Origin: an uncultured Chloroflexia bacterium | Lineage (GTDB): Bacteria > Chloroflexota > Ktedonobacteria > Ktedonobacterales > Ktedonobacteraceae | Direction: 5' to 3' | Assembly (NCBI GenBank): GCA_963744875.1 | Contig: CAVUVQ010000050.1 | Coordinates: 77,330 to 141,329, forward strand | Length of the DNA: 64,000 nt | Shown: positions 1 to 64,000 of the stretch, in pieces | Position numbering within the stretch: position 1 is the stretch's first letter | How the letters are laid out: each line of letters starts with the position of its first letter | Translations under genes and position numbers: made by a program | The notes under the pieces: model-generated | Seen by the model: the letters and a program-made list of their open reading frames with translations, nothing else | The model's database searches: none | What the model was told of the DNA's origin: nothing

Positions 1-108
1 GTGAAGATCTTCGGCGGTGAACTGTTCGAGGGAAATGACATCTTTCCCTGCATAATTGCCATTGATCGGCTTCACATCTTGTTGAAGATAGGGCATGATC
101 TGAGTCAT
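1..108 (-). CDS. 5' end of a gene running off the window; N-terminus resembles the aspartate/ornithine carbamoyltransferase family
   Basis: Reverse strand reads GGGAGG-tttt-ATG, then MTQIMPYLQQDVKPINGNYAGKDVISLEQFTAEDLH. The GKDVISLEQFTAEDL stretch resembles the conserved N-terminal segment of ATCase/OTCase proteins (recalled, not searched). Only 36 codons are visible. Confidence 0.3.
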   Translation of the reverse strand, partial: MTQIMPYLQQDVKPINGNYAGKDVISLEQFTAEDLH

Positions 109-253
109 AAAACCTCCCAATATTACTAACAACAGCTTGACAGGTCATCGTTTTATAATGCCCTGATCAACCAGACGACGCAAGATAGGGTGAACTGATA
201 GAGGGGCCACGTCGCCACTCTTACGCTGAAGGAGGGCAGTGGGCACGCATGTT

Positions 254-292
254 AAAAAAAATTCCTCACCCCTGGATAAATAGGGTGAGGAA
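254..292 (-). terminator. Intrinsic terminator-like hairpin (10-bp perfect stem, 11-nt loop) followed by U8 on the minus strand
   Basis: Plus strand shows A8 (254-261), TTCCTCACCC (262-271), loop ctggataaata, GGGTGAGGAA (283-292). Read on the minus strand this is stem-loop-T8. It lies about 150 nt upstream of the minus-strand start codon at 108, and no annotated gene feeds into it. Confidence 0.6.
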
Positions 293-512
293 GGAAAACA
301 CTTCTTAAAGGGAATACCAGGTCCGTCGTGCGAAAAAAGGAAACGCCGTTCTGTTACCTGTATTATAAATGCTTGCCTTTTTTTGAGCATGACAAAACCT
401 GTGCCTTTTCTACACTAAAATTTGCATGGGAACTTGTTTCAAATTGTTAAGAGTATACACGATACATAGAGACGCTGTCAAGGGGAAGCGATGCCAATTT
501 CTGTAAACTCTC

Positions 513-541
513 TTGACAAATTACTAACATATCAGTATACT
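513..541 (+). promoter_or_regulatory. Near-consensus sigma-70 promoter (TTGACA-17 nt-TATACT)
   Basis: TTGACA at 513-518, a 17-nt spacer, TATACT at 536-541. It would give a leader of about 220 nt ahead of the GH54 gene start at 766. Confidence 0.55.
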
Positions 542-765
542 TCTATTTAATCGCTTACATAGAAGGTTCATTGGCACTTTTCCATACAAAGTTGGTATGA
601 ACGCTTGCCAAAGGAGGTGAGATTCTTCTTCTCATGGATCACTGACCCTTCGGTTACGTCGAATTCCCTTCCCTGCTATGCTCGATGGATAGTGTCATGC
701 TATACCTGATCTGCTTATTGTTATAGGAATGTACTGTTTCCAGATATTGGAAAGGACACAAGGAC

Positions 766-1830
766 GTGAAACGCTCTACCTCATACTATCAATGTCTGTA
801 CTCTCACAGATGGAGAGGCATACTGGCACTACTTGCTGTTGTAGGTATCATTATCGGTGCGCTTGCTGTTTCTGGCACGCCAACCCTGGCAGCCGGGTCG
901 CTGCCTTGCGACATTTATGCTGCCGCTGGCACCCCGTGTGTCGCCGCACATAGCACTGTGCGAGCGCTTTTCTCCTCGTACAGTGGGAAGCTTTACCAGG
1001 TCAAACGCTCGTCGGATTCCGCGACTACCAACATTGGAACCCTGACCAGGGGAGGCTACGCCAACGCCGCTGCGCAAGATACGTTCTGCGCACGCACGAC
1101 ATGCATAATCACGATTATCTACGACCAGTCTGCAAGGCACAACAACCTCACCATCGAGGGACCCGGTCAGCACGGCGTACAGGATCACGGTGCAAACGCT
1201 ACCGCGTTGCCACTCACGGTTGGTGGTCATAGGGTCTACGGACTCTATGTGACCGCTGGCGTCGGCTACCGGGACAACTCCACATCGGGCGTTGCAAAGA
1301 ATGGTGCGCCCGAGGGCATGTACATGGTGACGAGTAGCACACATGTCAACAATCGGTGCTGCTTCGACTACGGGAACGCCGAGACAAACAATAGAGCCAA
1401 TGGTGACGGCCACATGGACGCGGTCAACTTCAGTACCGAGTGCTGGTTTCGTCCTTGTTCAGGAAAGGGTCCCTGGGTTCAGGCAGATCTTGAAAACGGG
1501 CTCTTTGCAGGAGCAAATGGGTCCGACACCAATAACAAGGGCAATTCCAGTGCGTTCGTCACGGCCCTGGTCAAGAATAATGGACAGACCAGATATGCCA
1601 TCAAGGGGGGCAACGCACAATCGGGTGGCCTGACCACCTGGTACTACGGAGCAGAACCCAAAGGATACTCCCCCATGCACCAGGAAGGGGCCATCGTCCT
1701 GGGAACTGGCGGTGACAACAGCAATGGATCAGTCGGCTCCTTCTTCGAAGGGGTCATGACGGCTGGCTACCCGACGGATGCGGCGGATAATGCTGTTCAG
1801 GCTAACATCGTCTCAGTTGGGTACAGGTAA
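766..1830 (+). CDS. Secreted glycoside hydrolase family 54 alpha-L-arabinofuranosidase B catalytic domain (no CBM42 arabinose-binding domain)
   Basis: 354-aa ORF with GTG start after AAGGA and an N-terminal hydrophobic signal/anchor (ILALLAVVGIIIGALAVSG). The mature part aligns by eye along its whole length with fungal AbfB: PCDIY..GTPCVAAHST.RAL.S...LYQ; DTFCA.TTC.ITIIYDQS; CCFDYGNAET; GPW..ADLEN.LF; GAI.LG.GGDNSNG..G.F.EGVMT.GYP. Confidence 0.85.
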   Translation: MKRSTSYYQCLYSHRWRGILALLAVVGIIIGALAVSGTPTLAAGSLPCDIYAAAGTPCVAAHSTVRALFSSYSGKLYQVKRSSDSATTNIGTLTRGGYANAAAQDTFCARTTCIITIIYDQSARHNNLTIEGPGQHGVQDHGANATALPLTVGGHRVYGLYVTAGVGYRDNSTSGVAKNGAPEGMYMVTSSTHVNNRCCFDYGNAETNNRANGDGHMDAVNFSTECWFRPCSGKGPWVQADLENGLFAGANGSDTNNKGNSSAFVTALVKNNGQTRYAIKGGNAQSGGLTTWYYGAEPKGYSPMHQEGAIVLGTGGDNSNGSVGSFFEGVMTAGYPTDAADNAVQANIVSVGYR

Positions 1831-1900
1831 ACAGCGGGACTGCCAACGGAACCGCAATCGGTGTGTAAACACCAACTTTAAACTGGTCATTCTTACCATC

Positions 1901-1948
1901 AGTATCCTGATGAGCAAACTGTTCGGATAGCTTGCTCACCAGGATACT
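1901..1948. terminator. 17-bp (1 mismatch) hairpin between convergent genes, likely bidirectional terminator
   Basis: AGTATCCTGATGAGCAA (1901-1917) pairs with TTGCTCACCAGGATACT (1932-1948) across a 14-nt loop. It lies between the GH54 stop (1830) and the sigma factor stop (2011). Confidence 0.5.
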
Positions 1949-2010
1949 TCTATGATTTTCGCTAGAACATGAAATGATTTAAAGAGGAAGCGAAGGAACC
2001 AGTCACAAGA

Positions 2011-3180
2011 TCAGTTCAAAAAATCTTGTAACTGGTTGATATGATCAGCAGCACGCAGTTTTTTGAGCGCTCTCACTTCTATCTGGCGGACACGCTCACG
2101 TGTTACGTGCAGAACCTGCCCCGCTTCTTCAAGAGTATGGCTTTTACCATCTAAAAAACCGAAGCGTAATTGAATAACCATACGTTCTCGCTCGTTCAAA
2201 TTCTGCCAGAGAGAGGCAATCTGTTCTCTAAGCGCCTGTTGATCAAGAACCTCTCCCACCGATAGTGACGATTGGTCCTCAATGAGATCACTCATAGAGG
2301 TCTCATTCTCCTCTCCTACAGGCATCTCCAGGCTGAGTGGTTCCTGCATGACATGACGAAATTCGTTGAGCTTCTCCGTGCTGATCTGCATCTGCCCGGC
2401 AATTTCTTCAGGAGTCGGTTCTCGCCCAAGCACTTGCAACAGATTTCGACTCACGGTATTCATCTGCTGCAGATGCTCGATAAGATATACGGGAAGACGA
2501 ATCGCTCGTGCCTGATTGGCAAGTGCTCGCGTGATAGCATGGCGAATGCTCCACGTTGCATAAGTTGCAAAACGATTGCCCTTCGTGTAATCAAATTTCT
2601 CCGCCGCCGCTATCAGGCCAATATTGCCTTCCTGAATAAGGTCTAGCAAACTCATTCCGTGTCCAGCATATTTTCTGGCAATGCTGACAACGAGGCGTAA
2701 GTTAGCCTCAATCAAGCGCCGTTGTGCGTTCTCACCATCTGCAAGCAGCATCGAATTCGGAGTTACGTTGCGCGTTTGTGCACGCATCTGTTCTATCCTT
2801 GCTCGTTCTATGCTTCGGCCCAGTTGGATTTCCTGTTCCGCTGTCAGTAAAGGCACGCGTCCCATCTCTCGTAAGTACATCTGAACTGCATCATCGATGT
2901 CGTTCCTCTCCTGGGAAATGCTAAGGTTCTGAGCAATGGCATTTTCTATAAAATCTTCTCCCTCTGGCAATGCGTCTTCTGATCGAGAAGAGCTCGAAGA
3001 GCCCATAGCAAGAACCATATCCTCTTCTCGATCCAACTCTTGCCCATGACTCTGGTCATCATCTGATCGCATTCCATCCGAAACTGTATCCAATACGTCA
3101 AGTGTCTGCACCAGATGTTGTTGTTCAGGAACTGGCACCTGGCGGGAATGTCTATGTAATTGTGTTTGCATTAGCGACAT
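2011..3180 (-). CDS. RNA polymerase sigma-70 family factor (RpoD/SigA-like, group 1/2)
   Basis: 389 aa. Region 1.2 is AVQMYLREMGRVPLLTAEQE. Region 2 is ANLRLVVSIARKYAGHGMSLLDLIQEGNIGLIAAAEKFDYTKGNRFATYATWSIRHAITRA. Region 3 is RLPVYLIEHL. Region 4.2 is LEEAGQVLHVTRERVRQIEVRALKKLR. The N-terminus is acidic and Ser-rich. Confidence 0.9.
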   Translation of the reverse strand: MSLMQTQLHRHSRQVPVPEQQHLVQTLDVLDTVSDGMRSDDDQSHGQELDREEDMVLAMGSSSSSRSEDALPEGEDFIENAIAQNLSISQERNDIDDAVQMYLREMGRVPLLTAEQEIQLGRSIERARIEQMRAQTRNVTPNSMLLADGENAQRRLIEANLRLVVSIARKYAGHGMSLLDLIQEGNIGLIAAAEKFDYTKGNRFATYATWSIRHAITRALANQARAIRLPVYLIEHLQQMNTVSRNLLQVLGREPTPEEIAGQMQISTEKLNEFRHVMQEPLSLEMPVGEENETSMSDLIEDQSSLSVGEVLDQQALREQIASLWQNLNERERMVIQLRFGFLDGKSHTLEEAGQVLHVTRERVRQIEVRALKKLRAADHINQLQDFLN

Positions 3181-3555
3181 AACAAATCCTCTCTAAACAC
3201 TTTATGAATAAATTAAAATATGCTACCTCGTACAAACGAAATAAATCACCTTTATATCGCTTATTTCGTTCCTTGTGTTATCGAAAAGAAGAGATGATAC
3301 GCCTCCTATCTTCATAGGGAAAATCTGGGAAAAGTGGAAGAAAGGGAACCTCGGCCTTTGATGAGGCATTCATAGCAGTTGCCTATATAAAAACATGGAA
3401 GCGGCGGGAACTATTCCCAATAAGAGGGGCTGTGTTACCTTTTTGCACTGAAGTTCGTGTCCCTGTCAAGGTGAAGTCTCTATCTTGACAGATATGAGAA
3501 TTGTGATGATGTACTTTAATGAGTATTCTCTGAATGGCTTAGAAAGGATGAGTCT

Positions 3556-6500
3556 ATGCCTGTATTTGCATCCCTCTTTGGCAAACTGGCTCAACGTGTT
3601 TCTCCCGCTGCAATAGGCGAAACATTGCGCACTCACGTAGGAGTCGTCCCCAATCCACCCAGCGAACGAACGAAACACCTGCAACCACGTATCCATGATG
3701 CGAAGATGTTCAAGAGCGTCTGCCCTTACTGTGCCGTTGGCTGCGGTCAACGCGTCTACGTCAAAGATGGTAAAGTCATCGACATCGAGGGTGACTACGA
3801 TAGTCCGATCAGCGGTGGTTGCCTCTGCCCCAAAGGTGCTGCAAGCTACCAATTAGATATCAATAGCCGGCGCTGGACAACCGTCAAATATCGTGCGCCA
3901 TACGCTACCGATTGGGAAGATAAAGCCTCTGGATTGGGCGATGGATCGGATCGCTCAACTCGTTTATGAGACGCGAGAAGCAACCTTCCAGGAGACAGAC
4001 GATGAAGGGCATCCCATCAATAACACGCTTGCAATCGGCTCTCTCGGTGGAGCAACGCTTGATAACGAAGAGAACTATCTCATCACCAAGCTCTTCCACT
4101 CTTTAGGAATGGTGTGTATCGAAAACCAGGCCCGTATTTGACACAGCGCTTCAGTGCCGGGTCTCGGTGCAAGCTTTGGGCGCGGTAGCGCCACCACCTT
4201 CCTACAGGACTTACAGAATAGTGACTGCATTTTAATCCAGGGCAGCAATTTCGCTGAATGCCACCCCGTGGGATTCCGCTGGGTCATGGCAGCGAAAGAA
4301 CGTGGTGCAACAATCATTCATGTTGATCCACACTTCTCACGCACCTCGCAACATGCCGACATCTATGCTCCTATTCGCGTAGGGACCGATATCGCCTTCA
4401 TCGGCGGTCTCATCAACTATATTCTTCAGAACGAACTCTACTTCAAAGAGTATGTGCAGGCATACACCAATGCAACTGCCATCATTGATGATGATTTCCA
4501 GGATGCGGAGGATCTGGAAGGGGTCTTCTCCGGCTTGAAAGTCTGATCAAAGCCACTATGATACTGCAAGCTGGCAGTACAAGATGACGGAGAAAGGGGA
4601 GTCACAAGAAGCAACGAGATGATGCTTCATCCAAAGCTTCTCAACCCTCATAAGGGTCATACGGACGAACACAATGAACAACATATCATGCCTGATGGTC
4701 AGGAAGGGCAGGGACTACTTCCACATGCTCATCCCAGCCAGATCGAGCACGATGATACGATGCAAGATCCACGTTGCGTCTTGCAAATTCTAAAACGACA
4801 CTATGCACGCTATACGCCAGAAGTTGTCGAGCAGATCTGTGGCGTCCCACAAGACATCTTCCTTAAGATTGCTGACACGCTGGTCAAAAACTCTGGACGC
4901 GAACGTACAACCAATCTCTCATATGCGGTTGGCTGGACGCAGCATGAAACAGGCGTGCAGATGATCCGCGCTGGTGGCATTTTGCAACTCCTCCTGGGCA
5001 ATATGGGTCGTCCCGGTGGTGGCGTCATGGCGCTGCGAGGGCATGCCAATATTCAAGGCTCGACCGATATTCCAACGTTGTACAATCTCCTGCCGGGCTA
5101 CCTGGTCATGCCAAGCGCATTGCGGAAAGAGTACGACTTCGATACTTACATGCAACATAATGCACAGGAAGCTGGCTGGTGGGTTCACTATCCAGAATAC
5201 TTTGTGAGCCTGATGAAGGCATGGTATGGTGACGCCGCTACAAAAGAGAATGACTTTCGCCTTTAACTACCTTCCTAAGATCGTTGAGGACCATTCCGAC
5301 CTCGCCATGTTCGTCACGATGAAGGATGGGAAGATGAAGGGCTTCTTCTCGATGGGCCAGAATCCCGCCGGAGGAGGCGTCAACGCAGGTTTCCATCGTG
5401 CGGCATTGCAAAAGCTGGAGTGGATGGTCGTGCGCGACCTCTTTGAAACGGAGACGGCAGCTTATTGGAAACGGCCCGGCGTTGATCCTACGAAGATTCC
5501 AACAGAGGTCTTTTTCCTTCCCGCGTCCTCCCACGTTGAGAAAGAGGGCAGCTTTACCAATACACAGCGCCTCGTCCAGTATCGTGAGCAAGCCATAGAG
5601 CCACCAGATGATGCTCGCTCGGAGAACTGGTTCTTGACGGAACTGTGTTTACGCATGAAAAAGCTCTATCAAGGACAGTACAAAGGAGCGCGATAAACCC
5701 ATTCAGGATGTGACCTGGAACTATCGGCGCGAGGGGCCATCCCAGGAACCAGTCGTTGATGATATCGTCAAGGAGATCAATGGCTATACGATCGCCGATG
5801 GCAAGGTTGTAAAAGGGTTTACTGAACTCAAATCTGATGGTAGCACCGCCTGCGGCGTCTGGATCTTCAGCGGCATTATGCCAGAGGAAGGGAAAAATCT
5901 ATCGCGTAGCCGACACGGTGACGACTACGTAAGCCTGGACTGGGGCTTTACCTGGCCTGCCAACCGCCACATTCTGTATAATCGTGCCTCAGCCGATCCA
6001 GAAGGCAAACCATGGTCTGAGCGCAAGAAATACATCTGGTGGGACCCAGAGCACGAGAATAGCGACGGTTCAAAGGGTCGTTGGGTTGGCTATGATATAC
6101 CCGACTTCCCTGAGACAAAGTCACCAGATACCAAAGCAGATCCCAATGGACATGGACTGGATGCTCACTCCGGTGCGGATCCATTTACGATGCAGAATGA
6201 AGGGCGTGCGCGGCTCTACGCTCCCAGCGGACTCACAGACGGCCCATTACCTACGTATTATGAGCCGACAGAGTCCCCGGTCACGAATATGCTCTATCCG
6301 CAGCATCCCATTAATCCGGTCGTGAAATACTGGAATCGACCGGATAATCCTCAAAATGGCCTGGGCAATCCTAAATATCCCTATACCATCACGACATATC
6401 GACTCACGGAACATCACGTGGGAGGAGCGATGTCGCGCTGGGTTCCCTGGCTCTCAGAACTACAACCAGAACTCTTCGCCGAGATCAGCGAGGAACTGGC

Positions 6501-6816
6501 GGCAGAAAAAGGTATCAACAAGGGAGACTGGATTACTATCTGGACGGCACGTGGTGAGATAGAAGCAAAGGCGATGGTTACTCATCGTATCAAACCGCTT
6601 CAGATCGAAGGTCGTACACTTCACCAGATCGGTCTACCGTTCCATTGGGGCTATCAAGGAGTCGTCACAGGTGATATCGCTAATGATCTCCTGCTGCTGA
6701 TCGCTGACCGCAATGTGAGTATGCATAACGCGAAGGCATTTAGCTGCAACATGCGTCCAGGCCGTCGCGCTCATCAAGGACAGGACGGCAGCAATGTAGC
6801 GCGTGAGAAACCATAA
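3556..6816 (+). pseudogene. fdnG: Formate dehydrogenase (FdnG/FdoG-type molybdopterin) alpha subunit, selenocysteine-containing; reading frame interrupted at 5 or more places
   Basis: Six ORF pieces (3556-3969, 3893-4141, 4154-4546, 4619-5266, 5226-5696, 5710-6816) are colinear by eye with E. coli FdnG. Matching segments include CPYCAVGCG, YRAP..W, NQARI-TGA-HSASVPGLGASFGRG, AECHPVGFRW, DPHFSRT, DPRCV..ILKRHYARYTPEVVE, GWTQHETG, LRGHANIQG, FVSLMKAWYGDAATKEN, WNY, WPANRHILYNRASAD..GKPW, YRLTEH, GLPFHWGY. Frame changes: 1->2 near 3921-3927; 2->3 near 4538-4541; 3->2 near 4595-4620; 2->3 near 5255-5262; 3->1 near 5660-5695. The TGA at 4139-4141 is the expected Sec codon, not a lesion. Confidence 0.85.
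4139..4170 (+). promoter_or_regulatory. In-frame UGA (selenocysteine) codon plus bacterial SECIS-like stem-loop
   Basis: The TGA aligns with the U of the FdnG motif QARV-U-HGPTV. Downstream, 4154-4170 (GUGCCG-GGUCU-CGGUGC) forms a 6-bp stem with two G.U pairs. Its apical GGUCU lies at +22..+26 from the U of UGA and there is a U at +17. As I recall, this is the same spacing as the E. coli fdhF SECIS (loop G23/U24, U17). Confidence 0.7.
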
Positions 6817-6835
6817 TGAGGAAGGAGCATCTACT

Positions 6836-7609
6836 ATGGGTAAAATGGGATTTTTTACCGACACGACGCTCTGCATTGGCTGCAAGGCCTGTGAGGTTGC
6901 GTGCAAACAATGGAATCAGTTACCGGCTGATGGCTATAAACTCACGAGTCATAGCTATGACAACACAACGCACCTTTCCTCTACAACCTGGCGGCACGTG
7001 GCCTTCGTGGAGCACAAACGCCCTTCGGAGGGAACAGGTAAAACCGTCAACTGGCTGATGCTGAGCGATGTGTGCAAACACTGCACCAATGCTGGCTGCC
7101 TTCAGTCATGTCCAACAGGAGCGCTTATTCGCAACGAGTTCGGCGATGTCTATGTGCAGCCGGATATCTGCAACGGTTGTGGCTACTGTGTCCCCTCATG
7201 CCCCTTCGGCGTGATAGATCGCAACGAAGATACCGGGATCGCTGCCAAGTGTACACTCTGCTATGATCGGCAAAAGGACGGCATGGAACCCGCCTGTGCC
7301 AAATCCTGTCCCACCGACTCGATTGTCTTTGGCGACCTGGATGAACTGAAAGCAAAGGCGAAGCAACGCGTCGGGACCTTGCACGAACGTGGCGAAACGG
7401 GTGCCTATCTCTATGGCGTCGATGAAGATACTACAGTGGGCGATCTGAACGCATTCTTCCTGCTCACGGATCGACCTTCCGTCTATAATCTTCCTGAGAA
7501 GCCTCATCTGCCGGAGGAGAATATCGTTCCTGGCTTTGTAGCCAGTCTGGTTGCCGCCTCGTTTTTGACAATCGCAACGGCCTTCTCGCTATGGAGCAAA
7601 AATAAATAA
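6836..7609 (+). CDS. fdnH: Formate dehydrogenase beta subunit, 4x[4Fe-4S] ferredoxin-type (FdnH-like) with C-terminal TM helix
   Basis: GAGGAAGGAG sits 7 nt upstream of ATG 6836. Cys clusters are CIGCKACEVAC, CKHCTNAGCLQSCP, CNGCGYCVPSCP and CTLCYDR...EPACAKSCP. The C-terminal hydrophobic segment is FVASLVAASFLTIATAFSLW. Confidence 0.9.
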   Translation: MGKMGFFTDTTLCIGCKACEVACKQWNQLPADGYKLTSHSYDNTTHLSSTTWRHVAFVEHKRPSEGTGKTVNWLMLSDVCKHCTNAGCLQSCPTGALIRNEFGDVYVQPDICNGCGYCVPSCPFGVIDRNEDTGIAAKCTLCYDRQKDGMEPACAKSCPTDSIVFGDLDELKAKAKQRVGTLHERGETGAYLYGVDEDTTVGDLNAFFLLTDRPSVYNLPEKPHLPEENIVPGFVASLVAASFLTIATAFSLWSKNK

Positions 7610-7620
7610 GGAGTGTGCTC

Positions 7621-8694
7621 ATGAGTCAAACAGAGCAAAGCGCACCGGTCAGATTAGGAGACACGTCTACCGTCGTCAACCCCGAATTGGGAGGGGCGAC
7701 GGCAGGACGCGCAGAAACATGGCTCGGCAAACCCAGTAATTACTATGGAATACCACTTATCCATAAGGCCGGATGGAGGTGGCAGATCATCCTCTACTTC
7801 TTTCTAGGCGGTATCGCTGGTGGATCGTATCTTGTAGCGACACTGGCAGACCTGCTCAATATAGACAAAAAGGAAGAGTTGGTGCGTTCAGGACGCTACC
7901 TTTCGTTTGCCTGCATTCTGATTAGCCCCGTCCTCCTGATTCTAGACCTGGGACGGCCTGAGCGTTTTCTGCATATGTTGCGCATCTTCAAACTGCGTTC
8001 CGTCATGTCGCTCGGCACCTGGGGTCTCAGCACATTTGGGATGTTCTGTGGACTGACCACAGCGCATCAGGCGGCAAAAGATGGCCTTCTAGACTGGTTT
8101 CCGCTGCTGGCACGACTTCTCAAAGCGATACCCATCAAAGCGGTAGAAGCAGTGGGAAGTCTATTTGGCCTGTTTGTGGCCTCATACACTGGCGTATTAC
8201 TCTCCTCTACAGCGGTCCCACTATGGGGACGTGCAAAGCACATTCTAGGACCACTTTTCCTCACGTCGGGCTTATCGACCGGTATGGCAAGCCTCTCGGT
8301 GCTACTTTCCCTGGGGCGTTCTAATCAGGAAACGCTAGAGCGGCTGGAACAGGCTGAAATTATCGCTATGACGACCGAACTGGGGCTGATCTCTGCGCTT
8401 CCACCCACACTCGGACCTTTGGGAAAGCCATTATTTCGGGGCAAGGTCGGTACATTCTTTAACATCGGCACGATTGGTGCCGGGCTGCTCGTACCTCTGC
8501 TAACACGACTTGGCTGGAAGTTCACGAAAAAGCCCACGCCTCGCTCCTTAAATCTTGGTCTCTCACTACTCGTCCTGGTAGGAGGCATGATTCTGCGCTA
8601 TGCATGGGTCGTCGCTGGTCGTGCATCTGCCGATGATCCTGAGGCGGTTCATTACTATAATGCGAAGGAGGAAGAGGAACGCAAGAGACGCTAA
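7621..8694 (+). CDS. NrfD/PsrC-family polytopic membrane (quinone-interacting) subunit of the formate dehydrogenase complex
   Basis: AAGGAG sits 7 nt upstream of ATG 7621 (the ORF track opens at GTG 7615). It has about 8 predicted TM segments, an NrfD-like start (WRWQIILYFFLGGIAGGSYL) and operon position directly after the beta subunit. Confidence 0.75.
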   Translation: MSQTEQSAPVRLGDTSTVVNPELGGATAGRAETWLGKPSNYYGIPLIHKAGWRWQIILYFFLGGIAGGSYLVATLADLLNIDKKEELVRSGRYLSFACILISPVLLILDLGRPERFLHMLRIFKLRSVMSLGTWGLSTFGMFCGLTTAHQAAKDGLLDWFPLLARLLKAIPIKAVEAVGSLFGLFVASYTGVLLSSTAVPLWGRAKHILGPLFLTSGLSTGMASLSVLLSLGRSNQETLERLEQAEIIAMTTELGLISALPPTLGPLGKPLFRGKVGTFFNIGTIGAGLLVPLLTRLGWKFTKKPTPRSLNLGLSLLVLVGGMILRYAWVVAGRASADDPEAVHYYNAKEEEERKRR

Positions 8695-8710
8695 GGCCAA
8701 AAATGGGAAA

Positions 8711-8757
8711 GCGGCAATTCATCCCCACGATGAACGTGTCAGGGGATTTCTTGCCGC
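8711..8757. terminator. Composite hairpin between convergent genes
   Basis: GCGGCAA-ttc-ATCCCC, a 15-nt loop, then GGGGAT-ttc-TTGCCGC. It lies between the nrfD-like stop (8694) and the stop of the minus-strand small gene (8772). Confidence 0.45.
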
Positions 8758-8771
8758 AAGCCTATCAAGCA

Positions 8772-9017
8772 CTACTTATTCTTGTTCATTAAATTTTTGG
8801 CATCATTCTCCATGCCGCCGACGCCCTTTTGCGCTTCCTGGTTGATCTCGCTATTGGCACCTTGATCGGCCTTCTGTTTGGCCGCCTGATCAATTTTCTG
8901 TCCTTCTGGCACATGCTGAGAGGCGCTATCGATGCCTTTATTGATTGCATTGTCAGCCGTGTTATCAATTCCAGACGTGTTTTGATTGTTCTGCTGATTG
9001 TTATTCTGGTCAGCCAT
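8772..9017 (-). CDS. Small hydrophilic Asn/Gln/Lys-rich protein (81 aa), function unknown
   Basis: The ORF reads MADQNNNQQNNQNTSGIDNTADNAINKGIDSASQHVPEGQKIDQAAKQKADQGANSEINQEAQKGVGGMENDAKNLMNKNK. It has no TM segment and is low complexity, stress-protein-like in composition only. I chose the internal ATG at 9017. Confidence 0.45.
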   Translation of the reverse strand: MADQNNNQQNNQNTSGIDNTADNAINKGIDSASQHVPEGQKIDQAAKQKADQGANSEINQEAQKGVGGMENDAKNLMNKNK

Positions 9018-9286
9018 AAACTGTTCCTTTCTTCTATAAAACAACTACTCTCTTGTCACGTTCTGGACTCCAGGATCGTCTCACTCCATGTCTGCCAGAT
9101 GCAAACGGAAACAAAAGAATATTCTCTTTGACCTCTCGCCCAATTTGTGGTATAATTAGAACAAGATTTCAATGTAATTTGTACACTAATAGGATTGATA
9201 CTTCCGCTTTTTGGGATGTTTGTAAGAATTTATAGGTAGACAGATAAAGAAGGGTTGCCCATAGAGGAAAGGGGGCACGTCACGCG

Positions 9287-9904
9287 ATGAGTATTATGCA
9301 ACTCACCCAGACCGTCCATATTATGCCATCTCCGCAGGTACGTTCCCGCAAGCGCCCGGTGCAGCAGACATTGCCAGGCCTGGAGCTTGAGATGAGCACG
9401 CCGCCACAGGTGACAAACCATCAGATCGCCGAGGTGCTCGCAGGCATCGCCGATCTACTCGAAGCGCAGAATAGTAATCCATATCGCATTCAAGCTTATC
9501 GCAATGCCGCGCGTGGCGTTCTGGATCTGGCAGAACCAGTTGCTCAGATTCTGGCACGCGGGGAAGACCTGCCCCTCTCCGGGGTGGGCGATCGTTTACG
9601 TGCCCACATTAACGAACTTGTCCAATTGGGAACCGTAACCTTCCAGAATGGTCTTTTGATGCAGACATTACCGCAAGGTGTGCGTGCATTGATGGCAGTT
9701 GAACACGTCGGACCCTACACCGCGATTCGCCTGCACGAAGAACTAGGCATCGATTCGCCGGAGAAGCTCCTACGCGCAGCTCAACAGCAGCGCATTCGCC
9801 AGCTTACCGGCTTTGGACCCCGTAGCGAAGCTCGTCTGAAAGAAGCCGCTCAACGACTGGTGAAAGAGAAGCGTCCAGAGCGCTCTCTGAGCGTCGTCGC
9901 GTAA
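9287..9904 (+). CDS. Helix-hairpin-helix protein resembling only the N-terminal 8-kDa/fingers part of family X DNA polymerases
   Basis: IAEVLAGIADLLEAQNSNPYRIQAYRNAARGVLDL ... LSGVGDRLRAHINELVQLGT ... HVGPYTAIRLHEELGI ... LTGFGPRSEARL. This is the typical PolX N-terminal pattern. No palm/nucleotidyltransferase or PHP domain follows (205 aa in total). Confidence 0.6.
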   Translation: MSIMQLTQTVHIMPSPQVRSRKRPVQQTLPGLELEMSTPPQVTNHQIAEVLAGIADLLEAQNSNPYRIQAYRNAARGVLDLAEPVAQILARGEDLPLSGVGDRLRAHINELVQLGTVTFQNGLLMQTLPQGVRALMAVEHVGPYTAIRLHEELGIDSPEKLLRAAQQQRIRQLTGFGPRSEARLKEAAQRLVKEKRPERSLSVVA

Positions 9905-9918
9905 TTTGTACAAAATGC

Positions 9919-10000
9919 GTAGGGGCGTCACCTTGCATGCGCTTGGTTCCAAGGAACATTGTCTATCAGGAACCCGACGCACGCAGGGTGACGCCCCTAC
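9919..10000. repeat. REP-like palindrome (GTAGGGGCGTCACC... type), 23-bp arms with 2 mismatches
   Basis: GTAGGGGCGTCACCTTGCATGCG (9919-9941) and CGCACGCAGGGTGACGCCCCTAC (9978-10000). It lies between convergent stops at 9904 and 10006. Confidence 0.85.
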
Positions 10001-10005
10001 ATTTA

Positions 10006-10326
10006 CTATTTGCGGTTGAACAAAACATTGATGATTATAACAGCGACATAAAACAAAACAAGTACAAAGATGAATGCCACAGCACCGATACTACCGACAT
10101 TTAAACCATACCCAAGCAATATCAAGCCCAGAGTCATAACCATGAGCATAGCCAGCGAGACGATTGCCAACGCTAAACGCTGACCCGTTGAGGGGGCTTT
10201 AAAGGACGCGTGATCCGAAATTTTCTGTCCATGTGAGCCTGTAGAATAGTCATAAGACATGGCAGTATAGCCAGTTCCTGGTGTACCGTGCTGGAACTCT
10301 CCATAGTTCATTTCCTGTTGAGACAT
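10006..10326 (-). CDS. Small membrane protein (106 aa, two C-terminal TM helices), unknown function
   Basis: AAAGGATGG precedes ATG 10326. The N-terminus MSQQEMNYGEFQHGTPGTGYTAMSYDYSTGSHGQ is followed by two hydrophobic helices. The longer ORF to 10485 runs into a palindromic repeat and was not used. Confidence 0.55.
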   Translation of the reverse strand: MSQQEMNYGEFQHGTPGTGYTAMSYDYSTGSHGQKISDHASFKAPSTGQRLALAIVSLAMLMVMTLGLILLGYGLNVGSIGAVAFIFVLVLFYVAVIIINVLFNRK

Positions 10327-10414
10327 GGCACCATCCTTTCGCTCTATGTAAGACAAAAACAAAATGAATGCTATCTTCTTCAATACGAGCAATGGAATGT
10401 AAAAGTTATAAAAA

Positions 10415-10522
10415 GCGACGGATTTGTGAACCGCGCCCCTACACCAGCGATGGAAGTCAGTACAAAAACAACCATTCATTTCCATCCCAATGGTGTAGGG
10501 GCGCGGTTCACAAATCCGTCGC
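10415..10522. repeat. 31-bp perfect inverted repeat with 46-nt loop; CCCCTAC/GTAGGGG motif faces the loop
   Basis: GCGACGGATTTGTGAACCGCGCCCCTACACC (10415-10445) and its exact reverse complement (10492-10522). The loop contains CCATTCAT, which also occurs in the loops of other repeat families here. Confidence 0.9.
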
Positions 10523-10542
10523 GTGGCACAACATTACCGACT

Positions 10543-11439
10543 TTATGCGCGTTGACCTGCCATCTGTTTCTGGAACTCTTTACGTCCCTGCTCATCGAGC
10601 GCAGCAAATTCTTCGTCGCTGAGCGAAACATTGACGGCATCCACATTTTCTTCCAGGTGCTTCACTTGACTGGTGCCAGGGATCGGCAATGTGACTGGAC
10701 TACGCTTAAGAATCCATGCCAACGCGACTCCACCGGGCGTTGTGTTTTGCTTTCTAGCAATTTCGTCGAGAAGCGAACCCGGTTGCGCCAGACTCCCCGA
10801 CGCGAGCGGGAACCAGGGGATAAAACCGATATTGGCGCGTGTACAGTACTCAAGAACATCTTCGCTCTGGCGCGTCACCAGATTATACATGTTCTGTACT
10901 GTGACTACAGGAAAGAACTTCTGTGCCGCCTCAATTTCTTCGGTATTGACTTCGCTCAGGCCAGCATGGCGAATAAGACCCTCCTGCTGCATCTGCTTGA
11001 TCATATCAAACTGCTCATCACGCGGCACCTTTGGATCAATGCGATGGAGTTGCCACAGGTCAATACGTTCAACACCCAACCGCCGCAAACTCATCAGAAC
11101 ACATTGGCGTAGATATTCAGGACGCCCCAATGGAGGCCAGACATTTGGTCCGTGACGGGTCAGGCCACCTTTGGTCGCTATAACCATACCTGTGTAGGGA
11201 TAAAGCGCCTCGTGAATCAAGTTTTCGCTCACCTCAGGACCATAACTATCGGCGGTATCAATAAAATTCACACCCAGTTCTGGCAACCGTTTCAATGTGC
11301 GCAGTGCTTCCTCACGATCATCTGGCTCACCCCAGATACCATTGCCCGTGATCCGCATAGCACCATAGCCAAGACGATTCACCGTCAGGTCTCCGCCGAT
11401 TTTGAACTGCCCACTGGCCGCTGCATTACCTTTATTCAT
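10543..11439 (-). CDS. Aldo/keto reductase family oxidoreductase
   Basis: 298 aa. Motifs [57 protein letters not shown] and LAWIL match the AKR fold signature pattern. Confidence 0.9.
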
Positions 11440-11686
11440 ATTCTTCTATCCTTTCCAATTCTGGTTGTTCTCTGCTTATTCAATCACCTCATAGAACCTT
11501 GCCTGAAAGCATAAGGAAATAAGAGGCGCTCTTTTTTGTCCATGAGAGAATTCAGACACAACATGGGGAGAAACTGCCTGGGCACGGCTCCTACCAAACA
11601 CTTACCCTTTATAACACGTTCGTCTCAGCTTCTTCGTTACTCCCAGTAAAGCACCACCTCAGACGAATGCAAAGACTCAATATGAT

Positions 11687-11729
11687 AGAATTAAATAGAG
11701 GATGTTTCTAACACCCTCTATTTAATTCT
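11687..11729 (+). promoter_or_regulatory. 15-bp perfect palindrome (13-nt spacer) 38 nt upstream of the gabT start codon
   Basis: AGAATTAAATAGAGG (11687-11701) and CCTCTATTTAATTCT (11715-11729). AT-rich arms with no T-run after them suggest an operator or RNA structure rather than a terminator. Confidence 0.35.
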
Positions 11730-11767
11730 AGCGAATCCTACCATCTACCCAACGCAGGAGGTACTTT

Positions 11768-13117
11768 ATGACCGACACAATTCCTTCTCTCAATACTCCT
11801 GGAGCATGTTCACGCGAACTACAGGCACGGCGTCAGGAGTTCGTTCCACGCGCCGTCTCCTCTACGATGAACGTCTTTGCGGCAAAGGCTGAGGGTGCTA
11901 TCATTGAAGACGTAGATGGTAACCGCTTTATCGATTTCGCCGGCGGCATCGGCGTTATGAACGTCGGACACAGTCGCCCGGAAGTCGTACAGGCCATCAG
12001 CGAACAGGCCGCAAAATTCACACATACCTGCTTTACCGTGATGATGTACGAGCCATACATTGCCCTGGCCGAGCGTCTCTGTAAGCTGCTCCCCGGCACT
12101 TCCCCTAAAAAAGCTCTCTTTCTCAATAGCGGTGCCGAAGCCGTGGAAAACGCCGTCAAGATCGCACGCTATGCCACCGGACGGCCCGCGATTATCGTCT
12201 TCGATAACGCCTATCATGGGCGCACACTACTGACGATGACCATGACGGCTAAAGTGAAACCCTACAAATATCGCTTTGGACCCTATGCACCAGAAGTCTA
12301 TCGCGCACCTTTTCCCTATCCTTATCGTATGAATATGTCCCCTGAAGAGGCCTCACAGGCCTGCATTCAGGAACTTGAGCGCATGTTCGTTGGCGAGGTC
12401 GCACCGGACCAGGTCGCCGCGATTGTCATTGAGCCTGTACAGGGCGAAGGCGGCTTTATGATCGCACCTCCCGGCTTTTTGCGTGCTCTGAGAGAACTTT
12501 GCGATAAGCACGGTATTTTGTTGATTGTCGACGAAATTCAGACTGGCTTCGGTCGTACAGGAAAAATGTTTGCCTTTGAGCATGACGGTATTGAACCAGA
12601 CTTAATAACGGTCGCCAAGTCGATGGGCGCAGGTATGCCTATCAGCGGCGTGATCGGACGCGCGGAGTTGATGGATGCTCCTCTACCGGGGATGCTTGGT
12701 GGAACGTATAGCGGCAATCCGGTTGCGTGCGCGGCGGCTCTAGCGGTGCTGGACATCTATGAAAAGGAAGATCTGGTTACTCGCTCACAGGAGATCGGCA
12801 CGACCATTCTGGAACATTTTGCGCAACTACAGGAGCGCTACGCCTGCATCGGCGAGGTGCGTGGTCTCGGCTGTATGATCGCCATGGAGCTGGTAAAGGA
12901 TCGCGCTACACGAGCACCTGATGCGCAGATTACGAGCGCACTGATGGCAGCGGCTCACAAGCATGGGCTGGTCCTCATCAAAGCTGGCATGTATGATAAC
13001 GTGTTGCGCGTGCTGGTACCTCTGGACATTACCAATGAACAACTACAAGAGGCAATGAACATCTTCGATGCAGCTTTTGCCGAGGTGGCTGGAGTAGTAC
13101 CTTCTCCTGTTTCATAA
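11768..13117 (+). CDS. gabT: 4-aminobutyrate--2-oxoglutarate aminotransferase (class III PLP aminotransferase)
   Basis: 449 aa, colinear by eye with E. coli GabT. Shared segments: FAGGIGVMNVGH, SGAEAVENAVKIAR, AYHGRT, IEPVQGEGGF, DEIQTGFGRTG, KS.G.G.P..GV.GRAE.MD, GGTY.GNP.ACAAAL, RGLG.MIA.EL, NVLR.LVPL. Confidence 0.88.
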   Translation: MTDTIPSLNTPGACSRELQARRQEFVPRAVSSTMNVFAAKAEGAIIEDVDGNRFIDFAGGIGVMNVGHSRPEVVQAISEQAAKFTHTCFTVMMYEPYIALAERLCKLLPGTSPKKALFLNSGAEAVENAVKIARYATGRPAIIVFDNAYHGRTLLTMTMTAKVKPYKYRFGPYAPEVYRAPFPYPYRMNMSPEEASQACIQELERMFVGEVAPDQVAAIVIEPVQGEGGFMIAPPGFLRALRELCDKHGILLIVDEIQTGFGRTGKMFAFEHDGIEPDLITVAKSMGAGMPISGVIGRAELMDAPLPGMLGGTYSGNPVACAAALAVLDIYEKEDLVTRSQEIGTTILEHFAQLQERYACIGEVRGLGCMIAMELVKDRATRAPDAQITSALMAAAHKHGLVLIKAGMYDNVLRVLVPLDITNEQLQEAMNIFDAAFAEVAGVVPSPVS

Positions 13118-13235
13118 GAGATTTTCCTGATTTAGCATAGCCACCTGCATATGGATATACAGGTGGCACTTTAATATCAGCCATTATAAATTCTTAAGCA
13201 AGAAGCAATGGAATGAGCAAAGAAAGATTTATATC

Positions 13236-13712
13236 ATGCTACGACAATACATTGATAAAGATCGCTCTTCTTGCATAAATATTCTGGAAAGTAATACTCC
13301 TCGCTACTTTGCACCACTAGATCGTGAAGACTTTCTGGCATTTCTCGATGCGCCTTCTGGTATCTACAGTGTTCTTGAAGACCATGAAGGTGTAATCGTT
13401 GGCTGTGGAGGAATTTCCACACGCAAGCAGGGAGAGGAGGGATTACTCACCTGGGGCATGATCCATGCAACACAACATAGCCAGGGATGGGGACGGCATC
13501 TCACCATTGTGCGTTTCTCTCAACTTTGCAAGATTGCTACGGTGAAGACTATTACCCTCAATACTAGTCAGGAAACAGTAGGCTTCTACGAAAAGCTAGG
13601 GTTTCGTAGAACTGCCTTTACTCCCGACTACTATAGCATTGGACTCCACCGTTATGACATGGAATTCGGCGTGGATGAGCAATTTCGCCAACAGATCTTA
13701 GCGCTATCCTGA
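13236..13712 (+). CDS. GNAT family N-acetyltransferase
   Basis: 158 aa with an acetyl-CoA binding-like segment (HATQHSQGWGRHL), a C-terminal FYEKLGFR motif and typical GNAT size. Confidence 0.7.
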   Translation: MLRQYIDKDRSSCINILESNTPRYFAPLDREDFLAFLDAPSGIYSVLEDHEGVIVGCGGISTRKQGEEGLLTWGMIHATQHSQGWGRHLTIVRFSQLCKIATVKTITLNTSQETVGFYEKLGFRRTAFTPDYYSIGLHRYDMEFGVDEQFRQQILALS

Positions 13713-13716
13713 GTGG

Positions 13717-14565
13717 TCAAAACTCTCCACGCTCAATCATCGCGATAAAACGCTGCTCCAAGTCATACGTTCGCGCTCCCGGCTTCCCATCGCCAATCGT
13801 CACGTCATCAATGCGCACAACGGGCGTGATCTCCTTTGAAGATGATGTGATAAAGGCTTCGTCAAACTGGGGAAGTTCAGTGAGCAAGATCGGGCGCTCT
13901 TCAACGGGAAAACGTCCCTTTGCAAGATCAAGTACCGTGCTACGCGTGACGCCCATCAGCACACCTTTCCCCGGTGTGATCAACGTATCGCCATGAAAGA
14001 CGAAGAAGTTGCTGCGCGTCCCTTCCAGAACATGCCCCCGCTCGTTGACGAAGAGCGCATCGCTGGCATCGTGCTTTTTCGCTTCCTTGAGCGCACGTAT
14101 CGCCGCTTCGTAGTTGGAGGTCTTAGCTTCGGGCGTCGTGCGTTGCAAAGATGTGGTAATCAACTTGATGCCCTGCGCAAAACGCTCCATGTCTCGTTCG
14201 CCAAGTGGTGTGACCAGCAGCGCTAATCCAGGCTGCTCCCCAGGCATTACACCGTCCTCGCTCTCGCCACCTGTGACAAGGATACGAATTGAGGCGTGGT
14301 GGTAGGTGTTGCGCTCAATTGCCTCATGTATGAGTTGCGCTACAAATTCTGATGCGAAAGGAATCTCCAACTCGATTAGCGCAGCCGAACGATACAGGCG
14401 TTGCAGGTGCTCTTTTAGATGAAAGGGACGCCGATCATATGTGCGCAATGACTCGAAGACGCTATAGCCACGCAAAACGGCCACATCGTTAATGGAGATG
14501 GTCGCTTCGTTGGGATGGACCCAGCGCCCATTGATATACCAGAGTGCGTTGTTATCTCTACTCAT
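13717..14565 (-). CDS. Class IV aminotransferase (branched-chain amino acid / D-amino acid aminotransferase family)
   Basis: 282 aa. Motifs VLRGYSVFESLRTY, HL.RL..SA, EAKTSNY and G.LEG.TR..V are typical of fold-type IV PLP enzymes. Confidence 0.8.
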   Translation of the reverse strand: MSRDNNALWYINGRWVHPNEATISINDVAVLRGYSVFESLRTYDRRPFHLKEHLQRLYRSAALIELEIPFASEFVAQLIHEAIERNTYHHASIRILVTGGESEDGVMPGEQPGLALLVTPLGERDMERFAQGIKLITTSLQRTTPEAKTSNYEAAIRALKEAKKHDASDALFVNERGHVLEGTRSNFFVFHGDTLITPGKGVLMGVTRSTVLDLAKGRFPVEERPILLTELPQFDEAFITSSSKEITPVVRIDDVTIGDGKPGARTYDLEQRFIAMIERGEF

Positions 14566-14568
14566 AAG

Positions 14569-14626
14569 TATTTACTTTCTTGCACTAGAGAACCTTATTA
14601 TTTACTTTCTTGCACTAGAAAACCTT
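14569..14626. repeat. Tandem direct repeat, 28 of 30 nt unit x2 (1 mismatch) plus partial third copy
   Basis: TATTTACTTTCTTGCACTAGAGAACCTT (14569-14596) and TATTTACTTTCTTGCACTAGAAAACCTT (14599-14626), period 30. It starts immediately upstream of the class IV aminotransferase start, and the second unit overlaps the last codons and stop of the EVE gene. Confidence 0.9.
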
Positions 14627-15016
14627 CTTTTCTTGCAACCACGCTACCACGTTAGTGGGTACGCTCATCGTTGAAAGACGACTCTGGCGCACCAGACTCC
14701 AATCGTCGAAGAGATGGCTCTCTTTAATCTCGCGCAAGGTAACGGGTTGTGCTAAACGGCGCACAAAGGCCACATCTACGACCCAGCTTTTGTCATCGTT
14801 TGGATCGGGCCGCGGCTCTGAGATTACACGTGCGAGTCCCACGATAGCTGCTTCACCCATACTATGATAAATAAAAACATCATCGCCCGTATGCATTGAG
14901 CGAATTACAAGTCGCGCCGCTGGACTGCGTACACCATCCCACGTCGTCTCTTTGTCATGCTCAAGGTGCGCCAGTGAGTAAGTCTCAGGGTCCGTCTTCG
15001 CTAGAAAATACGCCAT
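14615..15016 (-). CDS. EVE (PUA-like) domain protein
   Basis: GGAAGGTGG sits upstream of ATG 15016. MAYFLAKTDPETYSL..L......WDGVR...A...IRSM..GD.VFIYHS......IVG.A.V... is the classic EVE N-terminal pattern. Confidence 0.8.
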   Translation of the reverse strand: MAYFLAKTDPETYSLAHLEHDKETTWDGVRSPAARLVIRSMHTGDDVFIYHSMGEAAIVGLARVISEPRPDPNDDKSWVVDVAFVRRLAQPVTLREIKESHLFDDWSLVRQSRLSTMSVPTNVVAWLQEKKVF

Positions 15017-15339
15017 AATATCGCCACCTTCCTCGTCATACTTTATTGGATGCATTGCAATTTATTTTATCATCATAATGAATAACATAATAAAAAAATT
15101 TGAGACAAACTTGTGACCAATTTTCTCTAACCAACTCCCCCTTGTCTCCGTATACACTTATGTAGCCGTAATAATATTAGATGAGCTACGACATAGGACA
15201 ACATACGCTAGAGGTTATATCCGATTTCGGTAGGATTGGGCCAGTAGTGAAGCCATAGTGCTCATTCTCTACTGGAAAAGATACTGTACAGTATAAGAGC
15301 GTAATACAGAGAAAAGAAAGAGAAAGGTACAATACTATT

Positions 15340-15693
15340 ATGACACAGACAGATCCTAACAACATTGAGCAGCGCACAGGCTATGGCGTTGAAGAGTTGC
15401 AGGTCATGGGCGAGCAGTTACTCTCCAAGGTGAAAGAAGTCATCCACGAGGGCAACGTCCGTCGCCTGATTATCAAGCAGGATGGCCGCACATTGTTGGA
15501 GATTCCTCTGACAATCGGCGTTGCAGGCGTGGTTCTGGCTCCAGTATGGGCCGCAATCGGCGTCCTTGGCGCATTGATTGCACAATGCTCGATCGAGGTC
15601 GTACGCTCAGAGTCTCCTGCCGAGGCGGTGAAAGATGCCATCCAAACTACGTATGATAACATCACTCCTCCTGAGAACCCTGCATCGTTCTAA
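15340..15693 (+). CDS. DUF4342 domain protein
   Basis: LLSKVKEVIHEGNVRRLIIKQDGRTLLEIPLTIGVAGVVLAPVWAAIGVLGALIAQCSIEVVR matches the remembered DUF4342 core (HEGNVRR.II......L.EIPLT.GV). Confidence 0.8.
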   Translation: MTQTDPNNIEQRTGYGVEELQVMGEQLLSKVKEVIHEGNVRRLIIKQDGRTLLEIPLTIGVAGVVLAPVWAAIGVLGALIAQCSIEVVRSESPAEAVKDAIQTTYDNITPPENPASF

Positions 15694-15953
15694 AAGACGT
15701 GGGTGAACATTCGTAAAGCGGGGTCTGCATGCTACTTTGTGCAGGCTCCGGGCTTATTCCACTTGCCCACCACGTATCTCCCCTCAAGAACAAATCCCCA
15801 CCACACATCTCCACACCTACGCTAATAGCGTATAATGTAAATAGAAAAGAGTATCAACTCAACCATACTCAATATATGGAGAAAATTGGGCGTGCTCTCT
15901 TCGTATTACCAATAGTATTGCAATAACACATATTTTTAAGCACACATCGAAAG

Positions 15954-16445
15954 GTGATTTCGGCATGCCGATCGCAACATCCTGCACAAATTGAACGCTA
16001 TGAAATGGCCCCTTCACTAGTTATAGCTACTCTAAAGGGACTGGACGAAGCGCAGATGCAACAGATCCCGACAGAGGGAGAATGGAGCATTCACGAGATC
16101 GTTATTCACCTGGCCGATAGCGAGACAATGGGCTACTGGCGGATACGCAAAACGTTGGCAGAAGCAGGCTCCACTCTCCCAATTTATAATGAGGCGGCCT
16201 GGGCACAGAAACTCTCCTATCATTCTCAGGAACGCGCACTGGCATTGGCACTCTTCAGCAGTTTGCGAGCTTCTACCACTGCTCTACTACGCTCGCTTCC
16301 TGCCGCAAGTTGGGAACTTACCAGCAACCATCCAGAACATGGTAAAATTATGGTCTACGATCTCTTCAATATCTATCTGGAACATGGTGAGATCCACCTG
16401 CAACAGATTGAGCGCGTCAAACACCTATTTTCAACAATTGCATAA
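15954..16445 (+). CDS. DinB family protein
   Basis: IERYE....L....L.E.Q......GEWSIHEIVIHLADSE ... HLQQI follows the DinB_2 His-triad pattern. The GTG start is assumed, so the start is uncertain. Confidence 0.7.
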   Translation: MISACRSQHPAQIERYEMAPSLVIATLKGLDEAQMQQIPTEGEWSIHEIVIHLADSETMGYWRIRKTLAEAGSTLPIYNEAAWAQKLSYHSQERALALALFSSLRASTTALLRSLPAASWELTSNHPEHGKIMVYDLFNIYLEHGEIHLQQIERVKHLFSTIA

Positions 16446-16469
16446 CATGTATTGGTCGGGGGAGGCATA

Positions 16470-17003
16470 ATGACAGGTACTATGGCCGCACGCGCCGCAC
16501 ACACGAACAGGTTACGTCAAACATATACATTGCTCGGATTGGGCGTCGTCTTTATTCTGGCCGCTTTGATTTTGCGCTTGAACTCCTATGAATATCCACT
16601 GGGCGTTTTCTTGCTTGGCATCGGCCTACTCATCGGCGCATTCATCTACCCACCGCGCCTGATGATTGCAGGATGGTTGGTAACACCTTTAGGGTTTGCT
16701 GTCTTTCTTACATTCAAGCGTTTTATTCCGGGGAGCCAGGTGCTTGCCTTCTTCATTCTCGCACTCGGTGTTGGCCTGCTGGCAATTTCTCTCGTCGGGC
16801 GCAGGGGCTACGTTGGCAAGGGGGCAATATCGCCCGCGATCCTTGTCCTGGTCGTGGGCATCGTCGAACTATTGCTGGCCCGTGGCCTTACACCAGCAGG
16901 TTTTATTCCCTTCATGCTCTCCCTCTGGCTACCAGGCATCGGATTACTTGTCGTTGGCCTCGCCTACCTGCTCACCAATGGGAGAGGCGGATACGCATTT
17001 TAA
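16470..17003 (+). CDS. Polytopic membrane protein, unknown function
   Basis: GGGGGAGG precedes ATG 16470. The 177-aa protein is almost entirely hydrophobic helices. Confidence 0.5.
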   Translation: MTGTMAARAAHTNRLRQTYTLLGLGVVFILAALILRLNSYEYPLGVFLLGIGLLIGAFIYPPRLMIAGWLVTPLGFAVFLTFKRFIPGSQVLAFFILALGVGLLAISLVGRRGYVGKGAISPAILVLVVGIVELLLARGLTPAGFIPFMLSLWLPGIGLLVVGLAYLLTNGRGGYAF

Positions 17004-17032
17004 GATCCATGAGTTGTTACTTCAGAGGAGTT

Positions 17033-17842
17033 CTAAAGTGGTTTTGTTGCTTTCAATGAAAAGGTCATTGGAACCAGGTTCTCTTTCTGAGGATCTTTCA
17101 TCCTGAAAAATCTATCCTCACCTTTTACCATGTCTGGAAAGTTTTCCCAGCCACAGAAAGGGAACTCGTGAAAGAACTCTATTTTTAGACCTGCCGAGAT
17201 GAGGGACATAAAAATTTCGCTCAGAGGATGATTCCACCCATACGTGACTGTGTGGATCTTTTTTGCGCTCCGATCAGCGTATGTTCCCTCTTCTTCGCTC
17301 TTAATAGGCTCAGGCGAAAAATAGGAGTAGGCAACCTGGAAATCAGTCGACTTGTCATCAAGCGTCCACATAAAGGGATGGGCCTCGACAATATAGAAGA
17401 ACCCGCCCGGCTTGAGATAATCAGCGATGATTTTGCCCCAGGGAAGCAGGTCAGGAAGCCAGCCAATCACTCCATATGAGGTATATACAATGTCGAATGT
17501 CCCTGAAAGAACCTGGGGGAGTTGATAGATGTTGGATTGGATAAAGGTAGCATCCAGGCCTGTCTCTTTACTTAACGACCGGGCTAACATAATGGCTTTC
17601 TCTGAGAAATCGACTCCCGTGACCGTGGCACCCAACCTTGCCCAGGACAAAGTATCCATGCCAAAGTGACATTGCAAATGCAGCAACGACTTTCCGGCGA
17701 CATCTCCCACCTCTTCTCGTTCAAGATTTTTGAGCTTCGATATGCCTGCTTTAAAGCTTTCTAGCAGGTAGGTATCACCTTGCGCATGGATATCTACCGC
17801 TTCGTTCCACCATGCGAGATTGGCTTCTGTGTATTTGTCCAT
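17033..17842 (-). CDS. Class I SAM-dependent methyltransferase
   Basis: Motif I is LLHLQCHFGMDTLSWARLG; the post-I motif is VTGVDFS. The length and fold pattern are typical. Confidence 0.8.
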   Translation of the reverse strand: MDKYTEANLAWWNEAVDIHAQGDTYLLESFKAGISKLKNLEREEVGDVAGKSLLHLQCHFGMDTLSWARLGATVTGVDFSEKAIMLARSLSKETGLDATFIQSNIYQLPQVLSGTFDIVYTSYGVIGWLPDLLPWGKIIADYLKPGGFFYIVEAHPFMWTLDDKSTDFQVAYSYFSPEPIKSEEEGTYADRSAKKIHTVTYGWNHPLSEIFMSLISAGLKIEFFHEFPFCGWENFPDMVKGEDRFFRMKDPQKENLVPMTFSLKATKPL

Positions 17843-17888
17843 AGACGTTGTCCTTTCTTACACACAGATACAGGGAAAGCCAAATTCG

Positions 17889-18602
17889 TTAATCTAACCC
17901 TCCCAGCCGCTCTTTCAACTCTACCAGGTGCTCCCATTCATGCTCAAGCATCCTGCGTACCATTCTACGCACAGTTTGCACCTGCTTGCCATGTGTGACG
18001 ATCTCTGAAAGTTCTTGCGCATTGAAAGAACGCAGCTTCTCGATCTCAGCTCTACGCATCTGCTCCATACGCACGAGAAGTTCGTCCTTTGGCAGATGCT
18101 CAATCGAACCAGGGCCACGTACCCCCTCTATTTTCCCAAGGTTACGCACATATGAGTACTCGGCCCCAAAAACATGTTCAATGATTGAGCGCACCGATCT
18201 CCCTTTTTGCTGTGGCTCTTCCGCTAATTGTTCCTCGCTCAAGCCATTGATAAGAGAGAGTAACTCCAGGCGTGACCATTGCAGGTGCTGAAGATGTTCT
18301 TCCAGTTCTTGCGCTGTGAGTGGCTCAAGATCAGCCTGGAACACGACGTAAGGACTCCCATGGCCGAGCCACTCTCCCTCGGTAATATGTTGTGCGATCT
18401 GTAGCTGGATATCCTGAGTGCTGTCAACATCTGCTCCGTGGCGCTGTAGGAAACGGAGATACGTACGGATCGCTTCCGGCGTACTCTCCAGGGCTTTTTC
18501 AGTGGTTGGACCCGCAGCAATACATCCCAACAGATCAAAAACGTGCACCATTGTTGTTTTATGTTTTGGACCCGATTCAAGATAAAGATTATAAAGCGTC
18601 AT
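17889..18602 (-). CDS. DinB family protein with an N-terminal HicB-like/UPF0150-like module
   Basis: AAAGGTGG precedes ATG 18602. The N-terminus is MTLYNLYLESGPKHKTTMVHVFDLLGCIAAGPTTEKALE. The C-terminal half has the DinB-like features SIIEHVFGAEY and HEWEH. Confidence 0.6.
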   Translation of the reverse strand: MTLYNLYLESGPKHKTTMVHVFDLLGCIAAGPTTEKALESTPEAIRTYLRFLQRHGADVDSTQDIQLQIAQHITEGEWLGHGSPYVVFQADLEPLTAQELEEHLQHLQWSRLELLSLINGLSEEQLAEEPQQKGRSVRSIIEHVFGAEYSYVRNLGKIEGVRGPGSIEHLPKDELLVRMEQMRRAEIEKLRSFNAQELSEIVTHGKQVQTVRRMVRRMLEHEWEHLVELKERLGGLD

Positions 18603-18804
18603 ATGGTCGCCACCTTTCTTACAGCGCCAGGGCGGGGCGATCAATCGCACGGACCCGCCCGCGCTCACCACCTACAATTGCCCACCACCTACAATTTGAG
18701 CATAGACACAATACGCCCATCCACCAGCGTGACCCCTTTGCGTGCCCTGGTGAAGGCCTTCACATCCCTTGCTTTAACGACGGTTGTTTGTTGCTCACCG
18801 TTTG

Positions 18805-21159
18805 CTACCTGTAGACAGTCACGAGCAATGTATCCTCTTCGCTGATGAGCATGCTTAGCAAGATATGTTCGCGGTCCGTTAATTCGGTTGTGACTACACC
18901 TGCAGTTGCACGCCCCTTTTGTGGATACTGGCTCGTGGGCACTTTCTTGACCAGACCGCTATCTGTCACAACCAGGAAGTTCACCAGTCCCTCTTGTTGA
19001 CTGGAGAGGACGGATGCACTGATCACCGTCGCTCCCTTGCCCAGCGCCATCGCAGCGACTCCCTGACCAACACGTCCTTGAGCACGTAGCGTCTCGTCAC
19101 TGAAGCGCAGCGTCTGTCCGCTATTCGTCGTTACAAAGTATTCGCTCTGCCCATCAGAGATTAATGCGGCTACGATACTATCGCCATCCGCAAGCTTCAT
19201 ATCCTGTAAACCGTCAACATCTGCTGTCTTATACTCGCTAAGAGGCGATTTCTTGACCTTACCCAGTTTGCTGAAGGTGACCAGATAGCGATTCTCGTCG
19301 TACGCTTCGATGGGAAGAATTGCTACAACCTCTTCTCCCGCCGCTAATTCCAGGAGTTTGCGCAAAGGTTCGCCCTTCGTTGAGCGCGTGCCAGCCGGAA
19401 TGCGGTGCGTGGCGATCTGAAATACACGTCCACTGGAAGCAACACAGAGAAGGTAATCCTGCGAGGTGGTCGCGATAATCTGGCGCAGTTGCTCATCGCC
19501 ACGTACAGGAGTGTAAGTAGTATTACCGTTTTTGCCGCGCGGTTTGAATGTATCAGCAGGCAAGGCTTTGATTGACCCGGAACGCATGACGGCAATGGTT
19601 ATTTGCTCACGATCATGCAGCATCTCAACCACGGTGACAGGCGCGTGAAGCTGACCCTCAACATCAATGATGGTGCGACGCTCATCGCTGAACTGCTTGA
19701 TCAGTTGCTGCATCTCTTTTTTCAGCGAGGAGATCAGCGCTTTACGATCTGACAGCAGGCTTTCTAATTCGGCGATACGGCCTTGCAGATCCTCTTTTTC
19801 CTTCACATATTTGCCCGCATCCAGGCGTGTCACCTGGGCCAGCGTCATTGAGGCGATCACGTCAGATTGGATGGAGGTAAGAGAATACTTCGCCTCGATC
19901 TCTTTGCGAGCAGCGGCCCGATCTTCTGCTTGCTGGAATATCTTGACGATCTGCTCGGCATTGGCACTACCAATGATGAGGCCTTCGACAACGTGCAGGC
20001 GCTCACGAGCTTTGCGCAGATCAAACTCAGCTCTACGGGTGAGGATATCAATCTGATGGTTATTCCAATAGTTCAGCAATTCGAGCAGGCCAACTTGCTT
20101 CGGCTGACGAGCGGCCTGCATCGGCGAACCAAAGAGAAAGACCATCTGAAACGAAAGACCGATCTGCAGGTCTGTTTCGTTAAAAAGGAGCGAGAGCATC
20201 TGGGCTGCATCGGCATCTTTACGCAGGTCCAGAACGATGCGCATCCCCTTCTCGGTATCGCTTTCGTCGCGCACATCGGGCATCAAACCTTCGAGTTTAC
20301 GCGCATTAATGGCTTTGACGATCGAGGCTTTGATCCTGTCTCTCCCAATTGGGGGGATCTGGGTAATGATCAGCGAACGATTGCGCGGCGTCTCCTCCAG
20401 GCGCACTTCAGCACGCACAATGATGCGTCCCTTGCCATTGGTAAAGTAGTCTTTGATGCCATCAGTGCCGATAATGCGCCCACCCTGCGAGAAATCTGGT
20501 CCCTGGATATAACCCCTCAGTTGCTCAACGCTCATGTCAGGCTTATCCAATAGCGCAATGCAAGCACGTAACACCTCACCCAGATTATGCGGCGGGATAT
20601 TGGTAGAGAGACCTACGGCAATGCCACTCGATGGATTGACGATGGGTGGAATGCGCCCAGGTAGATAATCCGGCTCAACCACCTTCGGGTCCTGCTTATA
20701 GGTTGGATGCAGCGGGACGGTCTCTTTTTCCATATCGGCCATCAACGCATCAGCTAATGGCGAGAGACGCATCTCGGTATAACGATAGGCTGCAGGCGCA
20801 TCACCATCCTCACTGCCCATATTGCCCTGACCCTCGATCAATGGATAGCGCATCGTGAAAGGCTGAGCCATGCGCACCGCTGCATCATACACGGAGGTAT
20901 CACCGTGTGGATGATAGTTACCGAGAATCAGCCCCACGATCTCGGCACTCTTCACCGTTGGACGCGTGGGGAGATAGCGTGCCTCACGCATACCAGCCAG
21001 AATACGCCGCTGCACAGGTTTGAGACCATCACGAGCATCAGGCAGGGCACGATCAGTTACAACTGAGAGGCCATAGGTCGCAAATGCCTGCGATAGGATG
21101 ACCGAAAAATCTTCGCGATCAATGCCAGTTTCTACAATTTCTTCCGGTGTACGAGCCAT
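18805..21159 (-). CDS. gyrA: Type IIA topoisomerase subunit A (DNA gyrase GyrA, or ParC-like)
   Basis: 784 aa. DGLKPVQRRIL, NYHPHGDTSVYDAAVRMAQPF, active-site AAYRYTEMRL, and a six-blade-like C-terminal domain. The position of the GyrA box (QRRGGKG) reads KPRGKNG, so gyrase versus topo IV is not settled. Confidence 0.85.
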   Translation of the reverse strand: MARTPEEIVETGIDREDFSVILSQAFATYGLSVVTDRALPDARDGLKPVQRRILAGMREARYLPTRPTVKSAEIVGLILGNYHPHGDTSVYDAAVRMAQPFTMRYPLIEGQGNMGSEDGDAPAAYRYTEMRLSPLADALMADMEKETVPLHPTYKQDPKVVEPDYLPGRIPPIVNPSSGIAVGLSTNIPPHNLGEVLRACIALLDKPDMSVEQLRGYIQGPDFSQGGRIIGTDGIKDYFTNGKGRIIVRAEVRLEETPRNRSLIITQIPPIGRDRIKASIVKAINARKLEGLMPDVRDESDTEKGMRIVLDLRKDADAAQMLSLLFNETDLQIGLSFQMVFLFGSPMQAARQPKQVGLLELLNYWNNHQIDILTRRAEFDLRKARERLHVVEGLIIGSANAEQIVKIFQQAEDRAAARKEIEAKYSLTSIQSDVIASMTLAQVTRLDAGKYVKEKEDLQGRIAELESLLSDRKALISSLKKEMQQLIKQFSDERRTIIDVEGQLHAPVTVVEMLHDREQITIAVMRSGSIKALPADTFKPRGKNGNTTYTPVRGDEQLRQIIATTSQDYLLCVASSGRVFQIATHRIPAGTRSTKGEPLRKLLELAAGEEVVAILPIEAYDENRYLVTFSKLGKVKKSPLSEYKTADVDGLQDMKLADGDSIVAALISDGQSEYFVTTNSGQTLRFSDETLRAQGRVGQGVAAMALGKGATVISASVLSSQQEGLVNFLVVTDSGLVKKVPTSQYPQKGRATAGVVTTELTDREHILLSMLISEEDTLLVTVYR

Positions 21160-21162
21160 TAT

Positions 21163-23247
21163 CTATACATCCAATTCCTTAATTTTGCGCGAGTGCTCGG
21201 CCAGGAATAGACGGCGGCGCTCCGCGTTCTTGTCTTCCATCAATTCTGTCACCAACTTTGCCGCCAGGACGCCATCCTCCATGGTCACACGCTTCAACAC
21301 ACGACGAGCTGGATCAAGCGTCGTATCGCGCAGCTCTTTGGGGTTCATCTCACCCAGGCCTTTGAAGCGTTTGAACTCTAGATTCTGCGCATCAGCATGT
21401 GTATCCACAAACTGATCGCGCTTCTCATCATTCAGCAACCAGACCACTTTCCCCTTATACTTGACCGAATAGAGTGGGGGACAGGCGATATAGACATGGC
21501 CGCGCTCGATCAGATCGCTGAATTCTTGATGAAAGAGCGTCAGGAGCAGGCATTGAATATGCAACCCGTCCACGTCGGCATCGGTGGCGATGATGACGCG
21601 ATTAAATTTGAGTCTGCTGATATCGAAAACATCACGCGTGCCAGTGCCCAGAACGTTGATAATCGTGCGAATCTCTTCGTTTTCGACGATACTTTTCAGA
21701 TCCGCCTTCGCGACATTCAACGGCTTACCCTTGAGTTTGAGCACAGCCTGAAAATCGGAGAAGCGTCCCTGACCAGCACTTCCACCAGCGGAGTCGCCCT
21801 CAACAATGAAGAGTTCCGCTCGCGAAGCATCAGATGTGTTACAACGCAAGAACTTTTTGGAGAGCGTGGTATCAATCAACTCGCCATTTTTCTTGTTGCC
21901 AGCTCGCGCCAGTTCCTCGACCAGTTGCGCTTCGTTGCGGGCCTTCTGCATCTGCAAGATCTTCTTAAGCCACTCTTTGCCTGCAACGGGATTACTTTCA
22001 AACCAGTCCTTCAATCCTTCGTCGACGATCGAGCGCACCATACCCTCGACGGGTGCGTTGTTCAGGCGATCTTTGGTCTGGCCCTGGAATTGCGGATTGG
22101 TCAACTTGACCGAGATGACCACGTTCAAGCCTTGCTGAATCACTTCCGGCTTGAAGGCTTCTTTCTCACGGCTTTTGATCACGCTCAACTTGAGTGCGTA
22201 ATCATTCACGACTTTCGTCAAGGCCGCTTTAAAGCCCGTTTCATGCACGCCACCATCACGCGTGCGTACAGCATTGGCATAACTATACATCGTGATTTTA
22301 TAGCCACTGGTCGGCTGTAGGGCCACCTCAACGCGTACATCGTCCTTCTCTTTGGCAATGGCGATGACATGCTTGAAAAGTGGCGTGTTGGTGCTGGCCG
22401 TCAGTTCACGTACATAGTCGGGTAAGCCATCACGCGAATAAAAGAGACGCGTTACCTGCTCGTCGCGCTCGTCGTCCCAGGCGTCCAGATGGAATGAGAC
22501 GCCGCGATTGAGAAATGCAGAAGCGCTCAGGCGACTCTCAATGGCCGCCAGCTCATAATAGGCATCAGGATCAAAGATTGAGCGATCATACAACCAGCGC
22601 AACTGTGTACCATGCAACTTTGGATCACAGGCCACCACCTGATGAGGCATGGCAAAGCCACGACTGAACGTCTGGGTAAACTGCTGTCCATCCTTCCAGA
22701 TGGTTAATTCCAGCTTTTCTGAGAGAGCATTGATAACAGTTGAACCAACACCATGCAGGCCACCGGCTGTCTTATACGCACCCTCGGAGAACTTGCCACC
22801 CGAATGTGGGACCGTGAGAATTACCGTCGCCGCCGGAAGATAATCACCCTGGTAGAGCATCAGGTCAAAGGGCATACCTCGCCCCTCATCGCGTACAGTG
22901 ACCCAACCTTCACGATCAATACTCGCCCAGACATCCTTCCCAAAACCCGCCACCGCTTCATCGACGGCGTTATCCAGCGCCTCCCAGATGAGGTGAAGCA
23001 GGCCGGAGGTAGATGTCGAACCAATATACATTCCAGGACGATGACGAATCGCAGCAATCCCCTCCAGCACCTGAATATCAGCGGCTGAATAGGCTATATT
23101 TGTTTGTTTCTTTGCCTTCGGCACAGTTTTTACCCCCGATGGCTCAGAGCTTTTCTCACTAGCGTTATTCGTAAAAAGTGAAAGTTGTTCCTGAACGATA
23201 GCAGCTTCATCTTGCATGGGCAGGGGAACCTTCGAGGAACGGGACAT
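21163..23247 (-). CDS. gyrB: Type IIA topoisomerase subunit B (DNA gyrase GyrB, or ParE-like)
   Basis: 694 aa. LEGIAAIRHRPGMYIGST, GLHLIWEALDNAVDE, HSGGKF, GGLHGVGS, the Toprim motifs EGDSAGGSA and TDADVDGLHI, and GLGEMNP. A roughly 55-aa N-terminal extension precedes the ATPase domain. Its stop lies 3 nt before the subunit A start. Confidence 0.88.
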   Translation of the reverse strand: MSRSSKVPLPMQDEAAIVQEQLSLFTNNASEKSSEPSGVKTVPKAKKQTNIAYSAADIQVLEGIAAIRHRPGMYIGSTSTSGLLHLIWEALDNAVDEAVAGFGKDVWASIDREGWVTVRDEGRGMPFDLMLYQGDYLPAATVILTVPHSGGKFSEGAYKTAGGLHGVGSTVINALSEKLELTIWKDGQQFTQTFSRGFAMPHQVVACDPKLHGTQLRWLYDRSIFDPDAYYELAAIESRLSASAFLNRGVSFHLDAWDDERDEQVTRLFYSRDGLPDYVRELTASTNTPLFKHVIAIAKEKDDVRVEVALQPTSGYKITMYSYANAVRTRDGGVHETGFKAALTKVVNDYALKLSVIKSREKEAFKPEVIQQGLNVVISVKLTNPQFQGQTKDRLNNAPVEGMVRSIVDEGLKDWFESNPVAGKEWLKKILQMQKARNEAQLVEELARAGNKKNGELIDTTLSKKFLRCNTSDASRAELFIVEGDSAGGSAGQGRFSDFQAVLKLKGKPLNVAKADLKSIVENEEIRTIINVLGTGTRDVFDISRLKFNRVIIATDADVDGLHIQCLLLTLFHQEFSDLIERGHVYIACPPLYSVKYKGKVVWLLNDEKRDQFVDTHADAQNLEFKRFKGLGEMNPKELRDTTLDPARRVLKRVTMEDGVLAAKLVTELMEDKNAERRRLFLAEHSRKIKELDV

Positions 23248-23702
23248 CTTCTCTATACCTCATTTCAAAACACTTTCTATGCTGCTTTTCAGCATACAGC
23301 CTTCTCTGAAGAAAGTCAATACGGTTATAGACCAAAAGTTCTAATTTTAAAAAAGCCGCTTTCGGCAAACACTCTTCCAACCCTTTCTCCCTTTACTCTT
23401 CTTTTGGTAGTAGAAACGAACGGAAGTGAGCAGTTATTCCCTTTTTGTATATATGATAGAACGAAGAAAGTGCTTCGTCTTCACTCCTGGTTCTGTTTAC
23501 TTATTACTCTAGCACTTCTCATCATAACTTTTCCACTTCATACGCATGTGATTTCTATACATTGGCTACATTCACAACAATTTCACAGACGGGATTGTAT
23601 TTTCTCTCGCGTTCGATTATAATTACTCCAATTGTTATATACTATCTTATTGTTTATGCTTATTCTTATTTTTATTTTACGTAGGAAGGATTATATAGGG
23701 TT

Positions 23703-25040
23703 ATGCCTCGCCCATCTAAATATATCTCACCCGATACCCTTGGAGGCCACATCAGGGCCGCTCGTGAAAGCCTTCAACTTTCTCTTGCAGAAGTTGCCGA
23801 TGGACACTATAGCACCAGCCTTCTCTCACAAATAGAGCGCAATCGCCTTGATCCCTCCCCCGAGAGCTTACGTTTCCTTGCAGCACGCCTGCAACTCCCA
23901 CTCGAAGATCTGGAAATCCTGGCTCAACGACATCGTAATACAAATATCGAAGATAATCACTATAAATCTTATGAGGAGTTGCGGGTAGAAGTTTTTCAAT
24001 ATCTAGCGAATAAAGATTGTCATCACGCTCTGGCTATTTTAAAGGACCTCCATTTTTCTCACATCCCCTATGCACAACGCTGGCGTCTGGCCGCACTACG
24101 CGGTCACGCTTACTTTGAACAACGCAAATTTTTAGAGGCACAACAGGACTTCATGTACGCCCTTAATGAACTGCCAGGTGCTGAAGATGTGCCGGATGAT
24201 CAGCAGCAGGAATTACTGCTTCTGCACCTGCATCTGGGTGGAACACATCGCGAATTGCAACGCCTGGAAGCAGCACAGGAACAATATCAGCTCGCACTCC
24301 AATTGATCAACGAGAAGACTCCTTTCGGGCAGGTTGCTGAAACACATTGGGGTCTGGCGTTACTCGGCTATGCGAAAGCCAATACGCTCTATAGCGATCC
24401 TGAACGCTATGCAAATTATCGAGATGCTATCTTACGTCAGTCACTAGAACACGCTGAAACAGCTTACTTCCTCTATCACTCCATGGGTGATCAGTTACAG
24501 GCCGCCACCGTCACCTGCGAGATTGCCCACATTGAGAAGATGCTGGGTGAGGTTGATAAAGCACGCATACACCTGAAAAAAGTTCTTTCCACCTGGTCCT
24601 CCTCGCAGGACGCATCCTCAGATAAACCTCGTTCGCAGGATAAGGCAAATGTGATCTCGGCTGCCGCCTGTTCGCTGGCCGCTATTGAGTTGGAAGAACG
24701 GCATTATGAGGCAGCCCTGCAATATGTGGAAATGGCGCTAGAGGCTGGCAAACAGAGTTACAAATTGCGACGTGCCAATGCTTATTCGATGCGTGGTCGT
24801 ATATTGGAGGCAATCAATTCCAAAAACCCTGCTGCTGAAGAATCGTTCCGGCAGGCAACGCTGGAACTGGCTGATACTCATCGTATCGGTGCCCGTATCA
24901 GTGCTCATGTCCGTCTCGGTCATCATCTCCTGATAATTGGGAAAATAAGCGAGAGCGAGCAGGAATTGGAACAGGCCCGTCACCTTTCAGACCTGGTATC
25001 TACTATAGTGACGGAAGATACGACCACTATACTTGAATAA
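23703..25040 (+). CDS. XRE-family helix-turn-helix transcriptional regulator fused to a TPR-like repeat domain
   Basis: The N-terminal LGGHIRAARESLQLSLAEVADGHYSTSLLSQIERNRLDPSPESLRFLAARL fits the HTH_3 pattern. About 380 aa of helical repeats follow. It is a paralog of the gene at 49631. Confidence 0.75.
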   Translation: MPRPSKYISPDTLGGHIRAARESLQLSLAEVADGHYSTSLLSQIERNRLDPSPESLRFLAARLQLPLEDLEILAQRHRNTNIEDNHYKSYEELRVEVFQYLANKDCHHALAILKDLHFSHIPYAQRWRLAALRGHAYFEQRKFLEAQQDFMYALNELPGAEDVPDDQQQELLLLHLHLGGTHRELQRLEAAQEQYQLALQLINEKTPFGQVAETHWGLALLGYAKANTLYSDPERYANYRDAILRQSLEHAETAYFLYHSMGDQLQAATVTCEIAHIEKMLGEVDKARIHLKKVLSTWSSSQDASSDKPRSQDKANVISAAACSLAAIELEERHYEAALQYVEMALEAGKQSYKLRRANAYSMRGRILEAINSKNPAAEESFRQATLELADTHRIGARISAHVRLGHHLLIIGKISESEQELEQARHLSDLVSTIVTEDTTTILE

Positions 25041-25311
25041 TCCTTCCACTTTCCTGGTATTTCCGCACTTTGCGAGCCTCTGGTCTCGTCGTTGCTGCTT
25101 TGGAGGAACCGGAACCAACTGAGGAATTTCTGGCGAGTTCAGAGCAGGGACACTGGATTGCTGAAATTCCACTTCATTGTGTCATCGAAGCCTGGAAGGT
25201 CAGGGACCTTTTACCGCTCCAGGGATAATTCTAAGATCCCCTCCATACAGGATTGTTCCTGCCCGCTTTCGCTGCTATCATATCGATAGATGAAAAGAAA
25301 GGAATAACTCT

Positions 25312-26160
25312 ATGTCAAACACAGAGCACGTACAGACAGGTTTTGCAGCAGTAAATGGCACAACATTGTATTATGAGGTTGCTGGTACGGGGCATCCATT
25401 CGTGCTGGCGCATGGACACCTTCTGGATAGAAGATCGTGGGACGATCAGTTCTCCGTCTTCGCTCAACGCTATAAGGTCATTCGCTACGATCAGCGAGGC
25501 TTTGGGGATTCAGGACTGGTTACAAAAGGTGAGTCTTATTCTGATCGTCAGGATCTCTACGAACTGATGAAATTCCTGGGCATCGAGAGCGCTTATATCA
25601 TGGGTGTCTCCGGAGGAGGTGCGCTGGCTATCGATTTTACGCTTGAACACCCTGAGATGGTTGACGCGCTAATCCCGGTCACCGCAGGCGTAAGCGGATT
25701 TCATCCATCAGAAGAAATGATGAAACAATATCCAGATGTCGCGCGAATGTATATGAATCTAAACGAGGCATTTGAGAAGCACGATGTTCCACGAGCAGTT
25801 GAAATCTCGCTCGAATTGTGGACGGATGGGCCGGGTCGGCTTCCAGGGCAGGCTGCTCCCAACGTGCGCGAACGGGTACGCGAGATGTCAACGCGCAATT
25901 GGGAGCGCCCAGATGATAAGGTACAGGCTGAGACGCCGCCAGTGCCATTAGAACCGCCAGCGATTGGCCGTTTGGCGGAGATTAAAGTGCCGACGCTCGT
26001 CATTCTAGGAGAATTAGACGGTCCAAATCCGCTGGAGCAACTGGTCGCAGAGATACCAGGAGCAAAAAAGGTGGTTATGGCAGGGACAGCGCATCATCCT
26101 TTTATGGAGAAGCCAGTCGAGTTCAACCAGATCGTGCTGGATTTTCTGGGAGCACTGTAA
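25312..26160 (+). CDS. Alpha/beta hydrolase fold protein
   Basis: HG at 'VLAHGHLLD', nucleophile elbow GVSGGG, a C-terminal His in AGTAHHPFMEKP, 282 aa. Confidence 0.8.
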   Translation: MSNTEHVQTGFAAVNGTTLYYEVAGTGHPFVLAHGHLLDRRSWDDQFSVFAQRYKVIRYDQRGFGDSGLVTKGESYSDRQDLYELMKFLGIESAYIMGVSGGGALAIDFTLEHPEMVDALIPVTAGVSGFHPSEEMMKQYPDVARMYMNLNEAFEKHDVPRAVEISLELWTDGPGRLPGQAAPNVRERVREMSTRNWERPDDKVQAETPPVPLEPPAIGRLAEIKVPTLVILGELDGPNPLEQLVAEIPGAKKVVMAGTAHHPFMEKPVEFNQIVLDFLGAL

Positions 26161-26425
26161 ACATACAGATCCATGAACGAGTACGGATACACAAAAATTA
26201 GGACAAGAAACAGCTACGAAGCAAAATGCGCTATAATAGACTATGTATATTATAGCGATGGGCGTCATAATGCTGTTAAAAAAATACATGTGGGTATCGG
26301 TACGATGGTTCCAGGGACCGATCACTGTAGGGAAGCCATTTATTATTCCGGGGTGCGATGACGAACCGATATCCACATGTATTTTTTAAATTGCATAATG
26401 CAGCCCGTACCGTCTGAGGTCTAGT

Positions 26426-27190
26426 ATGAAACCAGTTACAGGACAATATGAATACGTGCATCGATCTGGCATCGGACTTGACTACTTCACGTCCCGGATC
26501 GATCGCCTTATAGTGCAGGGAAATGGGCGCTTCTCGTTGCTTCTGCAAGAGCACAGCCGCGCCACCGGAGCGGCTCAATCGCTGCTTAACGGACAACAGG
26601 TTTCAGCCGCCGCGCCTGAGATCCGGCGCGAGGGCAGCTATACGCAGCAGGAGGCAGTGCTCTTCCTCAATTTTGATGATGGAACACAGGAGCAGGGGCA
26701 ACTCTCCTGGAATGGCGATGGGGTCCAGATCGGCAAGAACTTTTTCACGAAAGTCTCCGATTCGACGCTGCTACCCCCTACGCACCGTATGAAGCAGGAT
26801 ATGGATGATATCGCAAAGGGATTGAAAATCGCCAGCACGCTTGGTGGCTTTGCCGTAAAGGCTGTAAAAACGATTAATGACACGATCCAGACAACGAAAG
26901 ATCCAGGCGTTGGTCCATCTCAAAATGCTCCGTCTCCTGCCCAGCCAATGCAGCCACCAGCAGCTCAGCCATATCAACCAATCCAGAACGACGGCAGACC
27001 GATGCCACAACAACCAATTCAGAACAATGCGGGGTCGATGCCACAACAACCTCCAACATATCAACCTGTGCCACCCCAACCGTCACAAAATCCGCCCGTG
27101 GGACAACCTGCCCTCTTTTGCGACCAGTGTGGAGCACGTACCCGTCCAGGCAAGCGCTTCTGTAATAACTGTGGTGCCCGACTCGTCTAA
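26426..27190 (+). CDS. Hypothetical protein with Pro/Gln-rich linker and C-terminal zinc-ribbon
   Basis: The C-terminus is FCDQCGARTRPGKRFCNNCGARLV (double CxxC). The linker reads PAQPMQPPAAQPYQPIQNDGRPMPQQPIQNN. The N-terminal 150 aa were not recognised. Confidence 0.5.
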   Translation: MKPVTGQYEYVHRSGIGLDYFTSRIDRLIVQGNGRFSLLLQEHSRATGAAQSLLNGQQVSAAAPEIRREGSYTQQEAVLFLNFDDGTQEQGQLSWNGDGVQIGKNFFTKVSDSTLLPPTHRMKQDMDDIAKGLKIASTLGGFAVKAVKTINDTIQTTKDPGVGPSQNAPSPAQPMQPPAAQPYQPIQNDGRPMPQQPIQNNAGSMPQQPPTYQPVPPQPSQNPPVGQPALFCDQCGARTRPGKRFCNNCGARLV

Positions 27191-27194
27191 ACAA

Positions 27195-27482
27195 TTATGT
27201 GCGGGTGTAGTCCTTCATCAGAAATTCGTAAGCGGCAATGATACGTTGCATCTGCCGCTGATCGCCACCGAGGTCGGGATGATAGCGTTTAGCAAGTGAG
27301 CGATAACGGCGCTTGATCTGCTTGGGAGTCGCCGTTGGAGGCAATCCCAACACAGCTAACGCCTGCTGACGCTGAATGACCGTGCGTGCAGGATTGCCAT
27401 TGCTATGCCAGATTGTGTGCGCACTGACGCGCAGAATATCCCATAGTATGCCAACAAATGATTTTGGAGGTCGTGCGCTCAT
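27195..27482 (-). CDS. Small J-domain (DnaJ-like) protein
   Basis: AVLGLPPTATPKQIKRRYRSLAKRYHPDLGGDQRQMQRIIAAYEFL contains the HPD motif. The protein is only 95 aa, with no G/F or zinc-finger region. Confidence 0.8.
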   Translation of the reverse strand: MSARPPKSFVGILWDILRVSAHTIWHSNGNPARTVIQRQQALAVLGLPPTATPKQIKRRYRSLAKRYHPDLGGDQRQMQRIIAAYEFLMKDYTRT

Positions 27483-27720
27483 TGATTCTTTCTTCCCGGC
27501 AGATTGAACAAGTGATATAGAATAAATATACGCTATTCCGCATCAATACACAACAAAACATTCCCTCAAAACGACACTCAGCATTTCTTATGAAACGTAA
27601 CAACTCGTTGAGCCGTAACACACTTACAGGATACTATCATTCGAAATCATTGCGCATTTTATTGTAGTACTAGAAAAGATGAGATGGAAGATAGAAAGCA
27701 CCTGGAAGGAGGATGTACTT

Positions 27721-28983
27721 ATGGCTGCAACAACACAAAAACAAAACGTTGGGTCTTCGTCCGATCCGAAGGCAGAACTGATCAAAGACGTACAGAAAGA
27801 TGTCAAACCAGCTCAGAAGTTTCTTAACAAATTTAACAACGACTGGGTGATGAACTTTGCAGGTATCATGGCCTATAACTTGATGCTGGCAATATTTCCT
27901 ATCGTTATCGCCATTCTTGGTATTACTGGCCTGATTCTAAGATGGCAATCCAATTTTAGAACAGAATATTATTGCTCAGGCGGGTAAGATAGCTGGCTTA
28001 GGAAGTCTCGTGACCCTGGCTGCCAGCTCAGCTTAAAAAAGATGGCGGTATCCTGGTGATAATTGCGATTCTTACCGCTGTTTTTGGTGGTTCACGACTA
28101 TTCGTGACTCTGGAAGGAATTCTGGATCTACTCTATCGTGTACGACCACGACCAGTCATTCGCCAGAATATCGTCGCAATAGCTATGCTGTTACTGTTCG
28201 TCATTCTTATCCCAATTATGGTTACTGTTTCTATCATCCCTACAATTTTCTCAAACATTGCTCAATAATCCGACATTGAAAAGTGTTCCCGTTCTCGGCA
28301 CCATTACAGGCGGTGTAGGTGGGATAATTCTCGTTGACATTGTAAGTGCATTAGTTGGTCTACTGGTTGCATTCATTCTATTCGAGTCGATCTACTTCGT
28401 AGTGCCCAACCAGAAGATAAGCTGGCGTAATAGCTGGAAGGGTGCAATAGTAGCAGCCGCTCTGCTTGAAATATTCCTGTTGGCCTTCCCATTTTATACC
28501 AAATTCTTTCTACGTGGCTATGCAGGTCAGATCGGCCTCGTAATCATCCTGCTCATTTTCTTCTACTACTTTGCAGTGATCCTGCTGCTGGGTGCTGAGG
28601 TCAATGCCTTCTTCTCAGAGAAGGTTCAGCCCTTGCCGAATGATCTGGTGACCTTTGTCAGTACGATGGGTGGCAAGCTTAATCGTGACATTCCTCAAGC
28701 TGAGTCTGATGCCCATGTCAATACCCGCCCAACCGACTCGGCGGATAAAGCGCACGTTTCGGATGAGCTTCAACACGAGGAAAAGGTACAAACGAGAAAC
28801 AAGCACGTTCAACACCAGATTGCTTCCGCAGCTCGTAGTAATGATGAGGCCCGCGATGCTGCAAAAGAGCGAAAGAAACAGGCACAAGGTTCAGGAAAAT
28901 TAACTGCAATACTGAGTGCGGTCGCTGGAACGGCGCTTGCGTTCCTCTTCCAGATATTACAGGTGCGCCACCACGGAAAGTAA
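27721..28983 (+). pseudogene. YihY/BrkB ('ribonuclease BN-like') family membrane protein, frame broken about 3 times
   Basis: GGAAGGAGG precedes ATG 27721. Pieces in three frames (27721-27987, about 27941-28036, 28014-28268, 28258-28983) give the family pattern F..D..M..AG.MAYN.MLAIFP ... GGSRLF..LE..L..LYRV..RP ... F..VP......W......GA...A.L.E.......Y. Frame changes lie near 27941-27950, 28014-28036 (next to an A6 run) and 28250-28262. Confidence 0.7.
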
Positions 28984-29799
28984 GCGTCCCGCAATTTCTG
29001 CGCTGCGTCCGAGACCGGAGATGCCTGAGGCAAGAATGGAAGCTCCAATCGCACCTTCAAAGCCCTCCGGCTCGCTCTCAACGCGCGGGAAGAGATAGAA
29101 TTGATAGCTCTCTCCCAGGCGCTCAATAGCAGTTTGCTCTCTATTAGCCGCATGATAATCCTTGATAACAATATCTTGCATTTGATAGAGAGCAATTAAA
29201 CCCGCCAGATCCTGTCTCAGGCGCTCCCAGAAGGCCTGTGCCCTATCCTCTTCATCTACTGCTTCTGCATACCCAATAGAAACGTCACCAATACCATCAA
29301 CAATATATCCATCCTTGATCACAGTAATACTATGCGATACCACACCAATCTCCAGGTAGAGAAATTGCATTTCGGACCACGGCGCATCCTGCTGCCGCAT
29401 CCCATATAACAAAGTGGCAACAGAACAAAGCTTTTCCGCATCACCTAGAGAAGGGTATTTGAGACGACGATAGCGTGGCACTTGAGGCAGATATTTTATC
29501 GCCGGAAGTTGATACCCCTTCAATTCAGCGGCATTGATCAAATGCAAGAAATTTTGTACATCTTTATACTCATTTTCGTTCATCATTTGCTCATAAATAA
29601 CCGTATGGAAAGGTAAAAAAGGGACTTCTTGTGGAGAAGATAGCATAATGAGTGTATCGGGATGAGCGGTGCAAATAGAGTTTATATAAGAAAATATGCT
29701 CTGCACATCTGTAAAAGTGGAAAACTCCTGGCTGTGTCCATTTTCTGCCAGGCAGGTCTTCCAATGGTCCGAACTATACTCGATACCGATACTCGTCAT
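28957..29799 (-). CDS. Hypothetical protein, possibly ASKHA/actin-like ATPase fold (DUF1464-like)
   Basis: 280 aa. The N-terminal SIGIEYSSDHWKTCL loosely resembles the phosphate-1 motif (IGID.G) of sugar-kinase/actin-fold proteins. This recognition is weak. The 3' end overlaps the yihY-like 3' end by 27 nt. Confidence 0.3.
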   Translation of the reverse strand: MTSIGIEYSSDHWKTCLAENGHSQEFSTFTDVQSIFSYINSICTAHPDTLIMLSSPQEVPFLPFHTVIYEQMMNENEYKDVQNFLHLINAAELKGYQLPAIKYLPQVPRYRRLKYPSLGDAEKLCSVATLLYGMRQQDAPWSEMQFLYLEIGVVSHSITVIKDGYIVDGIGDVSIGYAEAVDEEDRAQAFWERLRQDLAGLIALYQMQDIVIKDYHAANREQTAIERLGESYQFYLFPRVESEPEGFEGAIGASILASGISGLGRSAEIAGRLLSVVAHL

Positions 29800-30088
29800 A
29801 ATCTATGTCTCCTGAAGTTTTACGCCTGAGCCACGGCTGCAAGGCTGGCGTGAATATAGAGCATTGTATCACAAGACTCCTGCGAGACGATGAATAGTAC
29901 AGGCATACTTTTCTACAATCAAAGCAGGCGTTACTAGAGAATAAATCCTTGACGTGACACTATTGATCTGTTAAACTTTGAGTCAACTAGATAAACACGC
30001 CCCTGTCGCCTTTAAGCACCTGTATCAAAAGTGCATTCTAATCCGTTTGCTCTTATATCGGAGATAACTTCCGGAAGAGGTCACGAAT

Positions 30089-33001
30089 ATGCCTGGCGAA
30101 AGTCCTTTCCATACCAGCAAACAAGAACACCAGCAATTGCTCAAGGCACTGCGTGAAAGCGAACTGCTGCGCGAATTTTCTGAGTTGCTGGCCTCCTCTC
30201 TTGACCCCACTCATATTCTACAGGTACTGGTGAGACGCACAACCGAAGTGTGTGAAGTTGAACGTTGTGCAGTCTGGTTGCTAGATACAACGCGCGATAT
30301 CTTTCTCCCTTCCGCCTATCACGTCTCCTCACAGCATTTACATGGAAAAGATTTGCAGATCGCCGACAAATTATGGCAACGCAGTTCTTTGCCCTTTAAC
30401 GATCCCCTGGTTCACCGCCTGTTCCAAAATAACGGTATGCTGGCTCTGGAAGATCTAACTCCCGAAGCAAGCCCATCCATTCATGTGGTCACTGGCAAAT
30501 TTCTGGTCCGCTCAATTTTGCTGGTTGCCCTCGTGCGAGAAGGACGCCCGGTCGGCATGATGTCACTGGATACTCCCGGCCAGAGTCGCACATTTTCGCC
30601 CGAGCAACAGCAATTTGTGCGTGCTATCGGGCAACAGGCAGCGGTTGCCATTGATAATGCACAACTTTACCAGGAAGCTCAAAAAGAACGTAATCGCGCC
30701 GAACGCCTGATCGAGCGTGCACAATCCACCTATCAGGTGGCAACGAGCGTTAATTCAGGGAAGCCTCTTTCAACAGTTTTAGAGATCGCAACCAGATATC
30801 TTATCAGTGGGGCGGAAGCGACAGGTGCCGCCATCGCCCTCCTCACTAACGATACTGTAACTCTTGCTCACACAAATAGCCTCCACGCTCATCTCTCCAG
30901 GCATAAACTAGCCACCCCACTACCTGATCTTCCCCATTGCTATGATGCGGCGCTAACGGGAAAAAGTGTGTTCGTGACGTATGAAGCGACGGAGGGTAAA
31001 GAACGCCACTGGTATGAACAGGTCGGATTGGAACATGTGCTGATCGTGCCGCTGATGATCGGCACCCAGAACCACAAACGACGCAAAGAGCTGGATAAGA
31101 ATGAGATACCGCAAACACATTGTGCAGGCTTTGCCTTCATCAATTATCCTCCTTCACTCCACCATCCACCACAGAGGCACTATGCCTTTGCGCTGGATAT
31201 CGCTACACAATGCGCGTTAGCAATTGAGAAAGACCAGATCCTGGAAAAAGTTCGCCATACAGCTCACCTGGCAACCGAACGTGCACATACGTTGGACGCG
31301 GTCCTCAATGCAATGAACGAGGGCATCATCGTTCTTGATATGGATGGTCGCGTGATCGTCAACAATAGCACTGTAGCTCATTTCCTGGGCCTGACCGGGA
31401 ACAGTGAAGAATCCTTGCTGACTATCTTTCAACGTCAACCTGCTTATACATTAGATGGTCGCCTGCTCTCTCTCGAAGATTTCCCCCTTACACGTGCACT
31501 CAATGGAACCCCTATTCGCAATGAACGCTTTATGGGTCAACGCACAACCGATAATTCTGAGCGTGTCGTCGAGGTCAATAGTGTCCCGCTCTTTGATGAT
31601 GAGGCGCAGCAGGTTGGTATCGTCTGTGCATTTCGCGATATTACAGAGCAGGTGCGCGTTGAACGACGCATCCGCAACGTATTAGATGCCCTGCTACACG
31701 CGGCAGAGGTTGTCTCCAATGCAGATGAAATCAAAGAGATCCTCCATCGTATCCTCGTTATGTCATTGAACGCGCTCTATTGCGAACGCGGAGTCGTGCA
31801 AAGTTATGATCAAGAAACTCAGAGTTTTACACCGCTATTAGCACTCGGCTTCGCTAATGGAGATGACATACGATGGTTGAATGAACAAAAACACTGGTTA
31901 GAAGCGACAGAGGATAGCTCAAGCTTCAGGAGCCAGATCCTGGCCGGACATGCAACGCTGGTGAACGAAGAGCAAAGCCCCGATCATCCCGAACGCTTCA
32001 AAGATACGATGATTTTTGCCGCCCCCATCATCTATAATAACCACCTCTTTGGCGTAATGATGCTCGACCGCTCACCTCAACCTACAAAAAATCAACCAAT
32101 GATCGCCGGCACTTCTCCCAGGCGGACCTTTAATGTCTGGGAGATCGCCGTCGTCGAGGGCATCGCGCAATTCGCAGGTTTAGCTATCGAGCAGACACGC
32201 TGGCAGCAGGAGGCCAAGATTGCACGCACCAACGAGGCAACCATGCGCGAATCGAATGAACTGAAGGATGAATTTCTGGCAATTACCGCACATGAGTTTC
32301 GCACACCATTGACCATCATTCTCGCTCATAGCCAGATGATGGCACGCCTCCTGCATCGCCTTCCAGAACAAGATCAAAATACGACCGCACGCTTCCACGA
32401 AAGTATTACAAGCGTCGAAACACAGACGCGCCAGCTAACTAATATTGTCAACACCTTTTTAGAAGTTACGCGCCTCAACCGTGGACAGATCACGCTCACG
32501 AAGGAAATAATCGACCTGGAAGAGATTCTCGCCGAAGCGGTTAGTAGCCACAGCACAACTTCGGCCTTGCATGACATCAGTTATAGGGTTGAGCCAGCCA
32601 AACGCCCTTATATAGTCAATGGCGATCGCGCACGCCTGCTCCAGATCTTTGCCAACCTGCTACAAAATGCCATAAAGTATAGCCCGCCAGAAGGGGCTAT
32701 TACCATTACCTTAAAGCAGATTAGGAGCAGAAAGGGGTCGTCAGTAGTCGAGGTAAGTGTACAAGATCAGGGCATCGGCATTCCTAAGGAGGACCAATCG
32801 CGCCTCTTTGAGCGTTTCTATCGTGCCCCAAATATCGTCGGTAGTCAGACGCGAGGAGTGGGATTGGGCCTCTACATTGTCGCGGAATTTTTGCGCCTGC
32901 ACGGCGGCAGCATTCGCGTCGAGAGTAGAGGGATTTTAGGAGAAGGGAGCCGTTTCATTTTTACGCTCCCATTATTAGAAATCGAGGATACCAACTCCTG
33001 A
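30089..33001 (+). CDS. Multi-sensor histidine kinase (GAF-GAF-PAS-GAF-HisKA-HATPase_c)
   Basis: 970 aa. The H-box is ITAHEFRTPLT, the N-box is LLQNAIKYSP, and the G-boxes are DQGIGI and GVGLGLYIV. GAF-like segments start at LREFSELLASSLDP. The PAS segment is LNAMNEGIIVLDMDGRVIVNN. Confidence 0.9.
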   Translation: MPGESPFHTSKQEHQQLLKALRESELLREFSELLASSLDPTHILQVLVRRTTEVCEVERCAVWLLDTTRDIFLPSAYHVSSQHLHGKDLQIADKLWQRSSLPFNDPLVHRLFQNNGMLALEDLTPEASPSIHVVTGKFLVRSILLVALVREGRPVGMMSLDTPGQSRTFSPEQQQFVRAIGQQAAVAIDNAQLYQEAQKERNRAERLIERAQSTYQVATSVNSGKPLSTVLEIATRYLISGAEATGAAIALLTNDTVTLAHTNSLHAHLSRHKLATPLPDLPHCYDAALTGKSVFVTYEATEGKERHWYEQVGLEHVLIVPLMIGTQNHKRRKELDKNEIPQTHCAGFAFINYPPSLHHPPQRHYAFALDIATQCALAIEKDQILEKVRHTAHLATERAHTLDAVLNAMNEGIIVLDMDGRVIVNNSTVAHFLGLTGNSEESLLTIFQRQPAYTLDGRLLSLEDFPLTRALNGTPIRNERFMGQRTTDNSERVVEVNSVPLFDDEAQQVGIVCAFRDITEQVRVERRIRNVLDALLHAAEVVSNADEIKEILHRILVMSLNALYCERGVVQSYDQETQSFTPLLALGFANGDDIRWLNEQKHWLEATEDSSSFRSQILAGHATLVNEEQSPDHPERFKDTMIFAAPIIYNNHLFGVMMLDRSPQPTKNQPMIAGTSPRRTFNVWEIAVVEGIAQFAGLAIEQTRWQQEAKIARTNEATMRESNELKDEFLAITAHEFRTPLTIILAHSQMMARLLHRLPEQDQNTTARFHESITSVETQTRQLTNIVNTFLEVTRLNRGQITLTKEIIDLEEILAEAVSSHSTTSALHDISYRVEPAKRPYIVNGDRARLLQIFANLLQNAIKYSPPEGAITITLKQIRSRKGSSVVEVSVQDQGIGIPKEDQSRLFERFYRAPNIVGSQTRGVGLGLYIVAEFLRLHGGSIRVESRGILGEGSRFIFTLPLLEIEDTNS

Positions 33002-33065
33002 TATACTCCTGTCAACCTCCCATATCGGGGCCAGGAGCATAATGAACAGATGTTTTTGGGAAAGG

Positions 33066-34109
33066 TCAGTAAGTGGAAGTTGCCACAGATGGTTCCCCCG
33101 GCAACATAACATAATTGAACGCTGTGCGTGTCGTTACCGGCGCTGTCAGGTGGACAGTAAACCCTACCTGTGGCTGTAAAGAAATATACTGCACTACGAC
33201 CGGGCCTGGATTTGTTGTTAAGGTTACCAACACAACGCTTGAGGCGGTTACCAGCGTATTAGCGATCATTATCTCACTTTGCTCATTCTCAAAAGCTCCA
33301 GACCCATAGGCGGGAACAGGCACGAGGGGAAGATTGCGCCCTGGCATACCAGGAGACTGTTCGTTCAGTGCATTCCTCACGTCTGCCAGTAGTGTTGCGC
33401 CTGTTTCCTGTTCCTCCACACGTGGAGGCTGTGAGACCTTCGTTATTGCCGGTTGCTCAGTCGTTTGCAGGAGCACTTTTCCGTTACGCTTCAATGAGCG
33501 CCGCTTCTGAGGTGGGGCATGTGTCTCCTTTTCGGCAGGATCAGGGGGCGAAGACATAACAGTATCAATCACCCGCACGAGAGGAGGATCAGCAGAGACC
33601 AGAGGCACGGAACGTTGATTTCCGGCGGGCCCTGATTGATACACGTCCATTATGTCCTGGTTCAATGATGGTGTGGAGGATACAAATGCTGTCTGTTGGT
33701 GAGGAATCTCTGCTTTCACAGCGCTAAAAGATGATGTGAAACGCCGGGCCAGGCGTGCTAACATCCCAGAAGGTTGGGAAGATGGCACTGATTGTTGCTC
33801 CCCCTCCCCTGTACTATAAGAAGATGTTGCTTGATAGGCATCCGTTATCGTCGTCACAGCACGTTCAGGCTGTACTGCGGGTAGCATTCTCGATTGTAAG
33901 CTTAAACGCGGCGGCACAAGTCCCGTCCCACCTGTGACAGGCTGAGCATCTTCTTGCTCAGCGAGATCCTCATCCCATTGCGACGCAACGACGTGACCAT
34001 TATCCAGCAGTGCGGCCTCTACCGAAGCCGAAAGATCAAGCCGTTCTCGTTCAACGCGAGCACGCCATGCCTGACTATTTTGTTCGTTACGCTCTTCACG
34101 TAAAGCCAT
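33066..34109 (-). CDS. Hypothetical protein, largely disordered with a C-terminal beta-rich domain
   Basis: ATG at 34109 (MALREERNEQ...). The protein is rich in Ser, Pro and Gln. The last roughly 80 aa (LVTASSVVLVTLTTNPGPVVVQYISLQPQVGFTVHLTAPVTT) look like a small beta sandwich. No family was recognised. Confidence 0.4.
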   Translation of the reverse strand: MALREERNEQNSQAWRARVERERLDLSASVEAALLDNGHVVASQWDEDLAEQEDAQPVTGGTGLVPPRLSLQSRMLPAVQPERAVTTITDAYQATSSYSTGEGEQQSVPSSQPSGMLARLARRFTSSFSAVKAEIPHQQTAFVSSTPSLNQDIMDVYQSGPAGNQRSVPLVSADPPLVRVIDTVMSSPPDPAEKETHAPPQKRRSLKRNGKVLLQTTEQPAITKVSQPPRVEEQETGATLLADVRNALNEQSPGMPGRNLPLVPVPAYGSGAFENEQSEIMIANTLVTASSVVLVTLTTNPGPVVVQYISLQPQVGFTVHLTAPVTTRTAFNYVMLPGEPSVATSTY

Positions 34110-34395
34110 CACAACTCCCATAACACATTTTTTATAAACTAACGATACATGTTGAAACACACAGGCATAGTATAACACAACCCTGACACAAGACTACCAG
34201 GAATAGCATATTTGGCTATCCACCTTTCCCCTATTCAAATTCTATAGGAATTTCGGGAAGTTAGTGCGAGCTTACTTGCCAGCGAGGCTGGAAACCATTA
34301 CAATGATGCTCTGATCGTAGTGATCAACATAAGCATATTACCTGTACTCGTGTACGGGTAGCATATTTTGTGCTATACAAGGAAGGATTTCTAAG

Positions 34396-34830
34396 ATGAA
34401 ACTTAGTGGTACACATAAGTTCAAAGCATCAAGCACACAGGTATTTAACGCAATACTGAACCCCGAAGTGCTCAAGTCTTGCATTCCTGGCTGCAACTCA
34501 ATCGAATATCTTGACAACAGTCACATCCAGGCCAACCTGGCTCTGCCTTTGCCTGGTCTGAAGGGTCCATACGGGGTCGTAATCAATATCGCCAATCAGC
34601 AAGCTCCGAACTACCTGGAACTACAGGTACAACGCAATGGTCGCGGTGGTTCGGTCAATGCAATTAGCCAGATCAATCTCGCGGATGAAGCAGATGGGGC
34701 AATGCTCTCTTACAATGCCAATGCCGACCTCTCCGGTACAATCGCTCTCGCCAATAATCCTATCGGTGAAGGTGCGGCCAAAAATGCTCTTGGCACGTTC
34801 TTCAAGAACCTGGATAAGACAATAGGCTAA
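34396..34830 (+). CDS. SRPBCC/CoxG family protein (carbon monoxide dehydrogenase subunit G-like)
   Basis: 144 aa. F.A....VF.A.LNPEVLK.CIPGC.S.E ... A.A.LSG..A......I.G.AK......F fits the CoxG pattern. Confidence 0.7.
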   Translation: MKLSGTHKFKASSTQVFNAILNPEVLKSCIPGCNSIEYLDNSHIQANLALPLPGLKGPYGVVINIANQQAPNYLELQVQRNGRGGSVNAISQINLADEADGAMLSYNANADLSGTIALANNPIGEGAAKNALGTFFKNLDKTIG

Positions 34831-34856
34831 CGCAACTGTATTCTATACAATATTAT

Positions 34857-34891
34857 GACGCCCATGTGTCACTGGTCTACACATGGGCGTC
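34857..34891. terminator. 13-bp perfect hairpin between convergent CoxG-like genes
   Basis: GACGCCCATGTGT (34857-34869), loop cactggtct, ACACATGGGCGTC (34879-34891). Confidence 0.6.
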
Positions 34892-34956
34892 GTCAATGCG
34901 GCTCTACACCGACGTATTTCGTGCATTGGCAACCACAGCAATGGTGGAATGTTGCG

Positions 34957-35412
34957 TTACTCTGCTACCGTGGATGTCTGCAATTTCGCCTTTAAACAGT
35001 CAAAAAACTGTCCGGTTAACTTCTCGGCGGTCCCATTCATAAGACGCGCTCCTACGCTGGCAATAGTTCCACTCACTACGACGTGGGCACTCCAATCCAT
35101 CTGTGTCTTTTCGGCATCGATTGCGGTAAGATGCATATTGCCCGCCAATTCAACTGCACTACCCGGTGCTTTGCCACGCCCTTTGACGATCATCACATCC
35201 GGTTCCTGCATCTCACGCGTCACGTCCAGCGTAAACTTTGCCTTGACCGGTCCAACACCCACGGCAATAACCGCCTTCCAGTGCTCCTCACCCAATACCT
35301 CCAGGCTCTGAAAACCGGGTGCACATTCTGCTACCTTGTTGACATCATATAAATAGGCCCATACGTCCTTTTGTGATGCTTCCATCGTCTGAGTCCCTGA
35401 AAATTCCATCAT
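34957..35412 (-). CDS. SRPBCC/CoxG family protein (second copy, convergent)
   Basis: 151 aa. VWAYLYDVNKVAECAPGFQSLE..GE..W......GVGPVKAKF ... VSGTIASVGARL...TAEKL..QFF.CL fits the CoxG pattern. Confidence 0.75.
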   Translation of the reverse strand: MMEFSGTQTMEASQKDVWAYLYDVNKVAECAPGFQSLEVLGEEHWKAVIAVGVGPVKAKFTLDVTREMQEPDVMIVKGRGKAPGSAVELAGNMHLTAIDAEKTQMDWSAHVVVSGTIASVGARLMNGTAEKLTGQFFDCLKAKLQTSTVAE

Positions 35413-35604
35413 ATTTCCCCTTCTTTAGCCCCGAATGTGACCTGATAGTATCAGAGCAAAAATCCACGGCGCTGTGTGGTTGTTTGCATCATATCACAAT
35501 TTGTGTTGCCTGCTTTTTCCAGTATAAACAAGACTCCTGCTAAGCTCCAAAGCGGGTAAAATGAGGACATAAGTCATCCAGACGAGAGGTTTTTTAGAAG
35601 ACCA

Positions 35605-36435
35605 TTATACGTCCTTGCTCATCTCAGCAAAGACCTGTTCGATGGCCCTGGGCAAGCGTTCTTCGGTACCACGAGGAGCGACCTCTTGCATCTGTTGAGC
35701 AACTTTTGTGATTGTCGTCTCACGGTCCCAACCACTCGCGATGGCTTCACCGACCTGTGCTCTCAACGTAATAAACCAATGACGCAGATCAGCAAGCGCG
35801 GCAGGCGTCTGGATCGGACCATGGCCGGGGATAGCATACGCCGCCTCCAATTGCTCTAATTGTTCCAGGGCATGAACCCAATGCTCTGTATTTCCCCCCG
35901 GCGGTGTCGCTGGCACAATTGCGTTGAAGAGAAGATCGCCCGTGAACAGCACACGTGATTGCGGCAACCACGCTACACTGTCGCTCGGACTATGGGCGAT
36001 ACCCAGATACAGAAGCTGCACTTCGATGTCACCGATGAATAGGGTCATCTTGTCTTGAAATGTAACGGTAGGAGGCGTGATTATTACATCACTGACGAAG
36101 GCACCCATGCGTGGATTCTGCTTCCAATTGGCAAGCGTCTGCTCACCATTGGCAACAAGATCATTGCGCACTCCCTCATGTGCGATAATCGGGCAATCGG
36201 CAAAAACCTGGTTCCCATAAACATGATCACCATGCGGATGCGTATTAAAAAGATAGAGCGCTCCCTCTTTACGATATTCCTGCGTGGCAGCACGCAAAGG
36301 AGTGGCCTCGACGGCGGCAATACCAGAATCCACGACGAGCACGTTCCCACCCTCGCTGATGATGCCACGATTGCAGACACCACCCAGCGCAGCATTGACT
36401 CCCGGTACTATTTCTTGTATGCTAAGATCAGACAT
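35605..36435 (-). CDS. MBL-fold metallo-hydrolase
   Basis: HPHGDHVYGN (HxHxDH motif), a later HSPSD, and GHG near the C-terminal third. 276 aa. Confidence 0.85.
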   Translation of the reverse strand: MSDLSIQEIVPGVNAALGGVCNRGIISEGGNVLVVDSGIAAVEATPLRAATQEYRKEGALYLFNTHPHGDHVYGNQVFADCPIIAHEGVRNDLVANGEQTLANWKQNPRMGAFVSDVIITPPTVTFQDKMTLFIGDIEVQLLYLGIAHSPSDSVAWLPQSRVLFTGDLLFNAIVPATPPGGNTEHWVHALEQLEQLEAAYAIPGHGPIQTPAALADLRHWFITLRAQVGEAIASGWDRETTITKVAQQMQEVAPRGTEERLPRAIEQVFAEMSKDV

Positions 36436-36765
36436 AGTTTTTCCTTCTTTTCAATTTTTTCTCAAACATTAGTCTCTTTATTTCATACCACATATTTTCG
36501 TTTACGTCTATGTTAAACTTAGTTCACACCTCAATCCATCGTAGATGGACACGTTGGTAGTTTTCTGGACCCCGGACAAATCAGTTAAAATTCATACGTA
36601 AAAATCTATTAGAAAGTTTGCAACATGTGCTGAGAGGCTGATGAAAAAGAGAAACATTGTATTAGCACACGTGCTGATGAGGAGGGTGAACATGAGACGT
36701 TGAAAGCGGATGCGATAGAGACTTATCCCATTTATCCTACTGATGATGAAAAAATATGATGTCTG

Positions 36766-36805
36766 GTGGGAAACCCTTGTGAAGAGTCCAGCAGGGGCTT
36801 CCCAC
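36766..36805 (-). terminator. Hairpin downstream of the double-glycine precursor gene
   Basis: GTGGGAAACCC (36766-36776) pairs with GGGGCTTCCCAC (36794-36805). On the minus strand a T-rich tract (tcatatttttt) follows about 10 nt later. Confidence 0.4.
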
Positions 36806-36811
36806 TAGACA

Positions 36812-37204
36812 TTATGGAAAGTCATTCTTGAAATTATTTATATCAAGATGACTTATGATATCTCGTGAGAAAAGGTATGGTAAGCATATTCTCCTACCAG
36901 TTGCATCCTGGTCTACCCTCGAAGGATGGGCCACCCTCGAAAGACGGTCCACCGAAACAGGATGGGTCACCCTCGAAAGATGGTTCACCAAACAAGATGG
37001 TCCACCCTCGAAAGACGGTCCACCGAAACAGGATGGGCCACCATAGCCAAAGAAGGGGTATCCACCGGTATCCCGGTCATTGTGACGCCAGCGATGATGA
37101 CCCCAATCATTGTCATCATGCTCACCTCTCCACCCACCAACGACGTTTTTCAGATCACTATCATTCAGTTCGAAGGCTATGACCTGCTCTTCATTTAAAT
37201 TCAT
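36812..37204 (-). CDS. Double-glycine-leader precursor peptide (bacteriocin/RiPP/pheromone-like) with Gly-Pro-Ser-Cys/Phe hexapeptide repeat core; 3' part probably frameshifted
   Basis: GAAAGGAAAC precedes ATG 37204. The leader MNLNEEQVIAFELNDSDLKNVVGG fits the double-glycine consensus (L-12, D-8, L-7, V-4, G-2, G-1). The core is WRGEHDDNDWGHHRWRHNDRDTGGYPFFGYGGPSCFGGPSFEGGPSC... As given, the ORF runs to 36812. Restoring one missing nt near 36989/36990 keeps the repeat register and ends the ORF at TAG 36894-36896. Confidence 0.65.
   Translation of the reverse strand: MNLNEEQVIAFELNDSDLKNVVGGWRGEHDDNDWGHHRWRHNDRDTGGYPFFGYGGPSCFGGPSFEGGPSCLVNHLSRVTHPVSVDRLSRVAHPSRVDQDATGRRICLPYLFSRDIISHLDINNFKNDFP
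36910..37034. repeat. Seven tandem 18-nt units (one unit only 17 nt) inside the precursor peptide gene
   Basis: Units start at 36910, 36928, 36946, 36964, 36982 (17 nt: GGTTCACC-AAACAAGAT versus GGTCCACCGAAACAGGAT), 36999 and 37017. On the minus strand they encode alternating G-x-P-S-C-F and G-x-P-S-F-E. Confidence 0.9.
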
Positions 37205-37533
37205 GTCAACAGTTTCCTTTCTTCTTACAAGAGAGAACAGCAATGAGTATCTCTTGTATCATTGATCAGGTGCGGAAAGCGTTTACATAAATATATCATA
37301 CATTTTTCTCTTTTACCATCTTATCGTATCCACGAAGTCTATATTAATATATCCTCTGTATACGTCTTTGAGTGCACCTATATTTATTATACTCGCAGGT
37401 GTATAAATAGGAAACAAAGTATTTTTTAAGGGGAGGTAGAATGCCCCAAAAGAGAGGTTGATTTGCGTTTCTTTCAACTATCCATTATAGTAAATCAATA
37501 GTATTGCAACAAAAAGGATATTTTTAAAAGCGT

Positions 37534-39921
37534 ATGGATAACGATAAACAACAGCAACCACCACAATCTCCCCAATGGGTATATAATCAAGATCAACCAC
37601 AGGCACCGCAAGCGGTGCCATTTAATGCTTATAATAACTATCCTCCACCAGAGAATAATCAACAATTCCCATCAGCGCCGTTACCTTATGACTATGATCC
37701 GAACCTGACGATGGATATGGGCAACTCCCTGAGCTATGGGCAGACCATGGACTTCCATGCCAGTAGTATGCCTCAGCCCACCCATTCCATACCTCGCATA
37801 CGTGAGAGACGCTTTAAGGAACTGCGTGAGAAACGGACGCGCAATAAACCAGTTCGCGGCTACCCGGATGTTGAAGCTCTTCAGCAACAACGTAAAGCTT
37901 CAGGCTTGCTGGCAAATGATAATACGCTCATTCCCGGTAAAAACATCATCGGCTCTTTATTTGGAAAAGGCAAGGCAAATAATCGTGGAACCAGACCAGG
38001 AACGCCAGAGAACTGGAGTGGCTCGGGAGTACATGGGATGCCAGGAGACTGGAGTGGCTCGGGAGTGCATGGAACACCTGCGGATTGGAGCAACTCGGGA
38101 GTGTATGGGATGCCAGGAGACTGGAGCGGTTCAGGGGTATATGGAGCATCAGAGACGGCAGTGGCAGAACCACATCCGCCCACACAAGGACAGGCGCATG
38201 GAACATTGGTGGCGGCGGCCACAGGGGCGCAAGATACAGGGATGATCCAACGCGTCAAGGTTGCACGCGCGGCATTCCTGATTACCAGGCGCATTTATGT
38301 TCAGCAGCGTTCTTGGACTGGTGCGCACATTCCTTTTTCCTTATGTCTTTGGGGTTAGTGGTATTTCTGACGCGTATGTACAAGCATACATTATTCCAAA
38401 TTTGCTGTATACAGTTATTGCAGGAGGTGCGCTTAGCTCGGCGTTTATTCCAGTCTTTACGCGCTATGCAGAGGGTTTGAAAGACGAGAATACTGCGTGG
38501 CATATTGCGAGTAGCGCACTGAATATTTCTGTGGTTATGATGTTGGCTTTTCTATCATTGCGATGATTCTTGCACCGATAATCGTGCCAATTTATGCTCC
38601 GGTGAGTGATGTTTTTACACCCGCTGACCAGAATTGGCATGACTCTGACACGTATCATACTGGTTCAGGCAATTGTTCTTGGTTCAGGTGTTATAGTTAG
38701 TTCTGTCCTCAATGCCAAACAGCATTTCACTCGTACCTCAATCGGTGCCGTCCTCTACAATGTGGGTCAGATTATTGGCTTTCTTCCTGGCGTCTTCCTC
38801 TCATCTCATTCACGAAGTAGCAATCCCAGCGATTTCGCCATCTATTCAGCTACGTGGGGTATTGTGCTGGCTGCTATCCTCCAGATTAGCGTACAAATCC
38901 CTGGCCTGTTCAAAGTGAAGATGCACTATACATTCTCTTTCGATTGGCGACATCCAGGAGTTAGACAGATCGGGCGGCAAATGGTGCCACGCGCTATTAA
39001 CGCTGCCATGCTCTCGTTCAGTACCGCATTGTGATCGCTTTCTCCTCTCTTTTCTAGTTGCAGTGGCAGGTGCTCAGGCGGTCGCTGGGCCTGTCAACAG
39101 AATATTTACAGGCTTTTTCTATCCTTATATTGCCCGTCTCGATCTTTGGCTCTTCTGTCTCGACAGCCGCTTTCCCAACTCTGGCAAGCTATGTAGCGCG
39201 TGAACGCTTCGACCGCGTACGTAGTATCATTATGGAAACATTACGCAGCATCCTTTTCCTCTCCATTCCCTCCTGCGTTGGCCTCATTATTCTGGCATTA
39301 CCAATCATCCAGGCGCTCCTGGAGCATGGTCGTTTTACACTAGGAAACGCTCAGCTCACAGCAGTTCCCCTGATTTTTTTTGCAGTGGGCCTACCCGGTC
39401 TGGCTGCTGTCGAGATCCTTACCCGCGCCTTCTATGCCTTGCGCGATAGTAAAACTCCTGTCGTTATCAGCATCATCCAATTTATCCTGAAGATCGCACT
39501 CAGTATCGTTTTGATCAATCTCTCAGTCTTCGGTCTGCAATGGGGTGTTGCAGCTCTGGCCTTTTCAACGTCGGTCGCCAGTTTTCTTGAGGCGGTCGTG
39601 CTGTTCATTTTGCTGTATCGGCGTATTGGTGGGTTCGATCTACGCGCCTTTGTCAGTTTTCTTGGACGTGCTCTGGTTGCTTCGCTTGGAATGGGCGTCG
39701 TGCTCTTTATTGTACGTAACATACTCGATCGCATGATTAATACAACGACCAGCCATACGCTCTCCGTGAGTGGGATTTTCCTGGCCCTCATCAAGCTACT
39801 GATCGAGCTGGGTATTGGCTCTCTGGTCTTTCTGATCATTGCCCGCCGTCTCAATATCGAAGAAATGGAGTCCGGCCCGGTACGCAAGATCCTCAATCGG
39901 TTACGCATCTCGTGGCTTTGA
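37534..39921 (+). pseudogene. murJ: Lipid II flippase MurJ (MviN family) with a roughly 250-aa low-complexity N-terminal extension; frame broken about 5 times
   Basis: Pieces in three frames read colinearly as MurJ: FMFSSVLGLVRTFLFPYVFGVSGISDAYVQAYIIPNLLYTVIAGGALSSAFIPVF; GFSIIAMILAPIIVPIYAP; LTRIILVQAIVLGSGVIVSSVLNAKQHF; VPRAINAAMLSFSTAL/DRFLLSFLVA; YLQAFSILILPVSIFGSSVSTAAFPTLA; LEHGRF; PGLAAVEILTRAFYALRDSKTPV. Frame changes lie near 38282-38300, 38540-38548, 38625-38640, 39020-39035 and 39090-39105. Confidence 0.75.
38008..38151 (+). repeat. Four tandem 36-nt (12-aa) repeats in the MurJ N-terminal extension
   Basis: ENWSGSGVHGMP / GDWSGSGVHGTP / ADWSNSGVYGMP / GDWSGSGVYGAS. Units start at 38008, 38044, 38080 and 38116. 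Confidence 0.9.
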
Positions 39922-39927
39922 TATGCC

Positions 39928-40001
39928 GCCCGATTGATCGCGCCCGCGTGTGGCATGATGAATGGTTCCACATACGCGGGCGCGATCAATCAGGCCCCTA
40001 C
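39928..40001. repeat. REP-like palindrome (GATTGATCGCGCCC type), left arm truncated
   Basis: GCCCGATTGATCGCGCCCGCGTGTGG (39928-39953) pairs with CCACATACGCGGGCGCGATCAATCAGGCCCCTAC (39968-40001). The terminal CTAC supplies the TAG stop (39998-40000) of the minus-strand kinase gene. The element starts 7 nt after the murJ stop. Confidence 0.85.
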
Positions 40002-42214
40002 ATTCCGGCGGTCATGGGCACCTGTGCCCCCACATTCTCCGCGTCCAGATCTGGTTGTTCAGCATTATTGATAACAGGCACCAGCGGCAGGTAGAGAGTA
40101 AATGCACTCCCCTGGCCTGGATTACTGACAAGCTTTAAAGTGCCTCCTAACAGGAAGCTTAACTGGTGCACAATCGAGAGGCCCAGCCCGGTGCCACCAT
40201 ATTTACGAGTTATACTACTATCGCCCTGATAGAACGCATCAAAAATGTGTTCCTGAACTTCTGGCGCAATTCCAATGCCAGTATCTTTCACCGTCAGGGC
40301 AATGCACTTCTCTTCATTATCTGGGAGGAACGCATGCGTCACTTCCACACAAACCTCCCCTTGCTCTGTGAACTTGATGGCATTGGAGAGTAAGTTGAGC
40401 AAAATCTGGTGGAGCTTGTCTGGATCGCTCTCGATCTCGTCGATACCCTGGGCAAAGTGAGTCAGCAGAGATACCTTTTTTTCGCTTGCCAGAGGACGAA
40501 TTTCTTCAATAATATCCGAGATGAGCGTAGACAACTGCACCGTACAGATATTCACGTTCATACGTCCAGCTTCAATCTTGAGTAGATCCAGCGTATCATT
40601 GATCAGGCTCAGCAGATGATTGCCGTTTTTGATGATGCGCCCGATGTTGTCCCGGTTGCGTTGCTCGTTGTGCGGCCTACATTCCAGATCGCGCAAGATA
40701 ATCTGGCTGAACCCTAGAATGGCTGTTAAGGGAGTGCGCAGTTCGTGCGTCATCGTTGACAGAAATTGGGTACGGGCTTTATTAGCTTCTTCAAGCGTTC
40801 CATTGAGCATACGGAGTTCGTTCCGCTGAATGCGCAAAGAAACGTTCATCTGCTCCTGCTCACGATTTTTAGCAATCAGTTCCTCGGCCTGAGCTTGAAT
40901 ATGTTCATAAGCTTTCGTATGACTGATGACAGTGGAGAGATTGCTGGAGACGACCGTGAGAATGTTGCGTGCCTGTTCAGTCATTGAATAAAGCGAACCA
41001 AACACCATGACGCCCAACAGGTCTTTCCCCTGAATCAATGGCAGATGGTACATACTGCCAGGTAAAACTTTCCCCAGCACTGTTTTAGCGATGAAATTGC
41101 CCGCTTCACTCGGTACAGGAGCGCGTATATAGAAAGGTGAACGCTTCAATGCCGTGCTACCAATCATACCTTCACCCATCGCAAACTCCTGCGTCAGTTC
41201 CGCAAAGTCAAAGCCCTGCGCACCCACCAGTACCAGGCGCTCTTTACGCACATCATACAGGTACAGAGCCGCAAGTTGCAGATGAAGCAAGGTCAACGCC
41301 TTATCCAGAAAAGTGGTGACCAATGTATCAAAATCAAGGGTGCTGGTGAGCAATGTGTTGAGCTGGAGTACGCTCTCCATAACATCACGATCTTTTTGCG
41401 CCGCACTTTGCTGCTGTAAAGCCGTTGCCATCGCATTAAAGGTTTTACCCAATTGGGAGAGTTCCAGGCTCTCTAACTCAGGAACACGGATAGCAAAATT
41501 GCCTTCCCCTAAACTATTGGAAGTATCCTCCAGAATGGCTAGCTGACGATAAAGCGCATCGGCAAAACGGATAAACATGCGCCAGAGAAGTAGAATAACA
41601 AGGAGTGAGAGGAGGAGTGAGATACTGGTAGCAACTAAGTTGAGCGCATCCATCCAGCTTTGTTGCTGCTCCACATCAAGACGAGATGCATCTTGTAAAT
41701 GGGCTGCCACCAGACGATAGTGATCAAAAAGCAATTTTCCTTGCTGGATAGTGCTTTCGGTCAGCACAAGCGTTCTCCGCCCATTGCGCATATTCGCTAG
41801 CTGAACCTGCGCATAATTTTCGTACCACGTATCAGCCTGAACCTCTACCTCCGGCAAAGCTGCCCGTGTATTACTAAAGTTATGCGTGTCAAGCAGTTCA
41901 TGCACTTGACCCAACATGGTTAGATACGTCTCATGACCACGATAAAATGGTTCGAGGAAAATCGTATTAGCGGTCGCGATATAACCACGTATCCCTGTTT
42001 CTTGATCGATCATCGCGCTCTGGAGGCCATTAATATCGTCACGTAATGTCAGGCTGTCGATGCTTGCGTTATGTTGTAGAGCAGAGGTAAGAATACTCGC
42101 GCTAAGATGGATTATCAGAACAACGAGCAAAAGCCCCATGTTGAAGAAGAGACGCGTGCGTATCTGCGTCACTAAGCTGCCGCGCTTTTCATGTGTAGAA
42201 AAGAGATGTTCCAT
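39998..42214 (-). CDS. Sensor histidine kinase with CHASE3-HAMP-GAF-HisKA-HATPase_c architecture
   Basis: GAGGGAGA precedes ATG 42214. One TM helix is followed by the CHASE3-like ETGIRGYIATANTIFLEPFYRG, a second TM helix, HAMP (ALYRQLAILEDTSNSLGEGNFAIRVPE), GAF, the H-box MTHELRTPLTAILG, the N-box LLSNAIKFT, and the G-boxes DTGIGI and GGTGLGLSIV. Confidence 0.88.
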   Translation of the reverse strand: MEHLFSTHEKRGSLVTQIRTRLFFNMGLLLVVLIIHLSASILTSALQHNASIDSLTLRDDINGLQSAMIDQETGIRGYIATANTIFLEPFYRGHETYLTMLGQVHELLDTHNFSNTRAALPEVEVQADTWYENYAQVQLANMRNGRRTLVLTESTIQQGKLLFDHYRLVAAHLQDASRLDVEQQQSWMDALNLVATSISLLLSLLVILLLWRMFIRFADALYRQLAILEDTSNSLGEGNFAIRVPELESLELSQLGKTFNAMATALQQQSAAQKDRDVMESVLQLNTLLTSTLDFDTLVTTFLDKALTLLHLQLAALYLYDVRKERLVLVGAQGFDFAELTQEFAMGEGMIGSTALKRSPFYIRAPVPSEAGNFIAKTVLGKVLPGSMYHLPLIQGKDLLGVMVFGSLYSMTEQARNILTVVSSNLSTVISHTKAYEHIQAQAEELIAKNREQEQMNVSLRIQRNELRMLNGTLEEANKARTQFLSTMTHELRTPLTAILGFSQIILRDLECRPHNEQRNRDNIGRIIKNGNHLLSLINDTLDLLKIEAGRMNVNICTVQLSTLISDIIEEIRPLASEKKVSLLTHFAQGIDEIESDPDKLHQILLNLLSNAIKFTEQGEVCVEVTHAFLPDNEEKCIALTVKDTGIGIAPEVQEHIFDAFYQGDSSITRKYGGTGLGLSIVHQLSFLLGGTLKLVSNPGQGSAFTLYLPLVPVINNAEQPDLDAENVGAQVPMTAGM

Positions 42215-42364
42215 AGATATTCTCCCTCGGTTGCTCTCTCCAACAAGCAACTAGATGTACCATAAAAAGTATACGCCTGCCACAAAAAGCTGAGGTTTTC
42301 GTGGCGACTATACTGAAAACAGGAAAAGGGAAAAAGGTAGTTTTCTAGTAAGGAGCTGTGTTCT

Positions 42365-42871
42365 ATGACACTTTTTTATCCTGAAGGGACTGCAGTTCAG
42401 GTATTGGATCCCACTAAGGAGACAGAACCCTCTGTACAAGAAGCTATGAGTGGACATGGGCAGCAGGAAAAAACAATTCTGATCGTTGAAGATGATGAAG
42501 ATCTGGGCGCACTGATTCTAGAAGCATTGCAGCAGGAGAGCTTCTATACGGGTATCCACTACCGCACACTGCTGGCTATTGATGGTATGGAAGCGCTAGG
42601 GATCATCGAGGATACGTTTCCCGATCTCTTTCTACTCGATTACTACCTCCCGCGCATCAATGGGCTGGATCTCTATGATCGCATGCATGCAATAGAGACG
42701 CTCTCCCAGGTGCCAACGATCTTCATGAGTGCCAACCCCCCATTCAAGGAACTCCGTAAGCGCAACCTGCTCAGTATTCGTAAACCGTTTAATTTGCGGG
42801 AGCTACTGGATACGATTGAGCGGGCATTGGCCGAACACCACATGCCCTTACCCGGCATAACCGATCAATAG
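42365..42871 (+). CDS. Single-domain response regulator (receiver)
   Basis: KTILIVEDDEDLG ... DLFLLDYYLPRINGLDLY ... PTIFMSA ... KPF. The conserved DD, D and K positions are present and there is no output domain. Confidence 0.85.
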   Translation: MTLFYPEGTAVQVLDPTKETEPSVQEAMSGHGQQEKTILIVEDDEDLGALILEALQQESFYTGIHYRTLLAIDGMEALGIIEDTFPDLFLLDYYLPRINGLDLYDRMHAIETLSQVPTIFMSANPPFKELRKRNLLSIRKPFNLRELLDTIERALAEHHMPLPGITDQ

Positions 42872-42961
42872 CCTACTACTCTGGCAAACATCATTGCACT
42901 CCTATTTGGAAGACTAATTGAGGGACCATCGCGTCTCTCCTGGTAGGGGCGTGTGCTTGCC

Positions 42962-43174
42962 CATTGACTCCAACTCTTTCGGAAAAAAATGACGCAAGCA
43001 CGACAGAATGCCTGCAATGCGCGGAAAACGGTAGGGACCCGATTGCATCGCGTCCGCCATTCATGGAATCGTGGCCCACGGGTGATCAATCACGGACGCG
43101 ATGCAATCGGGTCCCTACCGTTTTTCATGCTTTTCTGTGTTTTAGGCGCATCTTTCAATTTGTTGGAGTCAATG
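42962..43174. mobile_element. 213-bp MITE-like non-autonomous element: 13-bp perfect terminal inverted repeats and 9-bp target-site duplication, inserted into the arm of another palindrome
   Basis: TIRs are CATTGACTCCAAC (42962-42974) and GTTGGAGTCAATG (43162-43174). The flanking direct repeat is GTGCTTGCC (42953-42961 and 43175-43183). Removing the element plus one repeat copy restores a left arm GGTAGGGGCGTGTGCTTGCCACCGCCCGC that is exactly complementary to 43222-43250. The element has no coding capacity. Confidence 0.7.
43029..43120. repeat. REP-like hairpin, family A copy 1 (28-bp perfect arms, 36-nt loop)
   Basis: CGGTAGGGACCCGATTGCATCGCGTCCG (43029-43056) and its exact complement (43093-43120). 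It is flanked by AAAA on the left and TTTTT on the right. Confidence 0.9.
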
Positions 43175-43285
43175 GTGCTTGCCACCGCCCGCGTGCCAGA
43201 AAAGCATCGTGTATCGGCTCTGCGGGCGGTGGCAAGCACACGCCCCTACCCAGCCCTGAAAAGCGCAATGACCTTTGCCAGAGCA

Positions 43286-44206
43286 CTACGTGGGCAATGA
43301 TGGACGCGTATCAAGTGCATGCTGAATGATACGCTTTGTCGTCTCAAGCTCTGCACCTGCCAGCTCCAGGCGCGGAGCACGCACACGGGCACTACCCACC
43401 CCGGCCATCTCCTGGGCGAGCTTAATATATTGTACAAACTTTGGACCCGTATCCAGACGTAACAGAGGCAGAAACCAGTTGTAGAGCGCATCGATGCTGG
43501 CGGCATCTTTTTCTCCCTTGCGCACCTGCATGGCAAGTTCAAATAATGCAACCGCTTCCCTGGGAAAGACGTTCGCGAGGCCAGCCACCCACCCAACTGC
43601 ACCAGCCTGGATGCTCTCCACAATGCAATCATCAACTCCGGCGAGCAATGCAAGATGATCCTGTAGCAACGCACGGAGCGCGGTAATACGCCGCACATCG
43701 GCACTGGATTCTTTGACGGCCTCAAGGTTCGCGTTCTCATGTGCCAGTTCGGCAATCTGCTCTGGCAAGAAATCTGTTGTATACGCTGGTGGATTATTGT
43801 AAAGCATCGTGGGAAGGGCTGTGGAGGCGATGACGGTTGCTACATGTGCTTTCATCTCACGCCAATCGGTGGAGTAGACATAGGGCGGCAGAACCATCAG
43901 GCCACTGCATCCCGCCGCTTGAGCGGTATACGCCAGGCGGACGGCTTCGGCGGTTGAAAGTGCTGCAACGCCGCAAAGCACTGGCACTCGATCTCCCACC
44001 GCACGCACAGCCGTTTCCAGCAATGCAACCTTCTCCTGAAAACTCAGAGTTGCACTTTCACCTAGCGACCCCGGCGTGATCAGCCCGACGCAGCCCGCAT
44101 CGACTAACAAACGGCAATGATCGGCGAAAAACCCGTGATCAATGCTGTAATCCTGGTGAAAACGGGTTGTGATGGCAGGAATAACGCCTCTCCAGGTAAC
44201 TTTCAT
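43286..44206 (-). CDS. Dihydrodipicolinate synthase/N-acetylneuraminate lyase family (DapA-like class I aldolase)
   Basis: GVIPAITTRF......D...F..H...L...G..G....GSLGE..TLS..EK plus the later MLYNNP and K (VAVKES) are typical of the DHDPS family. ATG 44206 has GGAG 6 nt upstream; ATG 44212 is an alternative start. Confidence 0.8.
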   Translation of the reverse strand: MKVTWRGVIPAITTRFHQDYSIDHGFFADHCRLLVDAGCVGLITPGSLGESATLSFQEKVALLETAVRAVGDRVPVLCGVAALSTAEAVRLAYTAQAAGCSGLMVLPPYVYSTDWREMKAHVATVIASTALPTMLYNNPPAYTTDFLPEQIAELAHENANLEAVKESSADVRRITALRALLQDHLALLAGVDDCIVESIQAGAVGWVAGLANVFPREAVALFELAMQVRKGEKDAASIDALYNWFLPLLRLDTGPKFVQYIKLAQEMAGVGSARVRAPRLELAGAELETTKRIIQHALDTRPSLPT

Positions 44207-44243
44207 TGTCATCTCCAAAGGCTCTATGAACTTTGACAAAACA

Positions 44244-47200
44244 CTACATTTGGGATTCCAACGGCAACGCAAAGAAAAAGGTGCTCCCCTGACCAGGTTT
44301 ACTTTCCAGCCACATGCGACCCCCGTGCTGCTTCACGATGTTATGAGAGATATAAAGGCCCAGACCCAGACCATCAACTGACCCTTGCATATCGGCATGC
44401 ACACGGTAAAAACGTTCAAAGAGGTGCACCTGGTCTTCCGCCTCAATACCATCCCCCTCATCACACACTGCTACAACAACTTCGTTGCTGGCAGGTCGTC
44501 GTTCTACCGTTACCTCAATGGGGCTTCCAGCAGGGCTATACTTGTCAGCATTGCTCAGCAGGTTATTCAAAACCTGTTCTATGCGATCCTTATCCGCAGT
44601 TATCAGAATGGCTTCTTCACCAATTTGCACAGAGACAGGATGCTTTTGCAATGCTTGCTGATCAACAACGCTACGAACCAACTCCACTAAATCAACATTT
44701 TCCTGCTTATGCAACTCGAAGATTTCCCCCTGGAGACGAGTGACATCCAGCATGTCAGTGACAAGACTATTCATATTGCTAAGTTGGTGGAGAATACGCT
44801 CGATCTGGGTAAGGCTCTGGTCGAGATGCTGCTCACGCGTCTGGGCCTGACCAAGAGAAGTGGTATGCCTTATTAAAGTTCGCTGCAAAAGCTGGGTATT
44901 TGCCTGAATAGTAGTTAGAGGAGAACGTAACTCATGCGCTACTAATGAAAGAAAATCATCTCTCATCAGTTCAATCTGTTCGAGGTTTTTGCGTGCACTT
45001 ACCTGCTCCGTGATCTCCACAGCAGAAACGAGCATGTAGCGCACAGCATCCAATTCTGTATCGATAATGGCGGTGAGGTTATAATCCCAGACCGTTGCAG
45101 ATCCATCTCCCGCAAACGAAAGGGTAAGCTCCGGAATACGGAACGTAGCACGATCCTCGACCACTCTTTTCCAGGTCAGTATAGGATCTTCGTCGGGCAG
45201 CAGTAATGGCATCTCCTGCCAGGTATGACCTGGGACGCTATCTGGAGCTGCTTGATGCGCCTGGGCAACCAGTTCAAGATAACGCGGACTTCCCATCAGT
45301 AATGCCTCAGTCCGCCCATCATAAAGAGCCAATGCCACGGTTCGCGTATTAGCAAAGACCGTTTTGAGCTGGGCGAGTTCCTCCTGGAGTTCCTGCGCAT
45401 GCTGCTCCGTCTCATCTGACGCGTAGATGATCACGCCATCCACGCGGCCTGAAGCGTTATGAGAAGGGACAAGCGTATACGAAAAATAGCCTTCCTTTTG
45501 CTCATCTGATACCTTACTTTGTGTCCCAGGTATAATAGTACGAATACGCGATAACGTTTTTGGCAATTCTTTCACGTAAACTTCACGCGCAAGGTGCATT
45601 AAAGCAAAACCTGCCTTCGGTTCCCAGAACAGATTGATCACGTCCTCTAACGCGTGCCCCTGGACACTCGCTTCTTCCAATAAACGCGCATAGCGCGGAT
45701 TGTATGCTTCGACCACCAGAGCAGGACCACGCAAAACAAGAATATAAAATGGTGCGAACTCCACCATCTCGGAGAGGCGTACATGCTCATTCTCCAGGGA
45801 GGTCGTCAGTTCTTGCAGTTCACTGGTGCGAGCACGTAGTTCATCGTTGGTCGTCTCTAACTCCTCATTGGTGGCCTGCAACTCCTCGTTATTTGTTTCC
45901 AGCTCCTCGTTGGTCGCTTGCAACTCCTCGTTGGTCGTTTCAAACTCCTCAATACTTGCCTGTAACTCCTCGTGTGTTAACATGAGTTCCTCGTTGGCAA
46001 CTTGCAACTCTTCGTTGGCATCCATAAGCTCTTTATTCATATCGCTCAGGCGTTTGTTAGCTGTACTCAGCTCTTGCATCAACTGCAACTGTTCACTGTG
46101 GACACTCTCCAATTGGCGACGGATATGGACCTGATCAGTTACATCGCTGATACTGATCGCTGCAAGATCCGGTAAACTGGCATCCAGTTGCATTACGGCG
46201 ATAGAGAGACTCACAAAGCGTCCATTGCCACCCGCGGATACTTCAAGTTCTACTTCTGGCAAAGTAATAGAATTGCGCTCACGGAAAACCGTATCGATAG
46301 CCGCACGCGTCCCATGATAAGGAATACCATGCACCGTGTGCAAAAAATCCTGATCTATAGCAACATCACGTAGACCAAGCAAACGACGAGCAGAATTGTT
46401 GGCAGTCAAGATATGGTAGGTACGATCGATAATTATGACACCAAGAGGAAGAAAACGCAGCAGAAGCTCGTTGAAACGACGCAGTTGCCCCAACTCCAAC
46501 GAGAGAGATAACGGCTCCTGCTGATCCGCATGTGTTCTTCCTGATGATCGCAGTGAGCGATCCATAACGTTCCTCTCCTGCGAAGGTGCTTTTTTCTCCG
46601 AAAGACTACGTTGATTGGCTGAAGGAAGCGCATTACCAATACAGCGATATATTTTCCAGAGCTTATTCTCCAGCATGTAAAATAACTGCGCAGGGCGTAC
46701 CGTTTCCGCTTTCCCTAGAAAGAGAAATCCATTGGGATTGAGAGAAAAGGCAAACTGATTGAGCACATAATCCTGTAGTTCGGCTGTAAAATAGATCAAA
46801 ACATTGCGGCAGAGCACCAGGTCTATATGCGGAAAAGGGGCACTATGGCTAAGATCTTGCCGTCCAAATATGACCATTTGCCGCAGCGTTTTTGAAATGC
46901 GATAGCCATGATCGACCCGTTCAAAGAACCGCTCCTGATAATCACGTGGCACTCCTTTGAGCAGATTCTCGGAATAGATCCCACGCCGGGCGAAGGTAAT
47001 TGCAGCTTCATCTAGATCTGTTGCAAAGATCTTGATACTCCATTCGGGCAGTTCCACACTCAGAAGATCTGTGAGCAGCATTGCAAGTGAATAAGGTTCT
47101 TCCCCTGTTGCACAGCCTGCCGTCCAGAAGCGCAAGACGTGATCACGCTGGCGGCCATCCGCAATTAAAGCAGGCAAAATATCACTTCTAAGATAGGCAA

Positions 47201-48059
47201 AGGCATCAGCATCACGAAAAAACTGCGTGACATTGATGAGAAAAGCCTTGACTAGCTCGCCTACCTCCTCAGGATGAAGCCTCAGATAATTTGCGTATTC
47301 CTGGATAGTCTTATTATGCGTCACAGTCATGCGTCGACCGACACGACGCAGAATAGTCGACGTTTTGTAGGGATGAAAATCAATACTCGCCTGTTGACTC
47401 ACCAACTCAAGAATATCGTGCAAAACATCCTCGGTTCGCTCCTCTGTCAGCGGAATATTCACGCCATTTAGCAATTCATACAGCAACGGGCCAATACGTT
47501 CAATATTCACTTCAAAATCGATGATGGTGGGAGGAAGTGCTAGCGGCATAGAGGGATAACGCGCTGTCTGAGGATCCTGCACAATAACGGTTCCACCTGC
47601 ATTTTTTACGTCGACCGCGCCCGCAGCCCCATCCGACCCGGAACCAGTCAAAATAACCGCAATCAGGTGCTCTCCATAGGATTCAGCAGCAGAGGAGAGC
47701 AGGGTATCGACAGAGGGACGGGGCCGCTTCTTGCGATCCTCCATCAAATAGACATGGTGATCCCTTATAGAAACATGACGATTTGCAGGTACGACATAAA
47801 TTCGACCCGGATACAATTTTGTATTCTCTTGCACAATCTCAACGACCAGGTTGGTACGTTTTCGCAATATAATATCAAGTGAACTGGGACGATTGGGGTC
47901 AAGATGTTGTGCCAGTACCAGGGGCGCTGGAAAGTCTTCAGGCAAGGTACTCACCAGAATGGAGAGCGCTTCAATACCTCCTGCTGAAGAGCCAACTACG
48001 ATCAGATCACTCGATTGAACAGTATCTTGCTCAATAGTATCTTGCTCAATAGTATCCAC
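44244..48059 (-). CDS. CheB methylesterase-CheR methyltransferase fusion joined to PAS, heptad coiled coil, PAS, HisKA and HATPase_c (1271 aa)
   Basis: CheB domain: VVGSSAGGIEAL...LTGSGSDGA.G...K.AGG.VIVQDP. CheR domain: FFRD...F..L...ILP......R.WTAGCATGEEPYSLAML...IFATD.D..A...AR.G.Y ... CRNVLIYF. Eleven heptads of xxEELxx follow (residues about 680-756). The kinase core has VAHELRSPLTT, LLSNADKYSP, DEGDGI and GLGLGLYI. Confidence 0.9.
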   Translation of the reverse strand: MDTIEQDTIEQDTVQSSDLIVVGSSAGGIEALSILVSTLPEDFPAPLVLAQHLDPNRPSSLDIILRKRTNLVVEIVQENTKLYPGRIYVVPANRHVSIRDHHVYLMEDRKKRPRPSVDTLLSSAAESYGEHLIAVILTGSGSDGAAGAVDVKNAGGTVIVQDPQTARYPSMPLALPPTIIDFEVNIERIGPLLYELLNGVNIPLTEERTEDVLHDILELVSQQASIDFHPYKTSTILRRVGRRMTVTHNKTIQEYANYLRLHPEEVGELVKAFLINVTQFFRDADAFAYLRSDILPALIADGRQRDHVLRFWTAGCATGEEPYSLAMLLTDLLSVELPEWSIKIFATDLDEAAITFARRGIYSENLLKGVPRDYQERFFERVDHGYRISKTLRQMVIFGRQDLSHSAPFPHIDLVLCRNVLIYFTAELQDYVLNQFAFSLNPNGFLFLGKAETVRPAQLFYMLENKLWKIYRCIGNALPSANQRSLSEKKAPSQERNVMDRSLRSSGRTHADQQEPLSLSLELGQLRRFNELLLRFLPLGVIIIDRTYHILTANNSARRLLGLRDVAIDQDFLHTVHGIPYHGTRAAIDTVFRERNSITLPEVELEVSAGGNGRFVSLSIAVMQLDASLPDLAAISISDVTDQVHIRRQLESVHSEQLQLMQELSTANKRLSDMNKELMDANEELQVANEELMLTHEELQASIEEFETTNEELQATNEELETNNEELQATNEELETTNDELRARTSELQELTTSLENEHVRLSEMVEFAPFYILVLRGPALVVEAYNPRYARLLEEASVQGHALEDVINLFWEPKAGFALMHLAREVYVKELPKTLSRIRTIIPGTQSKVSDEQKEGYFSYTLVPSHNASGRVDGVIIYASDETEQHAQELQEELAQLKTVFANTRTVALALYDGRTEALLMGSPRYLELVAQAHQAAPDSVPGHTWQEMPLLLPDEDPILTWKRVVEDRATFRIPELTLSFAGDGSATVWDYNLTAIIDTELDAVRYMLVSAVEITEQVSARKNLEQIELMRDDFLSLVAHELRSPLTTIQANTQLLQRTLIRHTTSLGQAQTREQHLDQSLTQIERILHQLSNMNSLVTDMLDVTRLQGEIFELHKQENVDLVELVRSVVDQQALQKHPVSVQIGEEAILITADKDRIEQVLNNLLSNADKYSPAGSPIEVTVERRPASNEVVVAVCDEGDGIEAEDQVHLFERFYRVHADMQGSVDGLGLGLYISHNIVKQHGGRMWLESKPGQGSTFFFALPLESQM

Positions 48060-48248
48060 AGGATTCCACTCTCTTCTCTATTCATCACGTAAAAAAGTGA
48101 GCGGGCCGCATCTTCTTCGATCCGCTCTCAACATATACCATTACTATAGACTTCTTTGATACTACTGTCAATATATTTTTGAGCCCTCGTTCCGCCTGGA
48201 GCAAACATTGAGGCCGTTGGTAGGGCGTCACCCAATAGCGTTCAATGC

Positions 48249-49301
48249 CTATGGCTCTAACGAAGCTGAATCAACATCTTTCAAAGCAGGAATTTCTTTT
48301 CGTGTGAGCACCTGGCGCAATAAAATTGCACGTTGTTCTGCCTCCTGTACCCTGACATTCAGACGCTCCGCAAGCCATCCATGCCCGTTCTGTAAGGCCT
48401 GCTTTGCCATACGACGCGAAAGGCTGGCGTTCTCGTCCAGCGTTTTTAACGCAACCCATAACGCCTGCTCAATCTTCTCGGTTTGCTCCGCAAGGGCGCT
48501 ATCAGGTGAGAATGCATGCCCCGTACGGCAACGAAAGCGCGTCAGCTCATCATCATGCAATTCCCACAATACACCACCACATTCTGGACAAGAATACGCC
48601 GATGGACTCCCTACCTGTTCATTCTCACTCAATGGATTTGTCTCCATTTCAGCAATTCTCACTTCTCGCTTCATATCCTCTGAAGCTGAGGGAATATTTT
48701 CTTGCACAATCTCCTCACGAGCCAATTGCGCCAGGGTCAACCCTATCTGGGCAAGTGGTAAACAATAATCAACATTTACATGAGCCAGTGCACTTTTCGG
48801 CATATCGGGATAGAGGGCATTTGTTGGGTCTTGCACGACCGCTACTCCACCACGCTGTTTAATAGCAAGCAACCCGGCAGTGCCATCGTCCAACGAGCCT
48901 GTCAACACTACACCAATAACCTGTGAACCATAAGCAACGGCTGCAGAACGGAAGAGAGGATCAATGGCTGGCCGATGACGGTTCTCCCTGGGGCCTCGCA
49001 CAACTCGCATAAACCCACTCTCGATGAGCAAATGATGATCTGGTGACGCAACATAAATACGTCCACGCTCGATCCGCTGATAATCTACAGGTTGCTCTAC
49101 TTTTATAAAAGTAGAGCGATTGAGAATTTCAGCCAATAGGCTGGGACTCTGCGCTGGAATATGTAATACAATGAAGACACTGGCTGAAAAGTTCACCGGG
49201 AATTCACGTACTACTTGTATGAGCGCTTCCACACCACCCGCAGAAGCCCCTACAACGATGATTTCATGTCCTGACACAAAAATCTCCCCTCCTGACATCA
49301 T
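48249..49301 (-). CDS. CheB-type protein-glutamate methylesterase domain protein with C-terminal zinc-ribbon/helical extension (no receiver domain)
   Basis: IIVVGASAGGVEAL ... HIPA.SPS.LAEIL ... VVLTGSLDDGTAGLLAIKQRGGVAVVQDP, then CPECGGVLWE...FRCRTGHAFS. It lies directly upstream of, and on the same strand as, the CheB-CheR kinase. Confidence 0.8.
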   Translation of the reverse strand: MMSGGEIFVSGHEIIVVGASAGGVEALIQVVREFPVNFSASVFIVLHIPAQSPSLLAEILNRSTFIKVEQPVDYQRIERGRIYVASPDHHLLIESGFMRVVRGPRENRHRPAIDPLFRSAAVAYGSQVIGVVLTGSLDDGTAGLLAIKQRGGVAVVQDPTNALYPDMPKSALAHVNVDYCLPLAQIGLTLAQLAREEIVQENIPSASEDMKREVRIAEMETNPLSENEQVGSPSAYSCPECGGVLWELHDDELTRFRCRTGHAFSPDSALAEQTEKIEQALWVALKTLDENASLSRRMAKQALQNGHGWLAERLNVRVQEAEQRAILLRQVLTRKEIPALKDVDSASLEP

Positions 49302-49630
49302 GAAACAGCATAATTAATTATCTTATCAGGTACACGCTTGAACCCTGCAAATCGTCGCACCACTCTCCCCATCAGACACATCTCCCACCGAAAAAGTCAT
49401 CCCTATCATGAACTCTTCCACAAACGGTTTCCTTAGAATTCCTTAGAATTTACTGTAAAAAGGAAGGTTTTATCGAAAATCCCTTGCTCATTCCACCAAT
49501 GTGCGCTACAATATACAAAATATCGTTACCTATCTCTACCATATGCCCAACCTGGAGGATTTATAGTAGTAACTAAGAGTATAACTTCAAAACAGGCGCA
49601 ATGGAAGTATTGTTCGTCAGAAAGGGCTTT

Positions 49631-51328
49631 ATGCAAACGCCAATTAGCGAATATATTCGACAGTTACGACGACAACGAGGAATGACCCAGACCGAATTGG
49701 GTGGAGAACACTTCTCAAAATCCTATGTTAGCGCCGTTGAACGTGAGAAAATCGTTCCATCTTATGCTGCTCTACGCTTCTTTGCCGAGCAACTCGATCA
49801 GTCGGCTGACTACTTTCAAGAACTTGCTGAACAACCTGTACCTCTTCCACAAAACACGACTCAGCTCGTCTCCTCCTTTGAGAATGAGGACGATGATGAG
49901 CTAGATGAGAGCATTGAACTGCTGGACATGGTCCTGGAGGGTTCAGAATTACAACATACTTCTTTCTCACAGAAGGTATCTACACTTCCTCTGGAAGCAC
50001 TGATGCGCCTTCCATTTCAGAAGCAGGCTCGCTATTGCTTGATGAAAGGATTAATCTTGCAAGAACAGGGAAATCTTGCGGATGCCCAATCTCTTCTGGA
50101 ACGCGCCCTCGTCCTTTCCCCCACAAAAAACCAATCCGCTATTCTCGATGCCCTGGGGACGAATTACTCCCTCGCCTTCAGCTATCAAACGGCATCAAGC
50201 TATCATCAACGTGCATTGCACCTCTTAGACCTCGATGAAACTGATAGGAAAACCTCTGCCCTTTTCCTAAAAATAAAGCTTCACTGTGGAGATGACCAGC
50301 GAGCACTCAATAGACACGCAGAGGCACTTGAACACTATGAGCATGCACGCCAATCTTTACGCTCAACCAGTAATATGGACATAGCAGCACAGGTCTATAT
50401 AGGGTTGGGCTACTGTACTTATGCATCAGTCTACCAGAACCCGACAGCTACAAAGGTCTCTTATGAAGAAAAGGAACGTCGGCTACAACAGGCTGCGACC
50501 TTCCTCCTCCAAAGCCGTACCCTCTACCAGATCAGTAGTAACCGCACTGGCGAAGCGAAGGCTCGCCTGCTGCACGCCAGCGTTTTGCTTAGCATCTGTT
50601 CACTACGTCGCCATGCTGCATTGGAACGTGCACAGGATGGAGAGGCTATACGATCTTTGCAATGTGCCACCCTACTCGATGAAGCAGGAGAGCAATGCCG
50701 CCAGGTACTTCTGGTCTGGAACGAGACAATGCTCATTAGCAATCAGTCCTCCTCTGACCTGGAAATTGTGTTATATACGGCTCTCTCTACCCTCGTCAGC
50801 ACCTATATACAACGTGCAGTCATAGCTCGTCTGGAAGGGTATAACGATACAGCCCTGCATGACCGCGCATATGCAGCCCATCTTTGCCAGCAGATCCTCG
50901 ATACATTAACAAAACCTGAGCTTCTACATTCACTAACACGCGATGCTCTTGCGCCGGAAATCAGGGGAATATACAGCAGTCAGGCATTACCTCGCCTGCC
51001 AGATCTGGATAAAAACGTGCCGCCCCATCATCCCATGAGCATAGCAATCATATTCTCGGCAGCAGGAGAAGTTGCTGAAGAATTAGGACGCTTCGCCACA
51101 AATTCAGTCTATGCCGCCACTTGTTATGCCCATGCCAATACATGTTTCAAAACTTCCTTACGGATAGACCGCCAATCTACGTTCTCAAAAGAACATGATG
51201 CAAGCTTTCTCATGCGTCGTTGTCAACACTACATCACACTTATCGAAGAACGTCTTCAGTCCACAACTGAAAACACAGAAGAGACCTGCAAGATGATACT
51301 TGATCTCTTCAAAGATACCGTGTATTAA
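49631..51328 (+). CDS. XRE-family helix-turn-helix regulator fused to a long TPR-like domain (paralog of 23703-25040)
   Basis: ISEYIRQLRRQRGMTQTELGGEHFSKSYVSAVEREKIVPSYAALRFFAEQL is followed by about 490 aa of helical repeats. I preferred ATG 49631 (AAAGGG upstream); the ORF track opens at 49601. Confidence 0.75.
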   Translation: MQTPISEYIRQLRRQRGMTQTELGGEHFSKSYVSAVEREKIVPSYAALRFFAEQLDQSADYFQELAEQPVPLPQNTTQLVSSFENEDDDELDESIELLDMVLEGSELQHTSFSQKVSTLPLEALMRLPFQKQARYCLMKGLILQEQGNLADAQSLLERALVLSPTKNQSAILDALGTNYSLAFSYQTASSYHQRALHLLDLDETDRKTSALFLKIKLHCGDDQRALNRHAEALEHYEHARQSLRSTSNMDIAAQVYIGLGYCTYASVYQNPTATKVSYEEKERRLQQAATFLLQSRTLYQISSNRTGEAKARLLHASVLLSICSLRRHAALERAQDGEAIRSLQCATLLDEAGEQCRQVLLVWNETMLISNQSSSDLEIVLYTALSTLVSTYIQRAVIARLEGYNDTALHDRAYAAHLCQQILDTLTKPELLHSLTRDALAPEIRGIYSSQALPRLPDLDKNVPPHHPMSIAIIFSAAGEVAEELGRFATNSVYAATCYAHANTCFKTSLRIDRQSTFSKEHDASFLMRRCQHYITLIEERLQSTTENTEETCKMILDLFKDTVY

Positions 51329-51329
51329 A

Positions 51330-51420
51330 CGGTAGGGACCCGCTTGCATCGCGTCCGCCATTCATGGAATCGTGCCCCAGGTTGATAAATCACGGACGCG
51401 ATGCAAGCAGGTCCCTACCG
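51330..51420. repeat. REP-like hairpin, family A copy 2, immediately after a stop codon and followed by T5
   Basis: CGGTAGGGACCCGCTTGCATCGCGTCCG (51330-51357) pairs with CGGACGCGATGCAAGCAGGTCCCTACCG (51393-51420) with 1 mismatch. TTTTT follows at 51421-51425. The element starts 2 nt after the TAA at 51326-51328. Confidence 0.9.
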
Positions 51421-51552
51421 TTTTTCGCGCGTTTCTCCATTTTTGACGAATTCCTCTTGCACCGATCCTTGCCTTTATAAAATGCATCTTGTATACTTAA
51501 AGCAGATTTCCATAAACTTTTTCCATATTCTCCCAGAAGGAAGGAACAGCAA

Positions 51553-51861
51553 ATGCAAATGCAAATAGAAAGATTGGCACAACAAATATTTGTTCCCACG
51601 CCACCTATTCAACGTATCACAACCAGGCAAACCATGGGAAAAGTTCAGATTGCCCCATTAAAGCAGCCGGATAGTATCTGCGGCATCGCTCAACGCGTAG
51701 GCTATACGGGAAAAGGGAACGAGGATCTTGCAACCTATCGACTCAAAATTAAAACAGAACGCTCAAAAACATTTGTAACGCTTCCTTCCGTCTTCGTCGT
51801 GGAGAATGGCATATTTGTTGATTATGATACATGGTTCTCAAATCACCCAGGTGAAAATTAA
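51553..51861 (+). CDS. Hypothetical protein (102 aa)
   Basis: The ORF has ATG starts (MQMQIERLAQQ...) after GGAAGGAA. No recognisable domain, signal peptide or TM helix. A hairpin follows it. Confidence 0.4.
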   Translation: MQMQIERLAQQIFVPTPPIQRITTRQTMGKVQIAPLKQPDSICGIAQRVGYTGKGNEDLATYRLKIKTERSKTFVTLPSVFVVENGIFVDYDTWFSNHPGEN

Positions 51862-51873
51862 AACAGACACAAA

Positions 51874-51911
51874 GAAAGCAGCCGGATCAGTGAGGTCACC
51901 CGGCTGCTTTC
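51874..51911. terminator. 12-bp perfect hairpin between convergent genes
   Basis: GAAAGCAGCCGG (51874-51885), a 14-nt loop, CCGGCTGCTTTC (51900-51911). Confidence 0.6.
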
Positions 51912-51927
51912 TCGCTGTGTACTCTAT

Positions 51928-52326
51928 CTAGACTGTCGCGCGTGTTTCGGTATACTCACGTACAAAGAAACCGACGATAATCGCAGCTAATGCGATGACC
52001 CAGTGCAACACATTATCAGCAGCATTTACATGCATCAGACCGAGCAATCTTCCATCAAAGTAGAGCGCGGGAATCAGTCCGGCAAGCGCCACTACCAGAT
52101 AGATGATCCCAAAAATCTGGTTGAAACGCCGTGACCAGCCACCATAGACAGATGCAAGAGCCACCAGCCCGGTAAGCAGATGAATAATGTTATGGACAAC
52201 ATCAACGTCAAATCCAAGCAGGTTTCCCGGCGACATACTTGACGAAACAAAGAAACCCATAATACCGACTAATGTCAAGACGATACCAAGCACTAAGGCA
52301 AGAATACGATTGGGAGTCCAGGTCAT
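51928..52326 (-). CDS. DUF4383-like small membrane protein (4 TM)
   Basis: AGGAGGG precedes ATG 52326. NRILALVLGIVLTLVGIMGFF ... VVHNIIHLLTGLVAL ... DNVLHWVIAL follows the DUF4383 pattern as I recall it. Confidence 0.6.
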   Translation of the reverse strand: MTWTPNRILALVLGIVLTLVGIMGFFVSSSMSPGNLLGFDVDVVHNIIHLLTGLVALASVYGGWSRRFNQIFGIIYLVVALAGLIPALYFDGRLLGLMHVNAADNVLHWVIALAAIIVGFFVREYTETRATV

Positions 52327-52574
52327 ATAACCCTCCTTTTTTCTAAAAAACGTCCTATTTCCAGTAGGTCTTTCCAGTGAATGACACGTCCCACATACAA
52401 AGTTGGTTACAATGAATTCCATAATATTCTCCTTTTGAGCAGGAAATAGGCATAGTTAACCCCATATATAACATCTACTACAAAATAGTTGTGCTTGCAT
52501 AAAACGAAGAGAGAGGTATATGATGAACTGGAAATCTATGGAATTCTTCTACTCAACAAAAGGAGCGTGACGCC

Positions 52575-53039
52575 ATGGCAGGTTTTCATCTAGACGATAT
52601 GATGATAGAACATAAACCTGTTTTTATTCCTTACATAATGATCATCGAAAGCGATGCTGAACTAAGCACTATGCTTCAGCAAACATTGAAACAAGAATTG
52701 AAAATCGGGACTATTTTCGCTCGAACGATGGGTGACGCGCTCAATATTACGCAAGCACTCTGTCCTGCCCTATTCCTGATCAATCAGCATTTAATTGGTG
52801 GCGATGGCTTGATGCTCTCTGACATACTTCGTCAGAATATCCTGCTCGCCTCTGTCCCTATACTACTTTTAACGACCGATCTTCCTACCACTCAGAAACC
52901 TGCCCAGGAACGTGGCATTACCTGTCTTCCTATTCCTGATGAGCTTGACGATCTTCTTTCCGTCATCAAAAATCACCTATCAGTTTCTGCTCTTCCCGAA
53001 GAAAGGCAAAAAACAAAGACTGAGTTCGCTCAGGGTTGA
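52575..53039 (+). CDS. Receiver-like (pseudo-receiver) domain protein
   Basis: It has a CheY-like beta/alpha pattern (IMIIESDAEL ... ALFLINQHLIGGDG ... PILLLTTD). The position of the phospho-acceptor Asp reads N (LFLINQ). Confidence 0.55.
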   Translation: MAGFHLDDMMIEHKPVFIPYIMIIESDAELSTMLQQTLKQELKIGTIFARTMGDALNITQALCPALFLINQHLIGGDGLMLSDILRQNILLASVPILLLTTDLPTTQKPAQERGITCLPIPDELDDLLSVIKNHLSVSALPEERQKTKTEFAQG

Positions 53040-53052
53040 TAAGGAATAAAAA

Positions 53053-53592
53053 ATGAGACAGGAAGCAAGTTACATCGCAGACGAGTTTGAAATAATTGGA
53101 CGCCAGATTATAGCTCAGTGTGAGGATTTACCAGAATATATTCTCCATTGGCCGCCTCCTTTTCCTAAAGGATGCTCATTATTCACGCTCGCCCTGGAAG
53201 CAATTACAGTCATTGAGGAATGGATTATGCTTCCTATCGGTGGCACATCATTCTCAACGCTTCCATGTTCAAAAAAATCTAGCATGGATACCTTTGCTCA
53301 TCTACAGGCAGGCTACATACAATGGATACAAGAGATCCATAGACTTCTAGATATCCTACCTAACTCCTTACTGGACTGTTACATTGAACATGGATCGCTT
53401 CCAGAGAAAAGAAGAGCAGTGGACAAAAACGATGCACTCAGTATTCGTTCCTGCCTCTTGCACGCTCTGGTCCAGCTTGGCATTATAGCTGGTGAGATGC
53501 AGCTATTACATCAACTTTTTGTAGATGGAAAAAGAACATTAGAGGAACTCACAGAGCATATTCATCTAGATGAATTCACACAACGTATATAG
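53053..53592 (+). CDS. Hypothetical protein (179 aa), possibly DinB/four-helix-bundle-like
   Basis: The ORF has an upstream AAGGA. It is helical with scattered His residues. No family was confidently recognised. Confidence 0.35.
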   Translation: MRQEASYIADEFEIIGRQIIAQCEDLPEYILHWPPPFPKGCSLFTLALEAITVIEEWIMLPIGGTSFSTLPCSKKSSMDTFAHLQAGYIQWIQEIHRLLDILPNSLLDCYIEHGSLPEKRRAVDKNDALSIRSCLLHALVQLGIIAGEMQLLHQLFVDGKRTLEELTEHIHLDEFTQRI

Positions 53593-53593
53593 G

Positions 53594-54013
53594 TCAACCC
53601 TCGGAAGGTGAGGATGGGGGTGGAAGCATCTGATATACGGCCTGTAGGATCTCATCTTTTTCCATGGGGGCAAACAGAAGAAGAATATTTTTGCGCCTGA
53701 AATATTCTTCTTTGTCAAGAAAGATATGTAATGGTGCCATACAAAGAATGAGGGGAATATGCGCTATCGCTTCCCTGAGCCTGATCATTTTAAGCAGTTG
53801 CCACTCTTCGGGCCTCCCCTCGCGCTCAAAATCGAGAATAACCAGGTCAGGTTGTAAGCGCTCAATGGTATGGATGCCTTCAAACGCATAGTTCGATAGC
53901 TCGACATCGTATCCTTGCTCGTCCAGAATATCATGAAAGAGGTTCAAAATATCAAGCGAGGCATTGATAACAAGAATAAGCGGTTCTTTTCTTTGTGTGT
54001 TCATAGGTATCAT
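53594..54013 (-). CDS. Single-domain response regulator (receiver)
   Basis: LILVINASLD ... PDLVILDFEREGR..EW.LL ... IPLILC fits the CheY-like fold with the acceptor Asp present, although the first acidic pair is degenerate (NAS). Confidence 0.65.
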   Translation of the reverse strand: MIPMNTQRKEPLILVINASLDILNLFHDILDEQGYDVELSNYAFEGIHTIERLQPDLVILDFEREGRPEEWQLLKMIRLREAIAHIPLILCMAPLHIFLDKEEYFRRKNILLLFAPMEKDEILQAVYQMLPPPSSPSEG

Positions 54014-54389
54014 CCTTTTTCAGTGTTTTCTGGTTCTTTACAAGAGAAAAGTACTGAAGATATGGTCGTTATATCTTTAGTACGTAGAAGGGAGCACGGA
54101 AGATACGGCAATGTTTTCCTACACCTCTATCTGGTTTCCGTCTTTCCTGAAGAAACATCGGTGAAGCAGGGCATCTCATACCATTTCCACTATTACCGAC
54201 AAAAAATAGGTGTATCCGGGACTGTGTTGATAGATGTACTATCTATGGATCTCATCAACGCAGTCTCTCCCCTATCACCTTTGTGAAACGTTTCCCGCTC
54301 AATCTACGTGTATGCAACAGTTTGCTCATCCTCTCGCAGACATAATGAGCATCTCTCTATTTACTCTTACGTTTAAAGAAGGATTGATC

Positions 54390-55589
54390 GTGAAGCGTAC
54401 ATATAGACACCATTGGAGATGGCTCCTGCCAATTCCGGCCTTTCTTGTGATCCTTTTCCTCTCCCACACACACGTTCAGGCCGATGGTGGGGCACCCAAC
54501 CTGGCTTATGTGGCTGGAACCGCTCATGGTATCAGCACCATCGATATTAGCCAGCAAAAGATCGTAGATACCCTTCCGGTCAATAGCAGACCAGATACGA
54601 TCCTGCTCAGCATCGATGGACGACTTCTCTTCGTCACTCAGCCAGAAGCCAACAGGCTCACTGTGATCGCACCAAAGACAAAACAGACCGTCTGCACACA
54701 ACAGATCGCTGGAAATCCATCTTTACTTACGCTTGACCCCGGAACCGACATCCTCTATGTCGCAGGAAATGGCGCAGGGACGGTAACGGGCATTGATCCA
54801 ACAACGTGCCATATTGTGCGCACACTCCACACACAAAGCGGAGTGTATGGATTGGCGGTCGCGACAATAGGAAGTGGCATCTCTGGCGGGAATGGAAATC
54901 AGATCTGGGTCGCTGGAACGCAAGGATTAACCATCTTCGATGGCAATGGCAATCAGCAGGCAACACTTCCCATACCCGGCAAGCCGCTTTACCTGTGCAT
55001 TCCTTCCGGTCAGACCGTGTACGTTGTAACACAACAGGGAAGCGTCGAGGCTGTAGATCTTGCATCACATCGCTTATTGCCGCCGTTGCTTACGGGAAGC
55101 CACTTCGGACCAATGGATTATAACGCGCTCACCGGACAGATCTATGTGCCCGACCTCGATAGACAACGCATCGACGTTCTTGCCCCTGTAAGTATTGGCA
55201 ATACGCAGCCGGTCCATCAGCCCGTACGCACAATTGCATTTGATGCGGCTCCCCAATCCATTGCGATCACCAGTGACGGACAATTCGGCTTTGTCGCATT
55301 GGAGAATGGAACGGTTGCCATGCTCGATCTTCCAGGCCGACAGATAATCAACACTTTTCACGTTGGTGGCTCACCGCGCTTCATCATCACCGGCCTCTAT
55401 CCAACTCTCTTCAGCCTCACACCGCAGCAATCATCAGTTCTGACATGGCTGGCAAATGCTTCTCACTACCTCGCTATAGGAGCCATCGCAATTGTCACTC
55501 TTATCCTCATTTTTATGCCTAAACCGCGCCGACCCGCAAAGTTGGAGCCTATGCCAGAGCAAGATAAAAAGAGCAATCGCAATGGATAA
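54390..55589 (+). CDS. YVTN/YncE-type beta-propeller repeat protein with N-terminal signal-anchor and C-terminal TM helix
   Basis: GAAGGA lies 7 nt upstream of GTG 54390; ATG 54345 is an alternative start. Repeated motifs include ...YVAG...G.S.IDI....VDTLPV, LFVTQPE.N.L.VI, LYVAGNG.GTVTGIDP, YVPD....RIDVL and GFVALENGTVAMLD. The C-terminal hydrophobic helix is followed by a basic tail. Confidence 0.7.
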   Translation: MKRTYRHHWRWLLPIPAFLVILFLSHTHVQADGGAPNLAYVAGTAHGISTIDISQQKIVDTLPVNSRPDTILLSIDGRLLFVTQPEANRLTVIAPKTKQTVCTQQIAGNPSLLTLDPGTDILYVAGNGAGTVTGIDPTTCHIVRTLHTQSGVYGLAVATIGSGISGGNGNQIWVAGTQGLTIFDGNGNQQATLPIPGKPLYLCIPSGQTVYVVTQQGSVEAVDLASHRLLPPLLTGSHFGPMDYNALTGQIYVPDLDRQRIDVLAPVSIGNTQPVHQPVRTIAFDAAPQSIAITSDGQFGFVALENGTVAMLDLPGRQIINTFHVGGSPRFIITGLYPTLFSLTPQQSSVLTWLANASHYLAIGAIAIVTLILIFMPKPRRPAKLEPMPEQDKKSNRNG

Positions 55590-55914
55590 AATAGCTGATG
55601 AGGAAAAGGTGCTCTCGATCAATCGCCTGCGTCCCCTGCTCGCAATCTGGTTCTTTGCTGGCATGCCCTTAAATATGTTGTTAAGCTGGCTCTATTTTTT
55701 CGTGGGTGGCCCCCTTCCAGGTGTACTCTTTCTGCTCTCCAGCCTGGTTTACCTGAGTGGTGGCCTATTAGGAACATTATGGAGCTTAGAAAGCTTACGA
55801 AAGCAGACATCAATACGTTGGGATAGCCTGGGAGCTTTACTGGTGCTTATCGTAAGCGTCGGATTTCTTTATCTGGGAGTTCTTTTTGCACTCAATGGGC
55901 TACGACGACTTTGA
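55582..55914 (+). CDS. Small membrane protein (110 aa, 3 TM), translationally coupled to the beta-propeller gene
   Basis: ATG 55582 overlaps the upstream TAA (55587-55589) in the sequence ATGGATAA. The protein is hydrophobic. Confidence 0.5.
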   Translation: MDKIADEEKVLSINRLRPLLAIWFFAGMPLNMLLSWLYFFVGGPLPGVLFLLSSLVYLSGGLLGTLWSLESLRKQTSIRWDSLGALLVLIVSVGFLYLGVLFALNGLRRL

Positions 55915-55986
55915 ACATTTTTTTGGTTGTCATGCAAAGAATACCCCTCCATAAATTGGCACACGCCATAATGCGTGCCAGAAATG

Positions 55987-56085
55987 GTAGGGACTCGGTT
56001 CGACCGCGTCCGCGATTTATCGATCATTCCGTGTGGGAAACGCACCAACCGATGAATCGCGGACGCGGTCGAACCGGGTCCCTAC
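55987..56085. repeat. REP-like hairpin, family B (36-bp arms, 2 mismatches) overlapping the 3' end of a gene
   Basis: GTAGGGACTCGGTTCGACCGCGTCCGCGATTTATCG (55987-56022) pairs with CGATGAATCGCGGACGCGGTCGAACCGGGTCCCTAC (56050-56085). Confidence 0.9.
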
Positions 56086-56607
56086 TTGATGCCGCCAGTA
56101 AAGGATACCGATAATTAACACCACAAGTGCAAGCAGATCAAAGACGATCTCATAGGGAATATCATTGCGGCAAAAACCAAGGATCGTATCACTGCGACTG
56201 GCCGGCGTCAGGCACACCAGTTCGTTGACCTGGTGCAGATGGAGGATGGCGTGCTGAATAATACCATCATAGAGATTAAAGCCTCCCGCTCCAATGATGA
56301 TGGCCGCGACGATCAATTCGCGGAATGGTGAGATCCATGTGTCACGACCACGCCAGAGACGTAAGGCTCCCCATAACAACAAAAGCGTACTGAAGGCATG
56401 AAAGAGTCCATCGCTGAGAATACGTCCATGCTGATCAGTATTCCAGTAAAACGTATGCCACTGCAATAACTGATGAAGCAGCGTCTCATCCAGAAATGCC
56501 ATGATGCCAACACCTAACAGGATGCCCGTCCAGAAAGCCGAGCGCACAGTCTTGCGTGACGCGACATCAATCTTTGCTGTCTGTGTATGTTCACCTTCTA
56601 CCTTCAT
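56017..56607 (-). CDS. DUF2243-like membrane protein; the last roughly 23 codons and the stop lie inside a REP-like element
   Basis: GAGGAG precedes ATG 56607. FLDETLLHQLLQWH ... GGFNLYDGIIQHAILHLHQV resembles DUF2243. The tail QVGTRFDRVRDSSVGAFPTRNDR is encoded by 56085-56017, within the repeat. Confidence 0.6.
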   Translation of the reverse strand: MKVEGEHTQTAKIDVASRKTVRSAFWTGILLGVGIMAFLDETLLHQLLQWHTFYWNTDQHGRILSDGLFHAFSTLLLLWGALRLWRGRDTWISPFRELIVAAIIIGAGGFNLYDGIIQHAILHLHQVNELVCLTPASRSDTILGFCRNDIPYEIVFDLLALVVLIIGILYWRHQVGTRFDRVRDSSVGAFPTRNDR

Positions 56608-56693
56608 AATCTCCTCACTATTTGTTGCTACAAAATCACGACACGAAAGGAAATCGCGATAGTCAAACGTCATTGGACACCTTTTCTGGTGGA

Positions 56694-56809
56694 GCCCGGG
56701 TTTGTTCGCTCCGCTCACTGCACCCCTACATTGGCATGGGGAGTCGCCCTGGCAAAGGAAGTGATGATCCAATGTAGGGGTGCAGTGAGCGGAGCGAACA
56801 AACCCGGGC
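56694..56809. repeat. 41-bp perfect inverted repeat with 34-nt loop; CCCCTAC/GTAGGGG faces the loop
   Basis: GCCCGGGTTTGTTCGCTCCGCTCACTGCACCCCTACATTGG (56694-56734) and its exact complement (56769-56809). Confidence 0.9.
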
Positions 56810-56882
56810 CTTCCCGACAATCCGTTGCCTCAGCAAACCCATTGCCTTTGCCAAAAAATGTCCAATGATGTTTGACAGAGTG

Positions 56883-56929
56883 GTAGGGACCCGGTTCACC
56901 GCGTCCGCGATTTATCGACCTGGCCCTAC
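56883..56929. repeat. Truncated family B REP-like element (left arm plus terminal CCCTAC only)
   Basis: GTAGGGACCCGGTTCACCGCGTCCGCGATTTATCGACC, then tggCCCTAC. It closely matches the left arm of 55987-56022 but has no right arm. Confidence 0.75.
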
Positions 56930-56950
56930 CCATAACGGATGCATCAATCA

Positions 56951-58120
56951 TCAAGGTTTGAACACGATGCGCAGGCACTCATCTTCTTTATGTTTGAAGG
57001 TTTCATATGCCTCGTGGGCATGCTCCAGATCCATGCGATGCGTCACCACTTCGGCTGGATCGATCTCTCCACGCGCAACCCGCTCTACCAGCATCGCCAC
57101 GTAACGTTGAGCATGCATCTGCCCCATCCTGAAGGTCAAACCCTTATTAAACGCAACACCCAACGGAAACTTGTTGACATAACCACCATAGACACCCATG
57201 ATGGAGACCGTGCCACCTTTGCGGCAAGCCACAATAGCCTGACGCACGACATTGATACGGTCGGTCTCCAGGCGTAAGAACTGCTCAACTTTGTCATAGA
57301 CTCCCATGAAGCTGGCTCCATGCGACTCCATGCCGACCGCATCAATACAGGCATCTGGTCCCATACCGCCTGTCATCTGCTTTAACTCTTCGACTACATC
57401 AGTTCCTTCATAGTTCAGCACCTCTGCATGCCCAAATGTTTGCGCCATGCGCAGGCGTTCGGGAAAACGATCGATGGCAATCACGCGCTCGGCTCCCAAC
57501 ATATAGGCGCTGCGCATTGCAAACAGGCCTACCGCGCCTGCTCCCCAGACGGCCACCACATCGCCGGGACGGATCGAGCAGTTGTCTGCTCCCATATAGC
57601 CTGTGGGGAAGGCATCAGATAGGAACAATGCCTGCTCATCGGTGACCCCATCGGGGATCTTGACCGGACCGATATCAGCAAAGGGAACACGGATATATTC
57701 GGCCTGGCTCCCTGCATAGCCACCAAACAAATGCGAATATCCATAAATGGCCGCCGTGCTAAAACCAAATCCCGCTTCCATCATCGCAGCATTGGGGTTA
57801 GAATTGTCGCATAATGACCAGAGGTTGTTGCGGCAGAAGTAACAACGCCCACACGAGATGACAGATGGCACGACGACACGATCTCCTATCCTGAGATTGG
57901 TGATCTCTTTGCCAACCTCGACCACCTCGCCCATAAACTCGTGACCAAGAATATCGCCCTTTTCCATTGAAGGAATATAGCCATCATAGAGGTGCAGGTC
58001 AGAACCACAGATCGTGGTCGCTCCCACTTTTACGATGATATCGCGCGGATTTCTAAGCGTTGGATCCGGAACCGTTTCGGTACGGACATCATGGATACCA
58101 CGCCAGCAGACTGCTTTCAT
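56951..58120 (-). CDS. Zinc-dependent alcohol dehydrogenase family (glutathione-independent formaldehyde dehydrogenase-like)
   Basis: GGAAGGAG lies 8 nt upstream of ATG 58120. MKAVCW ... ICGSDLHLY.G ... GHEFMGEVVEVG ... the structural-zinc Cys cluster CGRCYFCRNNLWSLC ... VWGAGAVGL. Confidence 0.88.
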   Translation of the reverse strand: MKAVCWRGIHDVRTETVPDPTLRNPRDIIVKVGATTICGSDLHLYDGYIPSMEKGDILGHEFMGEVVEVGKEITNLRIGDRVVVPSVISCGRCYFCRNNLWSLCDNSNPNAAMMEAGFGFSTAAIYGYSHLFGGYAGSQAEYIRVPFADIGPVKIPDGVTDEQALFLSDAFPTGYMGADNCSIRPGDVVAVWGAGAVGLFAMRSAYMLGAERVIAIDRFPERLRMAQTFGHAEVLNYEGTDVVEELKQMTGGMGPDACIDAVGMESHGASFMGVYDKVEQFLRLETDRINVVRQAIVACRKGGTVSIMGVYGGYVNKFPLGVAFNKGLTFRMGQMHAQRYVAMLVERVARGEIDPAEVVTHRMDLEHAHEAYETFKHKEDECLRIVFKP

Positions 58121-58144
58121 GTACAAAGCTCCTTCCAGGCAGAT

Positions 58145-58951
58145 TTATTTTTTGCGTTTTTGTTTACTTAGATATTGGCCCTCGCCCACAGGCTGCTCGG
58201 AGAGTGTGGGGATCTCCCCTGCCTCCATCAGTTGTTTGAAACGGCGCAGGTTTTCGCGTACAAATTGTTCAGGAATACGACCGAGCAACTTTGCCAGGCT
58301 GACACCCGGCGCTCCAGCAGGTTGATAGTAGTAAATTTCAGAGATGACCGTCGTCCCTTTGGTATCGGGCGCGGGCACAAAGCGGACGCGACCCGCCTGA
58401 CCGGCGAGAGGAACACCACTAACGGCCTTCCAGGCAAGCGATTGATTGGGGAGATCCTCGGTAATCTCGGAGTCCCATTCGATATTTTGGCCCGTAGGCA
58501 ACTGGGCAACCCAGTGAGAGGTCTTATCATCAAGCACCTGGACGGACTGGACCATCTGCATATATTGTGGTGCCATCTCTAGATCGCGCCAGAAGCGATA
58601 GAGATCTTCAGGCGTCCCCTCAATCGTCATTGCTCGTCGCACCGCAATGCCACTATTCCCAGGTAGAGCCTCAAGGGTTGCAGGGTGATCGGAAACAGTA
58701 TTCACATCGAGAAAGCGATAGAGATAATCCTGACCCGTAATGCCGCGCCGAATCAGCTCGCCGCCAAGAGCTGCCAGCACGATGCCACGTACGCTAAAGC
58801 GTCTCAGCCCATACGTAACCAGGCTGCCACCTCCAATAACTGAGAGGAGGCGTTCTAACTGCCCGACATTGATGCGATCGGCCCGGCGGGGATCATGTCG
58901 GGCATCAGTCATATATGTCGGCGTAGTGGATGTCGTTGGTGTTGATACCAT
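58145..58951 (-). CDS. DUF2892 (YgaP-like membrane) N-terminal segment fused to an SRPBCC/cyclase-dehydrase domain
   Basis: NVGQLERLLSVIGGGSLVTYGLRRFSVRGIVLAALGGELIRRGITG is followed by an SRPBCC-like fold (LYRFWRDLE..P.YM....SV...D...SHW.A). Confidence 0.65.
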   Translation of the reverse strand: MVSTPTTSTTPTYMTDARHDPRRADRINVGQLERLLSVIGGGSLVTYGLRRFSVRGIVLAALGGELIRRGITGQDYLYRFLDVNTVSDHPATLEALPGNSGIAVRRAMTIEGTPEDLYRFWRDLEMAPQYMQMVQSVQVLDDKTSHWVAQLPTGQNIEWDSEITEDLPNQSLAWKAVSGVPLAGQAGRVRFVPAPDTKGTTVISEIYYYQPAGAPGVSLAKLLGRIPEQFVRENLRRFKQLMEAGEIPTLSEQPVGEGQYLSKQKRKK

Positions 58952-59062
58952 CTTTCTTGCTCCTTCAAAGCTTCCTGAACATACATTCTTGAGAAAAGTT
59001 GTATCTCAAACATTCAGTGGTGACTTCAAAAGTAGCACGTTTATGCAAAACAGAATGTAACT

Positions 59063-59311
59063 GTGCCAAAGGACGATATATCCTTGCAAATGCCTTACAA
59101 AATAGCCCCTCTTTCGTGTACTATTAGCACTATACGTAGCAAACAGGCGCACATCTCTGAAACGCTAGTCTCCTATGGGCAGTGGCTCTTCTGGATCGGT
59201 GGAATTGGTATACTCTCACTTATCGTGGGGATCATCCTCTTCTTTGTTGGTCAGAGAACGGTCAAAAAAGACGTGAGCGATGAGGAGATTATCGCACAGG
59301 TAACAACATAA
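59063..59311 (+). CDS. Hypothetical small protein with one TM helix (weak call)
   Basis: 82-aa ORF with a non-ATG start and no clear RBS. It contains the TM segment WLFWIGGIGILSLIVGIILFFVG. It could be non-coding. Confidence 0.25.
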   Translation: MPKDDISLQMPYKIAPLSCTISTIRSKQAHISETLVSYGQWLFWIGGIGILSLIVGIILFFVGQRTVKKDVSDEEIIAQVTT

Positions 59312-59314
59312 CAC

Positions 59315-59400
59315 GTAGAGGCCAGATTGATCGCGCCCACGGGTGTGTGATGTAATGAATGGTTTCACACACCCGTGGGCGCGATCAATCTGGCCTCTAC
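59315..59400. repeat. REP-like hairpin, family C (36-bp perfect arms, 14-nt loop)
   Basis: GTAGAGGCCAGATTGATCGCGCCCACGGGTGTGTGA (59315-59350) and its exact complement (59365-59400). The terminal CTAC provides the TAG stop (59397-59399) of the minus-strand TetR gene. Confidence 0.92.
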
Positions 59401-60005
59401 CGTTCCAGTCCCGTAGCGAAAATATCCTCGAACATAGCCGCAATGCTCTGCGGCGTGTAGTTCCCAGCCGCCCGATACCATTGAGAGAGCGAATTGCACA
59501 TACCAAGCAGGCCAAAGGCAACCATCTTCGCATCCATATCCGCCTTGAAAACACCCGCCCGCTGACCTTCCTCAATGATACGTTCAAAGTAGCGCTCGTA
59601 GACTTTTCTACGTAGTAATATCTCTTTCGCAAACGGACCCGTGAGATGATGTTGCTCACGGAAGAAGACCGTCATGGCTGGTGAGCGATCGGCTGCTACG
59701 GTCGTCTGATGCTCTATGGCTCGTCGCAGCTTCTCTTGCGGAGCCGTATCAGCTTCGACGATGTGTCGCAACGGCTCTTCACTGACCGTTAAGACCGTCA
59801 GGTAGATCAGGCGCAGGATCTCTTCTTTGTTTTTGACATGATAGTAAAGCGCACCCTTCGTCGCCCCCAATACATCTGCGATATCTTCAAGACTGGTTGC
59901 TCCAAATCCCTTCTGGGCAAACAATCTGGCGGCGGCAGCCACAATCGCCTGTTGGGTGATACGTTCGCGCTTGACGGGCTTATTCGGGAATGCAGCGGGC
60001 GTCAT
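59397..60005 (-). CDS. TetR/AcrR family transcriptional regulator
   Basis: The N-terminal HTH is ITQQAIVAAAARLFAQKGFGATSLEDIADVLGATKGALYYHVKNKEEIL. 202 aa. Confidence 0.9.
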   Translation of the reverse strand: MTPAAFPNKPVKRERITQQAIVAAAARLFAQKGFGATSLEDIADVLGATKGALYYHVKNKEEILRLIYLTVLTVSEEPLRHIVEADTAPQEKLRRAIEHQTTVAADRSPAMTVFFREQHHLTGPFAKEILLRRKVYERYFERIIEEGQRAGVFKADMDAKMVAFGLLGMCNSLSQWYRAAGNYTPQSIAAMFEDIFATGLER

Positions 60006-60284
60006 AAATGTGGCCCCTACGATCGCGTCCTTATCTTTGTGATCTTCGATTTTGGGTGCTCCATTTCAACAAATATATTTGATCATGTCCATATGATTTC
60101 TACCCATTGTTTAAATTAATGGTAATCGTAAATTGGCGTTTTGTCAATAGGATAACCCTTGCTTTTTCTCTTTCCATAAGGTATAAACATACTAAGCGTT
60201 CAAAAACTCGTAGATAAATGCAGGACGAGAACAGGATAGGAACATCAATTTGCATGCTCTAGATATCTACAAATGTTCGTAAAA

Positions 60285-60375
60285 CGGTAGGGACCCGATT
60301 GTATCGCGTCCGCCATTCATGGGATAGGACCCTGGATCGATCAATCACGGACGCGATACAATCGGGTCCCTACCG
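60285..60375. repeat. REP-like hairpin, family A copy 3 (28-bp perfect arms)
   Basis: CGGTAGGGACCCGATTGTATCGCGTCCG (60285-60312) and CGGACGCGATACAATCGGGTCCCTACCG (60348-60375). It differs from copy 1 by a compensated C->T / G->A pair. Confidence 0.9.
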
Positions 60376-60428
60376 TATTGGATACATAGCGGGTATATGC
60401 AGTTTTTTCATGACATAAAGGAGAAATT

Positions 60429-61391
60429 ATGGCTTCTCTTGCCCCGGTCAAGTTACAAAGCGAAGAGGCTGTACTCGAACGTCTGCGTAAGCAGCAGTTA
60501 GTTGAGTCGCTTGAACATATGAGTCCCATCTATCTTGAGGGCATTAAACGCATCCTCACAGTTTCAGCCGATACCGAGCTGATTAGCGCACCCGCTTACT
60601 ATCACGCCGCCGTTTATGCACCCACCCTCAATAACTTTGGGTCAGCCGTCTCCATTATCCAGGACGAACTTGGACATGCACATATCGCCTATCGCCTGCT
60701 CCGTGACCTGGGCGTCGATACGGATAAACTGATCTTTGAGCGTGCCCCACGCGACTTTAAATATCCCTACGCATTTGATGTGGCCCTGGATAGCTGGGTT
60801 GAGATGATTGTGGCGAATGCATTCTATGATCGCGCAGGCTACACCTTGCTGGGGGATATCTATCGCAGCACAACGTTCGGCCCCTGGAAGCGTGCCCTGG
60901 TCAAGGTTGATAAGGAAGAGACATTCCACCTGCGCCACGGTGAGCAGAACATGCGTAAAATCAATCAGACGCCGGAGGGTCATGAGGCTTTGCAGCGAGC
61001 GGTAGATTGGATGTTTATGCTTACAGTCGAATGGTTTGGCTTGCCCGATGATCTGAAGAAACATAGCGAACAGCTCGACTATGGTTTTAAGGGTCACAGC
61101 AACGATGAACTACGCCAGATCTGGATGACCACTGCGGTTCCACTGTGCAGCGAACTACACCTCAATGTGCCCGCACATTATGATGAAGAACAGAAAAAAT
61201 ACGTCATTGATTGCCCATTCCCTGCCCATTTCGATGCAAAGGCGAAACGCTGGCTGCTCGAAGACGGAGCCTGTAGCTGGAACGATGTCATGAAGCGCTG
61301 GAAAGCTCGTGGACCGATGAACGAGGAGTTTGTTGGATTGGTCCAGCGCGGACGACGCGAGATGTTACGTCTATTGGAGCAAGAGGCATGA
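60429..61391 (+). CDS. paaA: 1,2-phenylacetyl-CoA epoxidase subunit A
   Basis: 320 aa with AAAGGAG upstream. Ferritin-like di-iron ligand pattern (IIQDELGHAHIAY ... EETFHLRHGE) and the operon context with paaB/paaC. Confidence 0.85.
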   Translation: MASLAPVKLQSEEAVLERLRKQQLVESLEHMSPIYLEGIKRILTVSADTELISAPAYYHAAVYAPTLNNFGSAVSIIQDELGHAHIAYRLLRDLGVDTDKLIFERAPRDFKYPYAFDVALDSWVEMIVANAFYDRAGYTLLGDIYRSTTFGPWKRALVKVDKEETFHLRHGEQNMRKINQTPEGHEALQRAVDWMFMLTVEWFGLPDDLKKHSEQLDYGFKGHSNDELRQIWMTTAVPLCSELHLNVPAHYDEEQKKYVIDCPFPAHFDAKAKRWLLEDGACSWNDVMKRWKARGPMNEEFVGLVQRGRREMLRLLEQEA

Positions 61392-61741
61392 CTACAACAT
61401 ATCCATCACTGCAAACACCATACGCCACCGCTACATCCTGCCCACACTTGTGGGATGCCTTGCGCGACGTAATGGACCCCGAAATCCCGATCAGTGTAGT
61501 CGACATGGGCCTGATCGTCGATCTACAGGCATCCGAGGGGATCGTGCAGGTAAAACTCACCTTCACCGCCATGGGTTGTCCGGCAACAGACTTCATTCTC
61601 GAGGATGTGCGTACACGCCTGCTGCAAGAACCCGGCGTCAAAGATGTGCAGATCGAGATCGTCTGGAGTCCCGTCTGGAGCAAAGAGCGGCTCAGCGAGG
61701 AAGGGATCGATATTATGCGCACCTGGGGGATATCAGCATGA
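61388..61741 (+). CDS. paaD: DUF59/MIP18-type domain protein corresponding to the N-terminal half of PaaD
   Basis: LWDALRDVMDPEIPISVVDMGLIVDL ... LTFTAMGCPATDFILEDVR ... IVWSPVWSKERLSEEG aligns by eye with E. coli PaaD residues about 10-110. The start overlaps the paaA stop (ATGA). Confidence 0.75.
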   Translation: MTTTYPSLQTPYATATSCPHLWDALRDVMDPEIPISVVDMGLIVDLQASEGIVQVKLTFTAMGCPATDFILEDVRTRLLQEPGVKDVQIEIVWSPVWSKERLSEEGIDIMRTWGISA

Positions 61742-61971
61742 GCCAGCCTACACATACCATACCAAACAGGCGCGAGGCCAGCACCGAAAGCCATGTCTGG
61801 CAGGTCTACGCACGCCGCAAATACGATGAGCCGCTCTATGAAGTCGGGAACGTGATGGCGGATGATGTTGAGCTGGCAAAAGTCTACGCACGCAGCATAT
61901 TCGACGAATTTAGCTGGATTGAGATGGTCATCATACCACGCGAGACCATTGTCACCGTTATCGCATCATAG
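61738..61971 (+). CDS. paaB: 1,2-phenylacetyl-CoA epoxidase subunit B
   Basis: ATG 61738 overlaps the preceding TGA (ATGA). VWQVYARRKYDEPLYEVGNVMADDVELAKVYARSIFDE...EMVIIPRE is the PaaB signature as I recall it. 77 aa. Confidence 0.8.
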   Translation: MSQPTHTIPNRREASTESHVWQVYARRKYDEPLYEVGNVMADDVELAKVYARSIFDEFSWIEMVIIPRETIVTVIAS

Positions 61972-62093
61972 TTTTATTTCAGTACCCTCAAACGGGTCGA
62001 GGAGAAATGGTAGCTCCAACCTCCTTCAGCGAGGAAAGTATACCTCTCAAACCCGCAGAGGCCAAGTGGAAATGCAATAAATAGGGAGTACAT

Positions 62094-62849
62094 ATGGCAA
62101 CAGGCACACGTATCGACAACGCCGCGCTTTTCGCGCTGCTCTCATCGCTTGCCGATAACAAACAGGCCATCGCACGACGCTACGCCTACTGGAGCAATGG
62201 CGCTCCGGCCCTGGAAGCTGCCGTCGCCGCCGCCGCCATGACACAGGATGAACTGGGTCATGCCCGTACCCTGTATCCTCTTTTAGAGGATTTTGCTCAG
62301 GCAACGCAAGATCCAGCACAGGTCGATCCAACTACACGCACGCTCCACTATCATCTATCCTATCTGGACCATGATTTTCAGGGCTGGTCCGACTTCGTGG
62401 CAACAAACTTTCTATTGGATACCGCGCTGACTACCTTCTTTGAGGCGGCGCAGAACTCCAGCTACGAACCATTGAGCCAGCGAGCACGCAAAGTGATACA
62501 GGAAGAACGCGTCCATTTTGTGCATGGCGAAGGTTGGGTGCGCCGTTTAGCACATATGGGTGGTGGAGTACGCACCTCTCTCGTCGCGTCACTCACCCGC
62601 CTCTGGGATGAAACCCTCTGCTGGTTCGGTCCCGACGACGATCCTGGTATGCAACGCTTATACCAGGCAGGAATTCTCGATGCATCTCCCGACGAACTGC
62701 GCAGCCGCTATCTCTACAAGATTATGCCCACATTGAGCGATCTGGAGATAGGCGTTTCCGTCTCCTTCAATGCCACCAAAAAAACCTGGGAGCCAACTCA
62801 CGAGCTTCCCTGGTCAAACTGGGACGCCACCACCAGGAGGTTACAATAA
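62094..62849 (+). CDS. paaC: 1,2-phenylacetyl-CoA epoxidase subunit C
   Basis: 251 aa. LADNKQAIARRY..W...AP.LE..VA.AAM.QDELGHAR.LY.LL ... QEERVH. It is ferritin-like and follows paaB. Confidence 0.8.
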   Translation: MATGTRIDNAALFALLSSLADNKQAIARRYAYWSNGAPALEAAVAAAAMTQDELGHARTLYPLLEDFAQATQDPAQVDPTTRTLHYHLSYLDHDFQGWSDFVATNFLLDTALTTFFEAAQNSSYEPLSQRARKVIQEERVHFVHGEGWVRRLAHMGGGVRTSLVASLTRLWDETLCWFGPDDDPGMQRLYQAGILDASPDELRSRYLYKIMPTLSDLEIGVSVSFNATKKTWEPTHELPWSNWDATTRRLQ

Positions 62850-62852
62850 ATT

Positions 62853-63059
62853 ATGGAAACCAATTGGGAAACCAATCCTATCCCATCTGAGACAACGCCA
62901 ACAGTCACTTGCCCTTATTGCAGGTCAACCAATACCGAATTCTTTTCACTGTTCGGCCAACAACTGCTGACCGAACAGCACTATTGCAACAACTGTCGTA
63001 CGCCCTTTGAGTACATTAAAGACGATGTACACGTTATTCCCGAAAGGAAAAATGCATGA
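62853..63059 (+). CDS. paaD: Small zinc-ribbon protein corresponding to the C-terminal part of PaaD
   Basis: VTCPYCRSTNTEFFSLFGQQLLTEQHYCNNCRTPFEYIK parallels E. coli PaaD VRCPRCASVHTTLISEFGSTACKALYRCDSCREPFDYFK. Confidence 0.7.
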   Translation: METNWETNPIPSETTPTVTCPYCRSTNTEFFSLFGQQLLTEQHYCNNCRTPFEYIKDDVHVIPERKNA

Positions 63060-63856
63060 CCACCACAAGCGAGCGCCTTCTGGTAAACTATACGGTTACC
63101 GATGGAGTCGCGATCATTGAGTTAAACAACCTGCCTGCCAACACCTATAGCTATGAGATGATGCGACAACTCGACGATGCGATTATACAGGCACGCTTCG
63201 ATGAGAAGGTATTCGTCATCCTATTGCGCGGTGCAGGCGAGAAATTCTTCAGTGCCGGTGCGGAGATCAGCATGTTGAACTCCGTCACGCCAGAGTTCAA
63301 ATATTATTTTTGCCTCCACGCGAACGAGACGCTGATACGCCTGGAACAAACACCCAAAATCGTGATCGCCGCACTGAACGGGCACACGGTCGGCGGTGGT
63401 TTAGAGATCGCGCTCGCCTGTGATATCCGCATCGCCCGTAAGGGTGGAGGCAAAGTTGGCTTGCCTGAAGTGAATCTTGGCGTACTCCCCGGCACGGGCG
63501 GCACACAACGCCTGGCACGCGCACTTCCCAAAAATAAAGCGATTGAAATGATGACCGAAGGCAAACTCATCAGCTTTGAAGAGGCGGCAGCATTAGGCCT
63601 TATCAACTATGTCTACGAATCGGAGACTTATTGGGACGAAGTTATGAATTACGCTCGTTCCTTCTGCCCACCCAACAAAGCGGCAAGGGCCGTTGGACGT
63701 ATCAAGCGTTCAGTGCAATCTGGCTCCGAAGTCTCATTCTCCGAGAGCCTGGCAATCGAGCGCGAGATGCAACAACTCCTCTTCCAGAGCGAAGACGCCA
63801 AAGAAGGTATTGCCGCCTATATCGAAAAACGTACCCCCTCATTTAAAGCACGCTAA
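63056..63856 (+). CDS. Enoyl-CoA hydratase/isomerase (crotonase) family, PaaF/PaaG-like
   Basis: 266 aa. VAIIELNN...N ... FSAGAEI ... IAALNGHTVGGGLEIALACDIR.A ... GLPEVNLG..PG.GGTQRL. The start overlaps the preceding stop (ATGA). Confidence 0.88.
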   Translation: MTTTSERLLVNYTVTDGVAIIELNNLPANTYSYEMMRQLDDAIIQARFDEKVFVILLRGAGEKFFSAGAEISMLNSVTPEFKYYFCLHANETLIRLEQTPKIVIAALNGHTVGGGLEIALACDIRIARKGGGKVGLPEVNLGVLPGTGGTQRLARALPKNKAIEMMTEGKLISFEEAAALGLINYVYESETYWDEVMNYARSFCPPNKAARAVGRIKRSVQSGSEVSFSESLAIEREMQQLLFQSEDAKEGIAAYIEKRTPSFKAR

Positions 63857-63969
63857 ACTTGAATGGCCTTTGTAGGAACAGGGATGAGGCCAATTGAAAT
63901 TTGCCATATCACCCAGGTGTCATTCATTGTCGAATGTTTTTCTTACGAGAGGAAAAGGGGGTATCGTTC

Positions 63970-64000
63970 ATGTCCACCGTCGCATCTATTCCCAATATTG
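63970..64000 (+). CDS. Start of a gene running off the window (unknown)
   Basis: GAGGAAAAGGGGG upstream, then ATG 63970 (MSTVASIPNI...). Only 10 codons are visible. Confidence 0.3.
   Translation, partial: MSTVASIPNI

What the first reader, a model, noticed from the sequence alone, without database searches (positions are those of the whole stretch)
45780..46097. CheB-CheR-kinase fusion contains its own candidate methyl-accepting segment: 11 heptads of xxEELxx with EE-x-x-A-S/T motifs
Seen in sequence:
- Between the two PAS regions the protein reads ANEELQV ANEELML THEELQA SIEEFET TNEELQA TNEELET NNEELQA TNEELET TNDELRA RTSELQE. This is an exact 7-residue (21-nt) period.
- EELQAT occurs twice and EELQAS once.
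- No MCP, CheA or CheW gene is present in the window.

Established knowledge: the classical chemoreceptor methylation consensus is Glu-Glu-X-X-Ala-Ser/Thr on a coiled coil.

Inference: the fused methyltransferase/methylesterase pair may reversibly methylate this internal coiled coil (in cis or within a dimer) to tune the C-terminal kinase. That would be a self-contained adaptation module independent of chemotaxis arrays. The architecture itself is known from databases. To my knowledge the substrate is not.
Basis: partly seen in the sequence, partly recalled or inferred. Interest (0 to 1): 0.62.

Follow-up and report, generated by a model that had tools for sequence, protein, structure and literature searches.

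The report
Candidate self-methylated helix in CheB-CheR kinase
A soil-bacterium sensor kinase is fused to the two enzymes that normally methylate and demethylate chemotaxis receptors, and it also contains a very acidic, almost unchanging helix with a glutamate pair every seven residues; comparative evidence makes this helix the most likely built-in target of those enzymes, but methylation has not been shown.

Summary
Window 44244-48059 (minus strand) encodes a 1271-aa protein: CheB, CheR, PAS, helix, PAS, PAS, HisKA, HATPase. Residues 681-743 are nine in-register heptads [T/A/S]-N-E-E-L-x-x, with net charge -20. AlphaFold predicts one unbroken 128-residue helix (641-768) between two PAS folds.

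The helix is the hallmark of the whole CheB-CheR fusion family.
- All full-length members among 150 diverse representatives carry it.
- Its Glu pairs are as invariant as the catalytic residues.
- It has 0 amino-acid changes against 20 synonymous changes versus the closest relative.
- In 51 genomes, all 47 NEEL-helix loci lie 600-750 nt downstream of a CheR domain.
- 18 of 50 fusion-bearing genomes have neither MCP nor CheW.
- The one coil-less fusion I found has a degenerate CheR motif.

The self-methylation idea is therefore well supported by comparison, but it is biochemically untested.

Caveats:
- The helix is not MCP-like in fold and fails the full 10-residue MCP site consensus.
- The invariant Asn is unexplained.
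- This particular genome has seven MCPs and no canonical CheB, so MCPs cannot be excluded as substrates here.

I found no publication on this helix. The family itself is known from databases (KEGG-style name "CheB/CheR fusion protein").

The parts
44244..48059 (-). Gene for the 1271-aa CheB-CheR-PAS-helix-PAS-PAS-HisKA-HATPase_c fusion protein (GTG start)
   Evidence: ORF list and translation; Pfam domains; 120 full-length homologs at 60-85% identity in Ktedonobacteria-like records
47487..48002 (-). CheB methylesterase catalytic domain (residues 20-191), with no receiver domain in front; Ser25/His52/Asp143 align to the Ser164/His190/Asp286 triad
   Evidence: Pfam PF01339, E=4e-48; alignment to PDB 1a2o/1chd/3sft; S25, H52 and D143 nearly invariant or invariant in alignment A1
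46683..47417 (-). CheR methyltransferase (CheR_N 215-261 plus SAM-binding domain 276-459), with GCATGEEPYS, ATDLD and CRNVLIYF motifs intact
   Evidence: Pfam PF03705/PF01739; full-length alignment to PDB 5ftw and 1bc5; invariant R310, W312, G315, G319, E320, D348, C417, R418, N419
46464..46682 (-). Poorly conserved, low-complexity linker of about 70 residues (460-532) that tethers the CheB-CheR module to PAS-A and the helix
   Evidence: 39% amino-acid differences versus the closest relative; 0 of 73 columns conserved across the family; low pLDDT at the start of the model
46125..46463 (-). PAS-A domain (residues about 533-645)
   Evidence: Pfam PAS_8; AlphaFold PAS fold at residues 540-639
45756..46139 (-). 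Single uninterrupted alpha-helix, residues 641-768 (about 18 heptads, Leu at every 'a' position)
   Evidence: AlphaFold2 with a 22-sequence alignment: helix at 122-249 of the 520-900 construct, pLDDT 94-97 in the core
45831..46019 (-). Acidic heptad core, residues 681-743: nine [T/A/S]-N-E-E-L-x-x heptads with 21 acidic and 1 basic residue (net -20). This is the candidate methyl-accepting segment.
   Evidence: 0 amino-acid versus 20 synonymous changes against L017; 40% of columns at least 90% conserved across the family; invariant E704, E705, E711, E712, N717, E718, E719, E725, E732, E733
45966..45971 (-). Glu697-Glu698 (EELQAS): strict match to the classical E-E-x-x-A-S/T half-site
   Evidence: Sequence; motif count
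45924..45929 (-). Glu711-Glu712 (EELQAT): strict half-site match; both Glu invariant in the family
45882..45887 (-). Glu725-Glu726 (EELQAT): strict half-site match
45399..45755 (-). PAS-B domain (residues 769-887) directly after the helix
   Evidence: Pfam PAS_4, E=9e-16; AlphaFold PAS fold at 772-882
44256..44963 (-). Histidine-kinase core: HisKA (1033-1111, H-box HELRSP with His1042) and HATPase_c (1156-1268)
   Evidence: Pfam; H-box located; PDB matches to HK853-type kinases
48249..49301 (-). Upstream co-directional gene for a 350-aa receiver-less CheB-like methylesterase with a C-terminal zinc-ribbon (CPECGG...CRTGH) and helical tail; a possible accessory of the system
   Evidence: Pfam/NCBIfam recognise only the CheB domain. 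Its tail is found inside the fusion ORF, between CheB and CheR, in L018/L019/L029, and next to the fusion in L033/L034/L089. A CheB gene also lies upstream of a 77%-identical relative (L116).

Best explanation
The protein is a cytoplasmic sensor histidine kinase of the widespread CheB/CheR-fusion family. Its 128-residue helix between PAS-A and PAS-B most likely forms a parallel two-stranded coiled coil in the kinase dimer. The register is Leu at 'a', a small residue at 'd', Asn at 'e', and Glu-Glu at 'f' and 'g'.

The nine central heptads carry about -20 charge per chain with no compensating basic residues, so the coil is electrostatically strained. I propose the following mechanism.
- The CheR domain, held nearby by a flexible linker of about 70 residues, methylates some of these glutamates with SAM. 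The prime candidates are the second Glu of the EELQA[ST] heptads: E698, E712 and E726.
- The receiver-less CheB domain removes the methyl esters.
- The methylation level would neutralise charge, alter coil stability or register, and so bias signal transfer from PAS-A to PAS-B and the kinase core. This would be a built-in, receptor-free adaptation or memory element.

Shown here: the domain content, intact catalytic motifs, the helix prediction, extreme conservation, strict coupling to CheR, and the existence of the family without MCPs.

Inferred: dimeric coiled-coil geometry, methylation of the helix, which residues are modified, and the effect on kinase output.
For: 1. Domains and catalytic residues are intact.
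2. The helix is a family hallmark. 131 of 150 diverse CheB-CheR representatives, found with a query that did not include the helix, have at least 5 in-register acidic heptads. The other 19 are fragments or frameshifted calls.
3. The Glu pairs are as invariant as catalytic residues. The helix core is the most conserved segment: 40% of its columns are at least 90% conserved, against CheR 25%, CheB 13%, and PAS and kinase about 0%.
4. Protein-level selection is strong: 0 of 63 amino-acid changes against 20 synonymous changes versus the closest relative.
5. Coupling is strict. All 47 NEEL-helix loci in 51 genomes lie 600-750 nt downstream of a CheR domain on the same strand, and the reversed-pattern control gave 0 hits. 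In the own genome the helix is unique to this gene.
6. 18 of 50 fusion-bearing genomes have no MCPsignal hit above the family cut-off (17 have no hit at all, one only a sub-threshold hit) and none of the 18 has a CheW hit. These include all Bacteroidota but one (the Ferruginibacter genome G045) and all Verrucomicrobiota sampled. A non-MCP substrate must therefore exist.
7. The only coil-less CheB-CheR-PAS kinase found (L103) has lost the invariant CRNVxIYF motif of CheR.
8. The half-site [EQ][EQ]xx[ASTG][ASTG] occurs in 52% of family heptads, 76 times its density elsewhere in the same proteins.
9. Methylated glutamates spaced 7 residues apart, including non-consensus pairs, are documented for FrzCD (PMC2535941).
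10. The disordered linker gives the enzymes a tether comparable to the pentapeptide tether of Tar/Tsr. The pentapeptide tether is established knowledge; its application here is inference.
Against: - There is no direct evidence of methylation. Seven literature searches found no study of this helix.
- The helix is predicted as one straight helix, not the antiparallel hairpin bundle on which CheR and CheB are known to act.
- No MCPsignal homology was detected.
- The full 10-residue MCP consensus, as I recall it from Alexander and Zhulin 2007 (paper not held), is met by only 1% of heptads.
- The near-invariant Asn at 'e' is not explained by a methylation model.
- CheB lacks a receiver domain, so the classical phospho-feedback is absent.
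- In this genome there are 7 MCPs. The two CheA/CheW clusters have no CheB or CheR of their own, and no canonical receiver-CheB was found. The genome is only 84.6% complete. The fused enzymes could therefore also or instead serve those MCPs.
- Most MCP-less genomes are MAGs of unknown completeness.
Confidence: 0.52

Rival explanations
1. The helix is only a signal-transmitting and dimerising coiled-coil linker between PAS domains. The fused CheR/CheB act on other proteins: MCPs where present, or other unknown targets.
For: - Long helical linkers between PAS domains and kinase cores are common (established knowledge).
- AlphaFold predicts a plain continuous helix.
- This genome has 7 MCPs, and no canonical CheB/CheR sits next to its CheA/CheW clusters.
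- The full MCP site consensus is not met.
Against: - Structural coiled coils do not normally keep their solvent-exposed f/g residues invariant across 13 or more phyla while the flanking PAS domains drift freely.
- The helix never occurs without CheR in 51 genomes.
- 18 of 50 host genomes have no MCP or CheW at all.
- A net charge of -2 per heptad with no salt bridges is the opposite of what stabilises a purely structural coil.
Confidence: 0.25
2. The helix is a docking surface or pseudo-substrate. It binds the active sites of the fused, or free, CheR/CheB to hold or regulate them, or it recruits a partner such as the neighbouring CheB-zinc-ribbon protein. There is no productive methyl turnover on the helix itself.
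For: - The same coupling and conservation data as the main model.
- An extra CheB-like gene lies next to the fusion here and in some relatives.
- MCP-less Bacteroidota also carry small stand-alone CheR-like ORFs.
Against: - Both enzyme domains keep complete catalytic motifs under strong selection. This is hard to explain without a real substrate, and in MCP-less genomes no other candidate substrate is evident.
- The CheB-zinc-ribbon tail is not basic (net +1), so simple electrostatic docking on the acidic helix is not indicated.
Confidence: 0.12
3. The polyanionic helix is itself a sensor of cations, pH or polyamines, and its conservation reflects ligand binding unrelated to the fused enzymes.
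For: Net charge of -20 over 63 residues, and regularly spaced Asn/Glu side chains that could coordinate ions. This is inference only.
Against: It does not explain the strict co-occurrence with CheR, nor the loss of the CheR motif in the coil-less member. No known ion-binding motif was detected.
Confidence: 0.05

Closest known systems
Adaptation (methylation-helix) region of methyl-accepting chemotaxis proteins with free CheR and CheB (E. coli/Salmonella Tar, Tsr)
   Same: - The same two enzyme families, with intact catalytic residues.
- Glu-Glu pairs repeated at 7-residue spacing on an acidic helix.
- E-E-x-x-A-S/T half-sites.
- An enzyme held near its substrate by a flexible tether. In Tar/Tsr this is the C-terminal pentapeptide; here it is covalent fusion through a linker of about 70 residues.
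   Different: - No MCPsignal domain, no hairpin four-helix bundle, and no CheA/CheW interaction tip.
- One straight helix between two PAS domains.
- 9 potential sites (5-11 in the family) instead of 4-6.
- An invariant Asn before each Glu pair.
- The full 10-residue site consensus is not met.
- CheB has no receiver domain.
- The output is a classical HisKA kinase in the same polypeptide.
Database family 'two-component system, chemotaxis family, CheB/CheR fusion protein' (KEGG K13924-type; CheB_methylest + CheR_N + CheR + PAS)
   Same: This protein is a typical member. It has the same domain order, the same spacing from CheR to the helix (median 253 residues from the CRNVxIY motif), and the same heptad consensus.
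   Different: The family is only an annotation label. In the papers I could search it appears only in gene lists, and no function or substrate is described. This member carries a fused HisKA/HATPase output and a PAS_4-type PAS-B, where many members have PAS_10.
FrzCD/FrzF of Myxococcus xanthus (cytoplasmic MCP methylated by a CheR fused to a regulatory TPR domain)
   Same: A cytoplasmic methyl-acceptor; methylated Glu at 168, 175 and 182, which is heptad spacing and includes non-consensus pairs; a CheR carrying an extra domain that controls site choice (PMC2535941).
   Different: FrzCD is a true MCP that signals through a CheA (FrzE). Enzyme and substrate are separate proteins.
Coiled-coil 'signalling helix' linkers of PAS/GAF sensor kinases
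   Same: A long helix joining sensor domains to the next module in a dimeric kinase, with heptad periodicity.
   Different: Those linkers are short (about 40-50 residues) and variable in surface residues. The S-helix carries an E-R-T signature (from my memory of Anantharaman et al. 2006), which is not present here. This helix is 128 residues long and has invariant surface Glu pairs.

Membership tests
CheB/CheR fusion protein family (K13924-type) | CheB_methylest domain without a receiver, with the Ser-His-Asp triad | tested here: met
   PF01339 at residues 20-191, E=4e-48, with only 19 residues in front. S25, H52 and D143 align to S164, H190 and D286 of 1a2o.
CheB/CheR fusion protein family (K13924-type) | CheR_N plus the CheR SAM-dependent methyltransferase domain directly after CheB | tested here: met
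   PF03705 at 215-261 and PF01739 at 276-459. Full-length alignment to 5ftw and 1bc5 with conserved SAM motifs.
CheB/CheR fusion protein family (K13924-type) | PAS domain, then an acidic N-E-E-L heptad helix, then a PAS domain, about 250 residues after the CheR core (a feature I derived here from the family) | tested here: met
   for the family; for this protein.
Methyl-accepting chemotaxis protein (MCP) | MCPsignal domain (PF00015) with the conserved hairpin tip that binds CheA/CheW | tested here: not met
   No PF00015 hit at E<=0.01.
Methyl-accepting chemotaxis protein (MCP) | Antiparallel helical hairpin forming a four-helix bundle in the dimer | tested here: not met
   AlphaFold predicts one unbroken helix at 641-768 flanked by PAS folds. 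This is a monomer model, so the oligomeric packing was not tested.
Methyl-accepting chemotaxis protein (MCP) | Methylation-site consensus: Glu-Glu-x-x-Ala-Ser/Thr, and the extended [ASTG][ASTG]xx[EQ][EQ]xx[ASTG][ASTG] (recalled from the literature; source paper not held) | tested here: inconclusive
   This protein has 3 strict EExxA[ST] sites, and 5 of its 9 heptads fit the relaxed half-site. In the family, 52% of heptads fit the half-site but only 1% fit the full 10-mer.
Methyl-accepting chemotaxis protein (MCP) | Glutamates actually methylated by CheR and demethylated by CheB | not testable with these tools
   This needs biochemistry or mass spectrometry. No report was found in 7 literature searches.
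HisKA-type sensor histidine kinase | HisKA dimerisation/phospho-acceptor domain with an H-box His, plus the HATPase_c catalytic domain | tested here: met
   PF00512 at 1033-1111 and PF02518 at 1156-1268; H-box HELRSP at 1042; PDB matches to HK853-type kinases, E=1e-32.
S-helix (signalling helix) linkers | A coiled coil of about 40-50 residues with a conserved E-R-T signature (from memory) | tested here: not met
   The helix is 128 residues long and residues 641-768 contain no E-R-T triad.

The most novel reading that the evidence does not exclude
Reversible glutamate methylation is not confined to chemoreceptors. The N-E-E-L heptad helix would be a second, receptor-independent class of CheR/CheB substrate. 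Together with the fused writer (CheR) and eraser (CheB), it would form a portable multi-site (5-11 Glu pairs) adaptation or memory module. That module is built into thousands of cytoplasmic sensor kinases in at least 13 bacterial phyla, including lineages with no chemotaxis machinery at all.
Probability: 0.45. Interest if true: 0.8.

Novelty: new variant of a known kind. Interest (0 to 1): 0.62.

Why it matters
CheR/CheB methylation is the textbook mechanism of sensory adaptation, and to my knowledge its substrates are chemoreceptors. The CheB/CheR fusion family is very large: 5183 clusters (90% identity) passed E<=1e-10 among the 8000 candidates scored. It is spread over at least 13 phyla and is present in bacteria that have no chemoreceptors, yet I found no substrate or function reported for it.

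If the invariant acidic helix is the substrate, ordinary two-component kinases would have a covalent, multi-level memory of past stimulation. That would be a new regulatory layer for two-component signalling. It would also be a simple, soluble, single-polypeptide system in which to study methylation-based adaptation without membrane arrays.

The hypothesis is directly testable with one recombinant protein, SAM and mass spectrometry.

Tried and rejected
1. MCP-like hairpin. Rejected: AlphaFold gives one continuous helix, and the Leu register runs unbroken for about 16 heptads.
2. Homology to MCPs. No PF00015 signal.
3. Coil-less family members as a refutation. The 19 apparent cases among 150 representatives are contig-end fragments, or frameshifted gene calls whose tails are an out-of-frame reading of the coil DNA.
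4. Stand-alone helix-PAS proteins. Short hits in the 5.8-billion-protein set are fragments on 1-3 kb contigs, frameshift-split genes (L115, L116) or a 5'-truncated relic (P0368).
5. A dedicated Pfam family for the helix. PF28175, seen in precomputed lists, is T4SS_LegC2C7 and hits only weakly or faintly, which is coiled-coil noise. The local Pfam gives only sub-threshold coiled-coil matches. PF28159 and PF24161 are not in the local library, so I could not read them.
6. The CheB-zinc-ribbon tail as a basic docking arm for the acidic helix. Rejected: its net charge is +1.
7. A recent DNA repeat or assembly artefact. Rejected: the units differ at synonymous sites while the protein is identical in relatives.
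8. Literature. Seven full-text searches (NEELQ, CheBR, CheB-CheR fusion, K13924, Pfam names, glutamate methylation plus kinase) gave only annotation lists. Opened papers (PMC2829493, PMC2147049, PMC5108060, PMC2577667, PMC10101095) do not deal with this helix. Alexander and Zhulin 2007 is not held, so the extended consensus is from memory.
9. A second structure job to look for CheR docking on the helix was not run, because the tool returns no coordinates or contact map.
Full report
**What is there.** The finding lies inside a 3816-nt gene on the minus strand (44244-48059) that encodes a 1271-aa protein. Pfam gives this order:
- CheB_methylest, 20-191
- CheR_N, 215-261
- CheR, 276-459
- PAS_8, 533-573
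- an unassigned coiled-coil stretch, about 646-759
- PAS_4, 769-887
- HisKA, 1033-1111
- HATPase_c, 1156-1268

The sequence there is as quoted. Nine consecutive heptads have an acidic pair followed by Leu or Phe: ANEELQV ANEELML THEELQA SIEEFET TNEELQA TNEELET NNEELQA TNEELET TNDELRA (residues 681-743). More heptads on both sides keep the same Leu register. EELQAT occurs twice and EELQAS once. Tandem Repeats Finder sees the 21-nt period and a 42/84-nt super-period.

**Organism and genome context.** The closest homologs are from Ktedonobacteria (Chloroflexota). The window is contig C50 of a 7.3-Mb, 84.6%-complete assembly.
- No MCP, CheW or CheA lies in the window. The genome has 7 MCPsignal hits and two CheA/CheW clusters on other contigs.
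- Those clusters have no CheB or CheR beside them.
- The only CheB-type hits in the genome are the fusion, a second receiver-less CheB-like gene directly upstream of it (48249-49301, with a zinc-ribbon and helical tail), and a pseudogene fragment.
- The only other CheR is an orphan 475-aa ORF on C20.

So for this organism I cannot exclude that the fused enzymes also act on MCPs.

**The enzymes look active.** Ser25, His52 and Asp143 align with the Ser164/His190/Asp286 triad of Salmonella CheB. The CheR part aligns end to end with B. subtilis and Salmonella CheR and keeps the SAM-binding motifs. In a 34-sequence alignment of diverse family members these residues are invariant or nearly so. CheB has no receiver domain.

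**Structure of the segment.** AlphaFold2 was run on residues 520-900 with a 22-sequence alignment taken from related loci. It predicts a PAS fold (540-639), one unbroken helix of 128 residues (641-768, pLDDT 94-97 in the heptad core), and a second PAS fold (772-882).
- The heptad logo over 132 proteins and 1126 heptads is: d = T/S/L/A, e = Asn (68%), f = Glu (85%), g = Glu (89%), a = Leu (80%), b = Gln/Glu, c = Ala/Thr/Ser.
- The core has 21 acidic residues and 1 basic residue, net -20. The family median is -2 per heptad.
- This is not an MCP-like hairpin. The likely form is a parallel coiled coil in the kinase dimer, which is an inference.

**Family-wide tests.** I searched 1.84 billion cluster representatives with only the CheB-CheR part (residues 1-500), so that presence of the helix would be an unbiased read-out.
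- Of the 150 best representatives (34-72% identity), 131 have at least 5 in-register acidic heptads about 250 residues after the CheR core.
- The other 19 are fragments that end before or at the helix, or frameshifted calls whose tails show a 7-residue periodic out-of-frame reading of the helix DNA.
- In alignment A1 the invariant columns of the whole protein include E704, E705, E711, E712, N717, E718, E719, E725, E732 and E733, alongside the CheR and CheB motifs.
- By segment, 40% of helix-core columns are at least 90% conserved. The figures are 25% for the CheR domain, 13% for CheB, and about 0% for the PAS and kinase domains.
- Against the closest relative with DNA in hand (L017), the 63 core codons show 0 amino-acid changes and 20 synonymous changes. 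CheB, CheR and PAS differ at 11-19% of residues.

This is far stronger constraint on solvent-exposed positions than a structural linker needs.

**Coupling to CheR.** A DNA pattern for three perfect N-E-E-[L/F] heptads was run over 51 genomes, about 270 Mb. It found 47 distinct loci in 34 genomes, and the reversed control found none. Every one of the 47 lies 600-750 nt downstream of a CheR domain hit on the same strand.
- In the window's own genome, the fusion is the only six-frame ORF with two or more consecutive such heptads.
- Long CheR-containing ORFs that missed the perfect pattern mostly carry a slightly relaxed helix.
- One real exception is a 1665-aa CheB-CheR-PAS-kinase-receiver protein in a Cyclobacteriaceae MAG (L103). 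It has no such helix, and the invariant CRNVxIYF motif of its CheR reads CTEVFSH.

I did not find that. The single helix-less case has a decayed CheR, which is what the hypothesis predicts, though it is one case only.

**Independence from chemoreceptors.** The family is found in at least 13 phyla. In 50 fusion-bearing genomes, 18 have no MCPsignal hit above the family cut-off: 17 have no hit at all, and one has only a sub-threshold hit. None of the 18 has a CheW hit. They include all but one of the Bacteroidota sampled, all three Verrucomicrobiota, and single Acidobacteriota, Dehalococcoidia, Bauldia, deltaproteobacterial and Syntrophomonadaceae genomes. Most are MAGs of unstated completeness, but the pattern follows taxonomy and the genomes are 2-7 Mb. 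A non-MCP substrate must therefore exist for the family.

**Resemblance to MCP methylation sites.** The classical half-site E-E-x-x-A-S/T is met three times in this protein. A relaxed form [EQ][EQ]xx[ASTG][ASTG] is met in 5 of its 9 heptads and in 52% of family heptads, which is 76 times the density elsewhere in the same proteins. The extended 10-residue consensus fails in 99% of heptads, because the position four residues before the pair is Gln or Glu. I recall that consensus from Alexander and Zhulin 2007, which the library does not hold. Documented MCP sites are themselves loose and heptad-spaced: FrzCD is methylated at E168, E175 and E182, including an HE pair (PMC2535941). So the helix works like a methylation helix on paper, but it is not a member of the MCP family (no PF00015, no hairpin).

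**Mechanism I consider most likely (confidence about 0.5).**
- CheR and CheB are tethered by the poorly conserved linker of about 70 residues.
- They write and erase methyl esters on the Glu pairs of the strained polyanionic coiled coil.
- This changes its stability or register, and so changes coupling between PAS-A and PAS-B and the kinase.
- With no receiver on CheB, feedback would have to come from conformation-dependent access of the enzymes to the helix.

All of this beyond domain content, conservation and co-occurrence is inference.

**Rivals.** The rivals are a plain signalling linker with the enzymes acting elsewhere (0.25), a docking or pseudo-substrate surface (0.12), and an ion or pH sensor (0.05). 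The unexplained invariant Asn and the straight-helix geometry are the main points against a simple MCP analogy.

**Is it known?** Seven full-text searches and several opened papers turned up the family only as an annotation label (KEGG-type 'CheB/CheR fusion protein') in gene lists. No solved structure covers the helix. Subscription journals are largely outside the library, so prior work cannot be excluded.

Earlier AI notes of this scan describe the same helix in many other genomes and reach the same untested hypothesis. I treated them as leads only. My tests of coupling, MCP-less genomes, selection and structure were run independently here.

**Verdict.** The protein is an ordinary member of a known but uncharacterised family. 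The proposed substrate relationship would be a new variant of CheR/CheB adaptation.

Noticed in passing
window 48249-49301 (-): A 350-aa receiver-less CheB-like methylesterase with an unannotated C-terminal zinc-ribbon (CPECGG...CRTGH) and helical tail lies 190 nt upstream of the fusion, in the same direction. Its tail domain sits inside the fusion ORF, between CheB and CheR, in Pyrinomonadaceae (L018, L019) and Paraburkholderia (L029). It is a neighbouring gene in L033, L034 and L089. It is absent near the closest relative L017.
   Followed up: partly
L103:2536-7530 (+) (Cyclobacteriaceae MAG, G030:C27): A CheB-CheR-PAS-kinase-receiver protein without the NEEL helix. Its CheR reads CTEVFSH where the family has the invariant CRNVxIYF, and its CheB nucleophile motif reads GVSAGN. 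The same genome has four helix-bearing paralogs.
   Followed up: partly
G006:C102, G013:C187, G017:C29, G025:C33, G030:C23, G047:C286 and C315: Bacteroidota genomes with no MCP or CheW also carry small stand-alone CheR-like ORFs (276-311 aa). These likewise lack a known substrate.
   Followed up: no
own genome C2:571000-581500 and C34:398800-401800; C20:465857-467284: The two CheA/CheW(/MCP) clusters have no CheB or CheR next to them, a layout reminiscent of cyanobacterial Tax/Pix clusters. A lone 475-aa CheR-like ORF sits beside a Ser/Thr kinase gene.
   Followed up: partly
window 36812-37243 (-): A 143-aa ORF begins with a double-glycine-type leader (…ELNDSDLKNVVGG) followed by a Gly/Pro/Cys-rich repeat core, which suggests a RiPP or bacteriocin-like precursor. 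Another agent of this scan has already followed it up.
   Followed up: no
L117:5001-5501 (P0368): In another Ktedonobacteria genome, a 166-aa relic keeps only the last three heptads plus PAS-B of a fusion gene. It sits between unrelated genes and looks like a 5'-truncated remnant.
   Followed up: partly
P0154, P0172, P0202, P0211 (metagenome gene calls): Frameshifted calls of family members end in a 7-residue periodic 'QRGxAGx' tail. This is the NEEL helix DNA read in the wrong frame, and it can serve as a marker of such errors.
   Followed up: yes
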